The notes below the pieces were generated by a model that was given only the letters and a program-made list of their open reading frames with translations, ran no database searches and had not been told where the DNA came from. A stretch of 64,000 nucleotides of DNA from Acidobacteriota bacterium (lineage in GTDB: Bacteria; Acidobacteriota; Terriglobia; Versatilivoradales; Versatilivoraceae): positions 1,478 to 65,477 of the forward strand of contig JAKEER010000111.1 of assembly GCA_022616615.1 (NCBI GenBank). Reading direction: 5' to 3'. Below are positions 1 to 64,000 of the stretch, piece after piece. Numbering within the stretch: the first letter of the stretch is position 1; each line of letters starts with the position of its first letter. Position numbers and translations under genes: made by a program.

Positions 1-280
1 TGATCTGAATCGCGAACCCGGCTCCTGAAAGGCCCTGAGCGTCCAGCCCAGGTCCGGGCGCGGGGACAGCGGCGCCGTGCGATGCTCCAGGATCAGCAAG
101 GAAACGCGCTCCAGGGTAGCCCTTCCATTGTCGGTTTGTGTATCTGAAGAGAGCTTCTTGCCTCATTTCACTCCGCTTGTCCAGAAAAAGCTAATTTTCA
201 GCCGAGTAGTTGTCGAAAGTTAGTTCATCGATTGTCTGAACCTGCTGTCCTGTTTGCGGAACCATACACAGAGGTGTTTC

Positions 281-1240
281 ATGAAACCCGCTGTCTTGAT
301 CGTCGACGATGATCCGAGTGTCGTCCGCATGCTCGAAATGGGCCTAGCCGACGAGTATGAGGTTGTGCCGGTGTTCGAACCCACCGAGACGATCAAAGCG
401 TTTAGCGAAGCGGCCATTGATATCGTGATTAGCGACATCAAGATGCCCGGGCTTTCAGGTTTTGACATCTTGCGATCGGTCAAGGCAGCTAATCCTCTGG
501 TCGAAGTGATCTTGCTCACTGGTGAGCTGCCCGACAAATCCAGACCTGCCGTAAACGCCTTGCAGGGGGGAGCCCACGATTATCTGCTGAAACCCGCGAG
601 CATCCGGGTGCTCAAGGCTGCCATTCAGCAGGCTCTGGCAAAACAGCGGCAGCACCTGGAGGACAAACGCAAGCTCCAGGATCTGATCCGACGCGCCAAC
701 ACCGACTTCCTCACTGGGCTGAGCAATCGGCACCACTTCCAGTCCCAGGTCAAACTGGAATTTGAGCGCAGCGACCGGTACGAACGGAGCTTGAGTTGTC
801 TGATTCTGGACATCGACGACTTCAAGAAGATCAACGATGAGTTTGGGCACTGTGCCGGAGACCAGGTTTTGCAGCGGCTGGGTCAACTGATTGGCAAGCA
901 CTTGAGGTCCAGCGATCTGAAATGCCGTTACGGAGGAGAGGAGTTTGTCCTGATCTTGCCCGAAGGCAATGCGGAAGTGGCAGCAACCGTTGCCGAAAAG
1001 ATGCTCCGCTTGATTGCGAAGGAATCGTTTGAGTTCGCCGACCCGCCACTGCGCATCACTGCCAGTATCGGGATGGCAACCTGTCAGAGAAGAAATTTTG
1101 CTTCAGCCGAGGAATTGATCCGCGCTGCCGATCTGGCCATGCTGCAGGCCAAGCGCGAGGGAAGAAACTGCATTCGGGCTCACCAGCCTAGCTTTCACAG
1201 CGGCTTGCCGCCTTCGCCCGCTCTAGCTTCACGCCGGTGA
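281..1240 (+). CDS. Response-regulator receiver domain fused to a GGDEF diguanylate cyclase (PleD/WspR-like)
   Basis: ORF 254..1240. ATG at 281 follows GAGGTG. CheY-like REC (VLIVDDD ... ISDIKMPGLSG). GGDEF domain with intact RYGGEEF active site and an RxxD I-site (RSSD) five residues upstream. Confidence 0.9.
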   Translation: MKPAVLIVDDDPSVVRMLEMGLADEYEVVPVFEPTETIKAFSEAAIDIVISDIKMPGLSGFDILRSVKAANPLVEVILLTGELPDKSRPAVNALQGGAHDYLLKPASIRVLKAAIQQALAKQRQHLEDKRKLQDLIRRANTDFLTGLSNRHHFQSQVKLEFERSDRYERSLSCLILDIDDFKKINDEFGHCAGDQVLQRLGQLIGKHLRSSDLKCRYGGEEFVLILPEGNAEVAATVAEKMLRLIAKESFEFADPPLRITASIGMATCQRRNFASAEELIRAADLAMLQAKREGRNCIRAHQPSFHSGLPPSPALASRR

Positions 1241-1966
1241 AGTCTCCCCAGCCGTCGGCACGCACCTTCCTACTCTAACTCGTGCCGGCCGAATGAGCGT
1301 GTGGTCAAGGGCATATCCCTTACTGACGACTTCGATGACCTGCTGGTCCTGCTCCTTGTTTGAAACGTCGATGGTGCCAACGGCCTCGGCAATCTCCGGA
1401 TCAAAGAGCCGGCCCGCTACTTCCAGCTCCGAGACACCCAGCTCAGCAAGCGTTGCAAGAAACTGATTGCGTATTAACTCGACCCCCTCGAGCAAGCTGT
1501 CGAAGGCCTGTTTGTCCTTTGCCGCTGCCAGAGCGCGCTCCAAATTCTCCAGAATATCGACAAATTTCTTCACTACGTCAGACTTCGCTTGGGCAAGCCG
1601 TCGGTTGTACTCATTTTGAATCCGCTCTCTGGCGCGCTGCGTTTCCGCGGCTGTTTCCGCTTTGTACTCGCGATAGGAAGCCAGAACTTCTTCAGTTTTT
1701 CGCTGCGACTCAGCCAGTTTTTTCTCCAGCTCCTCAACGTAGGAGGGCTTGAAAGAATAGTCAGAAGCTGGAGTTTCGTTTGCACTCTCGTTCTGTGCCG
1801 AGAACCTGCGGTCGGTAACTCGAACGGGCTCCTCGTTCTTGCCGACTTGGACCGGAATTGGCTGCCCTTGTGAGTCTTCAGCCATGCCAGGTTTCGACTC
1901 TGGTGTTGCCTTAGTCATTAGCGCTTCGTCCTTTTCATGATAAATGTCAATGTTATCGAATTCCAC
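1229..1966 (-). CDS. grpE: Nucleotide exchange factor GrpE
   Basis: Coiled-coil N-terminal half plus a typical GrpE C-terminus (FDPEIAEAVG...VIEVVSKGYALDHTLIRPARVRVG). Start uncertain: GTG at 1966 or ATG at 1918. The 3' end overlaps the convergent cyclase gene by 12 nt. Confidence 0.85.
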   Translation of the reverse strand: MEFDNIDIYHEKDEALMTKATPESKPGMAEDSQGQPIPVQVGKNEEPVRVTDRRFSAQNESANETPASDYSFKPSYVEELEKKLAESQRKTEEVLASYREYKAETAAETQRARERIQNEYNRRLAQAKSDVVKKFVDILENLERALAAAKDKQAFDSLLEGVELIRNQFLATLAELGVSELEVAGRLFDPEIAEAVGTIDVSNKEQDQQVIEVVSKGYALDHTLIRPARVRVGRCVPTAGETSPA

Positions 1967-2016
1967 CCTGGAAGCGCGGGCGTCTTCGCCCGCATCCTTG
2001 CGGTAGGCAAGGAAAT

Positions 2017-2034
2017 GCCGGCCTGAAGGCCGGC
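2017..2034 (-). terminator. Candidate hairpin terminator downstream of hsp20
   Basis: GCCGGCC-TGAA-GGCCGGC perfect 7-bp GC stem. On the minus strand it is followed by ATTTCCTT, only a moderate U-tract. Confidence 0.35.
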
Positions 2035-2164
2035 TCAGCGGGCGAGACCCGCGCTCCCAGGATTTAGTTCACCATTTGCTTCGAGCTTCCCGCCTTCTCG
2101 AACACCGGCTAGCCTTCGGCTTGCTGGAGAAGCCGCAACACGGGTCTGCTACGCAGGATACCGT

Positions 2165-2614
2165 TTAGGTAACCGACACCTTGATCTGCTTGGGTTTGAT
2201 CTCTTCCCGCTTCGGCATAACGACCTTCAGAATGCCATCTTTGTAATCGGCACGGATTTTTTCCTGATCGATTGTAGTCGGTAGGGTGAAAGATCTGGCG
2301 AAAGCGCCATAGGCTCTTTCAATCCGATGGAAATTCTCTCGCTTCGCGTCTTTTTCAAACTTCCTCTCTCCGCGCAGCACCAGCGTGTTGTTTTCCACTT
2401 GTATATCGATGTCTTTTTGGTTGATCTCGGGAAGTTCGGCCTTCAAAACAACTTCATTGTCAGTCTCATAGATGTCGACAGCCGGACTCCAGAGAGCTGA
2501 ATTCAGGGCCTCTTCCCCGGGGCGAATTCCGCGCATCGAGTCGTCAAAGAGGCGATTCATGCGGTCCTGCAGTGAGAGCAAATCCTTGATCGGTTCCCAT
2601 TTCGTGATAGTCAT
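2165..2614 (-). CDS. Hsp20/alpha-crystallin family small heat-shock protein
   Basis: 149 aa. Alpha-crystallin core (PAVDIYETDNEVVLKAELPE...FARSFTLP...GILKVVMPK). GGAGGAG Shine-Dalgarno just upstream of the ATG. Confidence 0.9.
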   Translation of the reverse strand: MTITKWEPIKDLLSLQDRMNRLFDDSMRGIRPGEEALNSALWSPAVDIYETDNEVVLKAELPEINQKDIDIQVENNTLVLRGERKFEKDAKRENFHRIERAYGAFARSFTLPTTIDQEKIRADYKDGILKVVMPKREEIKPKQIKVSVT

Positions 2615-2652
2615 GACGTCGTCTCCTCCGGAATGAGATTTAGCACGCGGGT

Positions 2653-2681
2653 AGAATAGAATCTGCGTTCGACACTGTCAA
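2653..2681 (-). promoter_or_regulatory. Candidate sigma-70-type promoter for hsp20
   Basis: On the minus strand: TTGACA (2681..2676), 17-nt spacer, TATTCT (2658..2653), about 40 nt upstream of the hsp20 ATG. Confidence 0.35.
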
Positions 2682-2696
2682 AGCCCATCTAAGAAA

Positions 2697-3863
2697 TTAG
2701 TCCAAGACCCGAAGGAAAAGACATTTAAGATAGTAAGTCTCCGGCATGGAGAGAAGAAATGGATGGTCCTGTGCCTGGGTGCGCTTCTGCAATACCTGAA
2801 CTCTTCTGCGCGCATCGGCTGCCGTCTGCGTCAATAGATTCAAGAACAGGGTTTCATCAATTAATTGGGAGCAACTGGCCGTCACCAGCAGCCCGCCCGG
2901 ATTGAGCAGACGCAAGGCTCGCAAATTGATTTCGCGATAGCCGCGCAAGGCCGCCTCTATGTGTGAGCGATTCTTGGCAAAAGCCGGAGGATCCAGGACA
3001 ATCGTGTCGAAGCGCTTTCTCAAGCGGTCGTACAGCTTCAACCGGTCGAAGACATTCTCTGCTCCAAAGCGAACATTGCCGAACCCGTTGAGCGCGGCGT
3101 TGCGCTGGCCCATCGCCACCGCAGCTTGGGAAAGATCCACCGCTTCCACTTCCTCGCAAGCCTCCGCCAGATGTATCGCAAACGATCCGGCATAGCAGAA
3201 ACAGTCCAGCGCCTTGCCGCGGGCCAGGCCGGCTGCAGAGGCGCGGTTTTCTCGGTGATCGAGAAAGGCGCCGGTCTTCTGCCCGCTGAGCGGCTGAAAG
3301 TAGAAAGGCAGCCCATTTTCCCGGCAGATGATCTCTCCCGGATCGGATCCATAGAGGATCGACGCCGTCTGTGGCAGACCCTCCAGCGCTCGTACCTTGC
3401 TGTCGTTACGCTCGACGATTGCCTTCGGCTGAAACAGTTCGAGCAGTAGTTCGACCAAAATCGGTTTGATCTGCTCAGCGCCCTGGCTCAGGGTCTGGAC
3501 TGAAAGCACCTCGCCGTAACAGTCGACAATGACGGAAGGCATCGCATCACCTTCGCTGTGCACCAGGCGGAACACCTCCGAGTTCCGCACGACTTGCTGG
3601 CGCAACTGCCGGGCCTGCTGCAGTCGGTGTCTCCAGAATTCCTTGCCGACGTCCCGGTCTTCTTGCGTGATTAGGCGCAATGTGATCAGCGAGCTGGAGC
3701 TGTAGAACGCCCGACCGTAGACTCGTCCCCTTTTGTCTCTAACCGAGACAACACTGCCCGGATTCGCCTCGCAGGCGACAACATCGCTTCGGTAAATCCA
3801 CAGATGCCCCGCCTGCAGCCGATCTGCAGCTCTTGGAGAGATAATGGCTTGCCCGGCGCTCAT
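2697..3863 (-). CDS. rlmI: PUA-domain class I SAM-dependent rRNA (cytosine-C5) methyltransferase, RlmI-like
   Basis: About 388 aa. N-terminal PUA-like region (HLWIYRSDV), SAM-MTase core (ALDCFCYAGSFA ... VLDPPAFAK). ATG at 3863 preferred over the TTG at 3884. Confidence 0.7.
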   Translation of the reverse strand: MSAGQAIISPRAADRLQAGHLWIYRSDVVACEANPGSVVSVRDKRGRVYGRAFYSSSSLITLRLITQEDRDVGKEFWRHRLQQARQLRQQVVRNSEVFRLVHSEGDAMPSVIVDCYGEVLSVQTLSQGAEQIKPILVELLLELFQPKAIVERNDSKVRALEGLPQTASILYGSDPGEIICRENGLPFYFQPLSGQKTGAFLDHRENRASAAGLARGKALDCFCYAGSFAIHLAEACEEVEAVDLSQAAVAMGQRNAALNGFGNVRFGAENVFDRLKLYDRLRKRFDTIVLDPPAFAKNRSHIEAALRGYREINLRALRLLNPGGLLVTASCSQLIDETLFLNLLTQTAADARRRVQVLQKRTQAQDHPFLLSMPETYYLKCLFLRVLD

Positions 3864-3922
3864 GGCGGCGACTGTAGCACACAAGAGTTGCCGGGTGAAT
3901 GCGGTTGTGGTTTCATCTCGAT

Positions 3923-4987
3923 ATGAACGTCTCTGACTTCAACTACGCGCTTCCTTCACAGCTCATCGCCTCGCATCCCGTGCAGCCCCGCGACCAGTCG
4001 CGGCTGATGCATGTTCGACGTGCCACAGGAGAAATCTCCCACCACGTCTTTAGCGAGCTGCCGGAGTTGCTTCAGGCCTCCGACCTGCTTGTTCTAAACA
4101 ACACGAAGGTGTTTCCCGCCCGGCTCCTGGGTCACCGTATGGGAGTGGCGTCGGAAAGCTACCCTCGCGATAAGCCCCCCAGCGCAATGATTGAAGTCTT
4201 GCTGCTGAAACCCTTGGGCGGCGATGTCTGGGAAGTGCTGGTCAAACCGGGGCGGAAGATGCGGATTGGAGAACGCGTGCGCTTCGGCAGCCGGCTCGAA
4301 TGCGAAGTACTGGAGCGAGGAGAGCTCGGATCTCGCACAGTCAAGTTTTCCTACCAGGGCAACTTTGACGACTTGGTCGACACCCTGGGTCATGTCCCTC
4401 TGCCGCCCTATATTGCCCGGCCCGACGAAACGAGAGACAAGGCCGAATACCAAACCATCTTTGCCAGAAAGCGAGGCGCCGTCGCTGCTCCTACTGCAGG
4501 GCTGCATTTCACGCCCACAGTGCTGAGAAAGTTGCGCCAGCGGGGTGTCGAAACCTGTGAAATCACGCTGCATGTGGGATTGGGAACATTTCAGCCGGTG
4601 CGCGCAGAGCAAGTCGAGGACCACCGGGTGGAAGCGGAGCGTTTTGAGATCTCCGCGGAAGCCGCCCAGACTATTGGGTTGGCCAGGACGCAGCAACGAC
4701 GCGTGGTTGGCGTGGGTACAACCGCGGCACGGACACTGGAGTCGTCGGCCCAGCAGCACGGTGGAGAAGTCGTAGCAGAGGCTGGAGAGACGCGCCTCTT
4801 TATTTATCCAGGCTTCGAGTTTTCCTGCCTGGATGGCCTGCTAACCAACTTTCACTTACCCAGATCTACTCTGTTGATGCTGGTTTCCGCCTTTGCCGGC
4901 CGAGAGACTATCTTGCGTGCTTACCAAGAAGCCATTGAAGCAAACTACCGATTCTATAGCTATGGCGATTGCATGCTGATCCTGTAA
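3923..4987 (+). CDS. queA: S-adenosylmethionine:tRNA ribosyltransferase-isomerase
   Basis: MNVSDFNYALPSQLIASHP matches the canonical QueA N-terminus. Also AAPTAGLHFT, VGVGTT..RTLES and FYSYGDCMLI. The internal ATG at 3923 is preferred to the ORF-track start at 3899. Confidence 0.93.
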   Translation: MNVSDFNYALPSQLIASHPVQPRDQSRLMHVRRATGEISHHVFSELPELLQASDLLVLNNTKVFPARLLGHRMGVASESYPRDKPPSAMIEVLLLKPLGGDVWEVLVKPGRKMRIGERVRFGSRLECEVLERGELGSRTVKFSYQGNFDDLVDTLGHVPLPPYIARPDETRDKAEYQTIFARKRGAVAAPTAGLHFTPTVLRKLRQRGVETCEITLHVGLGTFQPVRAEQVEDHRVEAERFEISAEAAQTIGLARTQQRRVVGVGTTAARTLESSAQQHGGEVVAEAGETRLFIYPGFEFSCLDGLLTNFHLPRSTLLMLVSAFAGRETILRAYQEAIEANYRFYSYGDCMLIL

Positions 4988-5131
4988 ACAGGCGATCGAC
5001 CATAAAGTAACTGCATGGCTCCAGCCGAGAAGAATGGCGTTAGTCCTGGCACGTTCAAACTGCCGTTGACTGGCGGCAGCTTTTCCTACACAATCCTGCG
5101 CAGTCGTTGTGCAAAAGGCGGTTCCCAGATC

Positions 5132-5545
5132 ATGAGAACAGGGGCATTTCAGGAGGCGCAACCAGTTGAGCCGTTCTTGCGGCGTTTGCGCCGCCAGTGG
5201 TGGGTTTTCCTGGTTCCCCTTTACCCAGTCGTATGGGTTTGGGTAGGCGCCTTTCTGCTGGCGCTATTCATCAGCCAGCCTCTCCAATGGAAGCAGCTGA
5301 ACGCCGCGAACAACTCCTACGTCATCGTCCAGGTGCATCCCTACAGTGCCTGGCCGGCTAAGGAGCCGTTTGGAAGCTTCACTGGGGCTGCCTTGACCCG
5401 GAACCTGTCAGGTTTTCTGGAAGCCGCCGACCTGCAGGAGTTTTGGTTCGTGCCAGTGCATTTGCAGATTGCACGCCGTCTCGCGGATCAGTCGCCTGGT
5501 GTTCCTCCCTCTGCGTTTGTCCGTGCGGCCCGGGGAGTTGACTGA
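5132..5545 (+). CDS. Hypothetical single-pass membrane protein
   Basis: ORF 5015..5545. One clear TM helix (WWVFLVPLYPVVWVWVGAFLLALFI). No recognisable family, and the start is uncertain. Confidence 0.3.
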   Translation: MRTGAFQEAQPVEPFLRRLRRQWWVFLVPLYPVVWVWVGAFLLALFISQPLQWKQLNAANNSYVIVQVHPYSAWPAKEPFGSFTGAALTRNLSGFLEAADLQEFWFVPVHLQIARRLADQSPGVPPSAFVRAARGVD

Positions 5546-5719
5546 GAACCGCTGTCTCGGATTGCGCAACTTCTCTCTTGCTTATCAAGAATCTGGCCCT
5601 CTCAGGCGTGCGGCGGTTGAATCCGCCCGGTTGTGCTATCACCCAAGGCGTCCAGAGAATTCCGCTTGAGTTCCTTCGCAGCATGTCCTTAGCACACGAC
5701 CTCCCATCGAGAAACTGAG

Positions 5720-8700
5720 ATGCGTATCGCGGAAATCTGCGTCAAACACCCGGTCTTCGCGACTATGCTCACGGCCTTTCTTACCGTCATGGGACTGGTT
5801 TCCATGCGGGGTCTGGGCGTGGACCTGTATCCAAAGGTGGATTTCCCAACCGTCACGGTTACCGTCCTACTCCCAGGCTCGGGGCCTGAAGAGATGGAGA
5901 GCCAGGTGACGAAGCCCGTGGAGGAAGCGCTTAACACGATCAACGGAATTGAAGACCTGCGTTCCTCAACCATCGAGGGTGTGACCCGCATCTTCGTGAC
6001 TTTCATACTGGAACGAGACGTCGAACAGGCAGCCCAGGATGTGCGGGAGAAGATATCCACTGTGCTGGCCGATCTGCCGCCGGATGTCCAGCCACCTATC
6101 GTCGAGAAATTCGATCCGGACTCGACGCCGATCCTGTCTATCACCGTGTCGTCCGCGGCTCGCAGTTTGCGCGAGATTACGGAACTCACGGACAAGCGCA
6201 TCAAGCAGCGCCTGGAAACCGTTAACGGCGTCGGCCAGGTGCTGATGGTCGGCGGGCGCCGGCGCCAGATCAACATCATTCTGGACGCGAAGAAGATGCA
6301 GTCGCTGGGCGTGACGGTGAACGAAGTGAAAACCGCGCTGCAACGCGAAAACATTGAGACGCCGGGCGGCAAGGTGGAGCAGGGGAAATCGGACCTGTCG
6401 TTGCGCGTTCTGGGAAGAGTCGACGTCTCGCGGGAGTTCTCTCAGATCGTGGTCGCCAGCAAGGGGGCAACCGTCATCAAGATTTCGGATCTGGGAGCGG
6501 TCGAGGATGACATTGAAAAACCCATCAAAACCCTTTCCCGGCTTGATGGGAAGGATGCAGTCACGTTGCTGGTCCGCAAACAATCGGGAACCAATACCGT
6601 AGAGATTGTGAACCTGGTCACGAGGTACCTCGCCAGGATCAGCAGCGACTTGCCTCCAGACCTTGACGTCGACATCATCCGCGACCAGTCGTTCTTCATC
6701 AATGCCTCGATCCACGCCATTGAAGAACATCTCGTTCTGGGTGGCCTGCTGGCCAGCCTCGTGGTGCTGCTGTTTATGCGGAATCTCCGCTCCACACTCA
6801 TTGCGGCCGTCGCCGTTCCAACTTCGATTGTTGCGACCTTCGCCGTCATCAAGTATATGGGCTTCACGCTCAACAACTACACGCTGCTGGCGCTGATGCT
6901 GTCGGTTGGCATCGTGATCGATGATGCGATTGTGGTTCTCGAAAATATTTTCCGCTTCATTGAAGAGAAGAACTACCCGCCAATGGAAGCGGCGATTGAA
7001 GCGACCAAAGAGATCGGCCTGGCGGTGATGGCGACGACTTTGTCACTGGTTGTTATCTTCGTGCCCGTAGCCTTCATGAGTGGCATGACCGGCCGGTTCC
7101 TGAACAGCTTTGGACTCACAATGGCCAGCGCTATTCTGCTTTCCATGCTCATCAGCTTCACGCTGACGCCCATGTTAAGTTCGCGCTTTTTGAAGCCAGC
7201 CGCGCATGCCATGGCTGGGAAGAATCATCAGCGCCATTCTTCGAAGGAGACAGGTTTCTACGCAGTGATTGACAGATTCTACGGCCGAATGTTGCGCTGG
7301 TCTCTGGCGCATCGGACCGCGATTCTATTGATCAGTGCCGTGATCCTCGCGACGATCTATCCGGCCTACAAGGCCATCGGTAAGGAGTTTTTCCCGGCGG
7401 ATGACCAGGATGAGTTCCAGATTAACCTACGCACGTCCGAAGGCACGTCGCTGGAGGGCACGGATGCGATTCTCAAGCAGGTTGAAGCCGAAGTCAGGAA
7501 GCTGCGCGGTGTGAAACACATCCTGGCCTCGATCAACCCTTCGGGCCGCGGCAGCGTAACCGAGGCCGACATTTACGTTCGAATGGTACCGCTAAGGGAG
7601 CGCAACGTCAGCCAGTTTCAAGTAATGAGCGATGCCCGGAAGATGCTGAAGCAGTTTGCGGGTGTGCGCTCGGCGGTTTCGTTTATCAGCCCCTTTGGAA
7701 GCGGCGGGCGTGGCCAAGGCCAGTTGGAGTTCAGCATACGCGGTCCGGAGACGAGCCAGCTCGCTTTCTACGCCCGGCGCACGATGGATGAGATGCAGAA
7801 GGTTCCTGGCTTGATTGACGTGGACAGTAGCCTGAGTTTGGGAAATCCGGAACTCAAGGTCAAGGTCGATCGCGAAAAGGCTGCGGATTTGGGCGTACGG
7901 GTAAGCGACATAGCCTCGTCTTTGCGAACCATGGTGAGCGGCGAGGAACGCATCACGAAGTACAAGGAAGGCGACGAGCAGTATGAAGTCCGGTTGCGAG
8001 TTCTGGAGCGCGATCGCGGCGACGCCGAGGCCATTTCGCAGCTCATGATTCCTTCCGTCAAACTCGGTCAAGTCCAACTCAGCAATCTGGCAACACTGGA
8101 GCGCGGCCTGGGCCCTTCACAGATCGACCGTTACAACCGGCAAAGGCAGCTGACGGTCTACTGCAACCTGGAGGCCTGGAAGCCGCTCGAATCGGGAGTT
8201 CGAGAGGCCGGCAGTATCGTCCAGAGATTGAACCTGCCGCCTGGTTACGATACCCAGCTTTCGGGACGAGCCCGCCGCCTTGAGGAAACCATCGAAGCGT
8301 TTGCCCTAGCATTTGTATTGTCGCTGGTTTTCATGTACATGATCCTGGCATCGCAGTTTGACAGCTTCATTCATCCGATCACAATCATGACGTCGATTCC
8401 CCTGAGCATTCCTTTCGCGCTGGTTTCACTCATGCTGACTCAAAGGACGCTGAATATTCGGACGGCTCTGGGCATCCTTCTGCTATTCGGAATCGTCAAG
8501 AAAAATGGCATCTTGCAGATTGACTATACGAACACGCTGCGAGCCCGAGGGTTGGAAAGAGACTCAGCAATCATTGAAGCCAATCATGCCCGGCTGCGAC
8601 CCATTTTGATGACGACGATATCGATCATCGCCGGACTGATCCCGGCGGCATTGTCGAAGGGACCCGGTTCAGCGCAGAATTCTGGTATCGCCATTGCCGT

Positions 8701-8881
8701 CATCGGCGGGCAGATGATGTGCTTGCTCATTACGTTGCTGCTAACTCCGGTGGCATATTCTATTTTTGACGATATGGCGCAGTCGCGGGTGGGCGAAAGG
8801 TTCGCGGCAGCATTTTCACTGCAACGGCTTCGTCAGCGTATTACGGGTTGGAGTGCTTCTCTCTTTTCCGTCTTCAAGTGA
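5720..8881 (+). CDS. RND (HAE1/AcrB-type) efflux transporter permease
   Basis: 1053 aa, 12-TM architecture with two large periplasmic loops. Typical N-terminus MRIAEICVKHPVFATML and GIVIDDAIVVLENI (TM4 acidic pair). Confidence 0.93.
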   Translation: MRIAEICVKHPVFATMLTAFLTVMGLVSMRGLGVDLYPKVDFPTVTVTVLLPGSGPEEMESQVTKPVEEALNTINGIEDLRSSTIEGVTRIFVTFILERDVEQAAQDVREKISTVLADLPPDVQPPIVEKFDPDSTPILSITVSSAARSLREITELTDKRIKQRLETVNGVGQVLMVGGRRRQINIILDAKKMQSLGVTVNEVKTALQRENIETPGGKVEQGKSDLSLRVLGRVDVSREFSQIVVASKGATVIKISDLGAVEDDIEKPIKTLSRLDGKDAVTLLVRKQSGTNTVEIVNLVTRYLARISSDLPPDLDVDIIRDQSFFINASIHAIEEHLVLGGLLASLVVLLFMRNLRSTLIAAVAVPTSIVATFAVIKYMGFTLNNYTLLALMLSVGIVIDDAIVVLENIFRFIEEKNYPPMEAAIEATKEIGLAVMATTLSLVVIFVPVAFMSGMTGRFLNSFGLTMASAILLSMLISFTLTPMLSSRFLKPAAHAMAGKNHQRHSSKETGFYAVIDRFYGRMLRWSLAHRTAILLISAVILATIYPAYKAIGKEFFPADDQDEFQINLRTSEGTSLEGTDAILKQVEAEVRKLRGVKHILASINPSGRGSVTEADIYVRMVPLRERNVSQFQVMSDARKMLKQFAGVRSAVSFISPFGSGGRGQGQLEFSIRGPETSQLAFYARRTMDEMQKVPGLIDVDSSLSLGNPELKVKVDREKAADLGVRVSDIASSLRTMVSGEERITKYKEGDEQYEVRLRVLERDRGDAEAISQLMIPSVKLGQVQLSNLATLERGLGPSQIDRYNRQRQLTVYCNLEAWKPLESGVREAGSIVQRLNLPPGYDTQLSGRARRLEETIEAFALAFVLSLVFMYMILASQFDSFIHPITIMTSIPLSIPFALVSLMLTQRTLNIRTALGILLLFGIVKKNGILQIDYTNTLRARGLERDSAIIEANHARLRPILMTTISIIAGLIPAALSKGPGSAQNSGIAIAVIGGQMMCLLITLLLTPVAYSIFDDMAQSRVGERFAAAFSLQRLRQRITGWSASLFSVFK

Positions 8882-9482
8882 CATTTCTTCGGAGGGCAGC
8901 CCTCGCTGCCTACCACTCGCGTGGATGGCGCATGCCATTGCAGACGCCCGTCACCACTGCCACGGCGCGCCGCTTTGGCATTTCATGGGCGTCGGGCCGG
9001 GCAAAGACTCAGTAAGCAGACTGGGGGCGTGAAGTTTAGCTGAATCGCGGCGACGACAAATACGTCGTCCGTCAGGTTGAAGCGGGGCACCGTTAATTGG
9101 CCTCTTTGTTCCCATTTCTGGAGAAAGATTTCCTATTGTCTTGTCGGTTCCCGGAAGGCGAACCTGATCAAACTTTGTCCCTGCGAGTAGCTTACTAGCC
9201 TTTCCGATTCTGGAAGTCGACGTGCCAATAGACGTTCAATCTACCAAATCCCGTGCTTGATTTCACTTTGAAGGAACCGAGTGATGAGAGCTGGTGCCGG
9301 ACACCACAGCCACATGGCGGGATATCAAGGGCACAAGCCTGGAGGCAGAGATTGTTGCTGGGAGACTTCTCGCTGCTTTGGCGTTTGATTTCGCTACTCC
9401 GTTTCCGAAGACTGTGCCTAAAGTTCTTATGTTATTGAGTCGAGTAAACCACTGCTGTGATGTACGAGGGGGTAGCCTGGTG

Positions 9483-10922
9483 ATGCAATTCGGTGGGGTC
9501 TTACTGAACCAAAGAAAACCTAGATTTCAGCCTCGATTCCTAAAATCATTCGCATTTCTGCTTGCTCTCTTCCTCGCTTGCTCTGAGGGAATCTGGGCAA
9601 AGACTCCGGCGTCGTCCTCGCGCGCTGCGACGGAAAGTACGCTCACATCGAACGCCTCATCCAAGAAGAAACTACGGAAAAGCTCCTCACGAAGAAGTAG
9701 ACGGCATCGCCGGCTAAAGATCAGCCGTTCGCTCAAGCCCATGCCACCACTGAGCGAGGCGCCCTTTAGTGCCGATGTGCCCCTGCTCAGTTTGATTGAA
9801 GAAGCCAAATCGCAACTCGAAAAAAAAGCGGTCCGATATTTTGCCGGAAGTGGGAAATCTCCCTCGCGGCGAGACGTGAAACTGGCGCTTGCCCATTTCA
9901 AAACGAGTGAGCTTCAAATACTTTCCGGTGTGGAGCAGGAACGGAAACTAACGTTGGAAGATCCGAGCATCCGGTATGAAGTGGACTGGTGGAACGGGTT
10001 CAACTCCTCGATCAACATTATTGACCCACCTTACAGCGGTGTGGTTGCCATGCTGTACGCCCTCGAACCGGATCGGCAGAGGTTCCTCGGTCAAGACGCC
10101 ATTATCTATACTCCTTACTCCAGCGCTTTGCTTCAAACGGAATTGGTGGAAGCAGGAAAGAACTATCTCATGGAAAAAATCCGCCAGGCGCGTCAGGAGC
10201 TGGGGCGTGTGCCGTCGCGAGCTTTTCCGGGAATGTCTCTCGCTACCGCCCCAGGTTTCAGCGATGAAGACTATTTCAATCTTATTGTGACAGAACAGAT
10301 GGACCCGGGCCGCTTTCGGTCAATTGCGGCGGGCTGCTGGGAGTTCAACGAACAACAGCAGTCGGAATTGAAACGTCTGGCCGAACGGATTCTGGTAATT
10401 ATTGGCGCCAACCAGGAAGATGCTTACAGCTTTACCGGCAATTACGCCAGTGCCCGCGGGCTTACGCAATTTACGCCCATAGGCATGAGTGTTGTGTGGA
10501 GCGGCTATCCGGAGGCGGGCATTCCAAGGGATTTCCGCGAAGCGACGAGTCAACACCTGAACGCGATCAAGGCCGAAATCTGTCTGCTCGATCACGATCT
10601 GGCCGGTCTGGCAACAAGCCATTCAGCTTTGATTGGCTCTCGCATGGAAATGTACGCTGCGGGAGCCGCCTATAACGGAGGGCCAAAGCGTGTGCGTTAC
10701 GGGCTGGAGAATTTCGGCCTGACGTGGCTTCACCCGGTTTCCAGGCTGGCAGAACTAGAAGGTCGGGGCGCCCTGAACGTTTCAGAAAAGAAGGAATACC
10801 TTTGGCTCAAACGCAACCGCTCGCATGAGACCTTCGTTTATTTGAACAAGATTCACGCGATCCAACGTTCCCAAGACAAATTGTCCGCCAACCGCAGCAC
10901 GGTAACGCCGACCGGAAACTAG
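9483..10922 (+). CDS. Secreted or lipoprotein SLT-domain lytic transglycosylase-like protein
   Basis: ATG at 9483 within ORF 9294..10922. Signal peptide with possible lipobox (LALFLAC). Basic Ser/Arg/Lys low-complexity linker. C-terminal SLT-like motifs (ARGLTQFTP, AAYNGGPKRV). Confidence 0.6.
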   Translation: MQFGGVLLNQRKPRFQPRFLKSFAFLLALFLACSEGIWAKTPASSSRAATESTLTSNASSKKKLRKSSSRRSRRHRRLKISRSLKPMPPLSEAPFSADVPLLSLIEEAKSQLEKKAVRYFAGSGKSPSRRDVKLALAHFKTSELQILSGVEQERKLTLEDPSIRYEVDWWNGFNSSINIIDPPYSGVVAMLYALEPDRQRFLGQDAIIYTPYSSALLQTELVEAGKNYLMEKIRQARQELGRVPSRAFPGMSLATAPGFSDEDYFNLIVTEQMDPGRFRSIAAGCWEFNEQQQSELKRLAERILVIIGANQEDAYSFTGNYASARGLTQFTPIGMSVVWSGYPEAGIPRDFREATSQHLNAIKAEICLLDHDLAGLATSHSALIGSRMEMYAAGAAYNGGPKRVRYGLENFGLTWLHPVSRLAELEGRGALNVSEKKEYLWLKRNRSHETFVYLNKIHAIQRSQDKLSANRSTVTPTGN

Positions 10923-11085
10923 CCTGGTTTCTGTCGCGAAACTCGAAGAGCCTTACTGGTTGCCGCCCTCGCGAGATTTCGGCTCCCGTCTCCCCAACGC
11001 GGGAGAGGGGAGCCGAGAATCGCGTTGGGGTTCAACTCCACACCCGTGCTGCCTTCCGACTTTCGCGACAGAAAACTAGCCTAGC
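10918..11085. repeat. Nested imperfect palindrome between convergent genes
   Basis: Outer arms of about 30 nt: CTAGCCTGGTTTCTGTCGCGAAA ... TTTCGCGACAGAAAACTAGCCTAG. Inner hairpin: TTCGGCTCCCGTCTCC [CCAACGCG] GGAGAGGGGAGCCGAGAA. The inner loop (CCCCAACGCG) is complementary to the downstream CGCGTTGGGG. Confidence 0.6.
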
Positions 11086-11207
11086 ATCTGATCTGAACAC
11101 CACATTCCATGTTTCAAGAGTTCGGGCAAACCTGTGCGCTTCCCAAGCGGCCTCAGCCCGCTCGGCGCTCTGATATTAGAAAGCGAAGCCCAAGCGGCCC
11201 AGGCCTC

Positions 11208-14200
11208 TCAGCGATGAACAGGTATGAGATGGCAGACCAGTGTTAGACGCTCCAGGGTAGAGGGGCCGCCATGGGTGAAGACGCTGCCATTCGGACTCAG
11301 GCGAAAGCCATGGTCACCGAACAACAACAGCGGTTGGGCAGGATCGAGTTTTTCCTCCAGTCGTCGGAAGGCGATTTCAAGTTCGGCACAAGCCAACCGG
11401 GTCAATTCTGTGAACGTCGTCTGGCGCCCATGCAGCAGCTTGTCGATCGCGTTTATTTTAATTAAGGGCTTCTTGAACTCGCGGTCCATCAATTCTTGGT
11501 AAAACGAGCTGGTTGATGTCTCATGGGAAACTTGAGCGAAACCTAGTGTAGCGATCTTCCAGGCTGACAGTCCATCCGGCAATGCAGCCTTGAGTGTCCC
11601 CAGTAAGGGAATCCCTAACGCATCGATGGCCAGCCACTGAGCTCCAAGATGAGCGCGGAGCTGTTCACCAAGTTGGCATGGGGTCACAGAAAGCCCGGCA
11701 TTGGCGAGCTGATCGAGATAGGGCAGCCAAAGATCGGGTTTTAGGCGCACGAAGCGCGAGTGTTGCTCATACAGGACCATGATCCGCTGAGCCAGTTCTT
11801 CAGCGGAGGCTGGCGGCAAGTGGTTTAGGAGCTCGGCAGCCGCCGCCACCGGGCCTGAGGCAGGGCATGTTGACGGGAGAGGAATGAGGCCGTCGAGTAT
11901 CATCTGGACGACGCGATCGATCTCGGCTTCAGCCAATCCCAGCGATTCCAGCTTGCCCAGGCTTTCCGGACTGACCCAGGCAGGCTGCATTCGCTCGATC
12001 ATCAGTTGCCTCTCGGCTTGGGAGAGTCCTGGAGGCAGGGGAATGGCTTGCCGCATGACCTGCTCACAACACCAGGCGGCCAATTCCTGTCGGGCTGCAA
12101 GCTCTTCACGCTGGAAACGCAGACGTGGGCCGTAGCGTACGAACCATTCCTCCAGCGTCTTGAGCAGCTCCGCCTTGTCCCACAGTCGGTCTCCCAGAAA
12201 ATCGAGCAGTGCCTTGCCTGGCACGCTTCGAACCAATTCCAAACCCGACAGATGCTGGTCGAGCAGCGCGACATTCTCCACTTTAGGAAACGGCTCCTTG
12301 CCTTCCAGGTAGGAAAGCGTCTCTTCTTGCAACTCGAACTTTTGATCAACCCATTCACGGATCTGCGCCTTCACCTTGTCCTGTTGAAAGAAGACTCTCA
12401 GATCCCGATCTAGTCGCTGCTGGGCCTCTTCGAAACGGCGCAATGTCTCGGCCAGCGGGGCCTGCTGGCCGTCAAAGCGGCACCGGCAGAGGGGCTGAAA
12501 GCCCAGCGAGCTCAAGCCGTTGCAGCGTTCGCTTTTGGCGCGTGACTGCAGTGCATTCAACCCTTCGACTGCTCCTTCCAAACCCAGGTGCCGGCTGCGC
12601 ACGATAGCGGGAAGTTGAAAGCTCCACACAGGGTGCTGCCGCACCTCGCTCCACCACTGGTTATGCCTGTTCGTGTACCACTCTTCATACCGCCAATAGA
12701 GTGCCTGGGCTCGGCTGAGCCATGCTTCTAAAGCCTCCGGTTGACTCAAGGGCGGAGGCGCTTGGAGAGCTTCCAGGGCCACAGAAATCTCCAGATTCGA
12801 ACACTGGGTTATGCAAGGGAAACTCAGTAGATGGCTGAATCTTTGCTTCTCGGAGATGAGCTTCTCAAAGCGCGCCGGTAGCGAGGCCATCTCGCTCGCT
12901 TCAACCAAAAAACGCTGCGGTGAGCCGATCGCGAAGAGAAAATGCTCGAAACCCTGCAGTTCGTGCTCGCCCTTCTCTAGAGCCAGCCACTGGGTAATAA
13001 GCTTTTCGATTTGTTCCGCGAGTTCACCGGTGTCGCCTTGCGATTTAAGCTTCATGAGAAACTGGCTGATGTCTTCTTTTTGCCGGCTGCCGAGCTTGCG
13101 CAATTGTTCGATGGCCCGCTTCTGGGCCAGAACGCTCCACTGCTTGGGAACCGGAATCCGAAACCCTTCACATATCGTTTGCAGGTCGCGAAGTTGGTTC
13201 AGATTGAGTGCGCGGCCCGGAACAATTTGATCGTACTGAAGTGGATTAGGCAGTGTCTCGTAATAGTCCCGGTAGGACTGCGGGCCTTTCACAATATCGA
13301 TCTCTCCCTGGACAAGCAGCGTGAGCAGCAAGAGGTGAATTTGGTCGGGAAGCAGGCCGTAAACTGGCCCACCCAGGTGTTGATAAACGCGGCTAGGCGC
13401 AGGATGGTGTTGCAGAATGGGATTCAGCAGCCGCACGAGCTCGTTATTATCCAGCTTCTGTGCCATCAAATAAGTTACGCCACGCCGTTGCATCAAACCC
13501 AGCGGAACCAGATAGGCTTCCCGAATCAGTCTTACATAGTCGGGAACTTCCTCAGCTGTGATGTCGCCCGAAAGAGCTTGTTGCATAAACTGCCGATAGG
13601 CTTCTTTGGGCAGCGGGCCGTGACTGGGTGCAAAGCGTTCAAATAGGGGGAACGTGTGCCGCAATATCCATTCTCCCAAGGCACCCAACCAGCCTGCTGT
13701 CCCGGCCTGCACGGTGTTGGTGGGAAGCGCCGTTTTGCTGCCCCCGGGAAGGTAGACGCCTGCCTCAAGGTAAGCGCTGCGGATCAGAGAAGCGAACCAG
13801 GAACTGCGGCTTTCGATGCGTTCTTCAATTCGCTTCAGCAGGCGCGCCGGCAGAGGCCGCTCCTTCAATTGCATCAGGGCAGCGAGTTCGAGAACCTCGG
13901 GTGTCAGTTCGAGAGGTTCTGGAACCAGCAGAAAGCAGTGATCGCCGCCAACGGGAGGCCCCCAAGGAATACCAATCTGAAGCCCCAGTTCCTTAGTGTC
14001 GGGCGGCCTGCCGCCGCCCAGGTAAAACTGAATGTCTCGGTCGTGAAAGTGCCAGCGCTGCTTTCGTGTTTGCCAGCGGTCCCGTGACAGGCTGAAGGGA
14101 TTGAATTCGGCTCGCTGCAAGCAAGGCAGCAATCCTTCGAAAATTGCTTCTCCCCGCTGTTTCAGCTCGTCGACCGTACGGTTCAACAGCGGCTCCAGGT

Positions 14201-15497
14201 TTTCGGTGCTATCGTCCTTCAGATCGAGCTGGTAGCGGGTCTCCTTGCGCCTCAGGTAGGCACCCTTCTGCACGAGACTGTCCAGCAGAAGCTTCACAAT
14301 CTCGCGGTTCTTCTGCGGATCGATGCTCGATGCCTTGAAGAGCAGCCACTGGGCTGCCTCTTCCAGCTCCAAGTACTCACGGCGCGGCGAAAGATGAACC
14401 AGAACGAGCAGTTTCAGTAGCTGCCAGGCGAGCTGTTGTTGCTTTTTGTTTTCAAACAACTGAGGAACCCGTTTGCGGAAGAAGGGAAAAACCTTCTGCG
14501 AAATGGCTTGAAACTCGGGTTGAACCTCGAACAGGTCTGCGAAGTGATCCACAATGACGTCGGGTGTGAGTAGGTGGCCGCAGGGCTTTTCAAGGAAGGG
14601 TTCGATCCCACGAGCTGGACTTCCCAGCAACTGGGTGAGCGTGAAATCGACGATGCCACGCGCCTGCGAGAAGCGATCTCGCACCTCCTCGAGCAATTCG
14701 AGAGTCATGGGATGCAGCGGATAGATCTTACAGAAGTCAACAAAGTCGATGCTGCTTTCGGGATAGATAGCCTTCAGATCGCGGGCGAGTTTTTCGACGG
14801 CTGAGGCATAACCAGCTTTCTTGCGCAAGAGCCGGTGCGCAATGAGGTCCTTCACGTGCGTGGGCGTGAGCAGCAGGCGCAGCGGATAGCGATCTTTGAT
14901 CTTGCGGTATAAGTCGTATTCGAGATCGCCTGTGTGCTCGATCTGCTCCTGAAGAGCGGCCAGCACCCAGAAGGGATGCTCCTCGGCCCACTCTCCCAGA
15001 AACTGCAGAAAGCGGATGTCTTCGTTGAAACTCTGCGGCGAAGGCTTCGAGCGTAGAAACTCCGAAAGCTCGTCGATGACTAGCAGCAGCCCACCGCGAT
15101 GCCGCTTCATGACCTCGCGCCAGGCAGCACGCCGATCGGTGCTGCCCGGAGGGACCTGCAGAATCTCTTCCAGGATGGATTCCAGCGACTGAGCTGCTTT
15201 GTAGTTCAGCAACGACAGCGGCACGGTTTCGCGCTGGAGCAGCGCCAGGCGGCCCTGACTCATCTGTTGAGTGAGATAGGCAAGAAAGTGCGACTTGCCC
15301 GATCCGTAGTGCCCGATCAGAAAGATGCCGTTGCCCTTCTGCTTGGAAAATAGATGCTCCAGCGACTTCAGATGCTTTTCGCCATCCTCAGTCAGGTAGT
15401 AGCTGTCGCTGATCCAACCGGCGTCTTTGCCCTGAAGTTGGTCCAGCCGGATAACAGTGGGCTGAGGATGAAGATCAACCAAGTCACGAATCTTCAA
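11208..15497 (-). CDS. Large P-loop NTPase (BrxC/PglY-like N-terminus) fused to a C-terminal PglZ (alkaline-phosphatase-superfamily) domain
   Basis: 1429-aa uninterrupted ORF. Walker A GHYGSGKSH (nt 15291..15314), Walker B LLLVIDE, YPLHP motif. The last ~142 aa (nt 11211..11636) carry the PglZ-type motif series AIDALG, HETSTSS, IDKLLH, FGDHGF, THGGPSTLE. Confidence 0.75.
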   Translation of the reverse strand: MKIRDLVDLHPQPTVIRLDQLQGKDAGWISDSYYLTEDGEKHLKSLEHLFSKQKGNGIFLIGHYGSGKSHFLAYLTQQMSQGRLALLQRETVPLSLLNYKAAQSLESILEEILQVPPGSTDRRAAWREVMKRHRGGLLLVIDELSEFLRSKPSPQSFNEDIRFLQFLGEWAEEHPFWVLAALQEQIEHTGDLEYDLYRKIKDRYPLRLLLTPTHVKDLIAHRLLRKKAGYASAVEKLARDLKAIYPESSIDFVDFCKIYPLHPMTLELLEEVRDRFSQARGIVDFTLTQLLGSPARGIEPFLEKPCGHLLTPDVIVDHFADLFEVQPEFQAISQKVFPFFRKRVPQLFENKKQQQLAWQLLKLLVLVHLSPRREYLELEEAAQWLLFKASSIDPQKNREIVKLLLDSLVQKGAYLRRKETRYQLDLKDDSTENLEPLLNRTVDELKQRGEAIFEGLLPCLQRAEFNPFSLSRDRWQTRKQRWHFHDRDIQFYLGGGRPPDTKELGLQIGIPWGPPVGGDHCFLLVPEPLELTPEVLELAALMQLKERPLPARLLKRIEERIESRSSWFASLIRSAYLEAGVYLPGGSKTALPTNTVQAGTAGWLGALGEWILRHTFPLFERFAPSHGPLPKEAYRQFMQQALSGDITAEEVPDYVRLIREAYLVPLGLMQRRGVTYLMAQKLDNNELVRLLNPILQHHPAPSRVYQHLGGPVYGLLPDQIHLLLLTLLVQGEIDIVKGPQSYRDYYETLPNPLQYDQIVPGRALNLNQLRDLQTICEGFRIPVPKQWSVLAQKRAIEQLRKLGSRQKEDISQFLMKLKSQGDTGELAEQIEKLITQWLALEKGEHELQGFEHFLFAIGSPQRFLVEASEMASLPARFEKLISEKQRFSHLLSFPCITQCSNLEISVALEALQAPPPLSQPEALEAWLSRAQALYWRYEEWYTNRHNQWWSEVRQHPVWSFQLPAIVRSRHLGLEGAVEGLNALQSRAKSERCNGLSSLGFQPLCRCRFDGQQAPLAETLRRFEEAQQRLDRDLRVFFQQDKVKAQIREWVDQKFELQEETLSYLEGKEPFPKVENVALLDQHLSGLELVRSVPGKALLDFLGDRLWDKAELLKTLEEWFVRYGPRLRFQREELAARQELAAWCCEQVMRQAIPLPPGLSQAERQLMIERMQPAWVSPESLGKLESLGLAEAEIDRVVQMILDGLIPLPSTCPASGPVAAAAELLNHLPPASAEELAQRIMVLYEQHSRFVRLKPDLWLPYLDQLANAGLSVTPCQLGEQLRAHLGAQWLAIDALGIPLLGTLKAALPDGLSAWKIATLGFAQVSHETSTSSFYQELMDREFKKPLIKINAIDKLLHGRQTTFTELTRLACAELEIAFRRLEEKLDPAQPLLLFGDHGFRLSPNGSVFTHGGPSTLERLTLVCHLIPVHR

Positions 15498-15686
15498 ACT
15501 GAAACTCCCAGGCGCTCACGACAAAAGCAAAGGTCAAACCAAAGGGAGGAGTGAAAGCCAGAAACGAGGAGAATAAGTCAACCGGGGTACCGTTCTCTGC
15601 CACCTTGCCTTGAGACATCGAAATCCACTCAACGCCCTTGGACTGTTCTCGGCTGACTCTGTGCGATAATCTAACACAAGGCTGCC

Positions 15687-16655
15687 ATGAGTCCGCCAAA
15701 TCCCATCGTTGATGTGCTGCGCCGAAACCTGCGACAGGCACTGCACGGGAACAGCCTGGAGGAGGCGGAAAAGATTCTGCTGCACTTGAGGAAGGAAGAT
15801 CCGCTGAGCCGGGAGACACGGGGCCTCGAGCTGGAGCTCCTTCTTAAGGCACACCGGCTGGGCGAAGCCCAGGCTCTGGCACAGCAGCTGTGCCAGTTGT
15901 TCCCGGATTCGGGACGCATACAGTTGCTAGCCGGCCAGGTGGCTTACCGGCAGAAGCGCTATTCCGAGGCGTTGGCTTGTTTTCACGAGAGCCAGCGCAT
16001 TTATCCGCACTGGCAAACCCAGCAATGGCTGGGCAAGACGCTGACACAGCTGGGGCTTTTCGACCAGGCGGAGTCCTTGTTGCTGGCCGCTCGGGAGCAC
16101 TCGACCCAGGCTTTGCTAGATCTGGGCTGGCTTTATGAGCGGCAGCGCGACTGGTCCGCCGCGGGAAAGTCTTACAACGCCTTTCTGAAAGAGCATCCGG
16201 GTCACAGCTTCGCGACAAACCAGTTGACGCGTGTGAAAGCGAAGCAGCTCGATCCTGAGGCGCTTATCGAGGAAGCCGAGACGCTGGCGGAGTTTGGCCA
16301 GGCACTGCCAGAGGTCCTGTTCGAAGAGTACATCGACTCATTGTTCGCGACGGGTCAGGGACCGGCGGCTCGTGAAGCACTGTTGGCGCGGCTGCCGGCT
16401 CTCGATGCCCGCCAGGGCGTGCGTCTGGCTTGGGTTTGCCATCGTGCCCAGGCCTATGACCTGGCCTGCCGGCTGTTTCTCAGTCACCTGGAAACAAATC
16501 TTAATAACTTCAAGTATCTGGCAGCCTTCGAGTCGTCTGCGCGCAAATGCCATCGCTTGCCCGATGTCCTCGATGCCTATCGTCGCTTGGCTCCCCAAGA
16601 GCGAAAACTTTACGGTCGCATGCGGAGCTTAGCCAGCCGGATGCGGAAGGCATAA
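15687..16655 (+). CDS. TPR-repeat protein
   Basis: 322 aa, all-helical with repeated TPR-like A/L/Y/G patterns (GEAQALAQQL..., YSEALACFHESQRIYPH, WSAAGKSYNAFLKEHPGH). Divergent from the ATPase-PglZ gene. Confidence 0.75.
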   Translation: MSPPNPIVDVLRRNLRQALHGNSLEEAEKILLHLRKEDPLSRETRGLELELLLKAHRLGEAQALAQQLCQLFPDSGRIQLLAGQVAYRQKRYSEALACFHESQRIYPHWQTQQWLGKTLTQLGLFDQAESLLLAAREHSTQALLDLGWLYERQRDWSAAGKSYNAFLKEHPGHSFATNQLTRVKAKQLDPEALIEEAETLAEFGQALPEVLFEEYIDSLFATGQGPAAREALLARLPALDARQGVRLAWVCHRAQAYDLACRLFLSHLETNLNNFKYLAAFESSARKCHRLPDVLDAYRRLAPQERKLYGRMRSLASRMRKA

Positions 16656-17137
16656 GTGCCCTTGCCAAGCACCAGTTCGCCTCCGATCCACTCACCACCG
16701 TGGCCCCATGGTCTGGATCTTTGAACAAAATGTTCTGCCCACCACGTCTGAAAAGCCTGGGAAGAGCTGCTGGCACCTCAGGCGGCCCGGATGCCAAGTT
16801 GTTTCTTGGCTCTTGCTACTTTTCTGCGTTGGGTTCGGAATGGTTCGACGGCTGCGCCAATCTAACTAATCCGGAATGGTTCACAAGCGTTGGGCAGGTC
16901 GGAGCGGCATGCCATCGCCGGGTGTAACTCGAACCGGCTCCCGGCTGGTTTAGGATGTACTAAGACACTATTTCACGGAAACCCGCTTCGGGCGGATCGG
17001 CCACCGCGCTTGAGTGCTGTCTGCAAAGCAATTCCCCTTCAACTTTTCAGTGGATTCAGTCAGGTCAATTAGGTAGCATCTTGCCTTCGTTTTGCAGCAA
17101 ATCGGCCTTTTCCAAGCAAACTTTGCCTAAGGTCCCG

Positions 17138-17461
17138 ATGAACATCGATTTCGCTACCCTTTACCTGATCTCAGTTCCTGGCTTCTTAGTTGGATTGCTG
17201 ACGGGCAGATTTCTGGCTGGGAGCCGCTGGCAATCCATTAAGAAATCGCTGGGTGTGGTAGGCAAGTTGTTGAGCGCCGCAGGTCTGTTGGCTCTTGTGG
17301 GAGCCTCGCTGATCACCCTGGGGATCATGATCGTCTATTTGCGCCACCTTCCTGAAACGGCCAGCCGTACAAACTTTTGGGTGACGCTAGCCGTCGGCTT
17401 GTGGATGTTGATCAACCTCTTCTTTGAGATTCGCGACTTGGGGAAGCGCCGAAATGTTTGA
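17138..17461 (+). CDS. Small multi-pass membrane protein, unknown function
   Basis: ATG at 17138 in ORF 17081..17461. Three or four hydrophobic helices. No family recognised. Confidence 0.45.
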   Translation: MNIDFATLYLISVPGFLVGLLTGRFLAGSRWQSIKKSLGVVGKLLSAAGLLALVGASLITLGIMIVYLRHLPETASRTNFWVTLAVGLWMLINLFFEIRDLGKRRNV

Positions 17462-17638
17462 GGGCCGGAGTATTGCTCGCCTCAAGTCCCTCTGGCCGCG
17501 TCTGGGTCGCGGGGGACCGCGCATGTTGAGCGCCAGCCCCAAATCTCCAGTGTCGCTGCGTACCGAAAGTTTCGTCCAAGAAGGCAAGGCGAACTAGAAA
17601 CACGAAGTATTCTCACAAGCATTGTCTTCACGTTTGAA

Positions 17639-18400
17639 TCAGTTGGCTTCGAATCCCCAGCGCAGTCTCATCTCCCGTTCCAGCCTCGCGAACACCAAAT
17701 AGTCGGTACAGAGTCCGATGGCAATGATCATCAACATCACTGCAAGAACCTGACTCATGTCGTTCAGCTCCCTCCCAACAGTCAGCAGGTTTCCCAAGCC
17801 AACACTTCCGTAGAGTAGTTCTCCTGCCATGAGCGACCGCCAGGCGAAGGACCAGCCTTGCTTCATCCCAGTGATGATTGATGGAAGGGCTGCGGGGATG
17901 ATGACCTCGAAAAGGAGCCTCGGCCCTCGCGCACCCATGTTCTGCCCGGCTTTTATCAGGAGGGGCGGGGCATTCTTGATACCGCTCTCTGTCGCGGTTG
18001 TGATCGAGAGAACTGCGCCCATCACGACCACAAAGATAATGGCAGACTCGTTGAGCCCGAACCAGAGCAGCGCCAGCGGCAGCCAGCAAATGCTAGGCAG
18101 GGTCTGGAGTCCCAGAATCAAGGAACCGAGAGTTTCTGCAATCAACTTGTTGCGGCTGATGCCCAGGCCGAGAAGCACTCCCGCGGTCAAGGAAATGCCA
18201 TAGCCCAGAAGGATTCTCCGCAGGCTGGCCAAGATGCCGAAGATGAAGGTGGTGTCGGCAAAGCCTTCAAACAGAGTCTGGAGGACTTCGCTTGGAGCGG
18301 GAAATAGAAATCTGGGCCACGCCCCCAGTCTAGATGCCGCTTCCCAAATCATGATCGCCAGGACGTAGAACAAACTTTTTCTTGCCAGTCCTCCAATCAT
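17639..18400 (-). CDS. ABC transporter permease, NitT/TauT (nitrate/sulfonate/taurine) family
   Basis: 253 aa, BPD_transp_1-type permease with EAA-like loop (LIKAGQNMGARGPRLLFEVIIPAALP). Overlaps the 3' end of the ATPase gene. Confidence 0.88.
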   Translation of the reverse strand: MIGGLARKSLFYVLAIMIWEAASRLGAWPRFLFPAPSEVLQTLFEGFADTTFIFGILASLRRILLGYGISLTAGVLLGLGISRNKLIAETLGSLILGLQTLPSICWLPLALLWFGLNESAIIFVVVMGAVLSITTATESGIKNAPPLLIKAGQNMGARGPRLLFEVIIPAALPSIITGMKQGWSFAWRSLMAGELLYGSVGLGNLLTVGRELNDMSQVLAVMLMIIAIGLCTDYLVFARLEREMRLRWGFEAN

Positions 18401-19211
18401 AATCCAGCTCCTCCTGGGCCACTTTTTCTACTTCAGCTTTCAGCTCCGCAAGGATGTTCTTGGCGAAAACGATCAGATTGGGGTCCTCCAGATGCCGGGG
18501 GCGGGCATAGTCAATCTCGAACTCACGTTTGACGCGTCCCGGATGCGTCGAGAACACCAGCACACGGTCGCCCAGACACGCCGCCTCGCGCACATTGTGC
18601 GTCACAAAGATAATGGTCTTCCGGGTGGCGGCCCAAATCTCTTGCAACTCTTCATGAAGAATGTCGCGGGTCTGGGCGTCAAGCGCGGCAAACGGTTCGT
18701 CCATGAGCAGGATCTCCGGATCGATGGCCAGGGCACGGGCCAGCGCCACGCGCTGCTTCATTCCACCCGAGAGTTCGTGGACATAGGAATGTGAAAACCG
18801 GGTGAGGTGGACCATCTTCAGGAAATGCATCGCTCTCTCTTCCCGTTCCTTCTTGCCAATGCCCGCCATCCGCAGCCCAAACTCGACATTCTTGCGGACA
18901 GTCAGCCAAGGGAAGAGTGCCAGCTCCTGAAAGATGACTACCCGGTCAGTACCGGGCCCTTGGATGCCTTTCCCATTTACCAGGGCTTCGCCTCCATCCG
19001 GCTTTTCCAGGCCGGCAATGATGTTTAGCACTGTGCTCTTGCCACAGCCCGAGGGTCCAACGATGCAGAGGAACTCACCTTCGTATACTTCGAGGGTAAT
19101 GTCTTGAACGGCATTGAACTTTCCCGTCTTCGTGTGAAAGTTCTTGGCGACATTCCTCAGCGACAGCTTTGGGACGGCCAAGAGAGCTTGAGCTGGCATA
19201 TCGGTCATCAT
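18330..19211 (-). CDS. ABC transporter ATP-binding protein, NitT/TauT family (SsuB/TauB-like)
   Basis: Walker A GPSGCGKST, signature LSGGMKQRVALARAL, Walker B LLMDEPF. ATG at 19211 preferred over the GTG at 19268. Confidence 0.9.
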   Translation of the reverse strand: MMTDMPAQALLAVPKLSLRNVAKNFHTKTGKFNAVQDITLEVYEGEFLCIVGPSGCGKSTVLNIIAGLEKPDGGEALVNGKGIQGPGTDRVVIFQELALFPWLTVRKNVEFGLRMAGIGKKEREERAMHFLKMVHLTRFSHSYVHELSGGMKQRVALARALAIDPEILLMDEPFAALDAQTRDILHEELQEIWAATRKTIIFVTHNVREAACLGDRVLVFSTHPGRVKREFEIDYARPRHLEDPNLIVFAKNILAELKAEVEKVAQEELDYDWRTGKKKFVLRPGDHDLGSGI

Positions 19212-19235
19212 TGAAAAGCTGTCGATTGGTTTAGT

Positions 19236-19276
19236 GAAAACAAAAAACCCATTGTCATGGATTCGCACAATGGGTT
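19236..19276 (-). terminator. Rho-independent terminator or attenuator after cysK
   Basis: Minus strand: AACCCATTGT-(11-nt loop)-ACAATGGGTT, a perfect 10-bp stem, followed directly by TTTTTTGTTTT. Confidence 0.65.
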
Positions 19277-19379
19277 ACGGTCCTGCACGTCTAAGCACCG
19301 GCACTGCATTCGGCGGGCTTGGAAACCGAGGGCCAGGCAACCTCAGCCCATCGACCTGCGCAGTGCGGGCTCTGATGGC

Positions 19380-20333
19380 TCACAGCGTTAACCCCGGCGG
19401 AGTGTTCAGGTCGGCAAACAATGCAGTGCTCAGATATCTCTCGCCCGTGCTTGGCAGCACAGTCACAATTAGCTTGCCTCTGTTCTCGGGACGGCTGGCG
19501 ACCTGCAAAGACGCGTAGACGGCCGCGCCAGAAGAAATCCCGACCAGCAGCCCTTCCTCGCGAATCAGCCGGCGGGCTGTGTGGATGGCCTGCTCGTTCG
19601 TTACCTGAATGATTTCGTCAATGACTTCTCTGTTCAGAATGTCTGGAACGAATCCGGCCCCAATTCCCTGAATCTTGTGCGGGCCTGGCGGGCCGCCCGA
19701 AAGCACCGGCGAATCGACCGGTTCCACCGCTACTATCTTGAAACTTGATTTGCGTGCCTTGATGATTTCACCAACACCTGTAATCGTTCCTCCCGTGCCT
19801 ACACCGACTACGAAAATGTCGACCTGGCCGTCTGTGTCATTCCAGATCTCCTCTGCGGTGGTTAATCGGTGGATCTTTGGGTTGGCCGGGTTCTTGAACT
19901 GCTGGGGAATCCAGGAGTTCGGGGTTTTGGCAGCCAGCTCTTCGGCAACCGAAATTGCGCCCCGCATTCCCTCAGCACCCGGCGTCAGCACCAGTTCTGC
20001 GCCAAACGCTCTGAGCAGTGTTCGCCTCTCCAGGCTCATCGTGTCAGGCATCGTCAAAATCAGGCGATAGCCCTTCACAGCACACACGAACGCCAATGCA
20101 ATGCCAGTATTTCCGCTGGTCGGCTCGATGATCACCGTGCTCCGATTGATCACTCCGGACTTCTCTGCTTCGTTGATCATGCTGATGCCGATCCGGTCTT
20201 TGACGCTTCCGGCCGGATTATAGGACTCCAGCTTGGCAACCACCGTCGCGACAGCCCCCTCAGTTACCTTGTTCAAGCGCACCATAGGGGTCTTGCCCAT
20301 GAGTTCCAAAACGTTGTTCGCAATGTTTGCCAT
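19380..20333 (-). CDS. cysK: Cysteine synthase A (O-acetylserine sulfhydrylase)
   Basis: [22 protein letters not shown]..., PLP-lysine region [30 protein letters not shown] at 20333 with AGGAG 8 nt upstream. Confidence 0.92.
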
Positions 20334-20343
20334 GCGCGGACTC

Positions 20344-20781
20344 CTAAATGTAGTACATGAACTGCTCCTGAATTCTTCTCTGGCGGTCGCAAAATTCTTC
20401 CAATGTCTTCTGCTTAAGAATGCCAACAGTGTGGGAAACGAGATCTATCCAGATATCTTTTAGAATTTCCTGGGTCGGATTTTGATCCGGTTTTGACTTT
20501 CCAACGAAGTTCACGTTTTCAATGGGACCTTCCAAGGCCGTGACTATGTCGAACAGTGTAATCTCCTGAGCAGCCCGTGCTAATTGATAACCTCCCTGGC
20601 GTCCCCTTGAACTTTCAATCAAACCGGCCTTCTTCAGCATGAGCAGGAGTTGATCTAGGTATTGCTTGGGGATGTTTTGCCTTTCAGCAATCTGAAAGCT
20701 CTGAACAGGACCACGCCCTGAGTGCAATGCCAGATCGATGACAGCCAACAACCCGTACTCGCCTTTAGTGGAGAGTTTCAT
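20344..20781 (-). CDS. Rrf2-family transcriptional regulator (CymR/IscR-like)
   Basis: 145 aa, [18 protein letters not shown]..., winged-helix [34 protein letters not shown]. Its stop TAG overlaps the cysK SD. Confidence 0.9.
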
Positions 20782-20902
20782 CTCAATTCCCTAACATGAC
20801 TAAGAAAATCAGAATACTCAATATACTCACTGAGCAACGTTGCAGTCAACAGGAAACTCAAGTCAAGAAAGCAGATACATACCAGATCTCTGTACTTCAG
20901 GC

Positions 20903-20954
20903 TTGACTTGCCCAGGTAAACCCAATATATTGACTAAGCCTATTTGTTTAGTCA
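20903..20954 (+). promoter_or_regulatory. Candidate cysH promoter with an overlapping inverted-repeat operator
   Basis: TTGACT (20903..20908), 17 nt, TATATT (20926..20931). Immediately followed by TGACTAA-N10-TTAGTCA (20931..20954). Another TGACTAAG copy lies at 20797..20804 next to the Rrf2 gene start. Confidence 0.4.
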
Positions 20955-21075
20955 TGTTTTACTTGAAATTGAGGATTCTTCCGCCAAAGAGTACGCCGCC
21001 CTCTGACGCTCCCTGCTAGCGTTTGGGCAGGCAAATTCGAAGGACTTCATCCTCACTGTATCTAAAAACTGCTCG

Positions 21076-21828
21076 ATGGAAAAGACTGACGACCTTCCCC
21101 GCAATCAAGATTCTGTCTCCGCCTGGCAAACGCTGCTGGCTGAAACGAATGCCTCAGAAGTCATTCGCTGGGCGGCTGAGACCTTCGGAAGCCGGCTGTG
21201 TTTTGCCTCATCGCTAGGAGCCGAGGACCAGGTTATCACGCACTTTATAGCCGAGGCAGCACCCGGAATTCGCCTCTTCACCCTGGACACAGGAAGACTG
21301 TTTCCTGAGACCTATCAGCTGATTGACAACACCGAGGTTCGTTACAATCGTAGAGTTGAGGTGTTTGCTCCAAACACGCAGGAAGTGGAATCGATGGTGG
21401 GCGAGCACGGGATCAACTTGTTTTACAAGAGTGTGGAGAACCGCAAGCTCTGTTGCTCGATCCGAAAGATTCACCCGTTGAAGAGGGCTTTGGCTGGCGT
21501 GGATGCCTGGATCTGCGGGCTTAGGCGCGATCAGGCAGTGACACGCCAGCAAGTCCAGGTTATCGAATGGGACGAGCAGTTTGGAATTGTGAAGATCAAT
21601 CCGCTGTGGAACTGGTCTGAGCAGCAGGTCTGGGACTGCATCAAGAATAATCTCATCCCTTACAATCCACTTCACGACAAAGGATTCCTCAGCATTGGGT
21701 GTTCCTGCTGCACGCGCGCGGTAGCAGCAGGCGAAGATGTCCGCGCTGGCCGCTGGTGGTGGGAGCAACCGGAACACAAAGAATGCGGCTTGCATCGCAA
21801 GGATGGGAAACTGGTAAGGGCCGAATGA
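21076..21828 (+). CDS. cysH: Adenylylsulfate/phosphoadenylylsulfate reductase (thioredoxin-dependent); Cys pattern suggests the Fe-S APS-reductase type
   Basis: PAPS_reduct fold. Cys pair KLCCSIRK plus GCSCCT and the C-terminal catalytic KECGLH motif. Confidence 0.9.
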   Translation: MEKTDDLPRNQDSVSAWQTLLAETNASEVIRWAAETFGSRLCFASSLGAEDQVITHFIAEAAPGIRLFTLDTGRLFPETYQLIDNTEVRYNRRVEVFAPNTQEVESMVGEHGINLFYKSVENRKLCCSIRKIHPLKRALAGVDAWICGLRRDQAVTRQQVQVIEWDEQFGIVKINPLWNWSEQQVWDCIKNNLIPYNPLHDKGFLSIGCSCCTRAVAAGEDVRAGRWWWEQPEHKECGLHRKDGKLVRAE

Positions 21829-22805
21829 GCATTCTGACGAGTCCGACTGAGCTGGCTAGCGAAACGTCCGAAAAAAGCCGCTCGGCACTTGAGGCAGGAA
21901 TGGAAAGCTACTTTTTGTCGCACCTTGATGTGTTAGAAGCCGAAGCGATTCACATCATGAGGGAAGTGGCGGCTGAGTTTCGGCGCCCCGTGATGCTGTT
22001 TTCAGGGGGCAAAGATTCCATCTGCATGCTGCGTCTTGCCGAAAAGGCCTTTCGTCCGGCCCACTTTCCTTTTCCCCTGCTTCACATCGACACAGGACAC
22101 AATTTCCCTGAAGTAATCGATTTTCGTGACCGGCGCGCGGCGCAGCTTGGGGAACGGTTGATTGTCCGCACTGTCCAGGACGCTATTGAAGCCGGAATTG
22201 CTACAGAGCCTACAGGCGGCGACCGAAGCCGGAATTGGCTCCAGATTCCAACGTTGCTCAATGCGATTGAAGAGTTCAAGTTTGACGCCGCCTTTGGTGG
22301 CGCCCGGCGGGACGAAGAAAAGTCGCGCGCCAAAGAGCGGGTCTTCTCGTTCCGCGATGAGTTCGGCCAGTGGGATCCGCGCAATCAGCGCCCCGAACTG
22401 TGGAACCTCTATAACACCAAGATTGCTCCCGGCCAGCACATCCGCGTCTTTCCGCTATCCAATTGGACTGAACTCGACATCTGGCAGTACATCGAGCGTG
22501 AAGCTCTCGAAATACCAACCATTTATTTTTCCCACTCAAGGGAGATGTTCCTGCGTGACGGGCTCTGGATGAGCCACTCTGATCTTCTTCCGCTGAGGCA
22601 GGGCGAAACCGTTCTGAAGAAGACGATTCGCTTTCGAACGGTAGGCGACATTATCTCAACCGCTGCAGTTGAGTCCCAAGCCTCCACCGTTCGCGAAATT
22701 ATCGAGGAGATCGCTGCTACTCGAATCGCTGAACGGGGTGCTCGGGCCGATGATCGCCGCTCCGAAACGGCGATGGAAGACCGAAAGCGAGAGGGGTATT
22801 TCTGA
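21825..22805 (+). CDS. cysD: Sulfate adenylyltransferase subunit 2
   Basis: VMLFSGGKDS PP-loop, HIDTGHNFPE, canonical C-terminus MEDRKREGYF. The ATG at 21825 overlaps the cysH stop (ATGA). Confidence 0.95.
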   Translation: MSILTSPTELASETSEKSRSALEAGMESYFLSHLDVLEAEAIHIMREVAAEFRRPVMLFSGGKDSICMLRLAEKAFRPAHFPFPLLHIDTGHNFPEVIDFRDRRAAQLGERLIVRTVQDAIEAGIATEPTGGDRSRNWLQIPTLLNAIEEFKFDAAFGGARRDEEKSRAKERVFSFRDEFGQWDPRNQRPELWNLYNTKIAPGQHIRVFPLSNWTELDIWQYIEREALEIPTIYFSHSREMFLRDGLWMSHSDLLPLRQGETVLKKTIRFRTVGDIISTAAVESQASTVREIIEEIAATRIAERGARADDRRSETAMEDRKREGYF

Positions 22806-24124
22806 TGCCGGGAACGGCTAAGACAAACACCAAGTCGGTCGAACTGCTTCGCTTCTCGACCTGCGGCAGTGTCGACGACGGAAAGAGCACATTGATTGGG
22901 CGACTGCTGCACGACTCCAAGTCAGTTTTCGAGGATCAACTTCAGGCTCTCGAAAGGGCTCGGGAATTGCGCGGTGAATCCTCTGTGAACTTGGCCAACC
23001 TTACGGACGGTCTTCGGGCTGAACGGGAGCAGGGCATTACGATTGACGTCGCCTATCGTTATTTCGCGACGCCTAGGCGGCGCTTCATTGTTGCCGATAC
23101 GCCGGGACACATTCAATACACGCGCAACATGGTGACAGGTGCCTCAACAGCGAGTTTAGCCCTGGTGTTGGTGGACGCTCGCAAAGGCGTCATCGAACAA
23201 ACACGGCGGCATAGCTATATTGCCTCGCTGTTGGGGATCCCCCATCTTGTGCTGTGCGTCAACAAGATGGACTTGGTTGCGTTTTCTCAGGGTTTATACG
23301 AGAAGATCCGCCAGGACTTTACTGTCTTTTCCACCCGGCTTCGCATCAAGCACATCACTTTCATTCCAATGAGCGGTCTGCTGGGCGACAATGTCGTTGA
23401 CCGTTCCGCAAGCATGTCCTGGTATCAGGGCGAGCCGCTGCTTTCGTTTCTTGAAGATGTCCATATCGCAAGCGACTGGAATCTTCAAGACGCGCGTTTT
23501 CCCGTTCAGTGGGTGGTTCGCCTCCGGGATAGCGTGCATCGAGATTTTCGAGCCTATGCGGGGCAAATTGCCAGTGGCGTCTTTAGGGTGGGAGACAGAG
23601 TTCTAGTGTTGCCCTCGGGGAGAACTTCAAAGATTAGGGATATTGTATTGATGGGCCGGTCGATGAAAGTCGCTCACGCCTCGATGTCGGTCTCATTGTT
23701 GCTAGAAGACGAAATCGATGTGAGTCGGGGCGATATGATCGTTCCCGTTGAAAATCTGCCCTATATCGGCAAAGAAGCCGAAGCCATGCTGTGCTGGATG
23801 CACGAGACCCCGATGCAACCCGGGAAAAAGTACGTCATCAAGCACACAACGAACTCGACCAAGGGGGTGATTACCGCCCTTCACTGCCGTGTGAATGTTG
23901 ACACGATGGAAGAGGAACGGGCTTCGGCGCTAGGACTGAACGAGATTGGAAAGGTTTCGATCCGCTCAGCTACACCGTTAATCTATGACGAGTACTACCA
24001 TAACCGGCGTCTCGGAGGCTTCATTGTTATCGACGAGGCCACTTACGCAACAGTGGGTGCCGGAATGTTGTTTGAACCCACCAAAGTGCCGCCCCTCCCG
24101 GAGTACACAGACTACGCAATTTGA
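22805..24124 (+). CDS. cysN: Sulfate adenylyltransferase subunit 1 (GTPase), with no fused APS-kinase domain
   Basis: G1 CGSVDDGKST, G3 DTPGH, G4 NKMD. 439 aa, so no CysC extension. The start overlaps the cysD stop by 1 nt. Confidence 0.95.
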   Translation: MPGTAKTNTKSVELLRFSTCGSVDDGKSTLIGRLLHDSKSVFEDQLQALERARELRGESSVNLANLTDGLRAEREQGITIDVAYRYFATPRRRFIVADTPGHIQYTRNMVTGASTASLALVLVDARKGVIEQTRRHSYIASLLGIPHLVLCVNKMDLVAFSQGLYEKIRQDFTVFSTRLRIKHITFIPMSGLLGDNVVDRSASMSWYQGEPLLSFLEDVHIASDWNLQDARFPVQWVVRLRDSVHRDFRAYAGQIASGVFRVGDRVLVLPSGRTSKIRDIVLMGRSMKVAHASMSVSLLLEDEIDVSRGDMIVPVENLPYIGKEAEAMLCWMHETPMQPGKKYVIKHTTNSTKGVITALHCRVNVDTMEEERASALGLNEIGKVSIRSATPLIYDEYYHNRRLGGFIVIDEATYATVGAGMLFEPTKVPPLPEYTDYAI

Positions 24125-24128
24125 GCTG

Positions 24129-24638
24129 CTACTGCTTCTTCTCTTCTGTCCAGGCGAAGGCGGTGATTTCCCACCGTCCCCCCGGCTTCGATAACAGCCA
24201 CAGCGCTTGTCCCGCCAAACCCGCAAATCCCTCCCGCTCGTACTGATCCGAGGTTTTGGAGTAGGTGGCACGGACCAGAGCCGAGTTCTGCATGAGGCTG
24301 ACATCCAGAGTACCTAAGACGAAGTTGACGCTCTTGCCAGGGCGAAACAGCTCATGATGACGAATGATGGCCCTTTGCAAGCTGTAGGGTTCACCAGTCG
24401 TCGCGTTGACTTCAACATACCCAGCCCCACAATCCCTGAACAGAAGCAGTTCATCATGCCTAGCGTAAGCCTCCTTCTGCCGATTGAGCAAGGCCTCAAC
24501 CGTGGTGCGGTCATCGGATGTTCCCTGACGACTGGGGTTAACAATCAATCCTGGCCCGGCGGTTCGCTGTCCCACGAAAAAGCCTATGCCTCCGCCGACC
24601 AGTAAGACAGCAAGAATGTATAGGTAGGGCTTCATCAC
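24129..24638 (-). CDS. Membrane-anchored hypothetical protein, possibly NTF2/SnoaL-like (DUF4440-like) fold
   Basis: 169 aa, N-terminal TM (YLYILAVLLVGGGIGFFVG), and a C-terminal pattern (...GGRWEITAFAWTE) typical of NTF2-like domains. The family call is tentative. Confidence 0.45.
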   Translation of the reverse strand: MMKPYLYILAVLLVGGGIGFFVGQRTAGPGLIVNPSRQGTSDDRTTVEALLNRQKEAYARHDELLLFRDCGAGYVEVNATTGEPYSLQRAIIRHHELFRPGKSVNFVLGTLDVSLMQNSALVRATYSKTSDQYEREGFAGLAGQALWLLSKPGGRWEITAFAWTEEKKQ

Positions 24639-25006
24639 TTTCTCCGATCCATTATTAATATTCTAGAATTCCCAGTAGTCAGTCCGCAAGAGACAATGAT
24701 TGGAAAGCGGTTCTCTTCAACCTAAATTCTCGCTTCCGCAAAAAAGCCGATGACGATTGGGTAATGGAGTTCCACTTCTTGCCCACGTTTGAGAAAAAAA
24801 ATGCCTCTTTCTAAGCAAATGGGTAACAAACGGGACAGGGAGGCATCTATGCAACCTTTAAACCATTGAAAAAAAAAGATGTGTATAACACTTCAGCTCA
24901 CTAAGGTATTGCACCCCGTGGAAGAGAAACTGCTATGCACAAGTCACGGCTGTCTTTACCGGATTGACCACCGTCTCGTTTCACTTTGAACCCAGGTACA
25001 GCGTTG

Positions 25007-25339
25007 ATGTCGTTTACAGATCGGCGTGAGTATTATCGACTGCCTATCCGAGTTCCTATTTTCATCAAAGGAATCGATCGAGATGGTGATGAGTTTTTTG
25101 AGCTAACTCACACTATCAACGTTAGTGCAAGTGGAGCTTGTCTGATCACCAAGCGAGATCTTCCACTTTCTGCCGATCTTTTGGTATCTATCCCGGCTCC
25201 CGTGAGCACGGATTACGGTCTGCCGGAGGATCGCGACTTCAGATTTCCAGCCAAAGTCGTTCGCCTTGAGAATGGCTTACTGAACCCAAATCGCAAGGTC
25301 TCTGTCCGCTTCACGAAGCTGCTATATGAGAAGCCCTGA
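25007..25339 (+). CDS. Stand-alone PilZ-domain protein (c-di-GMP receptor)
   Basis: RxxxR motif (RREYYR, nt 25022..25039) and D/NxSxxG motif (NVSASG, nt 25118..25135) at canonical spacing. ATG at 25007 preferred to the TTG at 24986. Confidence 0.8.
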   Translation: MSFTDRREYYRLPIRVPIFIKGIDRDGDEFFELTHTINVSASGACLITKRDLPLSADLLVSIPAPVSTDYGLPEDRDFRFPAKVVRLENGLLNPNRKVSVRFTKLLYEKP

Positions 25340-25639
25340 GTTGGCTTCCCTTATCCCACCCTTTAGGCTCCTTGTCTCCAGTTGATTAGGAAATAGTGGT
25401 AGTAGAATTCCACCTTAGCTAAAACTCATTCCATACTTGGACGGATGGAAAAGTTATTCCCCTTCGCAAGAAATCTCTCCGCCAATACCCTTACTCGAAT
25501 TTAAGGCATTATTTTTAACGGCTTATTGTACATTGGAGACAACCTAATTGTTTGGCTTGGCATGGAGATTCTTTTGCTAATAGGAACAGCGAGCAAGACT
25601 AACCGCTCGTTGCCAAAACTTGATTGATCCGGTGAATCT

Positions 25640-26686
25640 ATGGAAACAACAATAGCCTTACCTGCAGAGAACCACGAAAATTTTGAGCATGTCTCAGCCG
25701 AGGAGCGCTTCCCCCTTATTCTCGGCCGCAGCGATAAGATGAAGGAGGTTCAAAGGATCATTGATCAAGTGGCGGCGACCGACATTACCGTTTTGATCCG
25801 GGGCGAGAGTGGCACAGGCAAGGAATTGGTGGCACGGGAGATCTGTACACGCTCGAAAAGGAACCATAAGCCGTTTGTCAAAGTCAATTGTGCCGCGATT
25901 CCTTCAGGATTGCTGGAAAGTGAGTTGTTCGGATATGAGAAGGGCTCGTTTACTGGAGCTGTAACTCGGAAGCCCGGGAAGTTTGAATTCGCCAACCATG
26001 GAACGATTTTTCTTGACGAGATTAGCGAGATGCACCCCTCGCTTCAAGCAAAACTCCTGCATGTTCTTCAAGACAACGAGTTCAGCCGCTTGGGTGGAGA
26101 CGAGGAAGTGTCGGTCGACGTTCGTGTCATTACCGCAACTAACCGCCAGATCGAGAAGGAATTGCAGAGCGGCAACTTTCGAGAGGATCTCTACTATCGG
26201 ATCAACGTCGTTAGCATTCACCTTCCCCCTTTGCGAGAGAGGAAGGAAGATATTCCGGAGCTGTGCGAACACTTCCTGACGAAGTATGCCACGGTCTTTG
26301 ACAAGAACCAGCGCTCGCTCTCGAGGTCGGCGATGAATTATTTTTTCTCCTATGACTGGCCTGGTAATGTGCGAGAGCTTGAAAATGTTGTAAAGAAGAT
26401 CGTTGTTCTTGAAGATGAAGACTTTGCCTTCCGCGATATAGGACTTGCGCCCACGTCAGACTTGCCCGAAGCCCAGCGTGGGACGGCAGGACGCCCCGAG
26501 CGAATTTCACTCAAGAAAGCAGGAAAGATGGCTGCGCAGGAAGCTGAAAAACAGTTAATTTTGGGGACGCTGCTGGAAACTCGCTGGAATCGAAAGAAGG
26601 CTGCTGATCTGCTTCAAATTAGCTACAAGGCATTGCTCTATAAGATCAAGCAAAGCGGACTAAACCGAAAGAGAATGTCGGCATGA
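25640..26686 (+). CDS. Sigma-54-dependent transcriptional activator (bEBP) lacking an N-terminal regulatory domain
   Basis: The AAA+ core starts about 35 aa from the N-terminus: GESGTGKE, ESELFGYEKGSFTGA (GAFTGA variant), FLDEI, R-finger region, C-terminal Fis-type HTH (KKAADLLQISYKALLYKIK). Confidence 0.9.
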   Translation: METTIALPAENHENFEHVSAEERFPLILGRSDKMKEVQRIIDQVAATDITVLIRGESGTGKELVAREICTRSKRNHKPFVKVNCAAIPSGLLESELFGYEKGSFTGAVTRKPGKFEFANHGTIFLDEISEMHPSLQAKLLHVLQDNEFSRLGGDEEVSVDVRVITATNRQIEKELQSGNFREDLYYRINVVSIHLPPLRERKEDIPELCEHFLTKYATVFDKNQRSLSRSAMNYFFSYDWPGNVRELENVVKKIVVLEDEDFAFRDIGLAPTSDLPEAQRGTAGRPERISLKKAGKMAAQEAEKQLILGTLLETRWNRKKAADLLQISYKALLYKIKQSGLNRKRMSA

Positions 26687-26710
26687 TCTGGTGCCGGCAG
26701 GGAAGACTGA

Positions 26711-27166
26711 ATGCTAAAATCCAGCCTCTTGTCGAGCAAGGAAGTTTTTGGGGCGCTCGTCGCAATCGAACTGAAGCGAAGTTTGCGATACCAGAACTAT
26801 CTGACTCTCTTGCTCATTGAAGCCCGCTCGGGGGGCGCCGCAGGTGGCGAACGACAGAATGGCAATGTCGCCTCTAAACTGACTGCCTTGGTGCGAGCCG
26901 TAATCAGAGAAACAGATTTGATCGGCGCTCCGGAGGAAAATCTTCTTACCATAGTGTTGCTAAATTCCGATAACAGAACCGCAAACAGGGTGGCAGAGCG
27001 GCTTAGTAGCTGGGTGTCGCAGTATCTAGGTGTGGGAAATCACCTTTCGATCGGTGGCGCCTGTTTCCCTACCCACGCTACCGATTTGAGAGGCCTCTAT
27101 CAGAGCGCCTCGGGCACGCTTGCCGCGGCTCGAGAGCAAAAAGCCAATTGTTATCGAATCCTGTAG
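26711..27166 (+). CDS. Degenerate GGDEF-like domain protein that keeps an RxxD I-site (candidate c-di-GMP effector)
   Basis: 151 aa. GGDEF-domain scaffold (F..LV.IELKRSLRYQNYLTLLLIE ... LSIGGACFP ... AAAREQKANCY). The GG(D/E)EF position reads PEENL (nt 26930..26944) and the metal-binding D-x-D is absent. RETD (nt 26906..26917) sits at the I-site position. Confidence 0.55.
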   Translation: MLKSSLLSSKEVFGALVAIELKRSLRYQNYLTLLLIEARSGGAAGGERQNGNVASKLTALVRAVIRETDLIGAPEENLLTIVLLNSDNRTANRVAERLSSWVSQYLGVGNHLSIGGACFPTHATDLRGLYQSASGTLAAAREQKANCYRIL

Positions 27167-27193
27167 GGGTCGCGCCGACTTCGGGAGGGATTC

Positions 27194-27826
27194 TTGAAGC
27201 AAGTCATCCGGATTGCTGCTCCATTGATTCTAGGGCTCTCGTTTAACTTCGCAGTTCCTATTACTGGAGCTCAGGAGCCGAAGAAGGAAGCCGCTCCGGC
27301 ATCGGCGTCTCCTACGGAGGCTCAGAAGACCGCCTCGAATGTGGGATCGGACTTTGTGATTGGTTCCGGTGATGTGCTGAATATCTTCGTCTGGAAAGAG
27401 CCCGAAGTCACCAGGACTGTTCCGGTGAGGCCCGATGGAAAGATATCGTTGCCGCTCGTCAACGACGTGCAGGCAAGCGGGTTGACAGCACTCGAACTCA
27501 AGAAGGTGCTGGAAGAAAGGCTGTCAAAATTCTTCTCAGAGCCCAACGTCACGGTTACTGTCGAGACCGTCAACAGCCAGAAGGTTACTGTCATGGGAGA
27601 GGTTTCCGGAGCGGGGCCAAAGCCGCTTGCGGGGCCGACGCGCGTCATGGATATCCTAGCAACATCTGGGTTTACACCTTTCGCGAAGACGACCAAGATC
27701 TATATTCTTCGCGAAGTCGATGGCAAGCAGCAGCGATTCAATTTCAACTACAAGGAATACCTCAAGGGCAAGAATAGCGAGCAGAATATTCTCCTTCGCA
27801 ATGGGGACACAATTGTTGTGCCCTAA
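27194..27826 (+). CDS. Polysaccharide export protein (Wza/Poly_export + SLBB family)
   Basis: TTG start after GGGAGGGA, signal peptide. GDVLNIFVWKEPE..., PVRPDGKISLPLVNDVQASGLTALELKK, terminal SLBB (LLRNGDTIVVP). Confidence 0.85.
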   Translation: MKQVIRIAAPLILGLSFNFAVPITGAQEPKKEAAPASASPTEAQKTASNVGSDFVIGSGDVLNIFVWKEPEVTRTVPVRPDGKISLPLVNDVQASGLTALELKKVLEERLSKFFSEPNVTVTVETVNSQKVTVMGEVSGAGPKPLAGPTRVMDILATSGFTPFAKTTKIYILREVDGKQQRFNFNYKEYLKGKNSEQNILLRNGDTIVVP

Positions 27827-27840
27827 AAAACTCACGAGAG

Positions 27841-29250
27841 ATGACACAGAATCGACTCCAAATACTGGTGCTGATGTCGCTGCTGAGCACACTCCTCCTT
27901 TCTGAAAGCACCTTCGCTCAGGCCGAGAAACCCAGCTCGGCTCCGGGAAACACCGCAACGGCAAAGGTCGACGATCGAAGACTTCCTTCCGCGACTGCTT
28001 TGGGCGACATCTTCTTTCGATCCAGAAACTCCTTGATCTTCTCCCTGGGCGTCCAGGAGTCCGCCACCGACAATCTGTATTTTTCTCCTGCTGCGTCACT
28101 CACTGGCGTCCCTGACAGCGGCAGGAGTGGATATATTCCTTTCACAACGCTTTCGGGACGGATGGCTTATCAACGTCAGCTTCAACGAACCACTTTCGGA
28201 TTGGACTACGGGGTGAGCGGCATTCTCTTCAGAAGCCGAGATTCTGGCGATTTCGTCTCACACGATGGGGGAATCGACTTGAGTTACCGGGTCACGCCGC
28301 GTGCCACATTCTCGATTGGTGACCGAATCTCTGTAAGTCCCGCCCCGGGCAGGTTTTACCGGCATGACTTAGTGCTTAACGCTGTGAGCCCGCAGGTTGT
28401 TCCGAACAGCACGCTTTTTATCGGTTTGAATCGAACCATCACCAATACAGCCTTCACCAGTTTTTCTTACGAAGTCAGCCGACGTTCTCAAATAACTCTG
28501 GGGGCTAATGGAGCCATCACTCGCTTCCAACAGCGAGACCTCAGCGAAATGAATCAGTCTGGGGGCCAACTCGCATACTCATATCAGGTGGCGGAACGAA
28601 CTGCAGTCAGTCTTGGCTATCAGTTTAGCTATTACGATTTTTCCCCACCGCGCACGCAAAACGTATCCGTGGCGTACAGTGGCATTGCGAGAAGTCACCT
28701 AGCCTACGTGGGTATTACCCATCAACTGACTCCCTCGATTGGTGCGTTCATCCAGGCCGGTCCCAGCTATATCGTCGGAAATTCCTTAGGTTTTTTCGGA
28801 GGGCCCGGACGCCGCCCAGGGATTCGCACCAGTGTCAATGGCGGGCTCACTTTCGGCGAAGCCATTTCACTGGATCCCAGAACCTTCTTCTCCATCCATG
28901 CTGGACAGAATATCTCTGACGGTTATGGGCTCGGCGGTATAACACAAACCCAGTCCGCGGGCGTTTCACTTGGGCGGCGGCTGACGAAAGTCCTGACTGG
29001 GTCGGTTCATGGGTCTTATTCCAGAAACCAGTTTCTTCTAAACCTAGACGCAAACGGAAAGCCCGTTACCACCAATGGCATCTCGTCAGGAGTCAACTTG
29101 AGTTTGAATGCCACCGAACGGTTTAACATCTTTGCCAACTATGTATACTTCAGGCAGCTTTCAAGCGGATTCTCAACGTTAATTCCGGACCGTGCCGACG
29201 GAAACACCTTCACCGTCGGCCTGAACTATAGCTTCCCAGTGTTTTTCTAA
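27841..29250 (+). CDS. Predicted outer-membrane beta-barrel protein of the EPS locus
   Basis: Signal peptide ending AQA, alternating beta-strand patterns throughout, C-terminal aromatic signature (GLNYSFPVFF). Confidence 0.6.
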   Translation: MTQNRLQILVLMSLLSTLLLSESTFAQAEKPSSAPGNTATAKVDDRRLPSATALGDIFFRSRNSLIFSLGVQESATDNLYFSPAASLTGVPDSGRSGYIPFTTLSGRMAYQRQLQRTTFGLDYGVSGILFRSRDSGDFVSHDGGIDLSYRVTPRATFSIGDRISVSPAPGRFYRHDLVLNAVSPQVVPNSTLFIGLNRTITNTAFTSFSYEVSRRSQITLGANGAITRFQQRDLSEMNQSGGQLAYSYQVAERTAVSLGYQFSYYDFSPPRTQNVSVAYSGIARSHLAYVGITHQLTPSIGAFIQAGPSYIVGNSLGFFGGPGRRPGIRTSVNGGLTFGEAISLDPRTFFSIHAGQNISDGYGLGGITQTQSAGVSLGRRLTKVLTGSVHGSYSRNQFLLNLDANGKPVTTNGISSGVNLSLNATERFNIFANYVYFRQLSSGFSTLIPDRADGNTFTVGLNYSFPVFF

Positions 29251-29278
29251 CGCCGAGGGCTCAGGGGGCTTCGTCGAC

Positions 29279-30841
29279 ATGCGCAACATTCAAAACCTGC
29301 AATTGGAAGATTACATAGATATTTTGAAGCGGCGCCTCGTTTGGGTCCTGGTGCCGGGAGTGCTTGTCTGGCTGGTGACGTTCTTCTACGTTCGGCGGCT
29401 GCCGAATGTTTATGTGTCTGAAACGGTGATCTTGGTTGAGCCTCCAAAGGTTCCTTCAGAGTATGTGAAGTCAACTGCGGTTGGGACGGTTCAAAGTCGC
29501 TTGTCTACGATTAGCCAGCAGATCATGAGTCGTACCCGCCTGGAAAAGATCATCCTCGATCATAGCCTCTACGTCGAAAGGCGAAAGACGGCTCCAATGG
29601 AGGAAGTCGTTGAGGGAATGCGACGAGATATCGAGCTCTTGGTCAACAAGTCGGATGCATTCACTCTCTCCTATAGAGCACAAGACCAAGCCTTGGCTCA
29701 GAAGGTGGCAAGCCAAATTGCTTCGCTGTACATTGAGGAAAACCTTAAGGCGCGGTCAGAACAAACGGAGGGAGTAACCCAGTTCTTGGACACCCAACTC
29801 AAACAGACTGAAGGCAAGCTAAAAGAGCTAGAAGATCGAATGAGTAATTTCAAGATTCATAACCTTGGTGCGTTGCCCGAGCAGCAGTCTGCCAACCTCT
29901 CGACACTCAGCCGGCTGCAAATGCAGCTTCAGGCAGCAATCGATTCAGTGAACCGGCTGGAAGAGAAGAAGATCTACCTGCAAAGGATGAATTCGGAGTT
30001 TGCAGCGCTCACGAAGTTCCGAGTTGCCAGCACTCCCTCACAGCCGTCGTCGGTCGCGGAGGTCCCGGCTGTGAGTGGATACGGTGATCTGGAACGGAAG
30101 AAAACCGAAAGGGACGCGCTTCACCGCCGATACACCTCTCAGCATCCTGATGTTCGAAAGCTGGAGGCCGAGATTGCAATTTTGGAGAAAAGATTTTCAG
30201 AATCCAAGGATGCAGTGAGTCGCGGAGCCGCCTCCAGTCCGCCTGAGCCTGAAGGGGACGATTCCGATTATGTTCTGGCTAAGGCCGAAATGCAGTCCCA
30301 GTTCGACGTTCTCGAAAAACAGATTCAGCAGGGCCGTCAAGAGCAGGAAAAAATCAAGAAAGAAATGCTCCTGTACCAGTCACGTGTCGATTTGGTGCCA
30401 CGCATTGAACAGATGCAGAAGGAGATCAGCAGAGACTACGACACGACACGCCAGCACTATCAGAGCCTACTGGGGAAAAGGAATGATGCGGCTATGGCAA
30501 CGAACCTGGAACAGCGACAAAAGGGAGAACAGTTCCGCATTCTGGATCCAGCCAGTCTTCCTGAGAAACCTGCGGAGCCCAACCGACTGCGATTGAACCT
30601 TATGGGGTTGGCAATCGGTCTTGCCTTTGGAGCGGCGCTGTCACTGATTTTGGAGCTAAAAGATAGCTCTGTGAGAAGCGAGAGCGAACTCGCTCTGCTA
30701 ACTAAGCTTCCAGTCTTGATTTCGGTTCCATTTATCGGAGAACCCGCACCGCCAGAACCTGGGACGCGGTCGTCCGAACACTTTTTGAAGACCTTTTGGA
30801 AGCGACTCGGTCTATCTCATTCACTTTCTACTCCTGATTAA
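29279..30841 (+). CDS. Polysaccharide chain-length determinant (Wzz/GumC/PCP family)
   Basis: N-terminal TM, long coiled-coil periplasmic region, proline-rich motif before the second TM (LDPASLPEKPAEPNRLRLNLMGLAIGLAFG). Confidence 0.85.
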   Translation: MRNIQNLQLEDYIDILKRRLVWVLVPGVLVWLVTFFYVRRLPNVYVSETVILVEPPKVPSEYVKSTAVGTVQSRLSTISQQIMSRTRLEKIILDHSLYVERRKTAPMEEVVEGMRRDIELLVNKSDAFTLSYRAQDQALAQKVASQIASLYIEENLKARSEQTEGVTQFLDTQLKQTEGKLKELEDRMSNFKIHNLGALPEQQSANLSTLSRLQMQLQAAIDSVNRLEEKKIYLQRMNSEFAALTKFRVASTPSQPSSVAEVPAVSGYGDLERKKTERDALHRRYTSQHPDVRKLEAEIAILEKRFSESKDAVSRGAASSPPEPEGDDSDYVLAKAEMQSQFDVLEKQIQQGRQEQEKIKKEMLLYQSRVDLVPRIEQMQKEISRDYDTTRQHYQSLLGKRNDAAMATNLEQRQKGEQFRILDPASLPEKPAEPNRLRLNLMGLAIGLAFGAALSLILELKDSSVRSESELALLTKLPVLISVPFIGEPAPPEPGTRSSEHFLKTFWKRLGLSHSLSTPD

Positions 30842-30846
30842 CAAGC

Positions 30847-31836
30847 ATGTACGAATCATTCTATCAACTGAAAGAGAAGCCGTTTAATCTGAGCCCGGAT
30901 CCACGATTCATCTATTTCACCGAAAGGCACTGCGAGGCGTTAGCGAACTTGGTCTACGGGATTCGCGAACGCAAGGGCTTCCTGGTGCTGTCAGGAGAGG
31001 TTGGCACAGGCAAGACCACGTTAGTCAATGCCCTCCTGGATACTTTGGACCGGACGGGGATTCTTTCGGCCTTTGTCTTTAATCCAATTCTGACAAGCGC
31101 CGAGTTTTTCGAGTATCTGATGGCCGACCTCAACCTCAAGGCAGATGTGCGCTCCAAGAGCCAGGTCTTGATCAAGCTGAATTCACTGCTTCTAGAGCGT
31201 TATCGAACCGGCCAGATTACGGTGTTGATTGTGGACGAGGCGCAGAACCTGAGTCCCGAAATTCTGGAAGAAATTCGTCTGTTGACGAATTTGGAGACCG
31301 CCACCGAGAAGCTTCTGCAGATTGTTTTGGTCGGCCAGCCAGAGCTGAGTCTGAAGTTGAACTCGCCCGAATTGCGCCAATTGAAACAGCGCATCAGTTT
31401 GCGTTGCACGCTGGATCCGCTGACACTCTCTGAAACTCGGGAATACATCCGCACGCGGATGGAAATTGCCGGTGTTCCCAATCAGCAGATCTTCTCCGAT
31501 TCCACAATCACGGAGGTTTTCCGCTGCTCGGGCGGAATTCCACGGCTCGTGAACACCATCTGTGACAATGCCTTGCTGAACGGCTATGCCTGTGACACAC
31601 GAAGCATCGGCGTCGAAATCATTCACGAAGTAGCCGAGGATCTGGAGTTATCGGAAGCTCATCGTTATCCTCTAAGAAGAGCACGCACCGCAGGAGAACG
31701 CAGAACGTTTGGTGATCTGGTGGCAGAAGGCGACTATTTGGAGCCACGAAACAATGGAAAGGCCGATTCCCATGAATCGGAGTCGTTTGATCTTTTTGTT
31801 CAATTCGTGGATAAGCTGAGGGATCGAAGCAAGTAG
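30847..31836 (+). CDS. ExeA/GspA-like AAA ATPase associated with EPS loci
   Basis: FYQLKEKPFNLSPDPRFIYF, Walker A GEVGTGKTT, Walker B LIVDEAQNL. Confidence 0.85.
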   Translation: MYESFYQLKEKPFNLSPDPRFIYFTERHCEALANLVYGIRERKGFLVLSGEVGTGKTTLVNALLDTLDRTGILSAFVFNPILTSAEFFEYLMADLNLKADVRSKSQVLIKLNSLLLERYRTGQITVLIVDEAQNLSPEILEEIRLLTNLETATEKLLQIVLVGQPELSLKLNSPELRQLKQRISLRCTLDPLTLSETREYIRTRMEIAGVPNQQIFSDSTITEVFRCSGGIPRLVNTICDNALLNGYACDTRSIGVEIIHEVAEDLELSEAHRYPLRRARTAGERRTFGDLVAEGDYLEPRNNGKADSHESESFDLFVQFVDKLRDRSK

Positions 31837-31863
31837 CCAAACTCGTTGTGGGCAAGGAGGGGC

Positions 31864-32751
31864 ATGAGTAGAGTTCATCAAGCCATCAGAAGAGCAGAAA
31901 AGGAGAATCGGGGGGAAGCCGCAAGGCAGTTGCCCTCGGGCAGAAGCGTTCACCAGGGCCTGAGAAAAGAGGCCGCCCCTCTCGAAGCTCCGACACAACC
32001 CGACGTCTGGTCGGAAACTAGTACAAGTTCGCCAACTGGCCAGCCGGAAACTCCACGGGCAGGATTGTCAATTCTGCAAGATCCCAGACTTGTGGCGCTG
32101 TCGGCGCCGAAGTCCTTTCCCAGCGAACAGTACCGCACCCTAAAGACAAAGTTGTATCAGATGAAGAATGGCGGCGCCCTGCGAACCGTTCTGATCACGA
32201 GTGCTGCTGCCGCTGACGGAAAGACGCTGACGGCCGTGAATCTCGCCCTCACCATTTCGCAGGAGATTGAGCAAAAGGTTCTGCTGGTTGACTGTGACCT
32301 GCGCAGGCCATCCGTTCACAAAGCATTAGGATTTCCCAAGACTGATGGACTAGCGGACTTCCTCAGCCAGGAGATGCCTTCCTCCAAGGTCATGCTCACC
32401 ACGAGGATCCCTAATTTTTGGGTTATTCCTGCGGGAAGCGTTCCGGAGAATCCTGCGGAATTACTGAACACCCAGAAGATGAAGGATTTCCTGGCATCTG
32501 TTTCTGAACAATTTGACTGGGTTATTATCGACTCTCCGCCCATTGTTCCCTTGGCAGATGCAGAACTGCTGTCTTCCCTGGTCGACGGAACCCTCCTGGT
32601 TGTCCGGGCCAGCCAAACACCAGCCGAGTCAGTGACGAAAGCGGTGCAGACTCTAAAGAACGGAAAGGTTTTGGGAGTCGTCTTTAACGGAACCAAAGTT
32701 TCAAAGAAATCCAACTATTACTATTATTCCTACGGGTCCTCAAAAGCCTGA
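31864..32751 (+). CDS. Bacterial tyrosine autokinase (CpsD/CapB/Wzc C-terminal type)
   Basis: Walker A-like ITSAAAADGKT, Walker A' VLLVDCDLRRP, Walker B VIIDSPP, and a C-terminal Tyr cluster (NYYYYSYG). Confidence 0.85.
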   Translation: MSRVHQAIRRAEKENRGEAARQLPSGRSVHQGLRKEAAPLEAPTQPDVWSETSTSSPTGQPETPRAGLSILQDPRLVALSAPKSFPSEQYRTLKTKLYQMKNGGALRTVLITSAAAADGKTLTAVNLALTISQEIEQKVLLVDCDLRRPSVHKALGFPKTDGLADFLSQEMPSSKVMLTTRIPNFWVIPAGSVPENPAELLNTQKMKDFLASVSEQFDWVIIDSPPIVPLADAELLSSLVDGTLLVVRASQTPAESVTKAVQTLKNGKVLGVVFNGTKVSKKSNYYYYSYGSSKA

Positions 32752-32754
32752 TCC

Positions 32755-34149
32755 ATGCTCAAGGTGTTCAATCAGTATCTGCCCAGTCGAACCCTCTTTC
32801 TCCTCGTGTCTGAGACCGTGCTCATTCTCGCCGGGATTCTGCTGGCCGCGGCCATCCAATCGAGTCACGGTCAGGATTCGAAGTTACTGGAAGAGGCCGA
32901 GGTATTGAAGGCATTGCTGATCGCCTTCGTTTGCCAGCTCTGCCTCTACTATCACGATCTTTACGACCTGCAGATCGTTAAAGAGCGCGGTGAGCTTTTC
33001 GCTCGGTTGCTCCAAGCCATGGGGGTTTGGTCCATTCTTATCGCGGGGATATATGTGCTGTTTCCGTCGATGTTCCTAGGCCAAGGAGTATCGATTCTCG
33101 CGGTATTTCTCCTGCTGGTTTCTCTGGTTGCTTGGCGAGTAGCTTTTTTCTGGCTCAGCCAGAGAACAGCATTGGCAACTTCTACGTTGATCCTCGGCAC
33201 TGGAGACCTGGCGAGGAAAATCGCAGCTGAAGTCTCAAGTCGTCCAGAGGTCGGGATTCGAATTGTCGGATTTGTCAGTGAAGACCGGACCCTCGTCGGT
33301 AAGTCCATTGTCAACCCCACTGTCTTGGGTGAGGTTGCGGATCTTGGCACCATCGTTGACCAGGAGCGGGTTAGCGAGGTGGTTGTTGCGATGCCCGAAG
33401 GCAGGGGAAGGCTGCCGTTCACCGAGTTGTTGGACCTCAAGCTTAAAGGCCTTTCAATTATTGAAGCTACGAGCCTTTATGAAAAACTCACTGGCAAGAT
33501 TGCGGTCGAAAGCCTTCGCCCGAGCTGGTTGATCTTTTCTGAGGGCTTTAGAAAGTCCCCCATAACTCACTTTTACAAGCGATTGTTCGGCATTCTTTTT
33601 TCTACGTTCGGTCTCATCGTTCTGATGCCGGTAATGGTGCTAGTAGCCCTCCTCATCAAGCTCGATTCCAGAGGGCCTGTCTTGTTCCGACAGAAGCGGG
33701 TAGGCGAAGGCGGCAAGACGTTCGACTTGCTCAAATTTCGCTCGATGCATGTGGATGCCGAAGCGGCCTCTGGCCCGGTGTGGGCACAGAAAGACGACAG
33801 CCGGATCACTCACGTTGGCAAGTTTATTCGCAAAGTCCGGCTGGACGAACTGCCGCAGTTTATTAACGTGCTGAAAGGCGACATGAGTTTTGTGGGTCCC
33901 CGGCCTGAGCGCCCGCATTTTGTTGCACAACTGGGTGAGAAAATCCCTTACTACAGTCAACGCCATACCGTCAAACCCGGCATCACGGGCTGGGCTCAAG
34001 TCAGATACCATTACGGTGGCTCCATCGGCGATACGATTGAAAAGCTCCAATACGACCTTTACTACATCAAGCACATGTCGATCGCGTTGGACCTCCTGAT
34101 CATCTTCCAGACCATAAAAATCGTCTTGTTGAGGAGAGGCTCCCTTTGA
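32755..34149 (+). CDS. Undecaprenyl-phosphate sugar phosphotransferase (WcaJ/EpsB-type priming enzyme)
   Basis: Four N-terminal TMs, CoA-binding-like linker, C-terminal Bac_transf domain (RQKRVG, DELPQFINVLKGDMSFVGPRPERP). Confidence 0.9.
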   Translation: MLKVFNQYLPSRTLFLLVSETVLILAGILLAAAIQSSHGQDSKLLEEAEVLKALLIAFVCQLCLYYHDLYDLQIVKERGELFARLLQAMGVWSILIAGIYVLFPSMFLGQGVSILAVFLLLVSLVAWRVAFFWLSQRTALATSTLILGTGDLARKIAAEVSSRPEVGIRIVGFVSEDRTLVGKSIVNPTVLGEVADLGTIVDQERVSEVVVAMPEGRGRLPFTELLDLKLKGLSIIEATSLYEKLTGKIAVESLRPSWLIFSEGFRKSPITHFYKRLFGILFSTFGLIVLMPVMVLVALLIKLDSRGPVLFRQKRVGEGGKTFDLLKFRSMHVDAEAASGPVWAQKDDSRITHVGKFIRKVRLDELPQFINVLKGDMSFVGPRPERPHFVAQLGEKIPYYSQRHTVKPGITGWAQVRYHYGGSIGDTIEKLQYDLYYIKHMSIALDLLIIFQTIKIVLLRRGSL

Positions 34150-34198
34150 CTCTTCGTCGTAGTTACCCGAGGGGTTGAAATGCGATTTGAGGAATCCT

Positions 34199-35503
34199 AT
34201 GCACGTTACTGTAGTCGGCACCGGTTATGTCGGGCTGGTGTCCGGAGCGGGACTGGCTGATTTCGGACTCAGTGTCACTTGTGTAGATAGTGATGAGCGG
34301 AAGGTGCAGAGACTCCAGGATGGCCAGATTCCGATTTACGAGATTGGTCTGGAGGAAATTTTTCGACGCAATGTCAAAAACCGTCGATTGACGTTTTCGT
34401 CTGATTTGAAATCAGCTGTTGAACAATCGCTTGTTGTTTTCATAGCCGTCGGTACACCCGAAGGCGTGAATGGAGAGCCTGACCTCTCGCAGGTCCGTTC
34501 CGTCGCCAGTTCGCTGGCGAAATACATGGACGACTACAAGGTCATCGCCACCAAGAGCACGGTTCCGGTCGGCACCGGGAGGAAGATTCGAGCCTGGATT
34601 GAAGAGAGCTTGAAGAAGCCGATGAAATTCGATGTCGTCTCCAACCCGGAGTTCCTGCGCGAAGGCTCGGCCATCGAGGACTTCATGCGCCCGAACCGTG
34701 TCGTCATTGGAGCAGAGAGCGAACAGGCAGCCGCCATTGTCAAGGATATCTATCGGCCTCTTTATCTCATCGAGACTCCGTTCGTCATGACGAATCTTGA
34801 AACGGCAGAACTCATCAAGTATGCCTCGAATGCTTTTCTGGCAACCAAGATTTCCTTTATCAACGAAATGGCTAATCTCTGCGAAAAGGTGGGAGCCGAT
34901 ATCCATGATGTCTCCCGCGGGATGGGACTGGACAAGCGGATCGGCTCGAAGTTCCTGCATCCAGGACCAGGGTTTGGCGGCTCCTGCTTTCCGAAGGATG
35001 TGGCTGCCCTTTGCACCATGGGAAGGTGGTTCGGGAACCCGATGCGAATCGCCGAATCTGTTCTTGAAGTCAACCAGCAGCAGAAGGCTCGAGTCGTTGC
35101 CATGATGGAAGAAGGGTTGGCAGGGCTGTCGAACCGGACAATCGGGGTGTGGGGTCTTGCCTTCAAACCGAACACTGATGATACCCGCGAATCTCCTGCC
35201 ATCAACATCTGCCACCGATTGCTCGAAGGAAAGGCCCTTATCCAAGTCTACGATCCCGTGGCGATGAACAATGCCAAAGGAGAGCTTGGAGAAAAGGGCA
35301 TCAGCTACTGTGCCGATGCTTACGCTGCTGCATGCGGTGCCGACGGACTGCTGATCGGCACGGAGTGGAATGAGTTTCGAAATGTCGATTTACAGAAGGT
35401 TAAGTCAGTGATGAAAACGCCGATACTGTTTGATGTGCGAAACATCTTTGATCCTGCGAAGCTTCGCACGCTCGGATTCCGATACTTCGGAATGGGGCGT
35501 TGA
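34199..35503 (+). CDS. ugd: UDP-glucose/nucleotide-sugar 6-dehydrogenase (copy 1)
   Basis: MHVTVVGTGYVGLV Rossmann motif, catalytic Cys in GFGGSCFPKD. ATG at 34199. Confidence 0.9.
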   Translation: MHVTVVGTGYVGLVSGAGLADFGLSVTCVDSDERKVQRLQDGQIPIYEIGLEEIFRRNVKNRRLTFSSDLKSAVEQSLVVFIAVGTPEGVNGEPDLSQVRSVASSLAKYMDDYKVIATKSTVPVGTGRKIRAWIEESLKKPMKFDVVSNPEFLREGSAIEDFMRPNRVVIGAESEQAAAIVKDIYRPLYLIETPFVMTNLETAELIKYASNAFLATKISFINEMANLCEKVGADIHDVSRGMGLDKRIGSKFLHPGPGFGGSCFPKDVAALCTMGRWFGNPMRIAESVLEVNQQQKARVVAMMEEGLAGLSNRTIGVWGLAFKPNTDDTRESPAINICHRLLEGKALIQVYDPVAMNNAKGELGEKGISYCADAYAAACGADGLLIGTEWNEFRNVDLQKVKSVMKTPILFDVRNIFDPAKLRTLGFRYFGMGR

Positions 35504-35528
35504 AACGCCACATCAACTCGAAAAATCG

Positions 35529-36050
35529 ATGGAGACCCAAACCAACTCCGCAGCGCAGTGGCAGCCTTCGTGGTTCGCGGTCTACACGCGGAGCCGCCAC
35601 GAACATGCGGTCAAGACACAACTCGACAGTAAGGGCATCGAGGGTTTCCTTCCGGCGTACAACAAGGTGAGCCAGTGGAAAGACCGAAGAAGGACAATCG
35701 AGATGCCGCTCTTCCCAGGTTATTTGTTTGTGAAGATTCCACCAATTAACCGGCTGGAGGTTCTCAAAGCATTCGGCGTCGTAAGATTGGTGGGTGATGG
35801 TTGTGCGCCGCTGCCTGTCCCCGAAGTGCAAATTCAGAACATCCATCGACTGCTTGAAACCGGATTCAAATATGATCCGCACCCCTACTTGCAAATCGGT
35901 CGCCGAGTTCGAATTACCAATGGGCCCTTGAGTGGCCTTGAGGGAATTCTGGCGAGAAAGAAGAATCTTTCTCGCCTTGTTGTGTCGGTTGACTTGATTG
36001 AACGAGCGGTTTCGGTCGAGATCGACTCGTGGAATGTCGAGCGCATTTGA
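35529..36050 (+). CDS. NusG paralogue (RfaH/UpxY-like operon-specific antiterminator)
   Basis: NGN domain (WFAVYTRSRHEHAV...LFPGYLFVKI) plus KOW motif (GRRVRITNGPLSGLEGIL). ATG at 35529. Confidence 0.8.
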   Translation: METQTNSAAQWQPSWFAVYTRSRHEHAVKTQLDSKGIEGFLPAYNKVSQWKDRRRTIEMPLFPGYLFVKIPPINRLEVLKAFGVVRLVGDGCAPLPVPEVQIQNIHRLLETGFKYDPHPYLQIGRRVRITNGPLSGLEGILARKKNLSRLVVSVDLIERAVSVEIDSWNVERI

Positions 36051-36317
36051 CTCGATAATCTCGTTAAGTTTGTTTTGTTCAATCAGTTGCAGTTGATTCA
36101 GTCTGTAACTGAGAGGGCGGAGCTGTCTAGGCGCTGGTGCCCTCGCTCGCTAGACCAAGGGAAGCAGTTTTTGACAAGACATCTTGCAGTCCCACCTAAT
36201 CTGCCTTCCGCTCCGTTTGTTCCTGTGCTCCAGTTGCGGCACTGAGTGACGACCCCTGATAGGCCGGCTGGACTCACCTTGGCTTCCTTCAAATAACTCA
36301 CTCTTAAGAATCGAACT

Positions 36318-38345
36318 GTGTGCGGAATTGTAGGGCAAATCGGGCCTCAGGCTTGTGACGAGCAACTGCTGCTGCGCATGATGGGCATGCTCACCCATCG
36401 AGGTCCGGATGAAGCTGGGCTCTTGCTCTCTCAAGGCCTAGCGCTGGGCCATCTGCGCCTGAGCATCGTCGACCTGTGGTCTGGCCAGCAGCCGATGAGC
36501 AGCCATGACGAAAAGTTTTGGGTCGTTTTCAACGGGGAGATTTTCAACTATCCCGAACTCCGAAACGAACTCGAATCGAAGGGCCACATCTTTCGCACCC
36601 GGAGCGACACCGAGGTCCTCATTAATGGGTACCGTGAGTGGGGAATCGAGGCCCTCCACCGGTTCAACGGCCAATGGGCCTTCTGTCTTTGGGATCGCGC
36701 CGAAAACAGCTTTCTGCTAGCTCGCGACCGATGGGGAGTGCGACCCTTGTTTTACGCGCCGCTCGCCGATGGACGAACTTTAGCTTTCGCTTCTGAGTTA
36801 AAGGCATTGCTGGCTGACGAGCGCGTTTCGCGGGCGTGGTGCCCCGAGGCGCTGCGCGATGTTTTCGTGTGCTGGGTGTCTGAGTCATCTCGAACTCCGC
36901 TGCGGTCAATTCACCAGTTGCCCGCCGGACACTGCATGACCGTGCGCGCGGGAGAGTTTCAGGTGCGACAGTGGTGGTCTCTGGACTACGCACCCGACCA
37001 TGTGGAATGGGACCGCCCCGTCGAAGAGTGGTGCGAGAGCCTTCGGCACACTCTGCAACAGGCCTGTGAGATCCGCATGCGCGCTGATGTCCCAGTAGGA
37101 GCTTACCTTTCCGGCGGGCTGGACTCGAGTGTGATTGCTTTCCTGCTGCGGCAAAGCCATCCCGGAATGCAGACTTTTTCAATGACCTTTGCCGATCCTG
37201 GCTATGACGAATCACCGTTTCAAGAACTGATGGCCTCTCGTCTTGGAACCAGGCATACCGCCGTTAGAATCACGCGACAATCGATTGCAGAGCATTTTGA
37301 GCGAGTGATCTGGCATACAGAGACACCCCTCTATCGGACTGCGGCGGCGCCCATGATGCGTTTGTCAGAGGAAGTCAGATCCTCAAGCATCAAGGTCGTT
37401 CTTACCGGAGAGGGCGCCGACGAGTTGCTGGGCGGCTACGATCAATTCAAGGAAGACAAGATCCGCCGGTTCTGGGCATGCCGTCCAGACTCAGCTTGGA
37501 GGAAGAGGCTCTTGGAAAGAGTCGCGAATACGGTTCCACGGACTAACTCGCGGTCGCGCGCGTTCTGGTATGCCTTCTACGGTCAGGGACTTGATCAAAC
37601 AGAGCGGCCCGGATTCTCGCATCATCTTCGCTGGCGTAATGGGCTCAGTTTGCTGCCCCTCCTCAGCCCAGGCAGTGGTCAGAGCGGAACGGACGGCACG
37701 GGTGCGCCCCTGTTGTCGCACGACTGGATCGCTGAAATCGAGGGCACCGTCCCGTCCGGTTTCAACCAATGGAGTCCCCTCTCAAAAGCACAATATTGGG
37801 AAACGCGGCAATTGTTGTCCGGCTACTTGCTTTCCTCCCAGGGGGATCGTATGAGTATGGCGCACTCGGTTGAAGGCCGGTACCCGTTTCTCGATGTGCG
37901 TCTTTATGAACTAGCCAGGCGAATGCCGCCCGCCCTCAAACTTCGAGCGCTGACTGAGAAATTTATCCTCCGAAAGGCCTTCGCCACCGATCTACCCGCC
38001 GAAATCACTCGCCGAAGAAAGAATCCGTACCGTGCGCCAGACGCGCTGGCGCTGTACCATGGTCCACTGAAGGAGCGTTTGCTCGACAGCCTTTCTGCTT
38101 CGGGAGTAAAGCGCCGCGGCCTGTTCGACGAGATGGCGATTGAAAAACTGCTGGTTCGCGTGAGCAGTGACAACGAGGTTTCTGCGCGCGACAACATGGC
38201 GCTGGTGCTGGCTTACTCCAGCCACTTGTTTCACGATCTTTTTGTCGAGGGCTGCATCCATCCGGGCAAGCTGCCACCTGTGAGGAGTCATGTAGACCTG
38301 CGCGTGGCATCGGCTGAGGTCCTACCAACGAGAACACGATCTTAG
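36318..38345 (+). CDS. asnB: Asparagine synthase-type glutamine-hydrolysing amidotransferase
   Basis: GTG start giving the N-terminal nucleophile MCGIVG. PP-loop YLSGGLDSS. 675 aa. Confidence 0.9.
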   Translation: MCGIVGQIGPQACDEQLLLRMMGMLTHRGPDEAGLLLSQGLALGHLRLSIVDLWSGQQPMSSHDEKFWVVFNGEIFNYPELRNELESKGHIFRTRSDTEVLINGYREWGIEALHRFNGQWAFCLWDRAENSFLLARDRWGVRPLFYAPLADGRTLAFASELKALLADERVSRAWCPEALRDVFVCWVSESSRTPLRSIHQLPAGHCMTVRAGEFQVRQWWSLDYAPDHVEWDRPVEEWCESLRHTLQQACEIRMRADVPVGAYLSGGLDSSVIAFLLRQSHPGMQTFSMTFADPGYDESPFQELMASRLGTRHTAVRITRQSIAEHFERVIWHTETPLYRTAAAPMMRLSEEVRSSSIKVVLTGEGADELLGGYDQFKEDKIRRFWACRPDSAWRKRLLERVANTVPRTNSRSRAFWYAFYGQGLDQTERPGFSHHLRWRNGLSLLPLLSPGSGQSGTDGTGAPLLSHDWIAEIEGTVPSGFNQWSPLSKAQYWETRQLLSGYLLSSQGDRMSMAHSVEGRYPFLDVRLYELARRMPPALKLRALTEKFILRKAFATDLPAEITRRRKNPYRAPDALALYHGPLKERLLDSLSASGVKRRGLFDEMAIEKLLVRVSSDNEVSARDNMALVLAYSSHLFHDLFVEGCIHPGKLPPVRSHVDLRVASAEVLPTRTRS

Positions 38346-38350
38346 TTCCT

Positions 38351-38623
38351 ATGTCAGATCGCATTGTCGACGCAGTAAAGGATTTCATCCTGCAAACTAT
38401 CGTGATCGGAGTGATGGAAGACCCCCTGTCGGCCGACGATTCTTTTCTGCAGAAGGGGATCTTGGACAGCACGGGCGTATTGGAGCTGGTTGGATTTCTC
38501 GAGCGCCAATATGGCATCGCTTGCGCTGACCATGAAATCACGCCTGAGAATCTCGATACCTTGAATGCCATCGCCCGATTTGTTCAGCGCAAGCTGAATG
38601 GCCAACCCACTAGCGCCACATGA
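38351..38623 (+). CDS. Acyl carrier protein (ACP-1)
   Basis: 90 aa with a phosphopantetheine-attachment motif GILDSTGVLELV. Confidence 0.8.
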   Translation: MSDRIVDAVKDFILQTIVIGVMEDPLSADDSFLQKGILDSTGVLELVGFLERQYGIACADHEITPENLDTLNAIARFVQRKLNGQPTSAT

Positions 38624-40179
38624 TGACTGATCCAAACCACGTGTCTGACCACTCGCTGCTCGCGCCTGGCATCCTCTGTATGCAGGATCTGCTGCTGAGT
38701 TCAGCCGGCCATGCGCCAGCGAGCGTTGCCGTGAAGAGCCCTGATCAAACCTGGTCATATGAGCGCTTGCTCAAGCGATCCCGGCAATACGCTCAGACTT
38801 TGTCTCTTGCTGGCATAGTGCCAGGAGAGCGGGTTGCATTACTGATGGAGAATGGGCCGGAGTATGTGGCCGCTTACTTCGGAGTCTTCCTGGCAGGAGC
38901 GGTAGCGGTTCCTTTGGACGTGAAGGCTCAACCGGCTTGGCTCAGTATGGTTTTGACAGACTCTGAGGTAGCCGTGCTGGTTACCTTTCCTCAGCAGGTA
39001 CGGAAGATGATGACAGGCCCGCTGCGCTGTGTGGTTACTCCCTCTGCGACGCTTGGGCCAGTTCCGCCCCAGATTAAGCTCATGGACGCCGACTCGCAGC
39101 CGTGTTCGGAAATCGACTTTCGGCCCGATCCCTCCAGCCCTGCTGTGATCAATTACACCTCGGGATCTTCCGGACAGCCCAAAGGAGTGGTGATGAGCCA
39201 CCGGGCGATTCTCGCAAATACCCGCAGTATTGCGACGTATCTGGGCTTGCACAGGGAAGATCGGGTGATGCAGATTCTGCCATTTTCTTACTGCTATGGG
39301 GCATCCCTGCTGCATACGCATTTCATGGTGGGCGGCACTGTCGTTATTGACAATCGCTTCCAGTATCCAAGCGCCGTGCTGGGGCAGCTCAAGAGGTCGC
39401 GATGCACCGGATTTGCAGGAGTACCCAGCACCTTTCACACTTTGGCAGCTCGCTGCGTGCTTAGGGGCTCAGACTACCCTCACCTGCGATACGTCACGCA
39501 AGCGGGAGGAAGGATGGAGCCGGATCTGGTGGATGCTGTTCGAGAGGCAATCGCTCCGGCGCGGCTGTTTGTGATGTATGGCCAGACCGAGGCTTCTGCT
39601 CGGTTAACATACCTGGACCCGGATCGCTGGCTTGAAAAGCGAGGTAGCGTGGGCCGACCCATTCCTGGGGTGGCACTCAAGGTTGTCCAGGAGGATGGAG
39701 CGAAGGCCTCAGCCGGCGTGACAGGTGAAATCTGGGCCAGCGGCGAGAATCTGATGAACGGTTATTGGCGCCAGCCCGATGAGACGGCGCGAGTTCTCGT
39801 CGACGGTTGGCTGCGCACGGGAGATCTGGGCCATGTCGACGCAGACGGTTTTCTCTATATCAAGGGACGAGTCAGGGACCTGATTAAATGCCACGGCTAT
39901 CGCATTAGCCCAGCCGAAATAGAGGTCGTAGTGAAGCAGCACCCGGCCATCTATGACGCGGTGATTCTGGGGTTGCCGGATCCTCAGTGCGGAGAAGTGG
40001 TCTGCGTTGTCCTAGCTTTGAAGCAGGGCACCGTGCTTTCCGATGAAGAGCTGAAGCGTCATTGCAGACAGCACCTACCTCCCATCAAGGTGCCGCGGCG
40101 GATCCTCAAGGTGGAGCAATTGCCAAGGTCTTGGTCTGGAAAGCTGCAAAAGGAAGCATTGCTCAAGTTGTTTGCTTAA
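38620..40179 (+). CDS. AMP-forming acyl-CoA/acyl-ACP ligase (adenylate-forming superfamily)
   Basis: A3 motif YTSGSSGQPKGV, YGQTE, GDLG..D.DGFLYIKGRVRD. The start overlaps the ACP-1 stop (ATGA). Confidence 0.9.
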   Translation: MMTDPNHVSDHSLLAPGILCMQDLLLSSAGHAPASVAVKSPDQTWSYERLLKRSRQYAQTLSLAGIVPGERVALLMENGPEYVAAYFGVFLAGAVAVPLDVKAQPAWLSMVLTDSEVAVLVTFPQQVRKMMTGPLRCVVTPSATLGPVPPQIKLMDADSQPCSEIDFRPDPSSPAVINYTSGSSGQPKGVVMSHRAILANTRSIATYLGLHREDRVMQILPFSYCYGASLLHTHFMVGGTVVIDNRFQYPSAVLGQLKRSRCTGFAGVPSTFHTLAARCVLRGSDYPHLRYVTQAGGRMEPDLVDAVREAIAPARLFVMYGQTEASARLTYLDPDRWLEKRGSVGRPIPGVALKVVQEDGAKASAGVTGEIWASGENLMNGYWRQPDETARVLVDGWLRTGDLGHVDADGFLYIKGRVRDLIKCHGYRISPAEIEVVVKQHPAIYDAVILGLPDPQCGEVVCVVLALKQGTVLSDEELKRHCRQHLPPIKVPRRILKVEQLPRSWSGKLQKEALLKLFA

Positions 40180-40270
40180 GCGATTTTCGAACTGAGCTCA
40201 GAGGTCAGCTCTGATGTCGGGTATTTCGGGGAGTGCAACAAAGAACTTTGCTGTGCCTGCCAAGGTTCCT

Positions 40271-40564
40271 ATGAATACGGACGAAGAACAGGCTGTCATT
40301 ATTAGTGAGGTGAAGGAATACATCGTCAGACGAATCCTGGTGGGCGCTTCAGACGGACAGTTGGCTCCTAACGAGTCGTTCTTGCAGCGTGGAATTCTTA
40401 ATAGCACGGGCGTGCTAGATCTGGTCAGCTTCATTGAGACTCGCTACCTGTTTAGGTGTGCCGATGAAGAGATCACGCCGGATAACCTCGACTCGCTGAA
40501 TGCCATTGCTGCCTTCGTGCAACGCAAACTTCGTCCGGCACAGAGATCGTCTCCATCCAGATGA
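40271..40564 (+). CDS. Acyl carrier protein (ACP-2, paralogue of ACP-1)
   Basis: SFLQRGILNSTGVLDLVSFIE...ITPDNLDSLNAIAAFVQRKL aligns almost residue for residue with ACP-1. ATG at 40271 is preferred over 40214 by length match to ACP-1. Confidence 0.75.
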   Translation: MNTDEEQAVIISEVKEYIVRRILVGASDGQLAPNESFLQRGILNSTGVLDLVSFIETRYLFRCADEEITPDNLDSLNAIAAFVQRKLRPAQRSSPSR

Positions 40565-41559
40565 CTCTAAACATCCGGGCGTTAGAACTCGACTGCGAAA
40601 GGGAATGCAGCCGCATCGATGACTTCGTTCGAAACAGTGTGGTTAACGTTTTCAAGAAGAAAGGCGCGGTGGTGGCCGTCAGCGGCGGCATCGATAGCAG
40701 CACGACCGCCGCGCTTTGCGTGAGGGCCTTGGGACGGGAACATGTCTTCGCCTTATTAATGCCAGAGCGCGATTCTAGCTCCGAAAGCCTTCACTACGGC
40801 AGACGCCTCGTTCAACATCTTGGCGTTGCCTTCGAAGTGGTGGACATCGCTCCAACCCTTGAAGTTATGGGTTGTTATCGATTCCGTGACGAGGCCATTC
40901 GCGAGATTTTTCCGGAGTACTCGCAAGGATACAAAAACAAGCTTACGTTGACTTCAACAGGTGAGGCTGGATCGCGATTCGGCTTTTTTTCAGTCGTCAT
41001 TGCGGGACCTGACGGAGTCCAGAAAAAGCGGCGCCTGCCCGTCAAGAATTACTTGCAGATCCTTGCCGCAACGAACATGAAGCAGCGAACTCGCAAGTCC
41101 CTGGAATACTTCCACGCCGACCGCCTGAATTATGCCGTGGCAGGGACACCGAACTTGCTGGAACACGATCAAGGCTTTTTCGTGAGGCTGGGAGACGGAG
41201 CTGCCGACCTGAAGCCCATCGCCCATCTCTATAAGACTCAAGTATTCCAAATGGCCCGGCACCTCGGTTTGCCTGAAGACTTGGTGAACAGAAGATCCAC
41301 GACCGATACCTACAGTCTGGAGCAGACACAGGAGGAGTTCTATTTCAATGTCCCGCTGGAAAAGCTCGACCTCGTTCTGTTTGGAGTCAATCAGGGACAC
41401 GCTGCCGACGCCATCGCACTGGAAACGGGAATGCCTCCAGAGGAAGTGGAATGGATCATCAAGGACATTCGGCAGAAACGATCCTCTACGGCACCCCTCC
41501 ACCTGCAACCTCTCACGCTGATGCCTTCCAAGGCAGTTTCGTCAGAAGGATGCAGGTAA
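40561..41559 (+). CDS. NAD-synthetase-like PP-loop ATP pyrophosphatase (NadE family)
   Basis: VAVSGGIDSS PP-loop, GT.N..E, GDGAADLKPIAHLYKTQV. The start overlaps the ACP-2 stop (ATGA). Confidence 0.78.
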   Translation: MTLNIRALELDCERECSRIDDFVRNSVVNVFKKKGAVVAVSGGIDSSTTAALCVRALGREHVFALLMPERDSSSESLHYGRRLVQHLGVAFEVVDIAPTLEVMGCYRFRDEAIREIFPEYSQGYKNKLTLTSTGEAGSRFGFFSVVIAGPDGVQKKRRLPVKNYLQILAATNMKQRTRKSLEYFHADRLNYAVAGTPNLLEHDQGFFVRLGDGAADLKPIAHLYKTQVFQMARHLGLPEDLVNRRSTTDTYSLEQTQEEFYFNVPLEKLDLVLFGVNQGHAADAIALETGMPPEEVEWIIKDIRQKRSSTAPLHLQPLTLMPSKAVSSEGCR

Positions 41560-41562
41560 GAC

Positions 41563-42606
41563 ATGGCCCGATCTGTGATGACTGGAATGGCGATGCGCGG
41601 AATCGTGGCCTGCTTGCCCGAGCGTGAGGTTTTCAACGACCGTGACTACCCCTGGTTCGAAGCGGGCGAAATCCGCAAGGTGACTGCGATGGTTGGCGCC
41701 AAGTCTCATCGCGCGGCTGACGAGGCCACCTGCACCTCGGACCTCTGCAGGGCCGCCGCCGCCAAGCTGCTTGAGGGTGTGGGCTGGCAACCAAGCTCGG
41801 TTGACGGGTTGATCATGACCTCGCAGACTTTCGACTACATCATGCCTCCCACTAGCTGCCTTTTGCAGCAGGCGTTGGGCCTGCCGGAATCTTGCGCCAG
41901 CTTCGATGTGGCTCTCGGCTGCTCCGCCTATGTCTACGGGCTCTGGCTGGCCAACTCGCTGCTTGCATCAGGCGCTTGCCACCGGATTCTCCTCCTAGCC
42001 GGAGATACACCCTCGAAGTTCGTAAATCCCCACGACAGGGCCACTGCGCTGTTGTTTGGTGATGCCGGGACAGCCACAGCTCTAGAAGCAGGCAGCAACC
42101 CACCCAGCCCAGCCCACTACATCATGTACACGGACGGGAAAGGCGCGCGAGATTTGATAGTGGAGGGGGGAGGCTTCCGCAATCGCTTCCCGCAGCAGCC
42201 GGAGCAATATTGTGTCTCAATGGACGGGGGACATATCTTCGACTTTACGCGTAGCCGTGTTCCAGCGCTGATCGAAGAGATGCTTTCCTTTGTCGGCCGG
42301 CCAGCTAGCGCTTACGACCTCTTTCTGTTTCATCAGGCGAACGAGTACCTCATTAAGTTCATCGCGTCGAAGTCTGGAATCGCCTTGTCGAAAGTGCCTC
42401 TACAGATTCAACAGTTCGGCAATACGGCCGCAGCCTCAATTCCGCTGACACTGGCAGTTTCGGGCTCCCCGTCCGTTGGCGGTGGAGAGACCTTTGACGC
42501 GATGTTCCTCGGCTTCGGGGTGGGTCTTTCATGGGGAGCTGTCTCTCTGACGATTCCGCGAACCGCGTTTTTCAGCCACTTCACCCATCGTGGCTCGACT
42601 TCCTAG
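41563..42606 (+). CDS. 3-oxoacyl-ACP synthase III (FabH-like KAS III)
   Basis: Catalytic triad contexts: ALGCSAYVYG (Cys), FHQAN (His), FGNTAAASIP (Asn). Confidence 0.85.
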   Translation: MARSVMTGMAMRGIVACLPEREVFNDRDYPWFEAGEIRKVTAMVGAKSHRAADEATCTSDLCRAAAAKLLEGVGWQPSSVDGLIMTSQTFDYIMPPTSCLLQQALGLPESCASFDVALGCSAYVYGLWLANSLLASGACHRILLLAGDTPSKFVNPHDRATALLFGDAGTATALEAGSNPPSPAHYIMYTDGKGARDLIVEGGGFRNRFPQQPEQYCVSMDGGHIFDFTRSRVPALIEEMLSFVGRPASAYDLFLFHQANEYLIKFIASKSGIALSKVPLQIQQFGNTAAASIPLTLAVSGSPSVGGGETFDAMFLGFGVGLSWGAVSLTIPRTAFFSHFTHRGSTS

Positions 42607-42694
42607 ATGTTGTCAAAGCCTCTGTGAGACCGGAGTGAGTCAGATCCAGTAGCAGAGTGGAAGATCGTCAACCCTTAATGATGAAACCTAACCT

Positions 42695-42934
42695 ATGGAT
42701 ATGCAGAAAGCACTGGACTGGCTGACCGATGTTTTTACCGTGCAAGGGCGGACGTTAACTCTGAATGACACTCGCATGTCAGTAGCCGAGTGGGACTCGC
42801 TAGGCGTGTTGATGCTCTTGTCGCGGCTTGAAGAGGACCACGGTATCGTTGTCAGCGCCGATAACATGGCCAAAGTTGAGTCCGTGAAGGAAATCTGCGA
42901 TCTCTTACAGAATCATTCGGCTTTTCAAGGCTAA
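42695..42934 (+). CDS. Acyl carrier protein-like (ACP-3, divergent)
   Basis: 79 aa, four-helix-sized, with a DSL-type attachment motif (AEWDSLGVLML). Confidence 0.65.
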   Translation: MDMQKALDWLTDVFTVQGRTLTLNDTRMSVAEWDSLGVLMLLSRLEEDHGIVVSADNMAKVESVKEICDLLQNHSAFQG

Positions 42935-42942
42935 AGGAAGCC

Positions 42943-43386
42943 ATGCGATTCATTCTGGTCGACGACATCCTTGAGCTCGATCCGGCGAAACGAATCGTCG
43001 CGACGAAGTTTGTGTCGTCCGACGAGGATTACTTTCCAGACCACTTTCCAGGATACCCTGTTGTCCCAGGCGTGTTGCTAGTTGAAATGGTTGCTCAGGC
43101 TGCTGCGCGTTGCTTGCTGGCTGGGATCGATCAGACTTTATGGCCGGTTTTCCTTCAGATTCGCAACGCGAATTTTAGAAAGGCTGTCCGGCCGGAATCT
43201 CACCTAGTGATCGAAGCAACCGTCGAGTCGTGCAACCAGAAGACATCCGGAGTGAAAGGGCGAGTGCTTTGTGAAGGAGAAGTGATGGCAGACACGTCTG
43301 TCCTTCTGGGGTTCATCTCACGTTCGTTCCTTCCTTCTGACTTCGAGGATGAAGTGCTTCGCAATTATTTTCAGCGACTTCGCTAA
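42943..43386 (+). CDS. 3-hydroxyacyl-ACP dehydratase (FabZ/FabA hot-dog fold)
   Basis: DHFPGYPVVPGVLLVEMVAQ is the FabZ active-site His motif. Confidence 0.85.
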   Translation: MRFILVDDILELDPAKRIVATKFVSSDEDYFPDHFPGYPVVPGVLLVEMVAQAAARCLLAGIDQTLWPVFLQIRNANFRKAVRPESHLVIEATVESCNQKTSGVKGRVLCEGEVMADTSVLLGFISRSFLPSDFEDEVLRNYFQRLR

Positions 43387-43405
43387 TTGAGACTTGAACG
43401 TGGTT

Positions 43406-44182
43406 ATGGATAACTTCAGTGTTCGTGACAAAGTTGTTCTGGTCACAGGGGGGACACGGGGGCTTGGCCGAGCGATTTCCTTGCAATTGGCAAGTCAAGG
43501 CGCCCAGATCATTGCCGGCTATTTCCAGAATGAGACTGCAGCCGAGTCTTTCATGAGTGAGGTAGAAACTCGTGCCTATCGGTGCGCCGCAGTCAGAGCT
43601 AACCTCATGACCTCAACGGGGCTTCAAACACTGGTTGATCACATCACCATGGAACATGGCCACCTCGATGCTTTCATTCACAATGCCGCCACCGGTGTCC
43701 ACAAACCGCTGAAGGAACTCACTCAACGACACCTGTCCATAGTCTGGCAAGTCAATGTCGCGGCATTCTTCGAACTAGCCTTGAAACTCCGACCTTTAAT
43801 GGGAAAGGGCTCGCGGATTGTTGCGATCTCGTCGGAAGGAGCCTTCAAGGCTGTCGAACGCTATGGCTCAGTCGGAAGCTCCAAGGCTGCTCTGGGAGCC
43901 CTCTGCCGGCAAATGGCTGCGGAATGGGCTGTGGACGGCATTAGCGTGAACGCGGTAGCACCCGGCTTGCTGGAAACTGACACGCTATCCGTTTGGGAGG
44001 ATGCGGAGGAGAGGGTCGAAGCGGAATCTGACGCCAGCCCCTTGCGCAGGCTCGTGCGCCTGGAAGAGGTGGCTCACCTGGTTCATTTTCTTTGTTCACC
44101 GGCTTCCGAAGGCATCGTGGGGCAGACCATTGTGATCGACGGCGGAAAGTGCGTCTCTTCTCTCCCAGCAATCTCGTCGTAG
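43406..44182 (+). CDS. SDR with a Y-x6-K active site, FabL-like (probable enoyl-ACP reductase rather than ketoreductase)
   Basis: VTGGTRGLGRAI. HNAATGV..., SSEGAFKAVERYGSVGSSKAAL (Tyr and Lys separated by 6 residues). Runs colinear with my recollection of Bacillus FabL. Confidence 0.7.
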   Translation: MDNFSVRDKVVLVTGGTRGLGRAISLQLASQGAQIIAGYFQNETAAESFMSEVETRAYRCAAVRANLMTSTGLQTLVDHITMEHGHLDAFIHNAATGVHKPLKELTQRHLSIVWQVNVAAFFELALKLRPLMGKGSRIVAISSEGAFKAVERYGSVGSSKAALGALCRQMAAEWAVDGISVNAVAPGLLETDTLSVWEDAEERVEAESDASPLRRLVRLEEVAHLVHFLCSPASEGIVGQTIVIDGGKCVSSLPAISS

Positions 44183-44202
44183 TACTCGGCGCACTGCTTT
44201 CC

Positions 44203-45054
44203 AGATTGCCGGCTCAGCACAAGGCACGACTGCGCTCAACGCATTTGAAGCTGAAAAAACGTTTCGTCGAGGAATTTCTTTCCTATGGCCCCGAGGAGCT
44301 GGAAATGAGGCTGCAGAGGCTGGGAGTCGAAGCGGGTGATACGGTCTTGCTTCACAGTTCGTTTTCCTTTTTTTCTGGGTTCCGCGGGTCGCCCGGAGAA
44401 CTCATTGAGGTGTTCCTGAGAGCCGTTGGCCGGGACGGAAATCTAATGATGGTGTCGCTGCCGTATCTTTCATCCAGCTTCGAATATCTGCGAACCCTCA
44501 AGTACTTTGATGTCCGAAGGACGATTTCGCGCATGGGTCTGGTTTCCGAAACGTTCCGCCGCCAAAAGAACGTCGTCCGCAGCCTTCATCCCACCCATCC
44601 CATTTTGGCTCGGGGATCCAAGGCGGAGTGGATCGTGGCCAATCATGAGGATTGCCTTTATCCGTGCGGGCCAGGGACGCCTTTCGACAAGTTAACGCAG
44701 CTAGAAGGCAAAGCGTGCTTCTTCGATACGCCCTTTGACGCATTCACATTTTTTCATTACCTCGAAGATATGGTGCGAGATCGCTTACCGTTCTCTCTGT
44801 ACGTCAACGAGCCTTTCGACGTGGCGGTGATTGACAGTGCGGGCAAGCCAAGGACTGTTAAGACCTTCGTCTTTTCACCAGAAGCGATCCAGAGGCGCAG
44901 ATTTCCCGTGTTAGAGCGCGAGCTGAGGCTAAGAAACCTGATCAAGAGCTCAAGGATTGGCAACACCCGGCTGCACTTGATCGAGGTCAATCAGGCAGTC
45001 GCCTGCACCAGGAAAATGGCCGAACTGGGGGTCTTCTTTTATCGCATCCCGTGA
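44203..45054 (+). CDS. AAC(3)-family N-acyltransferase (Antibiotic_NAT fold), in a glycan-modification context
   Basis: LGVEAGDTVLLHSSFS...GSPGELIEVFLRAVGRDGNLMMVSLPY...RSLHPTHP...CGPGTPF. Start uncertain: TTG at 44203 or 44245, or ATG at 44305. The ORF-track ATG at 44092 overlaps the preceding gene. Confidence 0.7.
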   Translation, partial: RLPAQHKARLRSTHLKLKKRFVEEFLSYGPEELEMRLQRLGVEAGDTVLLHSSFSFFSGFRGSPGELIEVFLRAVGRDGNLMMVSLPYLSSSFEYLRTLKYFDVRRTISRMGLVSETFRRQKNVVRSLHPTHPILARGSKAEWIVANHEDCLYPCGPGTPFDKLTQLEGKACFFDTPFDAFTFFHYLEDMVRDRLPFSLYVNEPFDVAVIDSAGKPRTVKTFVFSPEAIQRRRFPVLERELRLRNLIKSSRIGNTRLHLIEVNQAVACTRKMAELGVFFYRIP

Positions 45055-45078
45055 AACTGAAGTGAGGTATCTAGCAGG

Positions 45079-45417
45079 ATGCTTTGTCACCGGTTGAGCT
45101 ACTGGAAAACGACGCTAACAGGCCTCTGTTTTTGTGTGGTTCTCGGCGGGGTAGCAAGTTATTGGCTGTTCACCGGCGATATTCGCGTGCCAGGATTGGA
45201 GAAGCCCTTCCTGAGCCCTGCCGGTCTGTACTGGGGTCCTATCGTCCTCCTCGGTTTGGCTTCCCTCTTCTGCTTGATGGTTGCTCTGGGCGGGATTCTG
45301 TGTTTACGGGCCGATTCCAGACAACTCGCGAGCTGTCTGGATGTTCGCGCTGATACCGACTCGGGGGCGTTTTCTCTTCCGAAGCCATTTCCTGATAATG
45401 AAAGCAGACAGCATTAG
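45079..45417 (+). CDS. Small two-TM membrane protein, hypothetical
   Basis: 112 aa with two clear hydrophobic helices. Overlaps the next gene by 20 nt. No family recognised. Confidence 0.35.
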   Translation: MLCHRLSYWKTTLTGLCFCVVLGGVASYWLFTGDIRVPGLEKPFLSPAGLYWGPIVLLGLASLFCLMVALGGILCLRADSRQLASCLDVRADTDSGAFSLPKPFPDNESRQH

Positions 45418-46417
45418 GACTCTTTATCCAGCTCTGCGTTTGCATGTTGGTGAACTCGTTGAGGTGCGCAGCGCCGAGGAAATCCTAGCAACTCTCGATA
45501 AACAGGCGAAGTTGGAGGACCTGCCTTTCATGCCTGAAATGCTGAAGTTCTGCGGAAAGCGTTTCAGGGTGTTTAAGCGCGCCGACAAAGCCTGCGATAC
45601 GATCCAGTTCACCGGGATGAGACGTTTGCAAAACACCGTCCACCTGGAAAAACTGCGGTGCGACGGTGATGAGCATGGAGGCTGTCAGGCGCGATGCATG
45701 CTGTTCTGGAAGGAAGCCTGGTTGAGAAGGGTACCTTGGCATTCACAACATTCATCCACTCTTAAGGTGGAGGGGGAGTGTGAGGCAGTCACGCCACTTC
45801 AACGTGAGGTACTAACGAAGACCACTCGTGATGGCGGCGCGCCTTCAAATGGCCAGCGCTTCTACTGTCAGGCGACGGAGCTCTGGAAGGCGACATCCCG
45901 TCTTCCCTGGTGGGATGTGCGGCAGTATGCCCGTGACCTTCTGTCTGGGAATGTCACGCTAGGCACGTTTTGCCGCTACATCCTCGTGGGTTGGTTTAAT
46001 CTTGTTCAGACCCGGCGGGGAGGATGCACTTTCCCTTATTTGGAGGGCCGTCTCAGAAAGACACCCATCATCGCATTGAATCTGCAGCCAGGTGAACTGG
46101 TCAAAGTCAAGCCGGTCACTGAGATTGTTCAAACACTGGACACCAGGTGCCGCAACAGAGGTTTGTCTTTCGATGTCGAGATGTTCGGTAACTGTGGAGG
46201 CACCTACCGGGTCGCCGGACGCGTTGAAAAGCTCATCGACGAGAAAACTGGCAAAATGAAGACCCTGGCCAATCCAAGCATTCTCTTGGACGGCGCGATC
46301 TGCCCGGGTTTTTTCCATCGTCTGTGCCCAAGGAGCGATCATACGTTCTGGCGGGAGGTCTGGCTGAAGCGTGTTCAGGAGCCAGGAACAGGAGTGGGTC
46401 AAGGTGGGAATCGCTGA
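45398..46417 (+). CDS. Cys-rich hypothetical protein built from two copies of a ~98-aa module
   Basis: ATG at 45398 (339 aa). Residues 15-112 and 229-326 align: L..GELV.V....EI..TLD......L.F..EM...CG...RV.....K..D........L......C.......C......FW.E.WL.RV. Confidence 0.65.
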   Translation: MKADSIRTLYPALRLHVGELVEVRSAEEILATLDKQAKLEDLPFMPEMLKFCGKRFRVFKRADKACDTIQFTGMRRLQNTVHLEKLRCDGDEHGGCQARCMLFWKEAWLRRVPWHSQHSSTLKVEGECEAVTPLQREVLTKTTRDGGAPSNGQRFYCQATELWKATSRLPWWDVRQYARDLLSGNVTLGTFCRYILVGWFNLVQTRRGGCTFPYLEGRLRKTPIIALNLQPGELVKVKPVTEIVQTLDTRCRNRGLSFDVEMFGNCGGTYRVAGRVEKLIDEKTGKMKTLANPSILLDGAICPGFFHRLCPRSDHTFWREVWLKRVQEPGTGVGQGGNR

Positions 46418-47531
46418 TCTGACCAGTTCACAAGTGATCGTTCGAAAGGACCTGGACTACATTTGCCGCGGTCTGCAGGGAGAATTTCCCGAATTGTCGG
46501 GCAAGAAACTTCTGGTCACCGGCGGAGCTGGCTTCCTCGGTTACTATCTCGTGCAAGCAGTTCTGCATTGGAACCAGGGGTCGCGCCAGGCTTCGCCGAT
46601 CTACCTGACGATCTACGACAACTACGTCCGCGGCTTTCCTGATTGGCTTGCGAGGATCCACAACGATCCAAATCTGAATCTCGTTCAGCATGACATTACC
46701 CAACCTCTGCCTGAGCATCTGGGATCTTTTGACTACGTGGTGCATGCGGCCTCGATTGCCTCACCTACTTACTATCGGAAATACCCCATCGAGACCATGG
46801 ACGCAAATGTCAAGGGGCTTCGTTCTCTGTTGGAGGCTTTCCGTAGACAAAGAGAACTCGGGCAGCCGGTTGGCGGGATTCTTTTCTTCTCAAGCAGCGA
46901 GATTTATGGCGACCCGACTCCAGAGAACATCCCGACTCCCGAATCCTATCGGGGTAATGTCTCCTGCACAGGCCCCAGAGCTTGTTATGACGAAGCCAAG
47001 CGGTTTGGCGAGACGCTCTGCGTGAATTTTGCGCATTATTACAAGCTGCCCGTGAAAGTCGTTCGCCCTTTCAATAATTACGGTCCAGGACTGAAAATCA
47101 GCGACCGGCGCGTGCTGCCGGACTTCGCCCGGGATGTCTTGGCGGGCAGAGACATCGTAGTGTTCTCCGACGGCTCGCCAAGGAGGACCTACTGTTACGT
47201 TGCGGATGCAGTGACCGGTTATTTCAAAGCACTGCTGCGCGGCCGGCCCGGTGAAGCTTACAACATTGGCATTGATGCGCCAGAGATCTCGGTGCTGGAG
47301 TTGGCCGAGCGGGTCGTCAGGACTGCGAGAGAGCTGTTTGACTACAAAGGCACAGTTAGACATGCAACCAGCCACGATCGGGATTACTTGCGGGACAATC
47401 CCAGCCGCCGCTGTCCTGATATCACCAAGGCTCGAACAGAACTGGGTTATCGCCCTTCCATTTCAATCGATGAAGGACTCAAGCGCGCGCTGCTCTGGTA
47501 CCGTGACCATCAGGTTGCTGAGGACGCCTGA
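46371..47531 (+). CDS. Extended-SDR NAD-dependent sugar-nucleotide decarboxylase/dehydratase (UDP-glucuronate decarboxylase-like)
   Basis: LLVTGGAGFLGYYL, catalytic CYDEAKRFGE (UXS/ArnA-type YDExKR). Start uncertain: ATG at 46371 or GTG at 46404. Confidence 0.82.
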   Translation: MFRSQEQEWVKVGIADLTSSQVIVRKDLDYICRGLQGEFPELSGKKLLVTGGAGFLGYYLVQAVLHWNQGSRQASPIYLTIYDNYVRGFPDWLARIHNDPNLNLVQHDITQPLPEHLGSFDYVVHAASIASPTYYRKYPIETMDANVKGLRSLLEAFRRQRELGQPVGGILFFSSSEIYGDPTPENIPTPESYRGNVSCTGPRACYDEAKRFGETLCVNFAHYYKLPVKVVRPFNNYGPGLKISDRRVLPDFARDVLAGRDIVVFSDGSPRRTYCYVADAVTGYFKALLRGRPGEAYNIGIDAPEISVLELAERVVRTARELFDYKGTVRHATSHDRDYLRDNPSRRCPDITKARTELGYRPSISIDEGLKRALLWYRDHQVAEDA

Positions 47532-48868
47532 TGAAACTTTCTGTGGTCGGAGCTGGATACGTCGGCTTGGTAACGGGTGTTTGTCTGGCCGAGAAGGGGC
47601 ATGAAGTAGTCTGCGTCGATGTGGATTCAGACAAGGTGGACTCGATCAACAAAGGCGTTCCCCCGATCCACGAACGCGGCCTGAAGGAACTCCTAGAGAG
47701 AAATCTCGATCAGCGTTTCCGGGCCAGTACGAACCTGGTGGATGCCATCACGGCTGCGAACGTCTCCATGATCGCTGTAGGAACTCCCTTCGACGGCGAA
47801 CAAATTGATCTGACCTACGTGTGTGAGGCTGCCCGGCAAGTGGGCACGGCGCTGAGGAAGAAGAGTGACTTTCACCTCACCGTCGTGAAGAGTACCGTTG
47901 TTCCGGGTACGACAGACAATGTGGTCCGACCTCTGTTGGAGCAAACTTCCGGCAAACGGGCTGGGCGAGATTTTGGATTGGGAATGAACCCGGAGTTCCT
48001 GACCGAGGGACAGGCTGTGGAGGATTTTATGTCCCCCGACCGGATCGTACTCGGCGCCGAGGATGCTCGAAGCCATGAGCTTTTTGATGAGCTTTACCGT
48101 GGGTTCCCTGGCGTCGGCCGGCTTCGAACAAACAATAAGACGGCGGAAATGATCAAGTATACGTCCAATTGCCTGTTGGCCACCCTTATCTCCTTCTCTA
48201 ACGAGATCGCAAATCTCTGTTCGGCACAGGGTGAAATGGACGTGGTTGACGTGATGAGAGGCCTCCATCTGAGCAACTATTTGAGCTGGCCGATGCCCAA
48301 CGGGGAGCGACAGCTCGCGAGTATCACTTCGTTTCTGGCAGCCGGATGCGGTTATGGCGGCAGTTGCCTGCCCAAAGACCTCAAGGCCTTGATTGCCCAC
48401 GGAAAAAAGTTCGGGTGTTCAATGCCTCTGCTAAAGGCCGTTGAACATATTAATGAACAACAGCCCGGGCAAGTCCTCGCTCTGCTGCGAAAGTATTTTC
48501 CCTCCCTCCAGGATGTGTCTGTAGCAGTGTTAGGCCTTGCGTTCAGGCCGGACACCGCCGACATCAGAGAATCTCCGGCCATTCCGCTGATCAGAATGCT
48601 TTTGGCTCAGGGAGCAAAGATCAAAGCTTACGATCCGGTGGCACTGGCCGAGGCGAAGAGGGTCTTTCAGAGCCCTGATATCACATTCTGTGACGATCTG
48701 GAGGCCACCCTGCGGGAGGTGGATGCGGCAGTCCTCGTAACGCGGTGGGACGAGTTCTGTCGAGTTCCAGAACTGATAGCAGAGCTTGAACCTGCCCCTG
48801 TTTTCGTCGACGGGCGGCGTATGCTGAACAAGCGCCGCTTCGCGCGCTACGAAGGCATTGGCCTCTAA
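47531..48868 (+). CDS. Nucleotide-sugar 6-dehydrogenase (copy 2, diverged paralogue of copy 1)
   Basis: MKLSVVGAGYVGLVTG, catalytic GYGGSCLPKD. The start overlaps the preceding stop. Confidence 0.9.
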   Translation: MKLSVVGAGYVGLVTGVCLAEKGHEVVCVDVDSDKVDSINKGVPPIHERGLKELLERNLDQRFRASTNLVDAITAANVSMIAVGTPFDGEQIDLTYVCEAARQVGTALRKKSDFHLTVVKSTVVPGTTDNVVRPLLEQTSGKRAGRDFGLGMNPEFLTEGQAVEDFMSPDRIVLGAEDARSHELFDELYRGFPGVGRLRTNNKTAEMIKYTSNCLLATLISFSNEIANLCSAQGEMDVVDVMRGLHLSNYLSWPMPNGERQLASITSFLAAGCGYGGSCLPKDLKALIAHGKKFGCSMPLLKAVEHINEQQPGQVLALLRKYFPSLQDVSVAVLGLAFRPDTADIRESPAIPLIRMLLAQGAKIKAYDPVALAEAKRVFQSPDITFCDDLEATLREVDAAVLVTRWDEFCRVPELIAELEPAPVFVDGRRMLNKRRFARYEGIGL

Positions 48869-48873
48869 CTAGA

Positions 48874-48890
48874 CAAGGGCTTCGCCCTTG
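48874..48890 (+). terminator. Weak hairpin after dehydrogenase copy 2
   Basis: CAAGGGC-TTC-GCCCTTG perfect 7-bp stem, with no U-tract. Confidence 0.25.
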
Positions 48891-48954
48891 ATATCCCCAT
48901 GGCAGTGACCTTTCACAACTTGAAAAACATTTTTTTCAGTGCTAAGGAGGAGGG

Positions 48955-49485
48955 ATGGTCTTTTCACAGGCTCCTTTAGAAAGTGCTTACATTGTCGACG
49001 TGACGAAGATTGAAGATAACCGTGGTTTTTTTGCACGATCCTGGTGCAGCCAGGAGTTTCTCAGGCGAGGACTCACCAACGTGATGGTTCAGACGAACAT
49101 TGGTTTCAATCTGAAACGAGGCATTGTCCGCGGTTTGCATTATCAGACTGATCCACACTCCGAAGCGAAGTTGATACGCTGCACTAGAGGCGCCATTTAC
49201 GATGTCATCGTCGACCTGAGGCCGGACTCGCCCACCTACAAACAATGGTTCGGGACAGAGCTGACCGAAGACAACTATCGAATGATTTACGCCCCCGAGG
49301 GCGTTGCTCATGGATATCAAACCCTGACCGACAATGCTGAGATCGTCTATCAGACCTCCGAATTCTTTGTTCCTGAAGCAGCCACCGGTGTTCGTTACGA
49401 TGATCCCGCTTTCACTATCGACTGGCCGTTGCCGGTTCAACTGGTCTCTGCCAGAGACCGCTCCTGGCCCGATTATTCGTTCTAA
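48955..49485 (+). CDS. NDP-4-dehydro-6-deoxyhexose 3,5-epimerase (RfbC/RmlC cupin family)
   Basis: EDNRGFFARSW, RGLHYQ, KLIRCTRGAIYDVIVDLR, GVAHGYQTL. Confidence 0.85.
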   Translation: MVFSQAPLESAYIVDVTKIEDNRGFFARSWCSQEFLRRGLTNVMVQTNIGFNLKRGIVRGLHYQTDPHSEAKLIRCTRGAIYDVIVDLRPDSPTYKQWFGTELTEDNYRMIYAPEGVAHGYQTLTDNAEIVYQTSEFFVPEAATGVRYDDPAFTIDWPLPVQLVSARDRSWPDYSF

Positions 49486-49518
49486 CCGGCCTGCAACAGC
49501 AGCTGAGAGGAAAATATC

Positions 49519-50850
49519 ATGGTCATAGTGGATAGAGAACTCGAGAAACGGCACGAGCAAGGCAATCCGGTTCGAGTGGGCATGGTTGGCGCCGGGTATA
49601 TGGGACGAGGCGTCGGCTTAGCCATTCTTGCCGGAGTTCGGGGGATGAGGCTGGTGGCCGTTTCCAATCGCAGCCTTTCGGAAGCCTACGCAGTCTATCA
49701 GCATGCCGGTGTGGAGGGCATCCGCTCCGTGGCGACCGCTTCCGAGTTGCAGGATAGCCTGCAGACAGGGATCCCGGCGGTAACTGAGGATCCGCTGGTC
49801 CTCTGCCAAAGCGAAGGCATCGACGCGATTGTTGAAGTGACGGGCGAAGTGGAATTCGGAGCTGAGGTCGCCCTCAATGCCATCCAACACGGCAAGCATG
49901 TAGTGCTGATGAATGCCGAACTCGATGCAACCCTTGGCCCTATCCTCAAGGTGTATGCAGATCGAAAGGGAGTTGTGATAACCAACACCGACGGAGACGA
50001 GCCGGGTGTAGCAATGAACCTTTTCCGATTCGTCCATTCGATCGGCTATCACCCAGTTGCTGCCGGCAACCTCAAGGGAATGATCGACCCCTACCGGACC
50101 CCGGAGACTCAGAAGGAGTTTGCGGAAAGATACAATCAAAAGCCTCGAATGATCAGCTCATTTGCAGATGGCACCAAGCTTTCGATGGAAGCGACCATTC
50201 TGGCAAATGCCACGGGGTTTCGAGTTGGCCGACGCGGCATGTATGGCCCTCGATGTTCCCACGTGAAGGAGATGCTGACGCTGCTGCCCGAGCCGCAGCT
50301 CCGCGACGGCGGCCTTGTCGACTACGCGCTGGGGGCAGAACCTGGCACGGGTGCTTTCGTCATTGGCTTTAACGAGGATCCCGCGAAACGGGAGTACATG
50401 CGCTATTTCAAGATGGGAGACGGACCGTTCTACATGTTCTATACACCTTATCATTTGCCCCACCTACAGTTGCCGTTAACTGTGGCCCGCGCAGTTCTTT
50501 TTCGTGATCCGACGGTCACACCACTAGGCCGGCCGGTCTGCGAGGTGATTACGGTTGCCAAGCGCGCTCTGAGTGCTGGAGAACGGCTAGATGGGATCGG
50601 CGGATTCACCTGTTATGGGGTCATAGACAATGCAGAAGTGGCAGCAGCTTCGAAGCTCTTGCCCATGGGGTTGTCGGAAGGCTGCCGGCTCAAGATAGGT
50701 ATCCCAAAAGACCAGCCGATTTGTTATGCCGACGTTGAGCTTCCGCCAGGGCGGCTGTGTGATCGACTCCGGACGCAGCAAGATACTCACTTTGCTTTGT
50801 CAAATTCTGGGCCAGTGACTTTGCCTGACACCCATCTCTACAAGTTATGA
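49519..50850 (+). CDS. NAD(P)-binding oxidoreductase, homoserine-dehydrogenase-like with a C-terminal SAF domain
   Basis: VGMVGAGYMGRG Rossmann motif. C-terminal SAF-like segment (VAKRALSAGERLDGIGGFTCYG). The function within the sugar pathway is unknown. Confidence 0.65.
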   Translation: MVIVDRELEKRHEQGNPVRVGMVGAGYMGRGVGLAILAGVRGMRLVAVSNRSLSEAYAVYQHAGVEGIRSVATASELQDSLQTGIPAVTEDPLVLCQSEGIDAIVEVTGEVEFGAEVALNAIQHGKHVVLMNAELDATLGPILKVYADRKGVVITNTDGDEPGVAMNLFRFVHSIGYHPVAAGNLKGMIDPYRTPETQKEFAERYNQKPRMISSFADGTKLSMEATILANATGFRVGRRGMYGPRCSHVKEMLTLLPEPQLRDGGLVDYALGAEPGTGAFVIGFNEDPAKREYMRYFKMGDGPFYMFYTPYHLPHLQLPLTVARAVLFRDPTVTPLGRPVCEVITVAKRALSAGERLDGIGGFTCYGVIDNAEVAAASKLLPMGLSEGCRLKIGIPKDQPICYADVELPPGRLCDRLRTQQDTHFALSNSGPVTLPDTHLYKL

Positions 50851-51644
50851 AAGTTGTCTTGTTTTGTGGGGGATTGGGGATGAGGCTTCGAGACTTCTCA
50901 GAGAACATCCCAAAGCCGATGGTTCCCATCGGATACCGGCCAATCCTATGGCACGTCATGAAGTATTACGCCCACTTCGGATACAAAGATTTCATCCTCT
51001 GTCTAGGCTACCGGGCAGATGTCATTAAGAACTACTTCCTCAAATATGATGAATGTCTTTCAAACGACTTCGTGTTGACTAAAGGCGGCAAGGACTTGCA
51101 GATGCTTAACAGCGACATCCACGACTGGAAGATCACCTTCGCGGATACGGGGGCGGATTCCAACATCGGCCAGCGTTTGAAGGCCGTACAAAAGTACCTG
51201 GAAGGAGAGGAAGTCTTCTTGGCTAACTACACTGACAGCCTGACGGATTTCCACCTTCCTGAACTGATCGAGCGCTTCCGTCGGGAGAAGAAAATCGGCG
51301 CCTTCTTGTGTGTGAGGCCTCATATTAGCTACCACTTTGTTTCGGTCCAGGATGGCGGCCTCGTGGGGAGCATCAAGGACATCTCAGAAACGGACATCCT
51401 TATCAATGGGGGATATTTCATCTTCAGCAAAGCGATCTTCAATTACATCAAGGATGGAGAGGAGCTGGTGTTTGAGCCGTTTCGGCGGCTGATTGGCGAC
51501 GAGCAACTCCTGGGCCACGTGTACAAAGGTTTCTGGAAAAGCATGGATACCTTTAAGGACAAGCAACACCTGGATGACGTGCACGCTCAGGGAAAAGCCC
51601 CGTGGGAAGTCTGGAAGCGGGATGGTTCCGGAACCAACCGTTGA
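50847..51644 (+). CDS. rfbF: Glucose-1-phosphate cytidylyltransferase
   Basis: MKVVLFCGGLGMRLRDFSENIPKPMVPIGYRPILWHVMKYY is a near-canonical RfbF N-terminus. ATGA overlap with the previous gene. Confidence 0.9.
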   Translation: MKVVLFCGGLGMRLRDFSENIPKPMVPIGYRPILWHVMKYYAHFGYKDFILCLGYRADVIKNYFLKYDECLSNDFVLTKGGKDLQMLNSDIHDWKITFADTGADSNIGQRLKAVQKYLEGEEVFLANYTDSLTDFHLPELIERFRREKKIGAFLCVRPHISYHFVSVQDGGLVGSIKDISETDILINGGYFIFSKAIFNYIKDGEELVFEPFRRLIGDEQLLGHVYKGFWKSMDTFKDKQHLDDVHAQGKAPWEVWKRDGSGTNR

Positions 51645-51659
51645 TAAGGCTTTCAGGAG

Positions 51660-52310
51660 ATGAACTCTATGCTCAAGGTCCAACGCATGGACAATCATGG
51701 GTCGAAGATCCTGTGCCTGGGCGCTCACTCCGACGATATTGAGATCGGCTGTGGCGGTTCGTTGCTCAGGCTAATGAGAGAGTGGCCGAATAGCGAGTTT
51801 TACTGGGTGGTCTTCAGCGCAGGGATGGAGCGCAAGCTAGAAGCAGTTCGCAGCGCCCAGTGTTTCCTTGAAGGCGCGAGGAAAACGGTCCGGGTTGAGG
51901 ACTATGAGACGAGCTTCTTCCCGTATTGCGGCCGCGAGATCAAACAATACTTTGAGCGGCTGAAGGAAGAGTTCGCTCCCGACCTGATCTTCACCCACTA
52001 TCGCCACGATCTGCATCAAGACCACCGGCTGATCTCGGATCTTACCTGGAACACCTTCCGGAGTCATTTGATCCTGGAATACGAGATCCCCAAGTATGAC
52101 GGTGACCTCGGAACGCCCAACTTCTTCGTGCAGTTGGACGAGGCAGGCTGCAGCAGGAAGATCGAGCTGTTGCTGGAGTGTTTCCAGACTCAGAGAAACA
52201 AGCGCTGGTTCAGCGAAGACACGTTCCGATCCATTCTCATGCTGCGCGGCGTCGAGTCAGGCGGCGCGAAATATGCCGAGGCTTTCTATTCGCGCAAACT
52301 GATCGTCTGA
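51660..52310 (+). CDS. PIG-L/LmbE-family N-acetyl-sugar deacetylase
   Basis: ILCLGAHSDDIEIGCGG (AHxDD zinc motif), HQDH. Confidence 0.85.
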   Translation: MNSMLKVQRMDNHGSKILCLGAHSDDIEIGCGGSLLRLMREWPNSEFYWVVFSAGMERKLEAVRSAQCFLEGARKTVRVEDYETSFFPYCGREIKQYFERLKEEFAPDLIFTHYRHDLHQDHRLISDLTWNTFRSHLILEYEIPKYDGDLGTPNFFVQLDEAGCSRKIELLLECFQTQRNKRWFSEDTFRSILMLRGVESGGAKYAEAFYSRKLIV

Positions 52311-52314
52311 ACCG

Positions 52315-53970
52315 ATGAAGGAAGCAGTCCCTTGGAAACTCGTCCTTGCGATCATGGCTCTGGCTTTCATACTGCGTATTGCATGGATCGTCAGCCAAAC
52401 CGCAGTGATAGAGAACGAGGGGGGAGAATACGCACGCATCGCCGAGAACCTGCTCCGGGGCAACGGATATGTGGGGACCCAAGGCTGGCCTCAGCTGACT
52501 TATGGTCCCCTATTTCCGTGGCTGATCGCTGCAAGTACACTCCTCACGCGGAATTCTGAAGTAGCCGGCCGGTGTGTTGTCCTGATCTTTGGCACGCTGC
52601 TCGTACTTCCCGTCTATCTCGTCTGCCTGCACATTCATGGCCGGCGAACGGCTCTCATCGCGGGATTTATGGTTGCGCTCCACCCGCTGCTGATTGGTTA
52701 TTCAGGGGCCGTCTACAACGAAGCCATTTTCCTAACTGTGCTCCTGGTCGGGATCTACTGGGGACTTCGGTGCCTGGAGCTGGAAAGTTCGAAGCACGGT
52801 CTGTTCGCAGGGATGTGTTTCGGGCTTGCATATCTGTCTAGGGTCGAAGCCTTAATTTATCCGCTCCTAACCAGCCTCGCCACACTTCTGACGTGTTTCC
52901 TGCTAAAGAGGAAACTCAAGAGGGCCCTGCGAACCTGCGCCCTACTCCTCACCGCATTCTTGGCTCTCGCGGCCCCCTATGTGGTTTATCTTTCCTCGCA
53001 CATCGGCAAGCTACGTTTCGAAGCCAAAGGGAAGATCAACTATACGATTGGCAGGCGAATACAGGCTGGTATGACTGTAAGTGAGTCTCAACAGGGCATC
53101 CGTCGTGACCTGACGGAAGAAGGCCCTCTGCTTGACGAGCACCGTTTTTTTGATTTTTCACCGTATCCGATGGGGCCTAGAGATATCGTGAACTACATAT
53201 TTGCAGCAGCACACCGCAACAAGGCCAAGATTTGGCAAAGAATTCTGGCCGATTTCCCGATTGGGTCCCCAGTGCTTCTGGGCTTGGTGCTGATCGGCCT
53301 GTTCGGCAGGCCCTGGGACAAGTGTCGGTTTGTCAGCGAGACCTACCTTCTGATAGTTGTCGGATGCATTCTGAGCATTCTACTCATAGCTCACTTTGTT
53401 CAGTTCAGGTATGGCTTGCCCCTTGTGCCTTTTTTGATCCTGTGGGCTGCACGAGGAGTTGAGGAACTTTCAGGGTGGGCCGTGGGCACTGCCGCTAACT
53501 TAGGCAGGGCCCAAGGCGGGATAGGCTCGCGAATTGCCAGAGTCGTCCCACCGGTCATCGTTTCAATGTTGGTTTGGGTTGCTGGTATAGGAGTTTTCCA
53601 CTATCGAGTAGGCGAGCTTGACAACGGGGGCAAGCAGAACCTGCCGTTGAAGCAGGCTGGGCTGTGGCTGAGATCGTACATGCCCGGTCCAAAGAAGATC
53701 ATGCTTCGTGGGACTTGTGTCCCCTACTATGCCGACGCGGTCATGGTGTATTTACCTGAGGCTGAAGATGCAGATGTGACATTGCGCTACATTGATCATA
53801 AGGCCCCCGACTTTATTTTGTTGAGCGACCTGGATAGCCCTGAGTACCTTCACAGCTGGCTTAGTAAGGGAATGCCAGACTCGAGAGCGCAGCTGGTCTA
53901 TGAGAAAGGGACTGAGCCGCAAAAGGACCGCGTTCGAATCTATCGATGGATACCAGCCCACAGTTCCTGA
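52315..53970 (+). CDS. Polytopic lipid-carrier-dependent glycosyltransferase (GT39/GT83, ArnT/PMT_2-like)
   Basis: 551 aa, about 11 TM helices followed by a soluble C-terminal domain. First-loop region ENEGGEYARIAENLLRGNGY is typical of ArnT-like GT-C enzymes. Confidence 0.75.
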   Translation: MKEAVPWKLVLAIMALAFILRIAWIVSQTAVIENEGGEYARIAENLLRGNGYVGTQGWPQLTYGPLFPWLIAASTLLTRNSEVAGRCVVLIFGTLLVLPVYLVCLHIHGRRTALIAGFMVALHPLLIGYSGAVYNEAIFLTVLLVGIYWGLRCLELESSKHGLFAGMCFGLAYLSRVEALIYPLLTSLATLLTCFLLKRKLKRALRTCALLLTAFLALAAPYVVYLSSHIGKLRFEAKGKINYTIGRRIQAGMTVSESQQGIRRDLTEEGPLLDEHRFFDFSPYPMGPRDIVNYIFAAAHRNKAKIWQRILADFPIGSPVLLGLVLIGLFGRPWDKCRFVSETYLLIVVGCILSILLIAHFVQFRYGLPLVPFLILWAARGVEELSGWAVGTAANLGRAQGGIGSRIARVVPPVIVSMLVWVAGIGVFHYRVGELDNGGKQNLPLKQAGLWLRSYMPGPKKIMLRGTCVPYYADAVMVYLPEAEDADVTLRYIDHKAPDFILLSDLDSPEYLHSWLSKGMPDSRAQLVYEKGTEPQKDRVRIYRWIPAHSS

Positions 53971-53983
53971 GGAGAGCGAGCTG

Positions 53984-54769
53984 ATGTCTGCAGAGCTGTT
54001 TCGAGATTCGTGGCGCTATCGGGAACTGCTTTATTTCCTCACCTGGCGGGATCTGAAGATTCGATACAAGCAAACGGCATTCGGAGTTGTGTGGGCTGTG
54101 GTCCAACCGTTGCTGACCATGATCGTCTTCACGGTCCTGTTTGGCAACCTTGGCCGGTTGCCAAGTGACGGCAGTCCTTACCCGCTGTTCTATCTGAGTG
54201 CCCTGTTGCCGTGGACCTATTTCTCTTCTACGTTGCCTTTGTCAGCCAACAGCCTGATCAGCAACTCGAGCCTGCTGACCAAGATTTATTTCCCTCGTAT
54301 CATCCTGCCGGCGTCGGCCACCCTTGGCGGACTGCCAGACTTTCTAGTCGGCTCCTCGCTTCTTGCAGCGATGATGGTTTACTACCAGATAAGACCCGGA
54401 TGGTCATGGCTAATTTGGCCGCTGTTGGTTTTCCTTCTCGCAGCTTTCACGCTGGCCGTCGGAATGATTCTGGCTGCTCTCAACGTCAAGTACCGCGACG
54501 TCAAATACGTGCTTCCGTTTGTCATTCAATTGTGGCTGTTTGTGACTCCGGTCATCTATCCAGCCAATCTTGTGCCGAAAAGATTTCGGCCCCTGATGGC
54601 ACTGAATCCTCTCAGCGGGATCGTCGAGGCCTTCAGGGGGCTCCTTCTACCCTCGAGCCTGATCGACTGGCAGTTGCTGGCCACTTCAGCCATGATAACG
54701 GTGGCCATTTTCGTCGTGGGCCTAGTGTACTTCAGCAGAACCGAACATATGTTTGCGGATATTGTTTAG
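53984..54769 (+). CDS. wzm: ABC-2 type polysaccharide export permease
   Basis: YRELLYFLTWRDLKIRYKQTAFGVVWAVVQPLL is the ABC-2/Wzm signature. Six TMs. Confidence 0.88.
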   Translation: MSAELFRDSWRYRELLYFLTWRDLKIRYKQTAFGVVWAVVQPLLTMIVFTVLFGNLGRLPSDGSPYPLFYLSALLPWTYFSSTLPLSANSLISNSSLLTKIYFPRIILPASATLGGLPDFLVGSSLLAAMMVYYQIRPGWSWLIWPLLVFLLAAFTLAVGMILAALNVKYRDVKYVLPFVIQLWLFVTPVIYPANLVPKRFRPLMALNPLSGIVEAFRGLLLPSSLIDWQLLATSAMITVAIFVVGLVYFSRTEHMFADIV

Positions 54770-54831
54770 CGTCCATGTCTTCTCATCTGTTTTGACCTCC
54801 TTGCCTGCAATGTCTTTTATCAATCGCTAAG

Positions 54832-56136
54832 ATGACATCTCCTGTGTTTGTCGAGAATCTCTCGAAGCAGTATCGCATCGGAGCGGTCCCGCAGGAAACC
54901 ATGCTGCGCGAGAAGCTGGTTAGCCTGTTGAAACATCCGTTCCGGCGAAAATTTGCCACCGAGGAAACCATCTGGGCTCTTCGCAATGTTTCGATGTCCG
55001 TCCAGAGCGGCGAAGTCGTCGGCATCATTGGAAGGAACGGGGCTGGCAAGAGCACTCTGCTGAAGGTCCTCTCCAGGATTACGCGCCCCACATCGGGCAT
55101 GGTTAGAGTACGAGGCCGGGTGGCGTCGCTGCTGGAAGTTGGGACTGGGTTTCATGAGGAGTTGACCGGACGGGAGAACATTTTTCTCAACGGGTCAATT
55201 CTCGGCATGAAGAAAAGCGAGATTGAAGACAAGCTGGACGCCATCATCGCTTTCGCGGGAGTTGAGAAGTTCATTGAGACGCCTATCAAACGCTATTCCT
55301 CGGGGATGCGTCTGAGGCTGGGGTTCGCCGTTGCCGCCCATTTGGATCCGGATGTCCTGATTGTTGACGAGGTCCTGGCCGTTGGCGACGCTGGCTTTCA
55401 AAAGAAGTGTCTCAATGTTATGGAGGACCTGCGGCAGGGGGGTCGGACCGTCCTTTTCGTTTCCCACAACATGGTGGCAGTTGAAAACCTGTGCTCCAGG
55501 GGCGTCTGGATCGACAATGGCCAAGTCGAGATGGACGGCCCAGCCAAGGACGTGATCAGAGCCTACATGGGTGCGTTTGCGAACTCTCACGCGACCGAGT
55601 TAAGCGCTATCAAGACGCGACGAGGCTCCGGAGAAATCCGGTATACGGGTGTCGAGTTTCTCGCGAAGGATGGTCAGCCTCAAAACATAACTTGTAGCGG
55701 TGATGCGTTGATCATGAGATTTCGCTACCACGCCGAAAAGCCAATTCCTTATCCGAGCTTTGGGTTTCGGCTCTTCACCGAACTGGGTAGTTTGGTCACG
55801 GAAACCAGCACTTGGCACCACGGGATCGATATACCCTTGGCGCCTCCAGGGGACGGGTGGATTGACCTGGAAATCGGGCTACTCAACCTTCTGCCGGCGC
55901 ATTATTATCTCTCGCTTTGGCTCACAGGTGAGGGTGAGGGCCGCGTTATTTATGACTGTCTGGAGCACTGCACACGACTTGAGGTTGAGGCTTCGAGTGT
56001 TTACCAGTCCAGTAGGGTCATCGACAGTCGCCACGGGATTGTCTTTTTCCCCCAGAGATGGAAACTCGACGGACTCCAGTCTGCTCCTCGGGACGCGATC
56101 CTTCACCTCGGGAGTGAAGAGCGGCAGTTGGAGTAG
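54832..56136 (+). CDS. wzt: Polysaccharide export ABC ATPase with a C-terminal glycan-binding extension
   Basis: GRNGAGKST, YSSGMRLRLGFAVA, LIVDEVLAVGD. An extra beta-rich domain of about 185 aa follows the NBD. Confidence 0.9.
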   Translation: MTSPVFVENLSKQYRIGAVPQETMLREKLVSLLKHPFRRKFATEETIWALRNVSMSVQSGEVVGIIGRNGAGKSTLLKVLSRITRPTSGMVRVRGRVASLLEVGTGFHEELTGRENIFLNGSILGMKKSEIEDKLDAIIAFAGVEKFIETPIKRYSSGMRLRLGFAVAAHLDPDVLIVDEVLAVGDAGFQKKCLNVMEDLRQGGRTVLFVSHNMVAVENLCSRGVWIDNGQVEMDGPAKDVIRAYMGAFANSHATELSAIKTRRGSGEIRYTGVEFLAKDGQPQNITCSGDALIMRFRYHAEKPIPYPSFGFRLFTELGSLVTETSTWHHGIDIPLAPPGDGWIDLEIGLLNLLPAHYYLSLWLTGEGEGRVIYDCLEHCTRLEVEASSVYQSSRVIDSRHGIVFFPQRWKLDGLQSAPRDAILHLGSEERQLE

Positions 56137-56157
56137 AGCTCTTAATTTTTGGATACC

Positions 56158-57213
56158 ATGACCGTCAATGCCCAACTGAACTGCGGCCCCCTGGTGAGCA
56201 TAGTGACTCCGATCTACAACGGCGAGAAGTATCTAACAGAGTGTATCGAAAGTGTTCTCGCCCAAACCTACCACAACTGGGAATACGTCATTGTCAACAA
56301 CTGTAGTACTGATCGCACACTCGAAATCGCCCAAGAGCATGCGGCAAAGGAGTCACGCATTAGGCTGATCACCAATAGCAAGTACCTGAGGGCGATAGAG
56401 AATCACAACCTCGCCTTCCGCCAGATATCACCTGACAGCAAGTACTGCAAGATGGTATTTGCCGACGATTGGATTTTTCCGGAATGTCTGCAGCAGATGG
56501 TTAACGTTGCCGAGGCTCATCCTTCGGTCGGAATTGTGGGTGCCTACGGGTTGTGGGGAACCAAGGTCGTTTGGGATGGTCTCCCTTATTACAAGACTGT
56601 CGTTGCCGGTCGAGAAATCGGTCGTGCGAGATTGCTCGACGGGTTCTCTGTTTTTGGGTCACCTACCTCGCTCCTGTTTCGCTCTGACTTCATTCGAGCT
56701 CGTCCATTGTTCTTTAACGAATCAAATCTGCATGCTGACTCTGAAGTTTGCCTCCACGTATTGATGAAATCTGACTTCGGCTTTGTCCATCAGGTTTTGA
56801 CTTACTCCCGCGAACAGGATGGATCGCTTACATCATATGCTCGACGGCTTAATACCTACGTGTGGGCCATCCTGAATGAACTTGTCAAGTATGGTCCCTT
56901 CTATCTGACTGAAAAGGAGTTTAGGGACCGCTTAGCCGAACACTTGAGTTGTTACTACAGATTCCTCGCCCGGAGTGTCTTTGAGCGCAGGGGCAGAGAA
57001 TTCTGGCGGCTCCATAAGGCGAAGATGGAAGAACTCGGCTGCCCCTTAAACTATGGTCGATTGGCAGCAGTCGTTTCTCGTTCGCTGGTGAATGCAGTTT
57101 TGAATCCGAAACACACAATTCAAGCGTTGCTTGTTTACTGGACGAAAGTGGCCGCTAAGGGAGAGGGGGATCAGCTGTCACGAAGGCAGGTCGCACGATG
57201 GCGCCTTCCTTAG
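56158..57213 (+). CDS. Family 2 glycosyltransferase
   Basis: VSIVTPIYNGEKYLTECIESVLAQTY plus a DxD-like FADDW. Confidence 0.88.
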   Translation: MTVNAQLNCGPLVSIVTPIYNGEKYLTECIESVLAQTYHNWEYVIVNNCSTDRTLEIAQEHAAKESRIRLITNSKYLRAIENHNLAFRQISPDSKYCKMVFADDWIFPECLQQMVNVAEAHPSVGIVGAYGLWGTKVVWDGLPYYKTVVAGREIGRARLLDGFSVFGSPTSLLFRSDFIRARPLFFNESNLHADSEVCLHVLMKSDFGFVHQVLTYSREQDGSLTSYARRLNTYVWAILNELVKYGPFYLTEKEFRDRLAEHLSCYYRFLARSVFERRGREFWRLHKAKMEELGCPLNYGRLAAVVSRSLVNAVLNPKHTIQALLVYWTKVAAKGEGDQLSRRQVARWRLP

Positions 57214-57230
57214 CATTGCGAAGTGGACAC

Positions 57231-58073
57231 ATGATAGAGGACTTGATTTTCGATCTGGGAATGAATAACGGCGACGATACTGATTTCTATCTGAGGAAGG
57301 GGTTCAGAGTCGTTGCAGTCGAGGCAAACCCTGCCTTGTGTGCTCTGGCGGTGCAAAGATTCGCGCCTGAAATAAAGAATGGCAGGCTCCGTATCGTCAA
57401 GAAAGCCATCAGCAAGGCCACCGGAGAAATCGAATTTTTCATCAACGAGCAGGTCAGCGGTTGGTCAACGACGAACCAGGACTGGCTCAAGGCACGCAAC
57501 CATGGGGAGACAAAGACCCGTGCGGTGAGGGTGCCCGCAGCAACGTTCGAGGAAATTTTGAGAGAGTACGGCGTCCCCTACTATGTGAAGTCGGACATCC
57601 AGGGTGCTGAACCGCTATGTCTGGAAACGCTTCTTGAATTTGAGGACCGACCAAGGTTTGTCTCGATCTCAACCGGATTAGATGTGGTAGGCGCGGGTGC
57701 CATGCAGCATATCCGAAAGGGGATCGAGTTGTTCTCCAGGCTGGGCTATCGGAAATTCAAGATTATCCCGCAGCAACACACCGAACTGCAAAGGTGCCCG
57801 TTCCCTCGGCGGGAGGGCCTATACATCGATTATCGCTTTAAGCACGGCAGCAGCGGCCTGTTTGGCAACGAGCTTCCCGGAGACTGGATAGGCGCCAAAC
57901 AGACTTGGAGAGAGTATTGGAAAATCGTGATGAGCTACAAATTCGCCGGGAATTCGCGCTCACCTTATGGGTGGTTCAACAATCTGCCGAGCAGGACGAT
58001 CAGGTCCTACCTCGATCGGCTCTTCTGGCGGGGTGTGGGGTGGTACGATACCCACGCAATGTGGGAAAGATAG
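57231..58073 (+). CDS. FkbM-family SAM-dependent methyltransferase
   Basis: IFDLGMNNGDDTDFYLRKGFRVVAVEANP (FkbM-type SAM motif). Start is ATG 57231, or 57198 if it overlaps the GT2 gene. Confidence 0.78.
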   Translation: MIEDLIFDLGMNNGDDTDFYLRKGFRVVAVEANPALCALAVQRFAPEIKNGRLRIVKKAISKATGEIEFFINEQVSGWSTTNQDWLKARNHGETKTRAVRVPAATFEEILREYGVPYYVKSDIQGAEPLCLETLLEFEDRPRFVSISTGLDVVGAGAMQHIRKGIELFSRLGYRKFKIIPQQHTELQRCPFPRREGLYIDYRFKHGSSGLFGNELPGDWIGAKQTWREYWKIVMSYKFAGNSRSPYGWFNNLPSRTIRSYLDRLFWRGVGWYDTHAMWER

Positions 58074-58432
58074 GTAAGTGACACGAGGGCCCGTGCGCCT
58101 CTTGCGCCGGCGCATACGCGCACCTCTCCTGACAGGAGAAGGCGTTCGCAACTCGAAGACGCCTGTTTGAAGTCAACTGTGGCGGCTCAGCTGGCTGTTG
58201 GTAGGCTTTATGACGAGACAAGGGCGATGTGGTATCGAGCAGCAGCGGACCGTCCCGTTAGTTTTTTGAAGGGACTTTAAGGCACTGATCCAAGTCGCCC
58301 TGCGGCGTAATCGTCGGATCTTTTCCGCTATTTGGACAGAAAGTAACTGGGCGACTAAATGTCTTCTCGATGCATTGAGGCTTCACGATGGAGTTGAGGG
58401 GAACCGTTCGTTCCCCTGGGTTGAGGTGAATC

Positions 58433-59665
58433 TTGGATTCTTCGAAAAGTCTGCCGATCTATCCTGACGTTGGGGTTGTCGCTCTGGTGCCTGACGTTTG
58501 GGGCGAGCACTGGCTGTCGCGGCATCACATTTTGACGCGGCTGTCGCGTTACTTCCATGTTGTTTGGGTCAATCCAGCCCACGATTGGCATGGAGTCCTT
58601 ACCCAGCCGAAGACTCGAAACGCACTTGCTACTGAGACGCTCCCTTCTGGATTCCATGTGTACGAACCACAGTTGTGGCTTCCGATGGTTTATCGTCCGG
58701 AATTTCTGAAGCGATCCTTAGTTCGCGCACGCCATAAGCGGGCGAGTTATCTTTTGAGAGAAAGAGGATGCAAAAGGCTCATTCTTTACCTTTGGCGTCA
58801 CGAATTCCACCAAGCTCTTCAAGATCTGGTGCATGACGTGAGCTGCTACCACATCGTTGACGAATACTCCTTTTCTCCAGTTGAGCTGCCATTGGACCAG
58901 AATGAGGTTCGCCTCATTGCTAGCGTCGATCAGGTGTTTATCCACTCTCCAGGTTTGTTGGAGAAAAAAGGAAAAATCAATCCGAACACGCTATTCGTGC
59001 CCAATGGGGTAGATTACTGCGCGTACTCTACGCCGGTTCCAGAACCAGCAGATTTGGTGACAATACCGCACCCTCGAATTGGATACACCGGCTGGATGAA
59101 GAAGCATCTCGATTGGACCTTGCTTCTCGAATTGGTCCAAGATCATCCAGACTGGTCTTTTGTGTTGATTGGTCCCCAAAGCCCTCATGCAGAAGTTGTG
59201 GGTCCGATTGGGAAGATGGCAAAATTACCCAATGTTTACATTTTGGGACCCAAACCAACCAAGTGCCTGACAACTTATCCTCAGCACTTTGACGTTTGCA
59301 TAATGCCGTACGAGCTTAACGCTTACACTCAATGTATCTATCCTCTTAAACTGCACGAGTATCTGGCGAGCGGACGGCCCACTGTGGGGACACCAGTCCG
59401 TTCTCTAAAGGAATTCTCGCGGGTTGTGGCTCTTGCACATTCCCCCGAGGAATGGTCAACCGAGCTAAGAAAAGCTCTCAGTCCCGAATCTAACACGCCT
59501 GAGAGGGTAGCAGCCAGACGGGCAGTGGCCCGTAGTCATGATTGGCAGCTCTTAGTGGCAAGAATCGCCCAGACTATGCTAGAGCGACTGGGCTGGAAGG
59601 TTCCCGATCCTAACAGGGTGGATTCCGTTTCAGAAGTGAAAGGAACTCTCTTGACCAGGCCTTAA
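58433..59665 (+). CDS. GT-B fold glycosyltransferase (GT1/GT4-like)
   Basis: C-terminal half: GYTGWM...VLIGP...FDVCIMPY...PLKLHEYLASGRPTVGTP. TTG start right after an in-frame stop, so the start is uncertain. Confidence 0.6.
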   Translation: MDSSKSLPIYPDVGVVALVPDVWGEHWLSRHHILTRLSRYFHVVWVNPAHDWHGVLTQPKTRNALATETLPSGFHVYEPQLWLPMVYRPEFLKRSLVRARHKRASYLLRERGCKRLILYLWRHEFHQALQDLVHDVSCYHIVDEYSFSPVELPLDQNEVRLIASVDQVFIHSPGLLEKKGKINPNTLFVPNGVDYCAYSTPVPEPADLVTIPHPRIGYTGWMKKHLDWTLLLELVQDHPDWSFVLIGPQSPHAEVVGPIGKMAKLPNVYILGPKPTKCLTTYPQHFDVCIMPYELNAYTQCIYPLKLHEYLASGRPTVGTPVRSLKEFSRVVALAHSPEEWSTELRKALSPESNTPERVAARRAVARSHDWQLLVARIAQTMLERLGWKVPDPNRVDSVSEVKGTLLTRP

Positions 59666-59681
59666 GATTGCGGGTCCCAAA

Positions 59682-59701
59682 AAGCCGAAATCGATCGGCT
59701 T
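59682..59701 (+). terminator. Hairpin after the GT gene
   Basis: AAGCCGA-AATCGA-TCGGCTT 7-bp stem, 17 nt after the stop, with a weak U-tract. Confidence 0.3.
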
Positions 59702-60152
59702 GTCATGCGACTTCTGTTTGGGAGCGCTTTCGGAATCAAGTTGAAATAATCGAGCGTCCGAAGCATTGCTCTGTTCGTCTGCGTTCTCACTCCGTTGCGT
59801 GGCCGCCCCTAACGTGGGATTGAAGCAATTCCCGAGGGTTCTGGTTCGTCGGCTTGTGCGCAGCTGATGTCGACGCCTTGGCTCGGCATCCGGAACGGCG
59901 GGGGAAATATGCCCACATTTTTGACCAGGTGGCGCGGCACTTGGCCCCCAATGGGACCGCGCCTGGCTCTGGCTTCGCTGGACCTCGCGGAGAGATTTCG
60001 AGTGGTGTTACTGTTTCAAGTTCAGTAGGAATCGGCAGAAGCTGTTCAGGAGTTTGTCGCTGGTTTCAAGTTGAGGCTTGGATCCACCGTACAAGTCGTC
60101 TTGGGACGGAAATGAGCTCGAACGGAGGAACTCGATCGGCAAAGAACCCCTC

Positions 60153-61538
60153 ATGAAACCAGCAGCGCTAGCGCGCATTCTGTACGACCAATACATCAAC
60201 CGAGAGCCTCGGCGAATCTACTATTCCATCCATAAAAACCTCGCGCGTGCTTATCGTTTATTGAGATCCCCGAGCCCCGGTCTTGTCAAGCACGTATTCA
60301 GAAATCAGTTGCAGTTCATGTTTGGGGTAGATCCTATTCAGGGTGAAACAACCCCTCGTGTGACGGCCGCAGTTGAATGGCTTCTTCGAGCATGCAGAAC
60401 CACGCTCGACGGCGGACTGTCACTTGGCTATTTTCCATGCGACCCGTCTTGTGGCTGGAAACCTTCCTACCCGGAGGCGACAGGTTACGTTATCCCGACT
60501 CTCCTCGAGTCCTCCAGGCTATATGGAAACCCTTTGGTTCGTCGCTGGGCATTGGAGCTGGCCCAATGGGAGATTAGCGTCCAGTTGGACTCCGGCGCAA
60601 TCCAGGCTGGTCCGATATCCGAAAACACTCCAAAGGTGGCTGCAGTCTTCAATACCGGAATGGTTTTGGATGGTTGGGTCGCGGCCTATCGGGCAGGTGG
60701 CGACGAGAGCCTGCTGAAAGCTGCCAGGAAGGCCGCTGATTTTCTGTTGGTAGACTTGAGCCAGGAGGGACATTTCAGGTCGCACGGCAACCTGGTCAGT
60801 CCAAGTCCCATCAAGACATACAACGTTCTGTGTGCCTGGGCATTGTATCGCTTTGGTGAGATTTGGCCTGATGGAGTGTGCAAAGAGGCAGCTCTTCGAG
60901 TCGCTGATGCCGCTGTGGGTCAGCAGCATTCGAACGGTTGGTTTGCCAACAACTGCCTGACAAATCAGAAGGCACCCTTGCTCCACACGATTGGTTACAC
61001 CTTGCAGGGAATCTTGGAACTTGGGATCCTCAGTGCTCGCCCCGAGCTAATAGAATCAGCCAGGAAGGGAGTCGATCCTCTCATAGCTCGAACATCAGAA
61101 AAGGGGTTCCTGCACGGCTGTTTCTATTCTGACTGGGAACCTGCCGTTTTCTCGTCGTGCTTGACGGGCTGCGCCCAATTGGCAGTCGTCTGCTACAGAC
61201 TCCATGAATACTCGGGTGATGCGCAATATCTGAAAGCTGGAGACCTACTGGTCAATCACCTCAAAGCCCTGCAAACGCTAGACTCGACCGATCCCGGTAT
61301 CAATGGCGCCCTGGCCGGCTCTTTTCCATTCTTTGGTTGTTACATGACTGCAGGATATCCAAGCTGGGCGACCAAATTTTTTGTTGATGCCCTGATTCTA
61401 CAGGACCGGCTAAGTAGCACCCCGATTGGTGGGCGCGAAACGAGGCAAGGTATCTGTCCTGATGAGAATGGCGAAGCTCTGGTACATGGGGTTTCCAGCG
61501 AGATAGAAAGAAACAACCCCTCAAGACGCCCGGGATGA
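60153..61538 (+). CDS. Hypothetical protein, likely alpha/alpha-toroid fold (prenyltransferase/squalene-oxidase-repeat-like)
   Basis: About 460 aa, all-helical with repeated aromatic/Gly motifs (EATGYVIPTLL, NTGMVLDGWV, HTIGYTLQGIL, GCAQLAVVCY). Function unknown. ATG at 60153 in ORF 60078..61538. Confidence 0.45.
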   Translation: MKPAALARILYDQYINREPRRIYYSIHKNLARAYRLLRSPSPGLVKHVFRNQLQFMFGVDPIQGETTPRVTAAVEWLLRACRTTLDGGLSLGYFPCDPSCGWKPSYPEATGYVIPTLLESSRLYGNPLVRRWALELAQWEISVQLDSGAIQAGPISENTPKVAAVFNTGMVLDGWVAAYRAGGDESLLKAARKAADFLLVDLSQEGHFRSHGNLVSPSPIKTYNVLCAWALYRFGEIWPDGVCKEAALRVADAAVGQQHSNGWFANNCLTNQKAPLLHTIGYTLQGILELGILSARPELIESARKGVDPLIARTSEKGFLHGCFYSDWEPAVFSSCLTGCAQLAVVCYRLHEYSGDAQYLKAGDLLVNHLKALQTLDSTDPGINGALAGSFPFFGCYMTAGYPSWATKFFVDALILQDRLSSTPIGGRETRQGICPDENGEALVHGVSSEIERNNPSRRPG

Positions 61539-61670
61539 ACACCTGGACACCTGCACTGCTTTGATTTGCTGAATACCATCCAAAGGTCCCGAGAATTTTC
61601 GACCCTTCCCGCGCAAGAGATGCAGGCCATGCACTGAACCCATTTGAACCCAGATCAGAACTGAACGATC

Positions 61671-63197
61671 ATGCGTGAGATCACAAGGAAAATGGCCAAA
61701 GGGGCCGCTTGGATGGTAGCCTTCAAGCTTAGTGAAAGAAGCATTGGCCTTGTCAGCACGCTCATTCTGGCAAGGCTCCTCATGCCTAGTGATTTCGGGA
61801 TGGTGGCGCTGGCCACGTCTTTCGTTGCAGTTCTGGAGCTGTTAGCCTCCTTCAACTTTGATGTGGTCCTCATCCAGAACCCGAACGCCGAGGGCAGGCA
61901 TTACAACACCGCATGGACGCTCAATGTTTTGCTGCACTTTGCCTGCGGTCTGCTGCTGGTTGCGCTTGCAGTTCCGGTGGCTCGTTTCTATGGCGAGTTG
62001 CGTTTGCCGGCAGTGATGGCTTTTCTGGCGTTGGGCTCAATGATACAAGGCCTGCAGAACATCGGCGTCGTGGCATTTCAAAAAGATCTGGAGCTTCACA
62101 AGGAATTCAACTTCCAGATCATCAAAAAGATCACGGGTTTTGTGGTGACGACTACGCTGGCAATCGTGTTGCGCAACTACTGGGCACTGATTGCGGGCAT
62201 GCTCACAACCCGGCTGGTTGGAGTAGCCCTGAGCTACGCTTATCATCCTTATCGCCCCAGATTTTCTCTCGCAGCATATCGCGAGATGTTTAACTATTCG
62301 AGATGGCTCTTCGTCAACAACGTTTTGTTCTTCCTGAACAACCGCTCTGCAGACTTCATCGTCGGGAAGATAGCCGGGAGCCACGGGCTTGGCTTGTACA
62401 GTGTTTCCTACGAGATCTCGAATCTTCCTACGACAGAGTTGTCTGCTCCCATCAACCGAGCCGTGTTCCCCGCTTATTCCAGAATGTCACGGGACCCTGC
62501 CGTCCTGCGCAAGGGGTTTCTCGATGTTATCACCACGATCGTCATGTTTGCGCTTCCAGCTGGTGCTGGAATAGCTGCTACTGCAGGGATGCTAGTGCCG
62601 GTTGTGCTTGGCGACAAGTGGCTTCAGGCCATTGGTTTGATTCAAGTGTTAGCCTTTTTCGGGATTCTCAATGCGATGCAAGGCAACACCACTTATCTTT
62701 TCCTGGCCATGGGACAACCGAAGACCACCACTTATCTTACCTCGGCGCGAGTAGCGGTGCTGATTTCTTTGCTGTACGTTCTCGTTAGGAAAATGGGCGT
62801 GGCTGGCAGTGCCTGGGCGTTTTTGGTTACCGAATTGGTGATGACGCCGATGGTTTTTATCACTGTTTCGAAAAAGCTGGGACTATCCTTTGAGCATCTT
62901 CACCGAGTCCTGCTCCGGCCCTGCTTAGCGACAGTCGTGATGTTCTGGTCGGTAAGATGTCTTGAACGTGCTTGGCCGGGGCCTGTTGAGGTGCCGTTCC
63001 AACTGCTTCGCCTAGGCACAGCTTTGTTGCTTGGATTTGTGGCCTACAGTGCTGTCGTCCTCGTTCTTTGGAACTGGTCTTCGCGTCCGGAAGGACCGGA
63101 AAAGTACCTGCTGGGCAGAGCATCCTTCTACTTTAGGAATTGGCTGGGTCGGACGAGCATCGAAGGTGACTCGAAAATCGTGGAGAGCGGGCCGTGA
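61671..63197 (+). CDS. MOP-superfamily polysaccharide flippase (Wzx-like)
   Basis: 508 aa, about 12-14 TMs, N-terminus KGAAWMVAFKLSERSIGLVSTLILARLL typical of Polysacc_synt proteins. Confidence 0.85.
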   Translation: MREITRKMAKGAAWMVAFKLSERSIGLVSTLILARLLMPSDFGMVALATSFVAVLELLASFNFDVVLIQNPNAEGRHYNTAWTLNVLLHFACGLLLVALAVPVARFYGELRLPAVMAFLALGSMIQGLQNIGVVAFQKDLELHKEFNFQIIKKITGFVVTTTLAIVLRNYWALIAGMLTTRLVGVALSYAYHPYRPRFSLAAYREMFNYSRWLFVNNVLFFLNNRSADFIVGKIAGSHGLGLYSVSYEISNLPTTELSAPINRAVFPAYSRMSRDPAVLRKGFLDVITTIVMFALPAGAGIAATAGMLVPVVLGDKWLQAIGLIQVLAFFGILNAMQGNTTYLFLAMGQPKTTTYLTSARVAVLISLLYVLVRKMGVAGSAWAFLVTELVMTPMVFITVSKKLGLSFEHLHRVLLRPCLATVVMFWSVRCLERAWPGPVEVPFQLLRLGTALLLGFVAYSAVVLVLWNWSSRPEGPEKYLLGRASFYFRNWLGRTSIEGDSKIVESGP

Positions 63198-63315
63198 TTC
63201 GGCGGGTCACTATCTACGCAAGCCCCAGAATTCATGTTGTTGCTTGGAGATCGAGTATTTTAGTGCCGGGTTTTTTGGAAGGGATCAAACCGATTTCAGT
63301 TCTTGAGGTTCATCT

Positions 63316-64000
63316 ATGAAAACAGTGGCGCTACAGAGGTGCGACCAGTTTGTGGGGCGGACCATGAACTGGTTGTACGATCATCTCCGATTTGTTCCCC
63401 GGCATACTCCCATAATATTTTGCGACCGGTTAGAGAATCGCGAAGAGTTTCCTGAGCTGGAAGCCTGGGCTTGCGACAGAGACGGCCTCAGTCGCAGGAT
63501 TTGGCGCAAGTTAAACGGGGAAAGTCTGTTTCCCGGTGACTCTCGTCGACTGCGGCAGTATTCGCCAAGTGTGCTGCATTCTCATTTTGGTTATGTTGCC
63601 GTGGAAGACCATCCGCTGCAGCAAGCCCTTGAGGTGCCGTGGGTCATCGGTTTTTACGGCGCCGATGTCTACGTTCTGGGGCGACAGGAAGAATGGCGCG
63701 GGTTCTATGCCGACGTGTTTAAGAAATCAAGTCGAATCCTGGCGCTAGGCCCCGTCATGAGGGAGCACCTGATTGAAATCGGTTGTCCGCAGGAAAAGGT
63801 AGCCATTCATCCCCTGGGAGTAGATTCTAGTGGCTTGCCGAGCTTGCCGCGGATTCTGAAGAACGGGGACACCCTCCGGGTTCTTTTTGCGGGGACGTTC
63901 CGGGAGAAGAAAGGCCTTCGCTACGCATTAGAGTCAGCAGCACTGGCCCTGCGCGAGGGAGTTCGTCTGGAGCTTCTCGTAGTGGGCGAAGCCTCCCATA
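63316..64000 (+). CDS. GT4-family glycosyltransferase (WcaL-like), 3'-truncated by the window edge
   Basis: Not in the ORF track because there is no stop. ATG at 63316 opens a stop-free frame to the end. HSHFGYVA...PWVIGFYGADVY...LRVLFAGTFREKKG. Confidence 0.75.
   Translation, partial: MKTVALQRCDQFVGRTMNWLYDHLRFVPRHTPIIFCDRLENREEFPELEAWACDRDGLSRRIWRKLNGESLFPGDSRRLRQYSPSVLHSHFGYVAVEDHPLQQALEVPWVIGFYGADVYVLGRQEEWRGFYADVFKKSSRILALGPVMREHLIEIGCPQEKVAIHPLGVDSSGLPSLPRILKNGDTLRVLFAGTFREKKGLRYALESAALALREGVRLELLVVGEASH

Follow-up and report, generated by a model that had tools for sequence, protein, structure and literature searches.

On balance, we consider that the window (the whole 64,000-nucleotide stretch of DNA analysed) holds a single copy of a BREX-related two-gene module, conserved and undescribed, in which a BrxC-type ATPase fused to a PglZ domain is paired with a TPR protein, and which would carry out ATP-gated cutting of phosphodiester bonds.

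The gene for the fusion is complete and occupies positions 11208..15497 on the minus strand, running uninterrupted for 1429 codons from a TTG start (15497-15495), with a Shine-Dalgarno-like GGGAG lying 7 nt to its 5' side, to a stop at 11210-11208. This ORF had been picked out in the initial annotation with no strand given; both the ORF list with its translation and the existence of homologues show it to be real. A terminator-like hairpin directly past the stop (11185..11207, minus strand; a pattern match from a consensus scan) suggests that the gene is monocistronic. On the other side, a 189-bp region (15498..15686) separates it from a divergent gene on the plus strand (15687..16655), encoding a 322-aa protein with Pfam TPR matches; both promoters presumably lie in this interval, in which a promoter scan found no site with a sigma-70 consensus.

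That divergent gene is the true partner of the fusion. The initial annotation had named it as the only candidate, a claim now much strengthened, as a full-length orthologue (29-82% identity) is found at 70 of the 77 informative fusion loci, being adjacent and divergent at 62 of them, and its divergence tracks that of the fusion (r=0.94). A more distant fusion subfamily also has such a gene, there in an operon with the fusion. It is missing at seven loci of the family with enough flanking sequence.

Architecture of the fusion protein

The N-terminal portion (residues 1-550; 13848..15497, minus strand) is a AAA+ ATPase of the BrxC-type, ORC/Cdc6 clade, with a lid, followed by a winged-helix-like module. 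It carries a Walker A motif (GHYGSGKSH, residues 62-70, including K68; 15288-15314, minus strand), a Walker B motif (LLLVIDE, residues 137-143; 15069-15089, minus strand) and a YPLHP motif (residues 259-263). Four lines of evidence agree on the BrxC/PglY-type assignment first made from these motifs: the Pfam DUF6079/BrxC-PglY_N model (90.6 bits, cut-off 23), the PADLOC BrxC model (3.6e-20), a profile search against the PDB (BrxC 9zn5_A, E 6e-7) and Foldseek, for which the top match is the N-terminal part of BrxC in 9zll (E 5e-9, TM 0.48-0.53), with ORC/Cdc6 proteins next.

Residues 551-1279 (11661..13847, minus strand) form a middle region which, in the AlphaFold2 model (pLDDT 84) and by its DSSP pattern, is made of small alpha/beta and winged-helix-like modules together with long helices (789-1051) that appear to resemble the coiled-coil arm of BrxC. 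In sequence, no homology to BrxC could be detected here, nor any Pfam, PADLOC or NCBIfam match past about residue 430; beyond about residue 550, the likeness to BrxC is one of predicted secondary structure. Conservation is uniform along the protein, middle region included, with no hypervariable block seen in the profile across all 1429 residues. Two of the long helices are joined in the model by a long loop (990-1014) that holds three cysteines in invariant columns, C992, C1004 and C1006 (RCxGL..LxFQPxCxCxFDG; 12480..12524, minus strand); the loop could be a 'Zn-hook-like' apex that binds metal.

The C-terminal portion (residues 1280-1429; 11211..11660, minus strand) is a core-only PglZ domain of the alkaline-phosphatase superfamily. 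Its motifs, AIDALG (1290-1295), ETSTSS (1326-1331), IDKLLH (1351-1356), FGDHGF (1393-1398) and THGGPSTLE (1408-1416), like all those originally quoted for the protein, were found at their expected places. The Pfam check proposed in the initial annotation came out in part only, in that DUF6079 matched at the N-terminus whereas the PglZ model gave no direct match to this domain. The call of a compact PglZ is supported all the same by fold, profile and active site. The domain is modelled with a pLDDT of 96.1; Foldseek returns the PglZ domain of PorX as its best match (E 6.3e-6, prob 1.00), as well as BREX PglZ (9zn5_B, prob 0.82); and hhalign aligns it to P0249, a Pfam-positive PglZ protein (97.8%, E 7e-13). 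The Foldseek TM-scores for this domain are moderate, at 0.44-0.54.

Mapping onto the ligand list of PorX gives D1292, T1329, D1352, H1356, D1395, H1396 and H1409 as the predicted metal ligands, all seven invariant or near-invariant and with matching local spacing (DxxxH, HGG-x5-E), T1329 being the probable nucleophile; T1327, G1397, G1410, G1411 and E1416 are further conserved core residues. Across 40 homologues (43-77% identity), K68, D142 and E143 of the ATPase and D1292, D1352, H1356, D1395, H1396, G1397, H1409, G1410 and E1416 of the PglZ domain are invariant, and T1327/T1329 are kept in at least 90%, so that the motifs are not due to chance. The cap subdomain is deleted: the spacing from DH to the following H is 13 residues in the fusion as against 84 in PorX.

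Distribution, neighbourhood and likely role

The label 'orphan' first given to the gene was mistaken, as the fusion belongs to a conserved family of more than 800 homologues, of which hundreds are full-length (more than 120 of these at 43-77% identity), with relatives in 363 of 185,579 species-representative genomes (~0.2%). Carriers include Acidobacteriota, Gammaproteobacteria, Myxococcota, Planctomycetota and others, and identity is discordant with taxonomy: one gammaproteobacterial copy stands at 51%, some from Acidobacteriota at 36-46%. Annotation pipelines call the homologues simply DUF6079/BrxC-family. A literature search found no published description of a BrxC-PglZ fusion/TPR module, in keeping with the original remark that it was not a recognised system.

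The absence of a methyltransferase or other BREX partner, reported at the outset for at least 10 kb, was borne out: Pfam searches of the immediate neighbours and of ten of the largest ORFs at 28-64 kb found none in the window, and none is conserved within ~10 kb of the fusion at 80 homologous loci. Nor is there a third conserved gene family across those 80 loci, the module thus comprising two genes.

For the purpose of the module there are two main readings. The first, which we hold as a tentative though serious contender, is a minimal BREX: a dedicated, modification-independent system against phages and plasmids, in which the TPR protein, or else the arm of the ATPase, detects a cue from the invader and the PglZ nuclease destroys invader DNA, or host DNA in an abortive infection. 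That both domains of the fusion are hallmarks of BREX defence stands in its favour, along with the patchy, taxonomically discordant spread and the occasional presence nearby of AbiEii, integrases, mad genes, Hhe or an SNF2 helicase. Against it, no family recurs more than three times among 111 immediate neighbours from 64 loci, most of them housekeeping genes; synteny at the locus is shared by Sulfidibacter and Acanthopleuribacter, and its GC content is normal; the fusion shows no hypervariable segment such as those reported in the sensor domains of BrxC and PglZ; and no PADLOC model covers either its C-terminal domain or the TPR protein. The initial annotation, which had raised the defence proposal, had also named housekeeping contexts without island association as what would count against it, and this is largely what is observed, so that the defence role is weakened, though still plausible.

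The same contexts and synteny fit a second reading, to which we give a somewhat lower chance, namely that of a mostly vertically inherited cellular, non-immune machine: an ATP-gated phosphodiesterase in chromosome or DNA-structure maintenance, or in PorX-like turnover of an oligonucleotide signal, the TPR protein serving as its link to a partner in the cell. Purifying selection that looks uniform, the lack of a modification enzyme, a best structural match to PorX (a signalling phosphodiesterase) and not to BREX PglZ, and the classical role of ORC/Cdc6-type ATPases as DNA-loading or initiator proteins would all agree with this. Its distribution, however, is sparser than would befit a core function; sequence change is faster in the fusion than in its syntenic neighbours (48% as against 66-81% identity between Sulfidibacter and Acanthopleuribacter); some loci adjoin integrases or toxin-antitoxin genes; and the lack of a consistent functional neighbourhood points to no particular pathway.

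We think it rather improbable that the fusion is a STAND/NLR-type signalling NTPase with its TPR sensor in trans, where ligand binding to the TPR protein would bring about oligomerisation and switch on the PglZ effector. As sensors, TPR arrays are typical of STAND proteins, the terminal position of the effector is reminiscent of Avs/NLR proteins, and the NACHT and AAA_16 models match weakly; but the NACHT score (25.6 bits) falls under its cut-off of 26.7, the ATPase groups by profile and fold with BrxC and ORC/Cdc6 and not with STAND proteins, and STAND proteins normally have their sensors fused in cis. Least credible by far is a plain BrxC whose canonical BREX system has its other genes elsewhere, or a decaying remnant with fortuitous C-terminal motifs, as the pipeline label might imply; it is contradicted by a confidently folded PglZ with catalytic residues invariant across phyla, by recurrence of the two-gene layout at about 70 loci where other BREX genes are absent, and by an NCBIfam BrxC equivalog score of 51 against a cut-off of 400.

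A proposed mechanism and its relation to known systems

In our favoured reading, a BREX-related two-gene module, the data show the identity of the domains, the conservation of the catalytic residues, the partnership with the TPR protein and the lack of further conserved genes; its substrate, its ATP gating, the role of the TPR protein and its biological purpose, whether anti-mobile-DNA defence or a cellular nucleic-acid function, are what we infer. The AAA+ domain of BrxC binds BrxB:PglZ in an ATP-dependent manner (PMC13326643), BREX PglZ is a nuclease that depends on metal, is inhibited by NTPs and is inactivated by mutation of its nucleophilic threonine (PMC11974810), and the PglZ domain of PorX cleaves oligonucleotides (PMC9757075). 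We propose that, in the manner of BrxC, the ATPase would bind ATP and form dimers or oligomers on nucleic acid, with the helical arm and its invariant Cys loop making arm-to-arm contacts. The PglZ domain, with a complete two-metal site and Thr1329 as nucleophile, would have an open active site because it has no cap, and could cut phosphodiester bonds by nicking or cleaving DNA or by degrading oligonucleotides, under control of the nucleotide state of the ATPase; the TPR protein may serve as adaptor, sensor or regulator. Covalent fusion would here stand in for BrxB, which in BREX forms the bridge between PglZ and BrxC. As no methyltransferase is present, a linked gene cannot supply a BREX-type methylation mark by which targets would be chosen. 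The module could serve as a minimal model of how the BREX core works.

Type 1 BREX (BrxC:BrxB:PglZ of Acinetobacter and E. fergusonii; PDB 9zll, 9zn5) has the same ATPase family, being the best PDB match by both profile and fold, and the same effector family with an identical set of metal ligands. There, BrxC and PglZ are separate proteins that associate physically and ATP-dependently, whereas here they form a single polypeptide that falls under the BrxC equivalog threshold, with a PglZ cut to ~150 aa and stripped of the N-terminal BrxB-binding/inactive Swi2-Snf2 domain, HTH units, helical connector, cap subdomain and C-terminal Ig-like domain; there is no BrxB, BrxA, BrxL or PglX methyltransferase, and the partner is a TPR protein. 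PorX (PDB 7pv7, 8thp), a response regulator of type IX secretion, likewise carries its PglZ C-terminal to a regulatory module that senses NTP or phosphate, and corresponds in all seven metal ligands and in the T-x-T, DxxxH, DHG and HGG-x5-E motifs. It differs in the size of that domain (~307 aa, with cap), in its regulator, which is a CheY-like receiver and helical bundle instead of a AAA+ ATPase, and in its role in T9SS signalling in Bacteroidota.

Non-canonical PglZ systems, BR-3 included, also reuse PglZ with a BrxC-like (DUF6079) or DUF499 ATPase, and the Type-3 BR PglZ is, like that of the fusion, a phosphatase core without BREX accessory domains, although stand-alone. BR-3 has a separate pglZ gene, whose product keeps its cap, plus a methyltransferase and helicase; the others combine a separate PglZ gene with five further components (STAND, DUF4007, HerA/FtsK, GNAT, TGT), and a TPR partner or a BrxC-PglZ fusion occurs in none of these systems. 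Of the same overall layout are longer DUF6079-PglZ fusions (1490-1770 aa; e.g. P0244, P0256, P0262, P0264), for which we found no description in the literature either, and which share the BrxC-type N-terminus and a PglZ domain at the extreme C-terminus. They are 60-340 residues longer, carry a Pfam DUF6079_2nd domain, and have an only distantly related PglZ (profile E 1e-10 to 1e-6); one adjoins a phage integrase. In P0244, a distant subfamily member, a 323-aa TPR gene lies directly upstream, co-directional and with a 4-nt overlap, in contrast to the divergent arrangement in the window.

Domain architecture of the fusion protein

The fusion gene is an uninterrupted open reading frame at 11208-15497 (minus strand), encoding 1429 amino acids from a TTG start, with a ribosome-binding-like GGGAG 7 nt 5' of the start codon and a terminator-like hairpin (a pattern match only) 3' of the gene. 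Each of the motifs quoted in the initial annotation was found where it had been placed: towards the N-terminus, a Walker A motif (GHYGSGKSH, residues 62-70), a Walker B motif (LLLVIDE, 137-143) and YPLHP (259-263); and, at the C-terminus, AIDALG (1290-1295), ETSTSS (1326-1331), IDKLLH (1351-1356), FGDHGF (1393-1398) and THGGPSTLE (1408-1416). The whole protein has no significant match among PDB sequences by phmmer.

Single-sequence HMM scans of the C-terminus are blank, so that profile and fold methods were needed: Pfam PglZ (PF08665) has no match at E≤10 to the fusion or to 38 C-termini of its family, and PADLOC returned nothing at E≤10 for the last 195 amino acids. With a profile of the last 160 residues, the best PDB sequence is 9nv3_C, a ‘PglZ domain-containing protein’; the match is weak (E 0.033), and its alignment keeps the DHGF and HGG...E motifs in order. 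AlphaFold2 models residues 1225-1429 with a pLDDT of 96.1 and a pTM of 0.91, and the top 17 Foldseek matches to this model are all PorX, the type IX secretion response regulator with a C-terminal PglZ domain (E to 6.3e-6, probability 1.00, TM 0.44-0.54); the BREX PglZ chain 9zn5_B comes next (probability 0.82), and members of the generic alkaline-phosphatase superfamily (MCR-1, EptC, iPGM, phosphopentomutase) rank lower. The C-terminus is thereby modelled as an alkaline-phosphatase-type α/β/α fold, with solved PglZ structures its nearest relatives.

A profile search of 1.84 billion representative sequences gave 203 matches only, with the domain at the extreme C-terminus in all of them. The weaker matches include P0249, a PglZ protein that Pfam recognises (27.1 bits, cut-off 25), and P0262, P0256 and P0248, which score slightly under that cut-off; hhalign of the family profile against P0249 gives 97.8% probability (E 7e-13) over 137 columns, with all motifs aligned. 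At the level of sequence, the link between the fusion C-terminus and Pfam PglZ is transitive only, running through P0249.

The list of PglZ-defining residues from the PorX paper (PMC9757075) can be mapped directly onto the domain. The metal ligands D239 (end of β1), T272, D361 and H365 (DxxxH), D415 and H416 (DH) and H500 of PorX correspond to D1292, T1329, D1352 and H1356, D1395 and H1396, and H1409, with T1329 the nucleophile by correspondence to PorX; the core residues T270, G417, G501, G502 and E507 correspond to T1327, G1397, G1410, G1411 and E1416, and core residue P511 to L1420 in the window protein, where the family consensus is Pro. The seven metal-ligand positions are invariant in the fusion family, with the Thr at least 90% conserved, and the PorX order is kept. 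Spacings within DxxxH and H-x6-E are likewise those of PorX, whereas T and D are 23 residues apart (89 in PorX), and DH and H (H1396-H1409) 13 apart (84 in PorX), the model having a short hairpin only at that point. From these short distances, the cap subdomain and one further insert are missing; by spacing and model alike, the three-stranded cap that follows the DH motif is absent. Four independent lines (profile, fold, hhalign and residue mapping) thus identify the C-terminus as a core-only PglZ domain of ~150 residues, compared to ~307 in PorX.

Turning to the N-terminus, Pfam PF19557 (DUF6079, now BrxC-PglY_N) matches the ATPase core only, at 90.6 bits (cut-off 23), PADLOC BrxC models match down to 3.6e-20, and the NCBIfam BREX_BrxC equivalog NF033441 reaches 51.2 bits, short of its cut-off of 400. 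The best solved relative of a 40-member family profile is the Acinetobacter BrxC chain 9zn5_A (E 6e-7), with Walker A, Walker B and subsequent motifs all aligned. For an AlphaFold2 model of residues 1-1200 (pLDDT 84, pTM 0.42), the top Foldseek match is the BrxC N-terminal crystal structure 9zll (E 5e-9, ~550 columns, target-normalised TM 0.48-0.53), followed by ORC/Cdc6 initiators. Both Walker motifs are intact, and K68, D142 and E143 are invariant. On the strength of the Pfam, PADLOC, profile and Foldseek matches, together with these invariant residues, the ATPase is a BrxC-type ORC/Cdc6 AAA+ domain. A STAND (NACHT) NTPase with a TPR sensor is unlikely, the NACHT score of 25.6 bits falling under its cut-off of 26.7 and the fold search preferring BrxC and ORC/Cdc6.

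Beyond approximately residue 550 there is no sequence or fold match, including to Pfam DUF6079_2nd. The model here has small α/β and winged-helix-like modules, with long helices at 789-1051. In BrxC, the corresponding layout is a wHTH, an α+β domain of ~200 amino acids, one or more further wHTHs and a coiled coil of 250-500 amino acids with an apex subdomain; by predicted order of secondary structure, the fusion is compatible with this layout and with the BrxC arm described by Rakesh & Krishnan. An invariant cysteine cluster, C992/C1004/C1006 (motif RCxGL..FQPxCxCxFDG, residues 992-1006; window 12480-12524, minus strand), sits in a long loop (990-1014) flanked by two long helices of the predicted arm, and may form a putative zinc-hook-like apex, recalling either the Rad50-type zinc hook or the BrxC apex subdomain.

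The fusion family and its TPR partner

The protein had been called an orphan, which is wrong: a database search yielded 839 homologues, and scanning one genome per species gave 363 relatives, or ~0.2% of species-representative genomes. The best 120 of the 839 are nearly all full length (~1420-1480 amino acids, 43-77% identity) and are annotated at most as ‘DUF6079 family protein’; the best 80 of the 363 nearly all span residues 1-1426. Hosts are Acidobacteriota, among which Sulfidibacter corallicola and Acanthopleuribacter pedis are cultured; Gammaproteobacteria, with many Methylococcales; and Myxococcota, Planctomycetota, Gemmatimonadota, Binatia and further groups. Across 40 sequences, conservation is even from end to end, with a mean commonest-residue frequency of 0.46-0.81 per 40-residue block, and no hypervariable segment was seen. 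The closest relative in the genome collection, at 83% identity (L066, CAVVYL010000036.1; gene order as in the related locus L001), comes from a MAG labelled Acidimicrobiia; the remaining close relatives are all Acidobacteriota, and the label may reflect a binning or labelling error.

All-versus-all clustering of 3805 flank ORFs from 81 non-redundant homologous loci (flanks up to 10 kb) recovered two conserved families, the fusion itself (80 loci) and a ~320-amino acid TPR protein (68 loci), the only others being shadow ORFs that overlap them; there is no third conserved gene. In the window, the TPR gene lies at 15687-16655, divergent from the fusion gene, and a scan of the intervening region gave no consensus match to a sigma-70 promoter. 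By tblastn, 70 of 77 informative loci have a TPR orthologue. In 62 it is adjacent and divergent, in six it is upstream with 0.85-2.9 kb inserted, and in two it is rearranged. It is missing, though room suffices, in seven loci, which share no substitute partner, and its placement could not be determined in four more. The orthologues align over their full length (29-82% identity) and have diverged in step with the fusion (Pearson r = 0.94, n = 59), bearing out the suggestion that the TPR gene is the partner.

A more distant fusion, P0244 (1654 amino acids), has a 323-amino acid TPR gene directly upstream, co-directional and overlapping by 4 nt, so the partnership spans two subfamilies and two gene arrangements. 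Other longer DUF6079-PglZ fusions (1490-1770 amino acids overall) are P0256, P0258, P0259, P0262 and P0264 (loci L088 and L089); at least two of the set, P0244 and P0264, carry Pfam DUF6079_2nd, and, in contexts that are mostly short contigs and poorly sampled, one member apart from P0244 lies between a phage integrase and an uncharacterised 205-amino acid gene.

Explaining the fusion as a remnant, or as an ordinary BrxC, can be rejected given the confidently folded PglZ domain with catalytic residues invariant across phyla, a two-gene arrangement found in ~70 loci, and a BrxC equivalog score far below cut-off.

Genomic contexts

Among the window ORFs scanned with Pfam (the immediate neighbours plus ten of the largest ORFs between 28 and 64 kb, hence partial coverage of the 64 kb), we found no methyltransferase, BrxA, BrxB, BrxL or helicase. 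Nor does a methyltransferase recur among 111 immediate neighbours from 64 homologous loci, and none is conserved within flanks of up to 10 kb at 80 loci; for linked genes, the initial reading of a module with no methyltransferase therefore holds. The window encodes an RND efflux pump, an ABC transporter, cysK/H/D/N and a large exopolysaccharide cluster, and has no compositional signature of horizontal transfer, GC being flat at 0.53-0.58. The exopolysaccharide cluster is a long co-directional run (27194-63197, plus strand) with genes for a polysaccharide export protein, a Wzz/GNVR chain-length determinant, an AAA_22 ATPase, a sugar transferase, an asparagine synthase, an AMP-binding enzyme, a UDP-glucose dehydrogenase, glycosyltransferases and a flippase. 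Convergent with the fusion gene is a 542-amino acid ORF (9294-10922, plus strand) that lacks a Pfam match; the two closest relatives (L001 and L066) also have it near the module, at 74% identity.

Sulfate-assimilation genes (cysK, PAPS-reductase-family cysH and cysD, and cysN) lie at 19380-24124, 4-9 kb from the module, and PAPS reductases are also found near the module of P0071, a 51%-identical homologue, but on the opposite side. An analogy with BrxP of type-4 BREX was rejected, as just two of ~8 annotated contexts show the association, with the genes on opposite sides of the module, and as they encode classic CysH/CysD/CysN; their proximity is probably loose synteny or coincidence. The ORFs as listed for cysH (21076-21828) and cysD (21699-22805; both plus strand) overlap by 130 nt, and for cysD the GTG start as listed probably lies too far upstream.

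Eight homologues with annotated contexts sit mostly among housekeeping genes, different in each case, including PNPase/rpsO/argGH, peptidases, RecBCD, cytochromes and transporters. No family among the 111 neighbours exceeds three members; defence or mobile genes are scattered (AbiEii twice, integrase twice, mad8 three times, mad3 twice, and SNF2 helicase, Hhe and PDC-S37 once each). These contexts somewhat weaken the defence role first proposed for the module, which is still plausible.

Synteny between the Sulfidibacter and Acanthopleuribacter loci points to vertical inheritance there, and the module (TPR protein 54% and fusion 48% identical) evolves somewhat faster than its neighbours (66-81%). 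Elsewhere, identity to the window protein ignores taxonomy, a gammaproteobacterial copy reaching 51% and some Acidobacteriota copies 36-46%; taken with the ~0.2% occurrence, such sequence comparisons suggest some horizontal spread.

At individual loci, a TPR-less contig (L004/L084, contig_9406, from a MAG labelled delta proteobacterium) has a 963-amino acid SNF2 helicase gene convergent with, and 3' of, the fusion gene, and a second DUF6079/NACHT-like gene fragment ~10 kb upstream amid small DUF4160/DUF2442 genes and an N6_Mtase fragment (locus positions 1-375 and 14403-17294); of the contexts, this one looks the most island-like. Just 3' of the fusion gene, Sulfidibacter and Acanthopleuribacter share a convergent gene of ~210-260 amino acids (L018 14364-15098 and L059 14326-15105, both minus strand; 48% identical, with a weak α/β-hydrolase match), and a gammaproteobacterial MAG has an unannotated 207-amino acid gene in the same position (L006 4643-5266, minus strand). 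This convergent gene is not family-wide.

A proposed mechanism and relation to known systems

To our knowledge, BrxC and PglZ are the sole universal BREX proteins, and the mode by which BREX stops phage is still unresolved; the two have been studied within systems of six to eight genes, in which methylation and restriction are entangled. As a ‘Rosetta-stone’ fusion, a natural single-chain BrxC-PglZ protein that has one partner and lacks a linked methyltransferase lends independent support to direct functional coupling, and the module provides a two-gene system for testing control of a PglZ nuclease by an ORC/Cdc6-type ATPase; its core-only PglZ domain, at ~150 amino acids, sets the family's minimal catalytic unit.

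Binding of the BrxB:PglZ pair by the AAA+ domain of BrxC depends on ATP, and BrxC oligomerisation is promoted by DNA (PMC13326643). The PglZ domain of PorX cuts cyclic and linear oligonucleotides (PMC9757075), and BREX PglZ from E. fergusonii is a nuclease dependent on metal, which is inhibited by NTPs, inactivated by mutation of the nucleophilic Thr, and has neither sequence nor methylation specificity in vitro (PMC11974810). We propose that the fusion would act as a self-contained sensor, motor and effector, in which the BrxC-like part would assemble on nucleic acid with ATP to position and gate a PglZ phosphodiesterase that has an open site and is joined to it in cis; this covalent connection would make unnecessary both the BrxB bridge and the N-terminal BrxB-binding domain of PglZ, which are absent, and the TPR protein might serve as adaptor, sensor or regulator. 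Since no methyltransferase is linked, discrimination could not rest on a BREX-type methylation mark. We consider this outline, of ATP-dependent assembly gating a fused open-site PglZ with a TPR adaptor, sensor or regulator, to be reasonably likely.

Given that outline, defence against mobile DNA is a possible role, which we put forward tentatively; were it correct, the module would be a relative of BREX that is new and independent of methylation, and that the HMMs currently used to find defence systems miss. A cellular role is more doubtful, and would mean that the BREX core has a life outside immunity. In its fuller form, which we also regard as rather unlikely, the BrxC and PglZ pair would also serve as a vertically inherited, modification-independent cellular machine of large-genome bacteria, for example Acidobacteriota, Myxococcota, Planctomycetota and Methylococcales: an ATP-gated phosphodiesterase, DNA-bound or oligonucleotide-directed, with a dedicated TPR adaptor. 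The module would then be either an ancestor of BREX or an exaptation from it.

The initial annotation did not recognise a described system here, and we too found no published description: full-text literature gave nothing for PglZ with BrxC and TPR, PglZ with STAND and tetratricopeptide, or ‘C-terminal PglZ’ with ATPase, and the fullest survey of BREX (Rakesh & Krishnan, NAR 2026) names in its text neither a BrxC-PglZ fusion nor a TPR partner. Neither the TPR protein nor the compact PglZ is modelled in PADLOC-DB v2. The structural reading of a BrxC-PglZ fusion with a TPR partner is borne out and extended.

The brxC and pglZ functions of BREX are both present, in one fused gene. The modification gene of types 1-6 (PglX/BrxX methyltransferase or BrxP) and BrxA, BrxB/iSTAND, BrxL and helicases were tested for and not found linked, among the window ORFs scanned or in flanks of up to 10 kb at 80 loci; the module is therefore a BREX-related two-gene module that lies outside every BREX type. 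Closest to it are the C:B:Z sub-complex of type 1 BREX, PorX, the type-3 BREX-related systems, in which a stand-alone PglZ core is accompanied by a methyltransferase and a helicase, and a HerA/FtsK-centred system, in which PglZ and DUF6079 are separate genes alongside five other components. Finally, in contrast to full-length BREX PglZ (BrxZ), whose N-terminal modules are not found ahead of the domain here, the PglZ of the fusion stops at the protein C-terminus and is preceded by the BrxC-like ATPase and arm.
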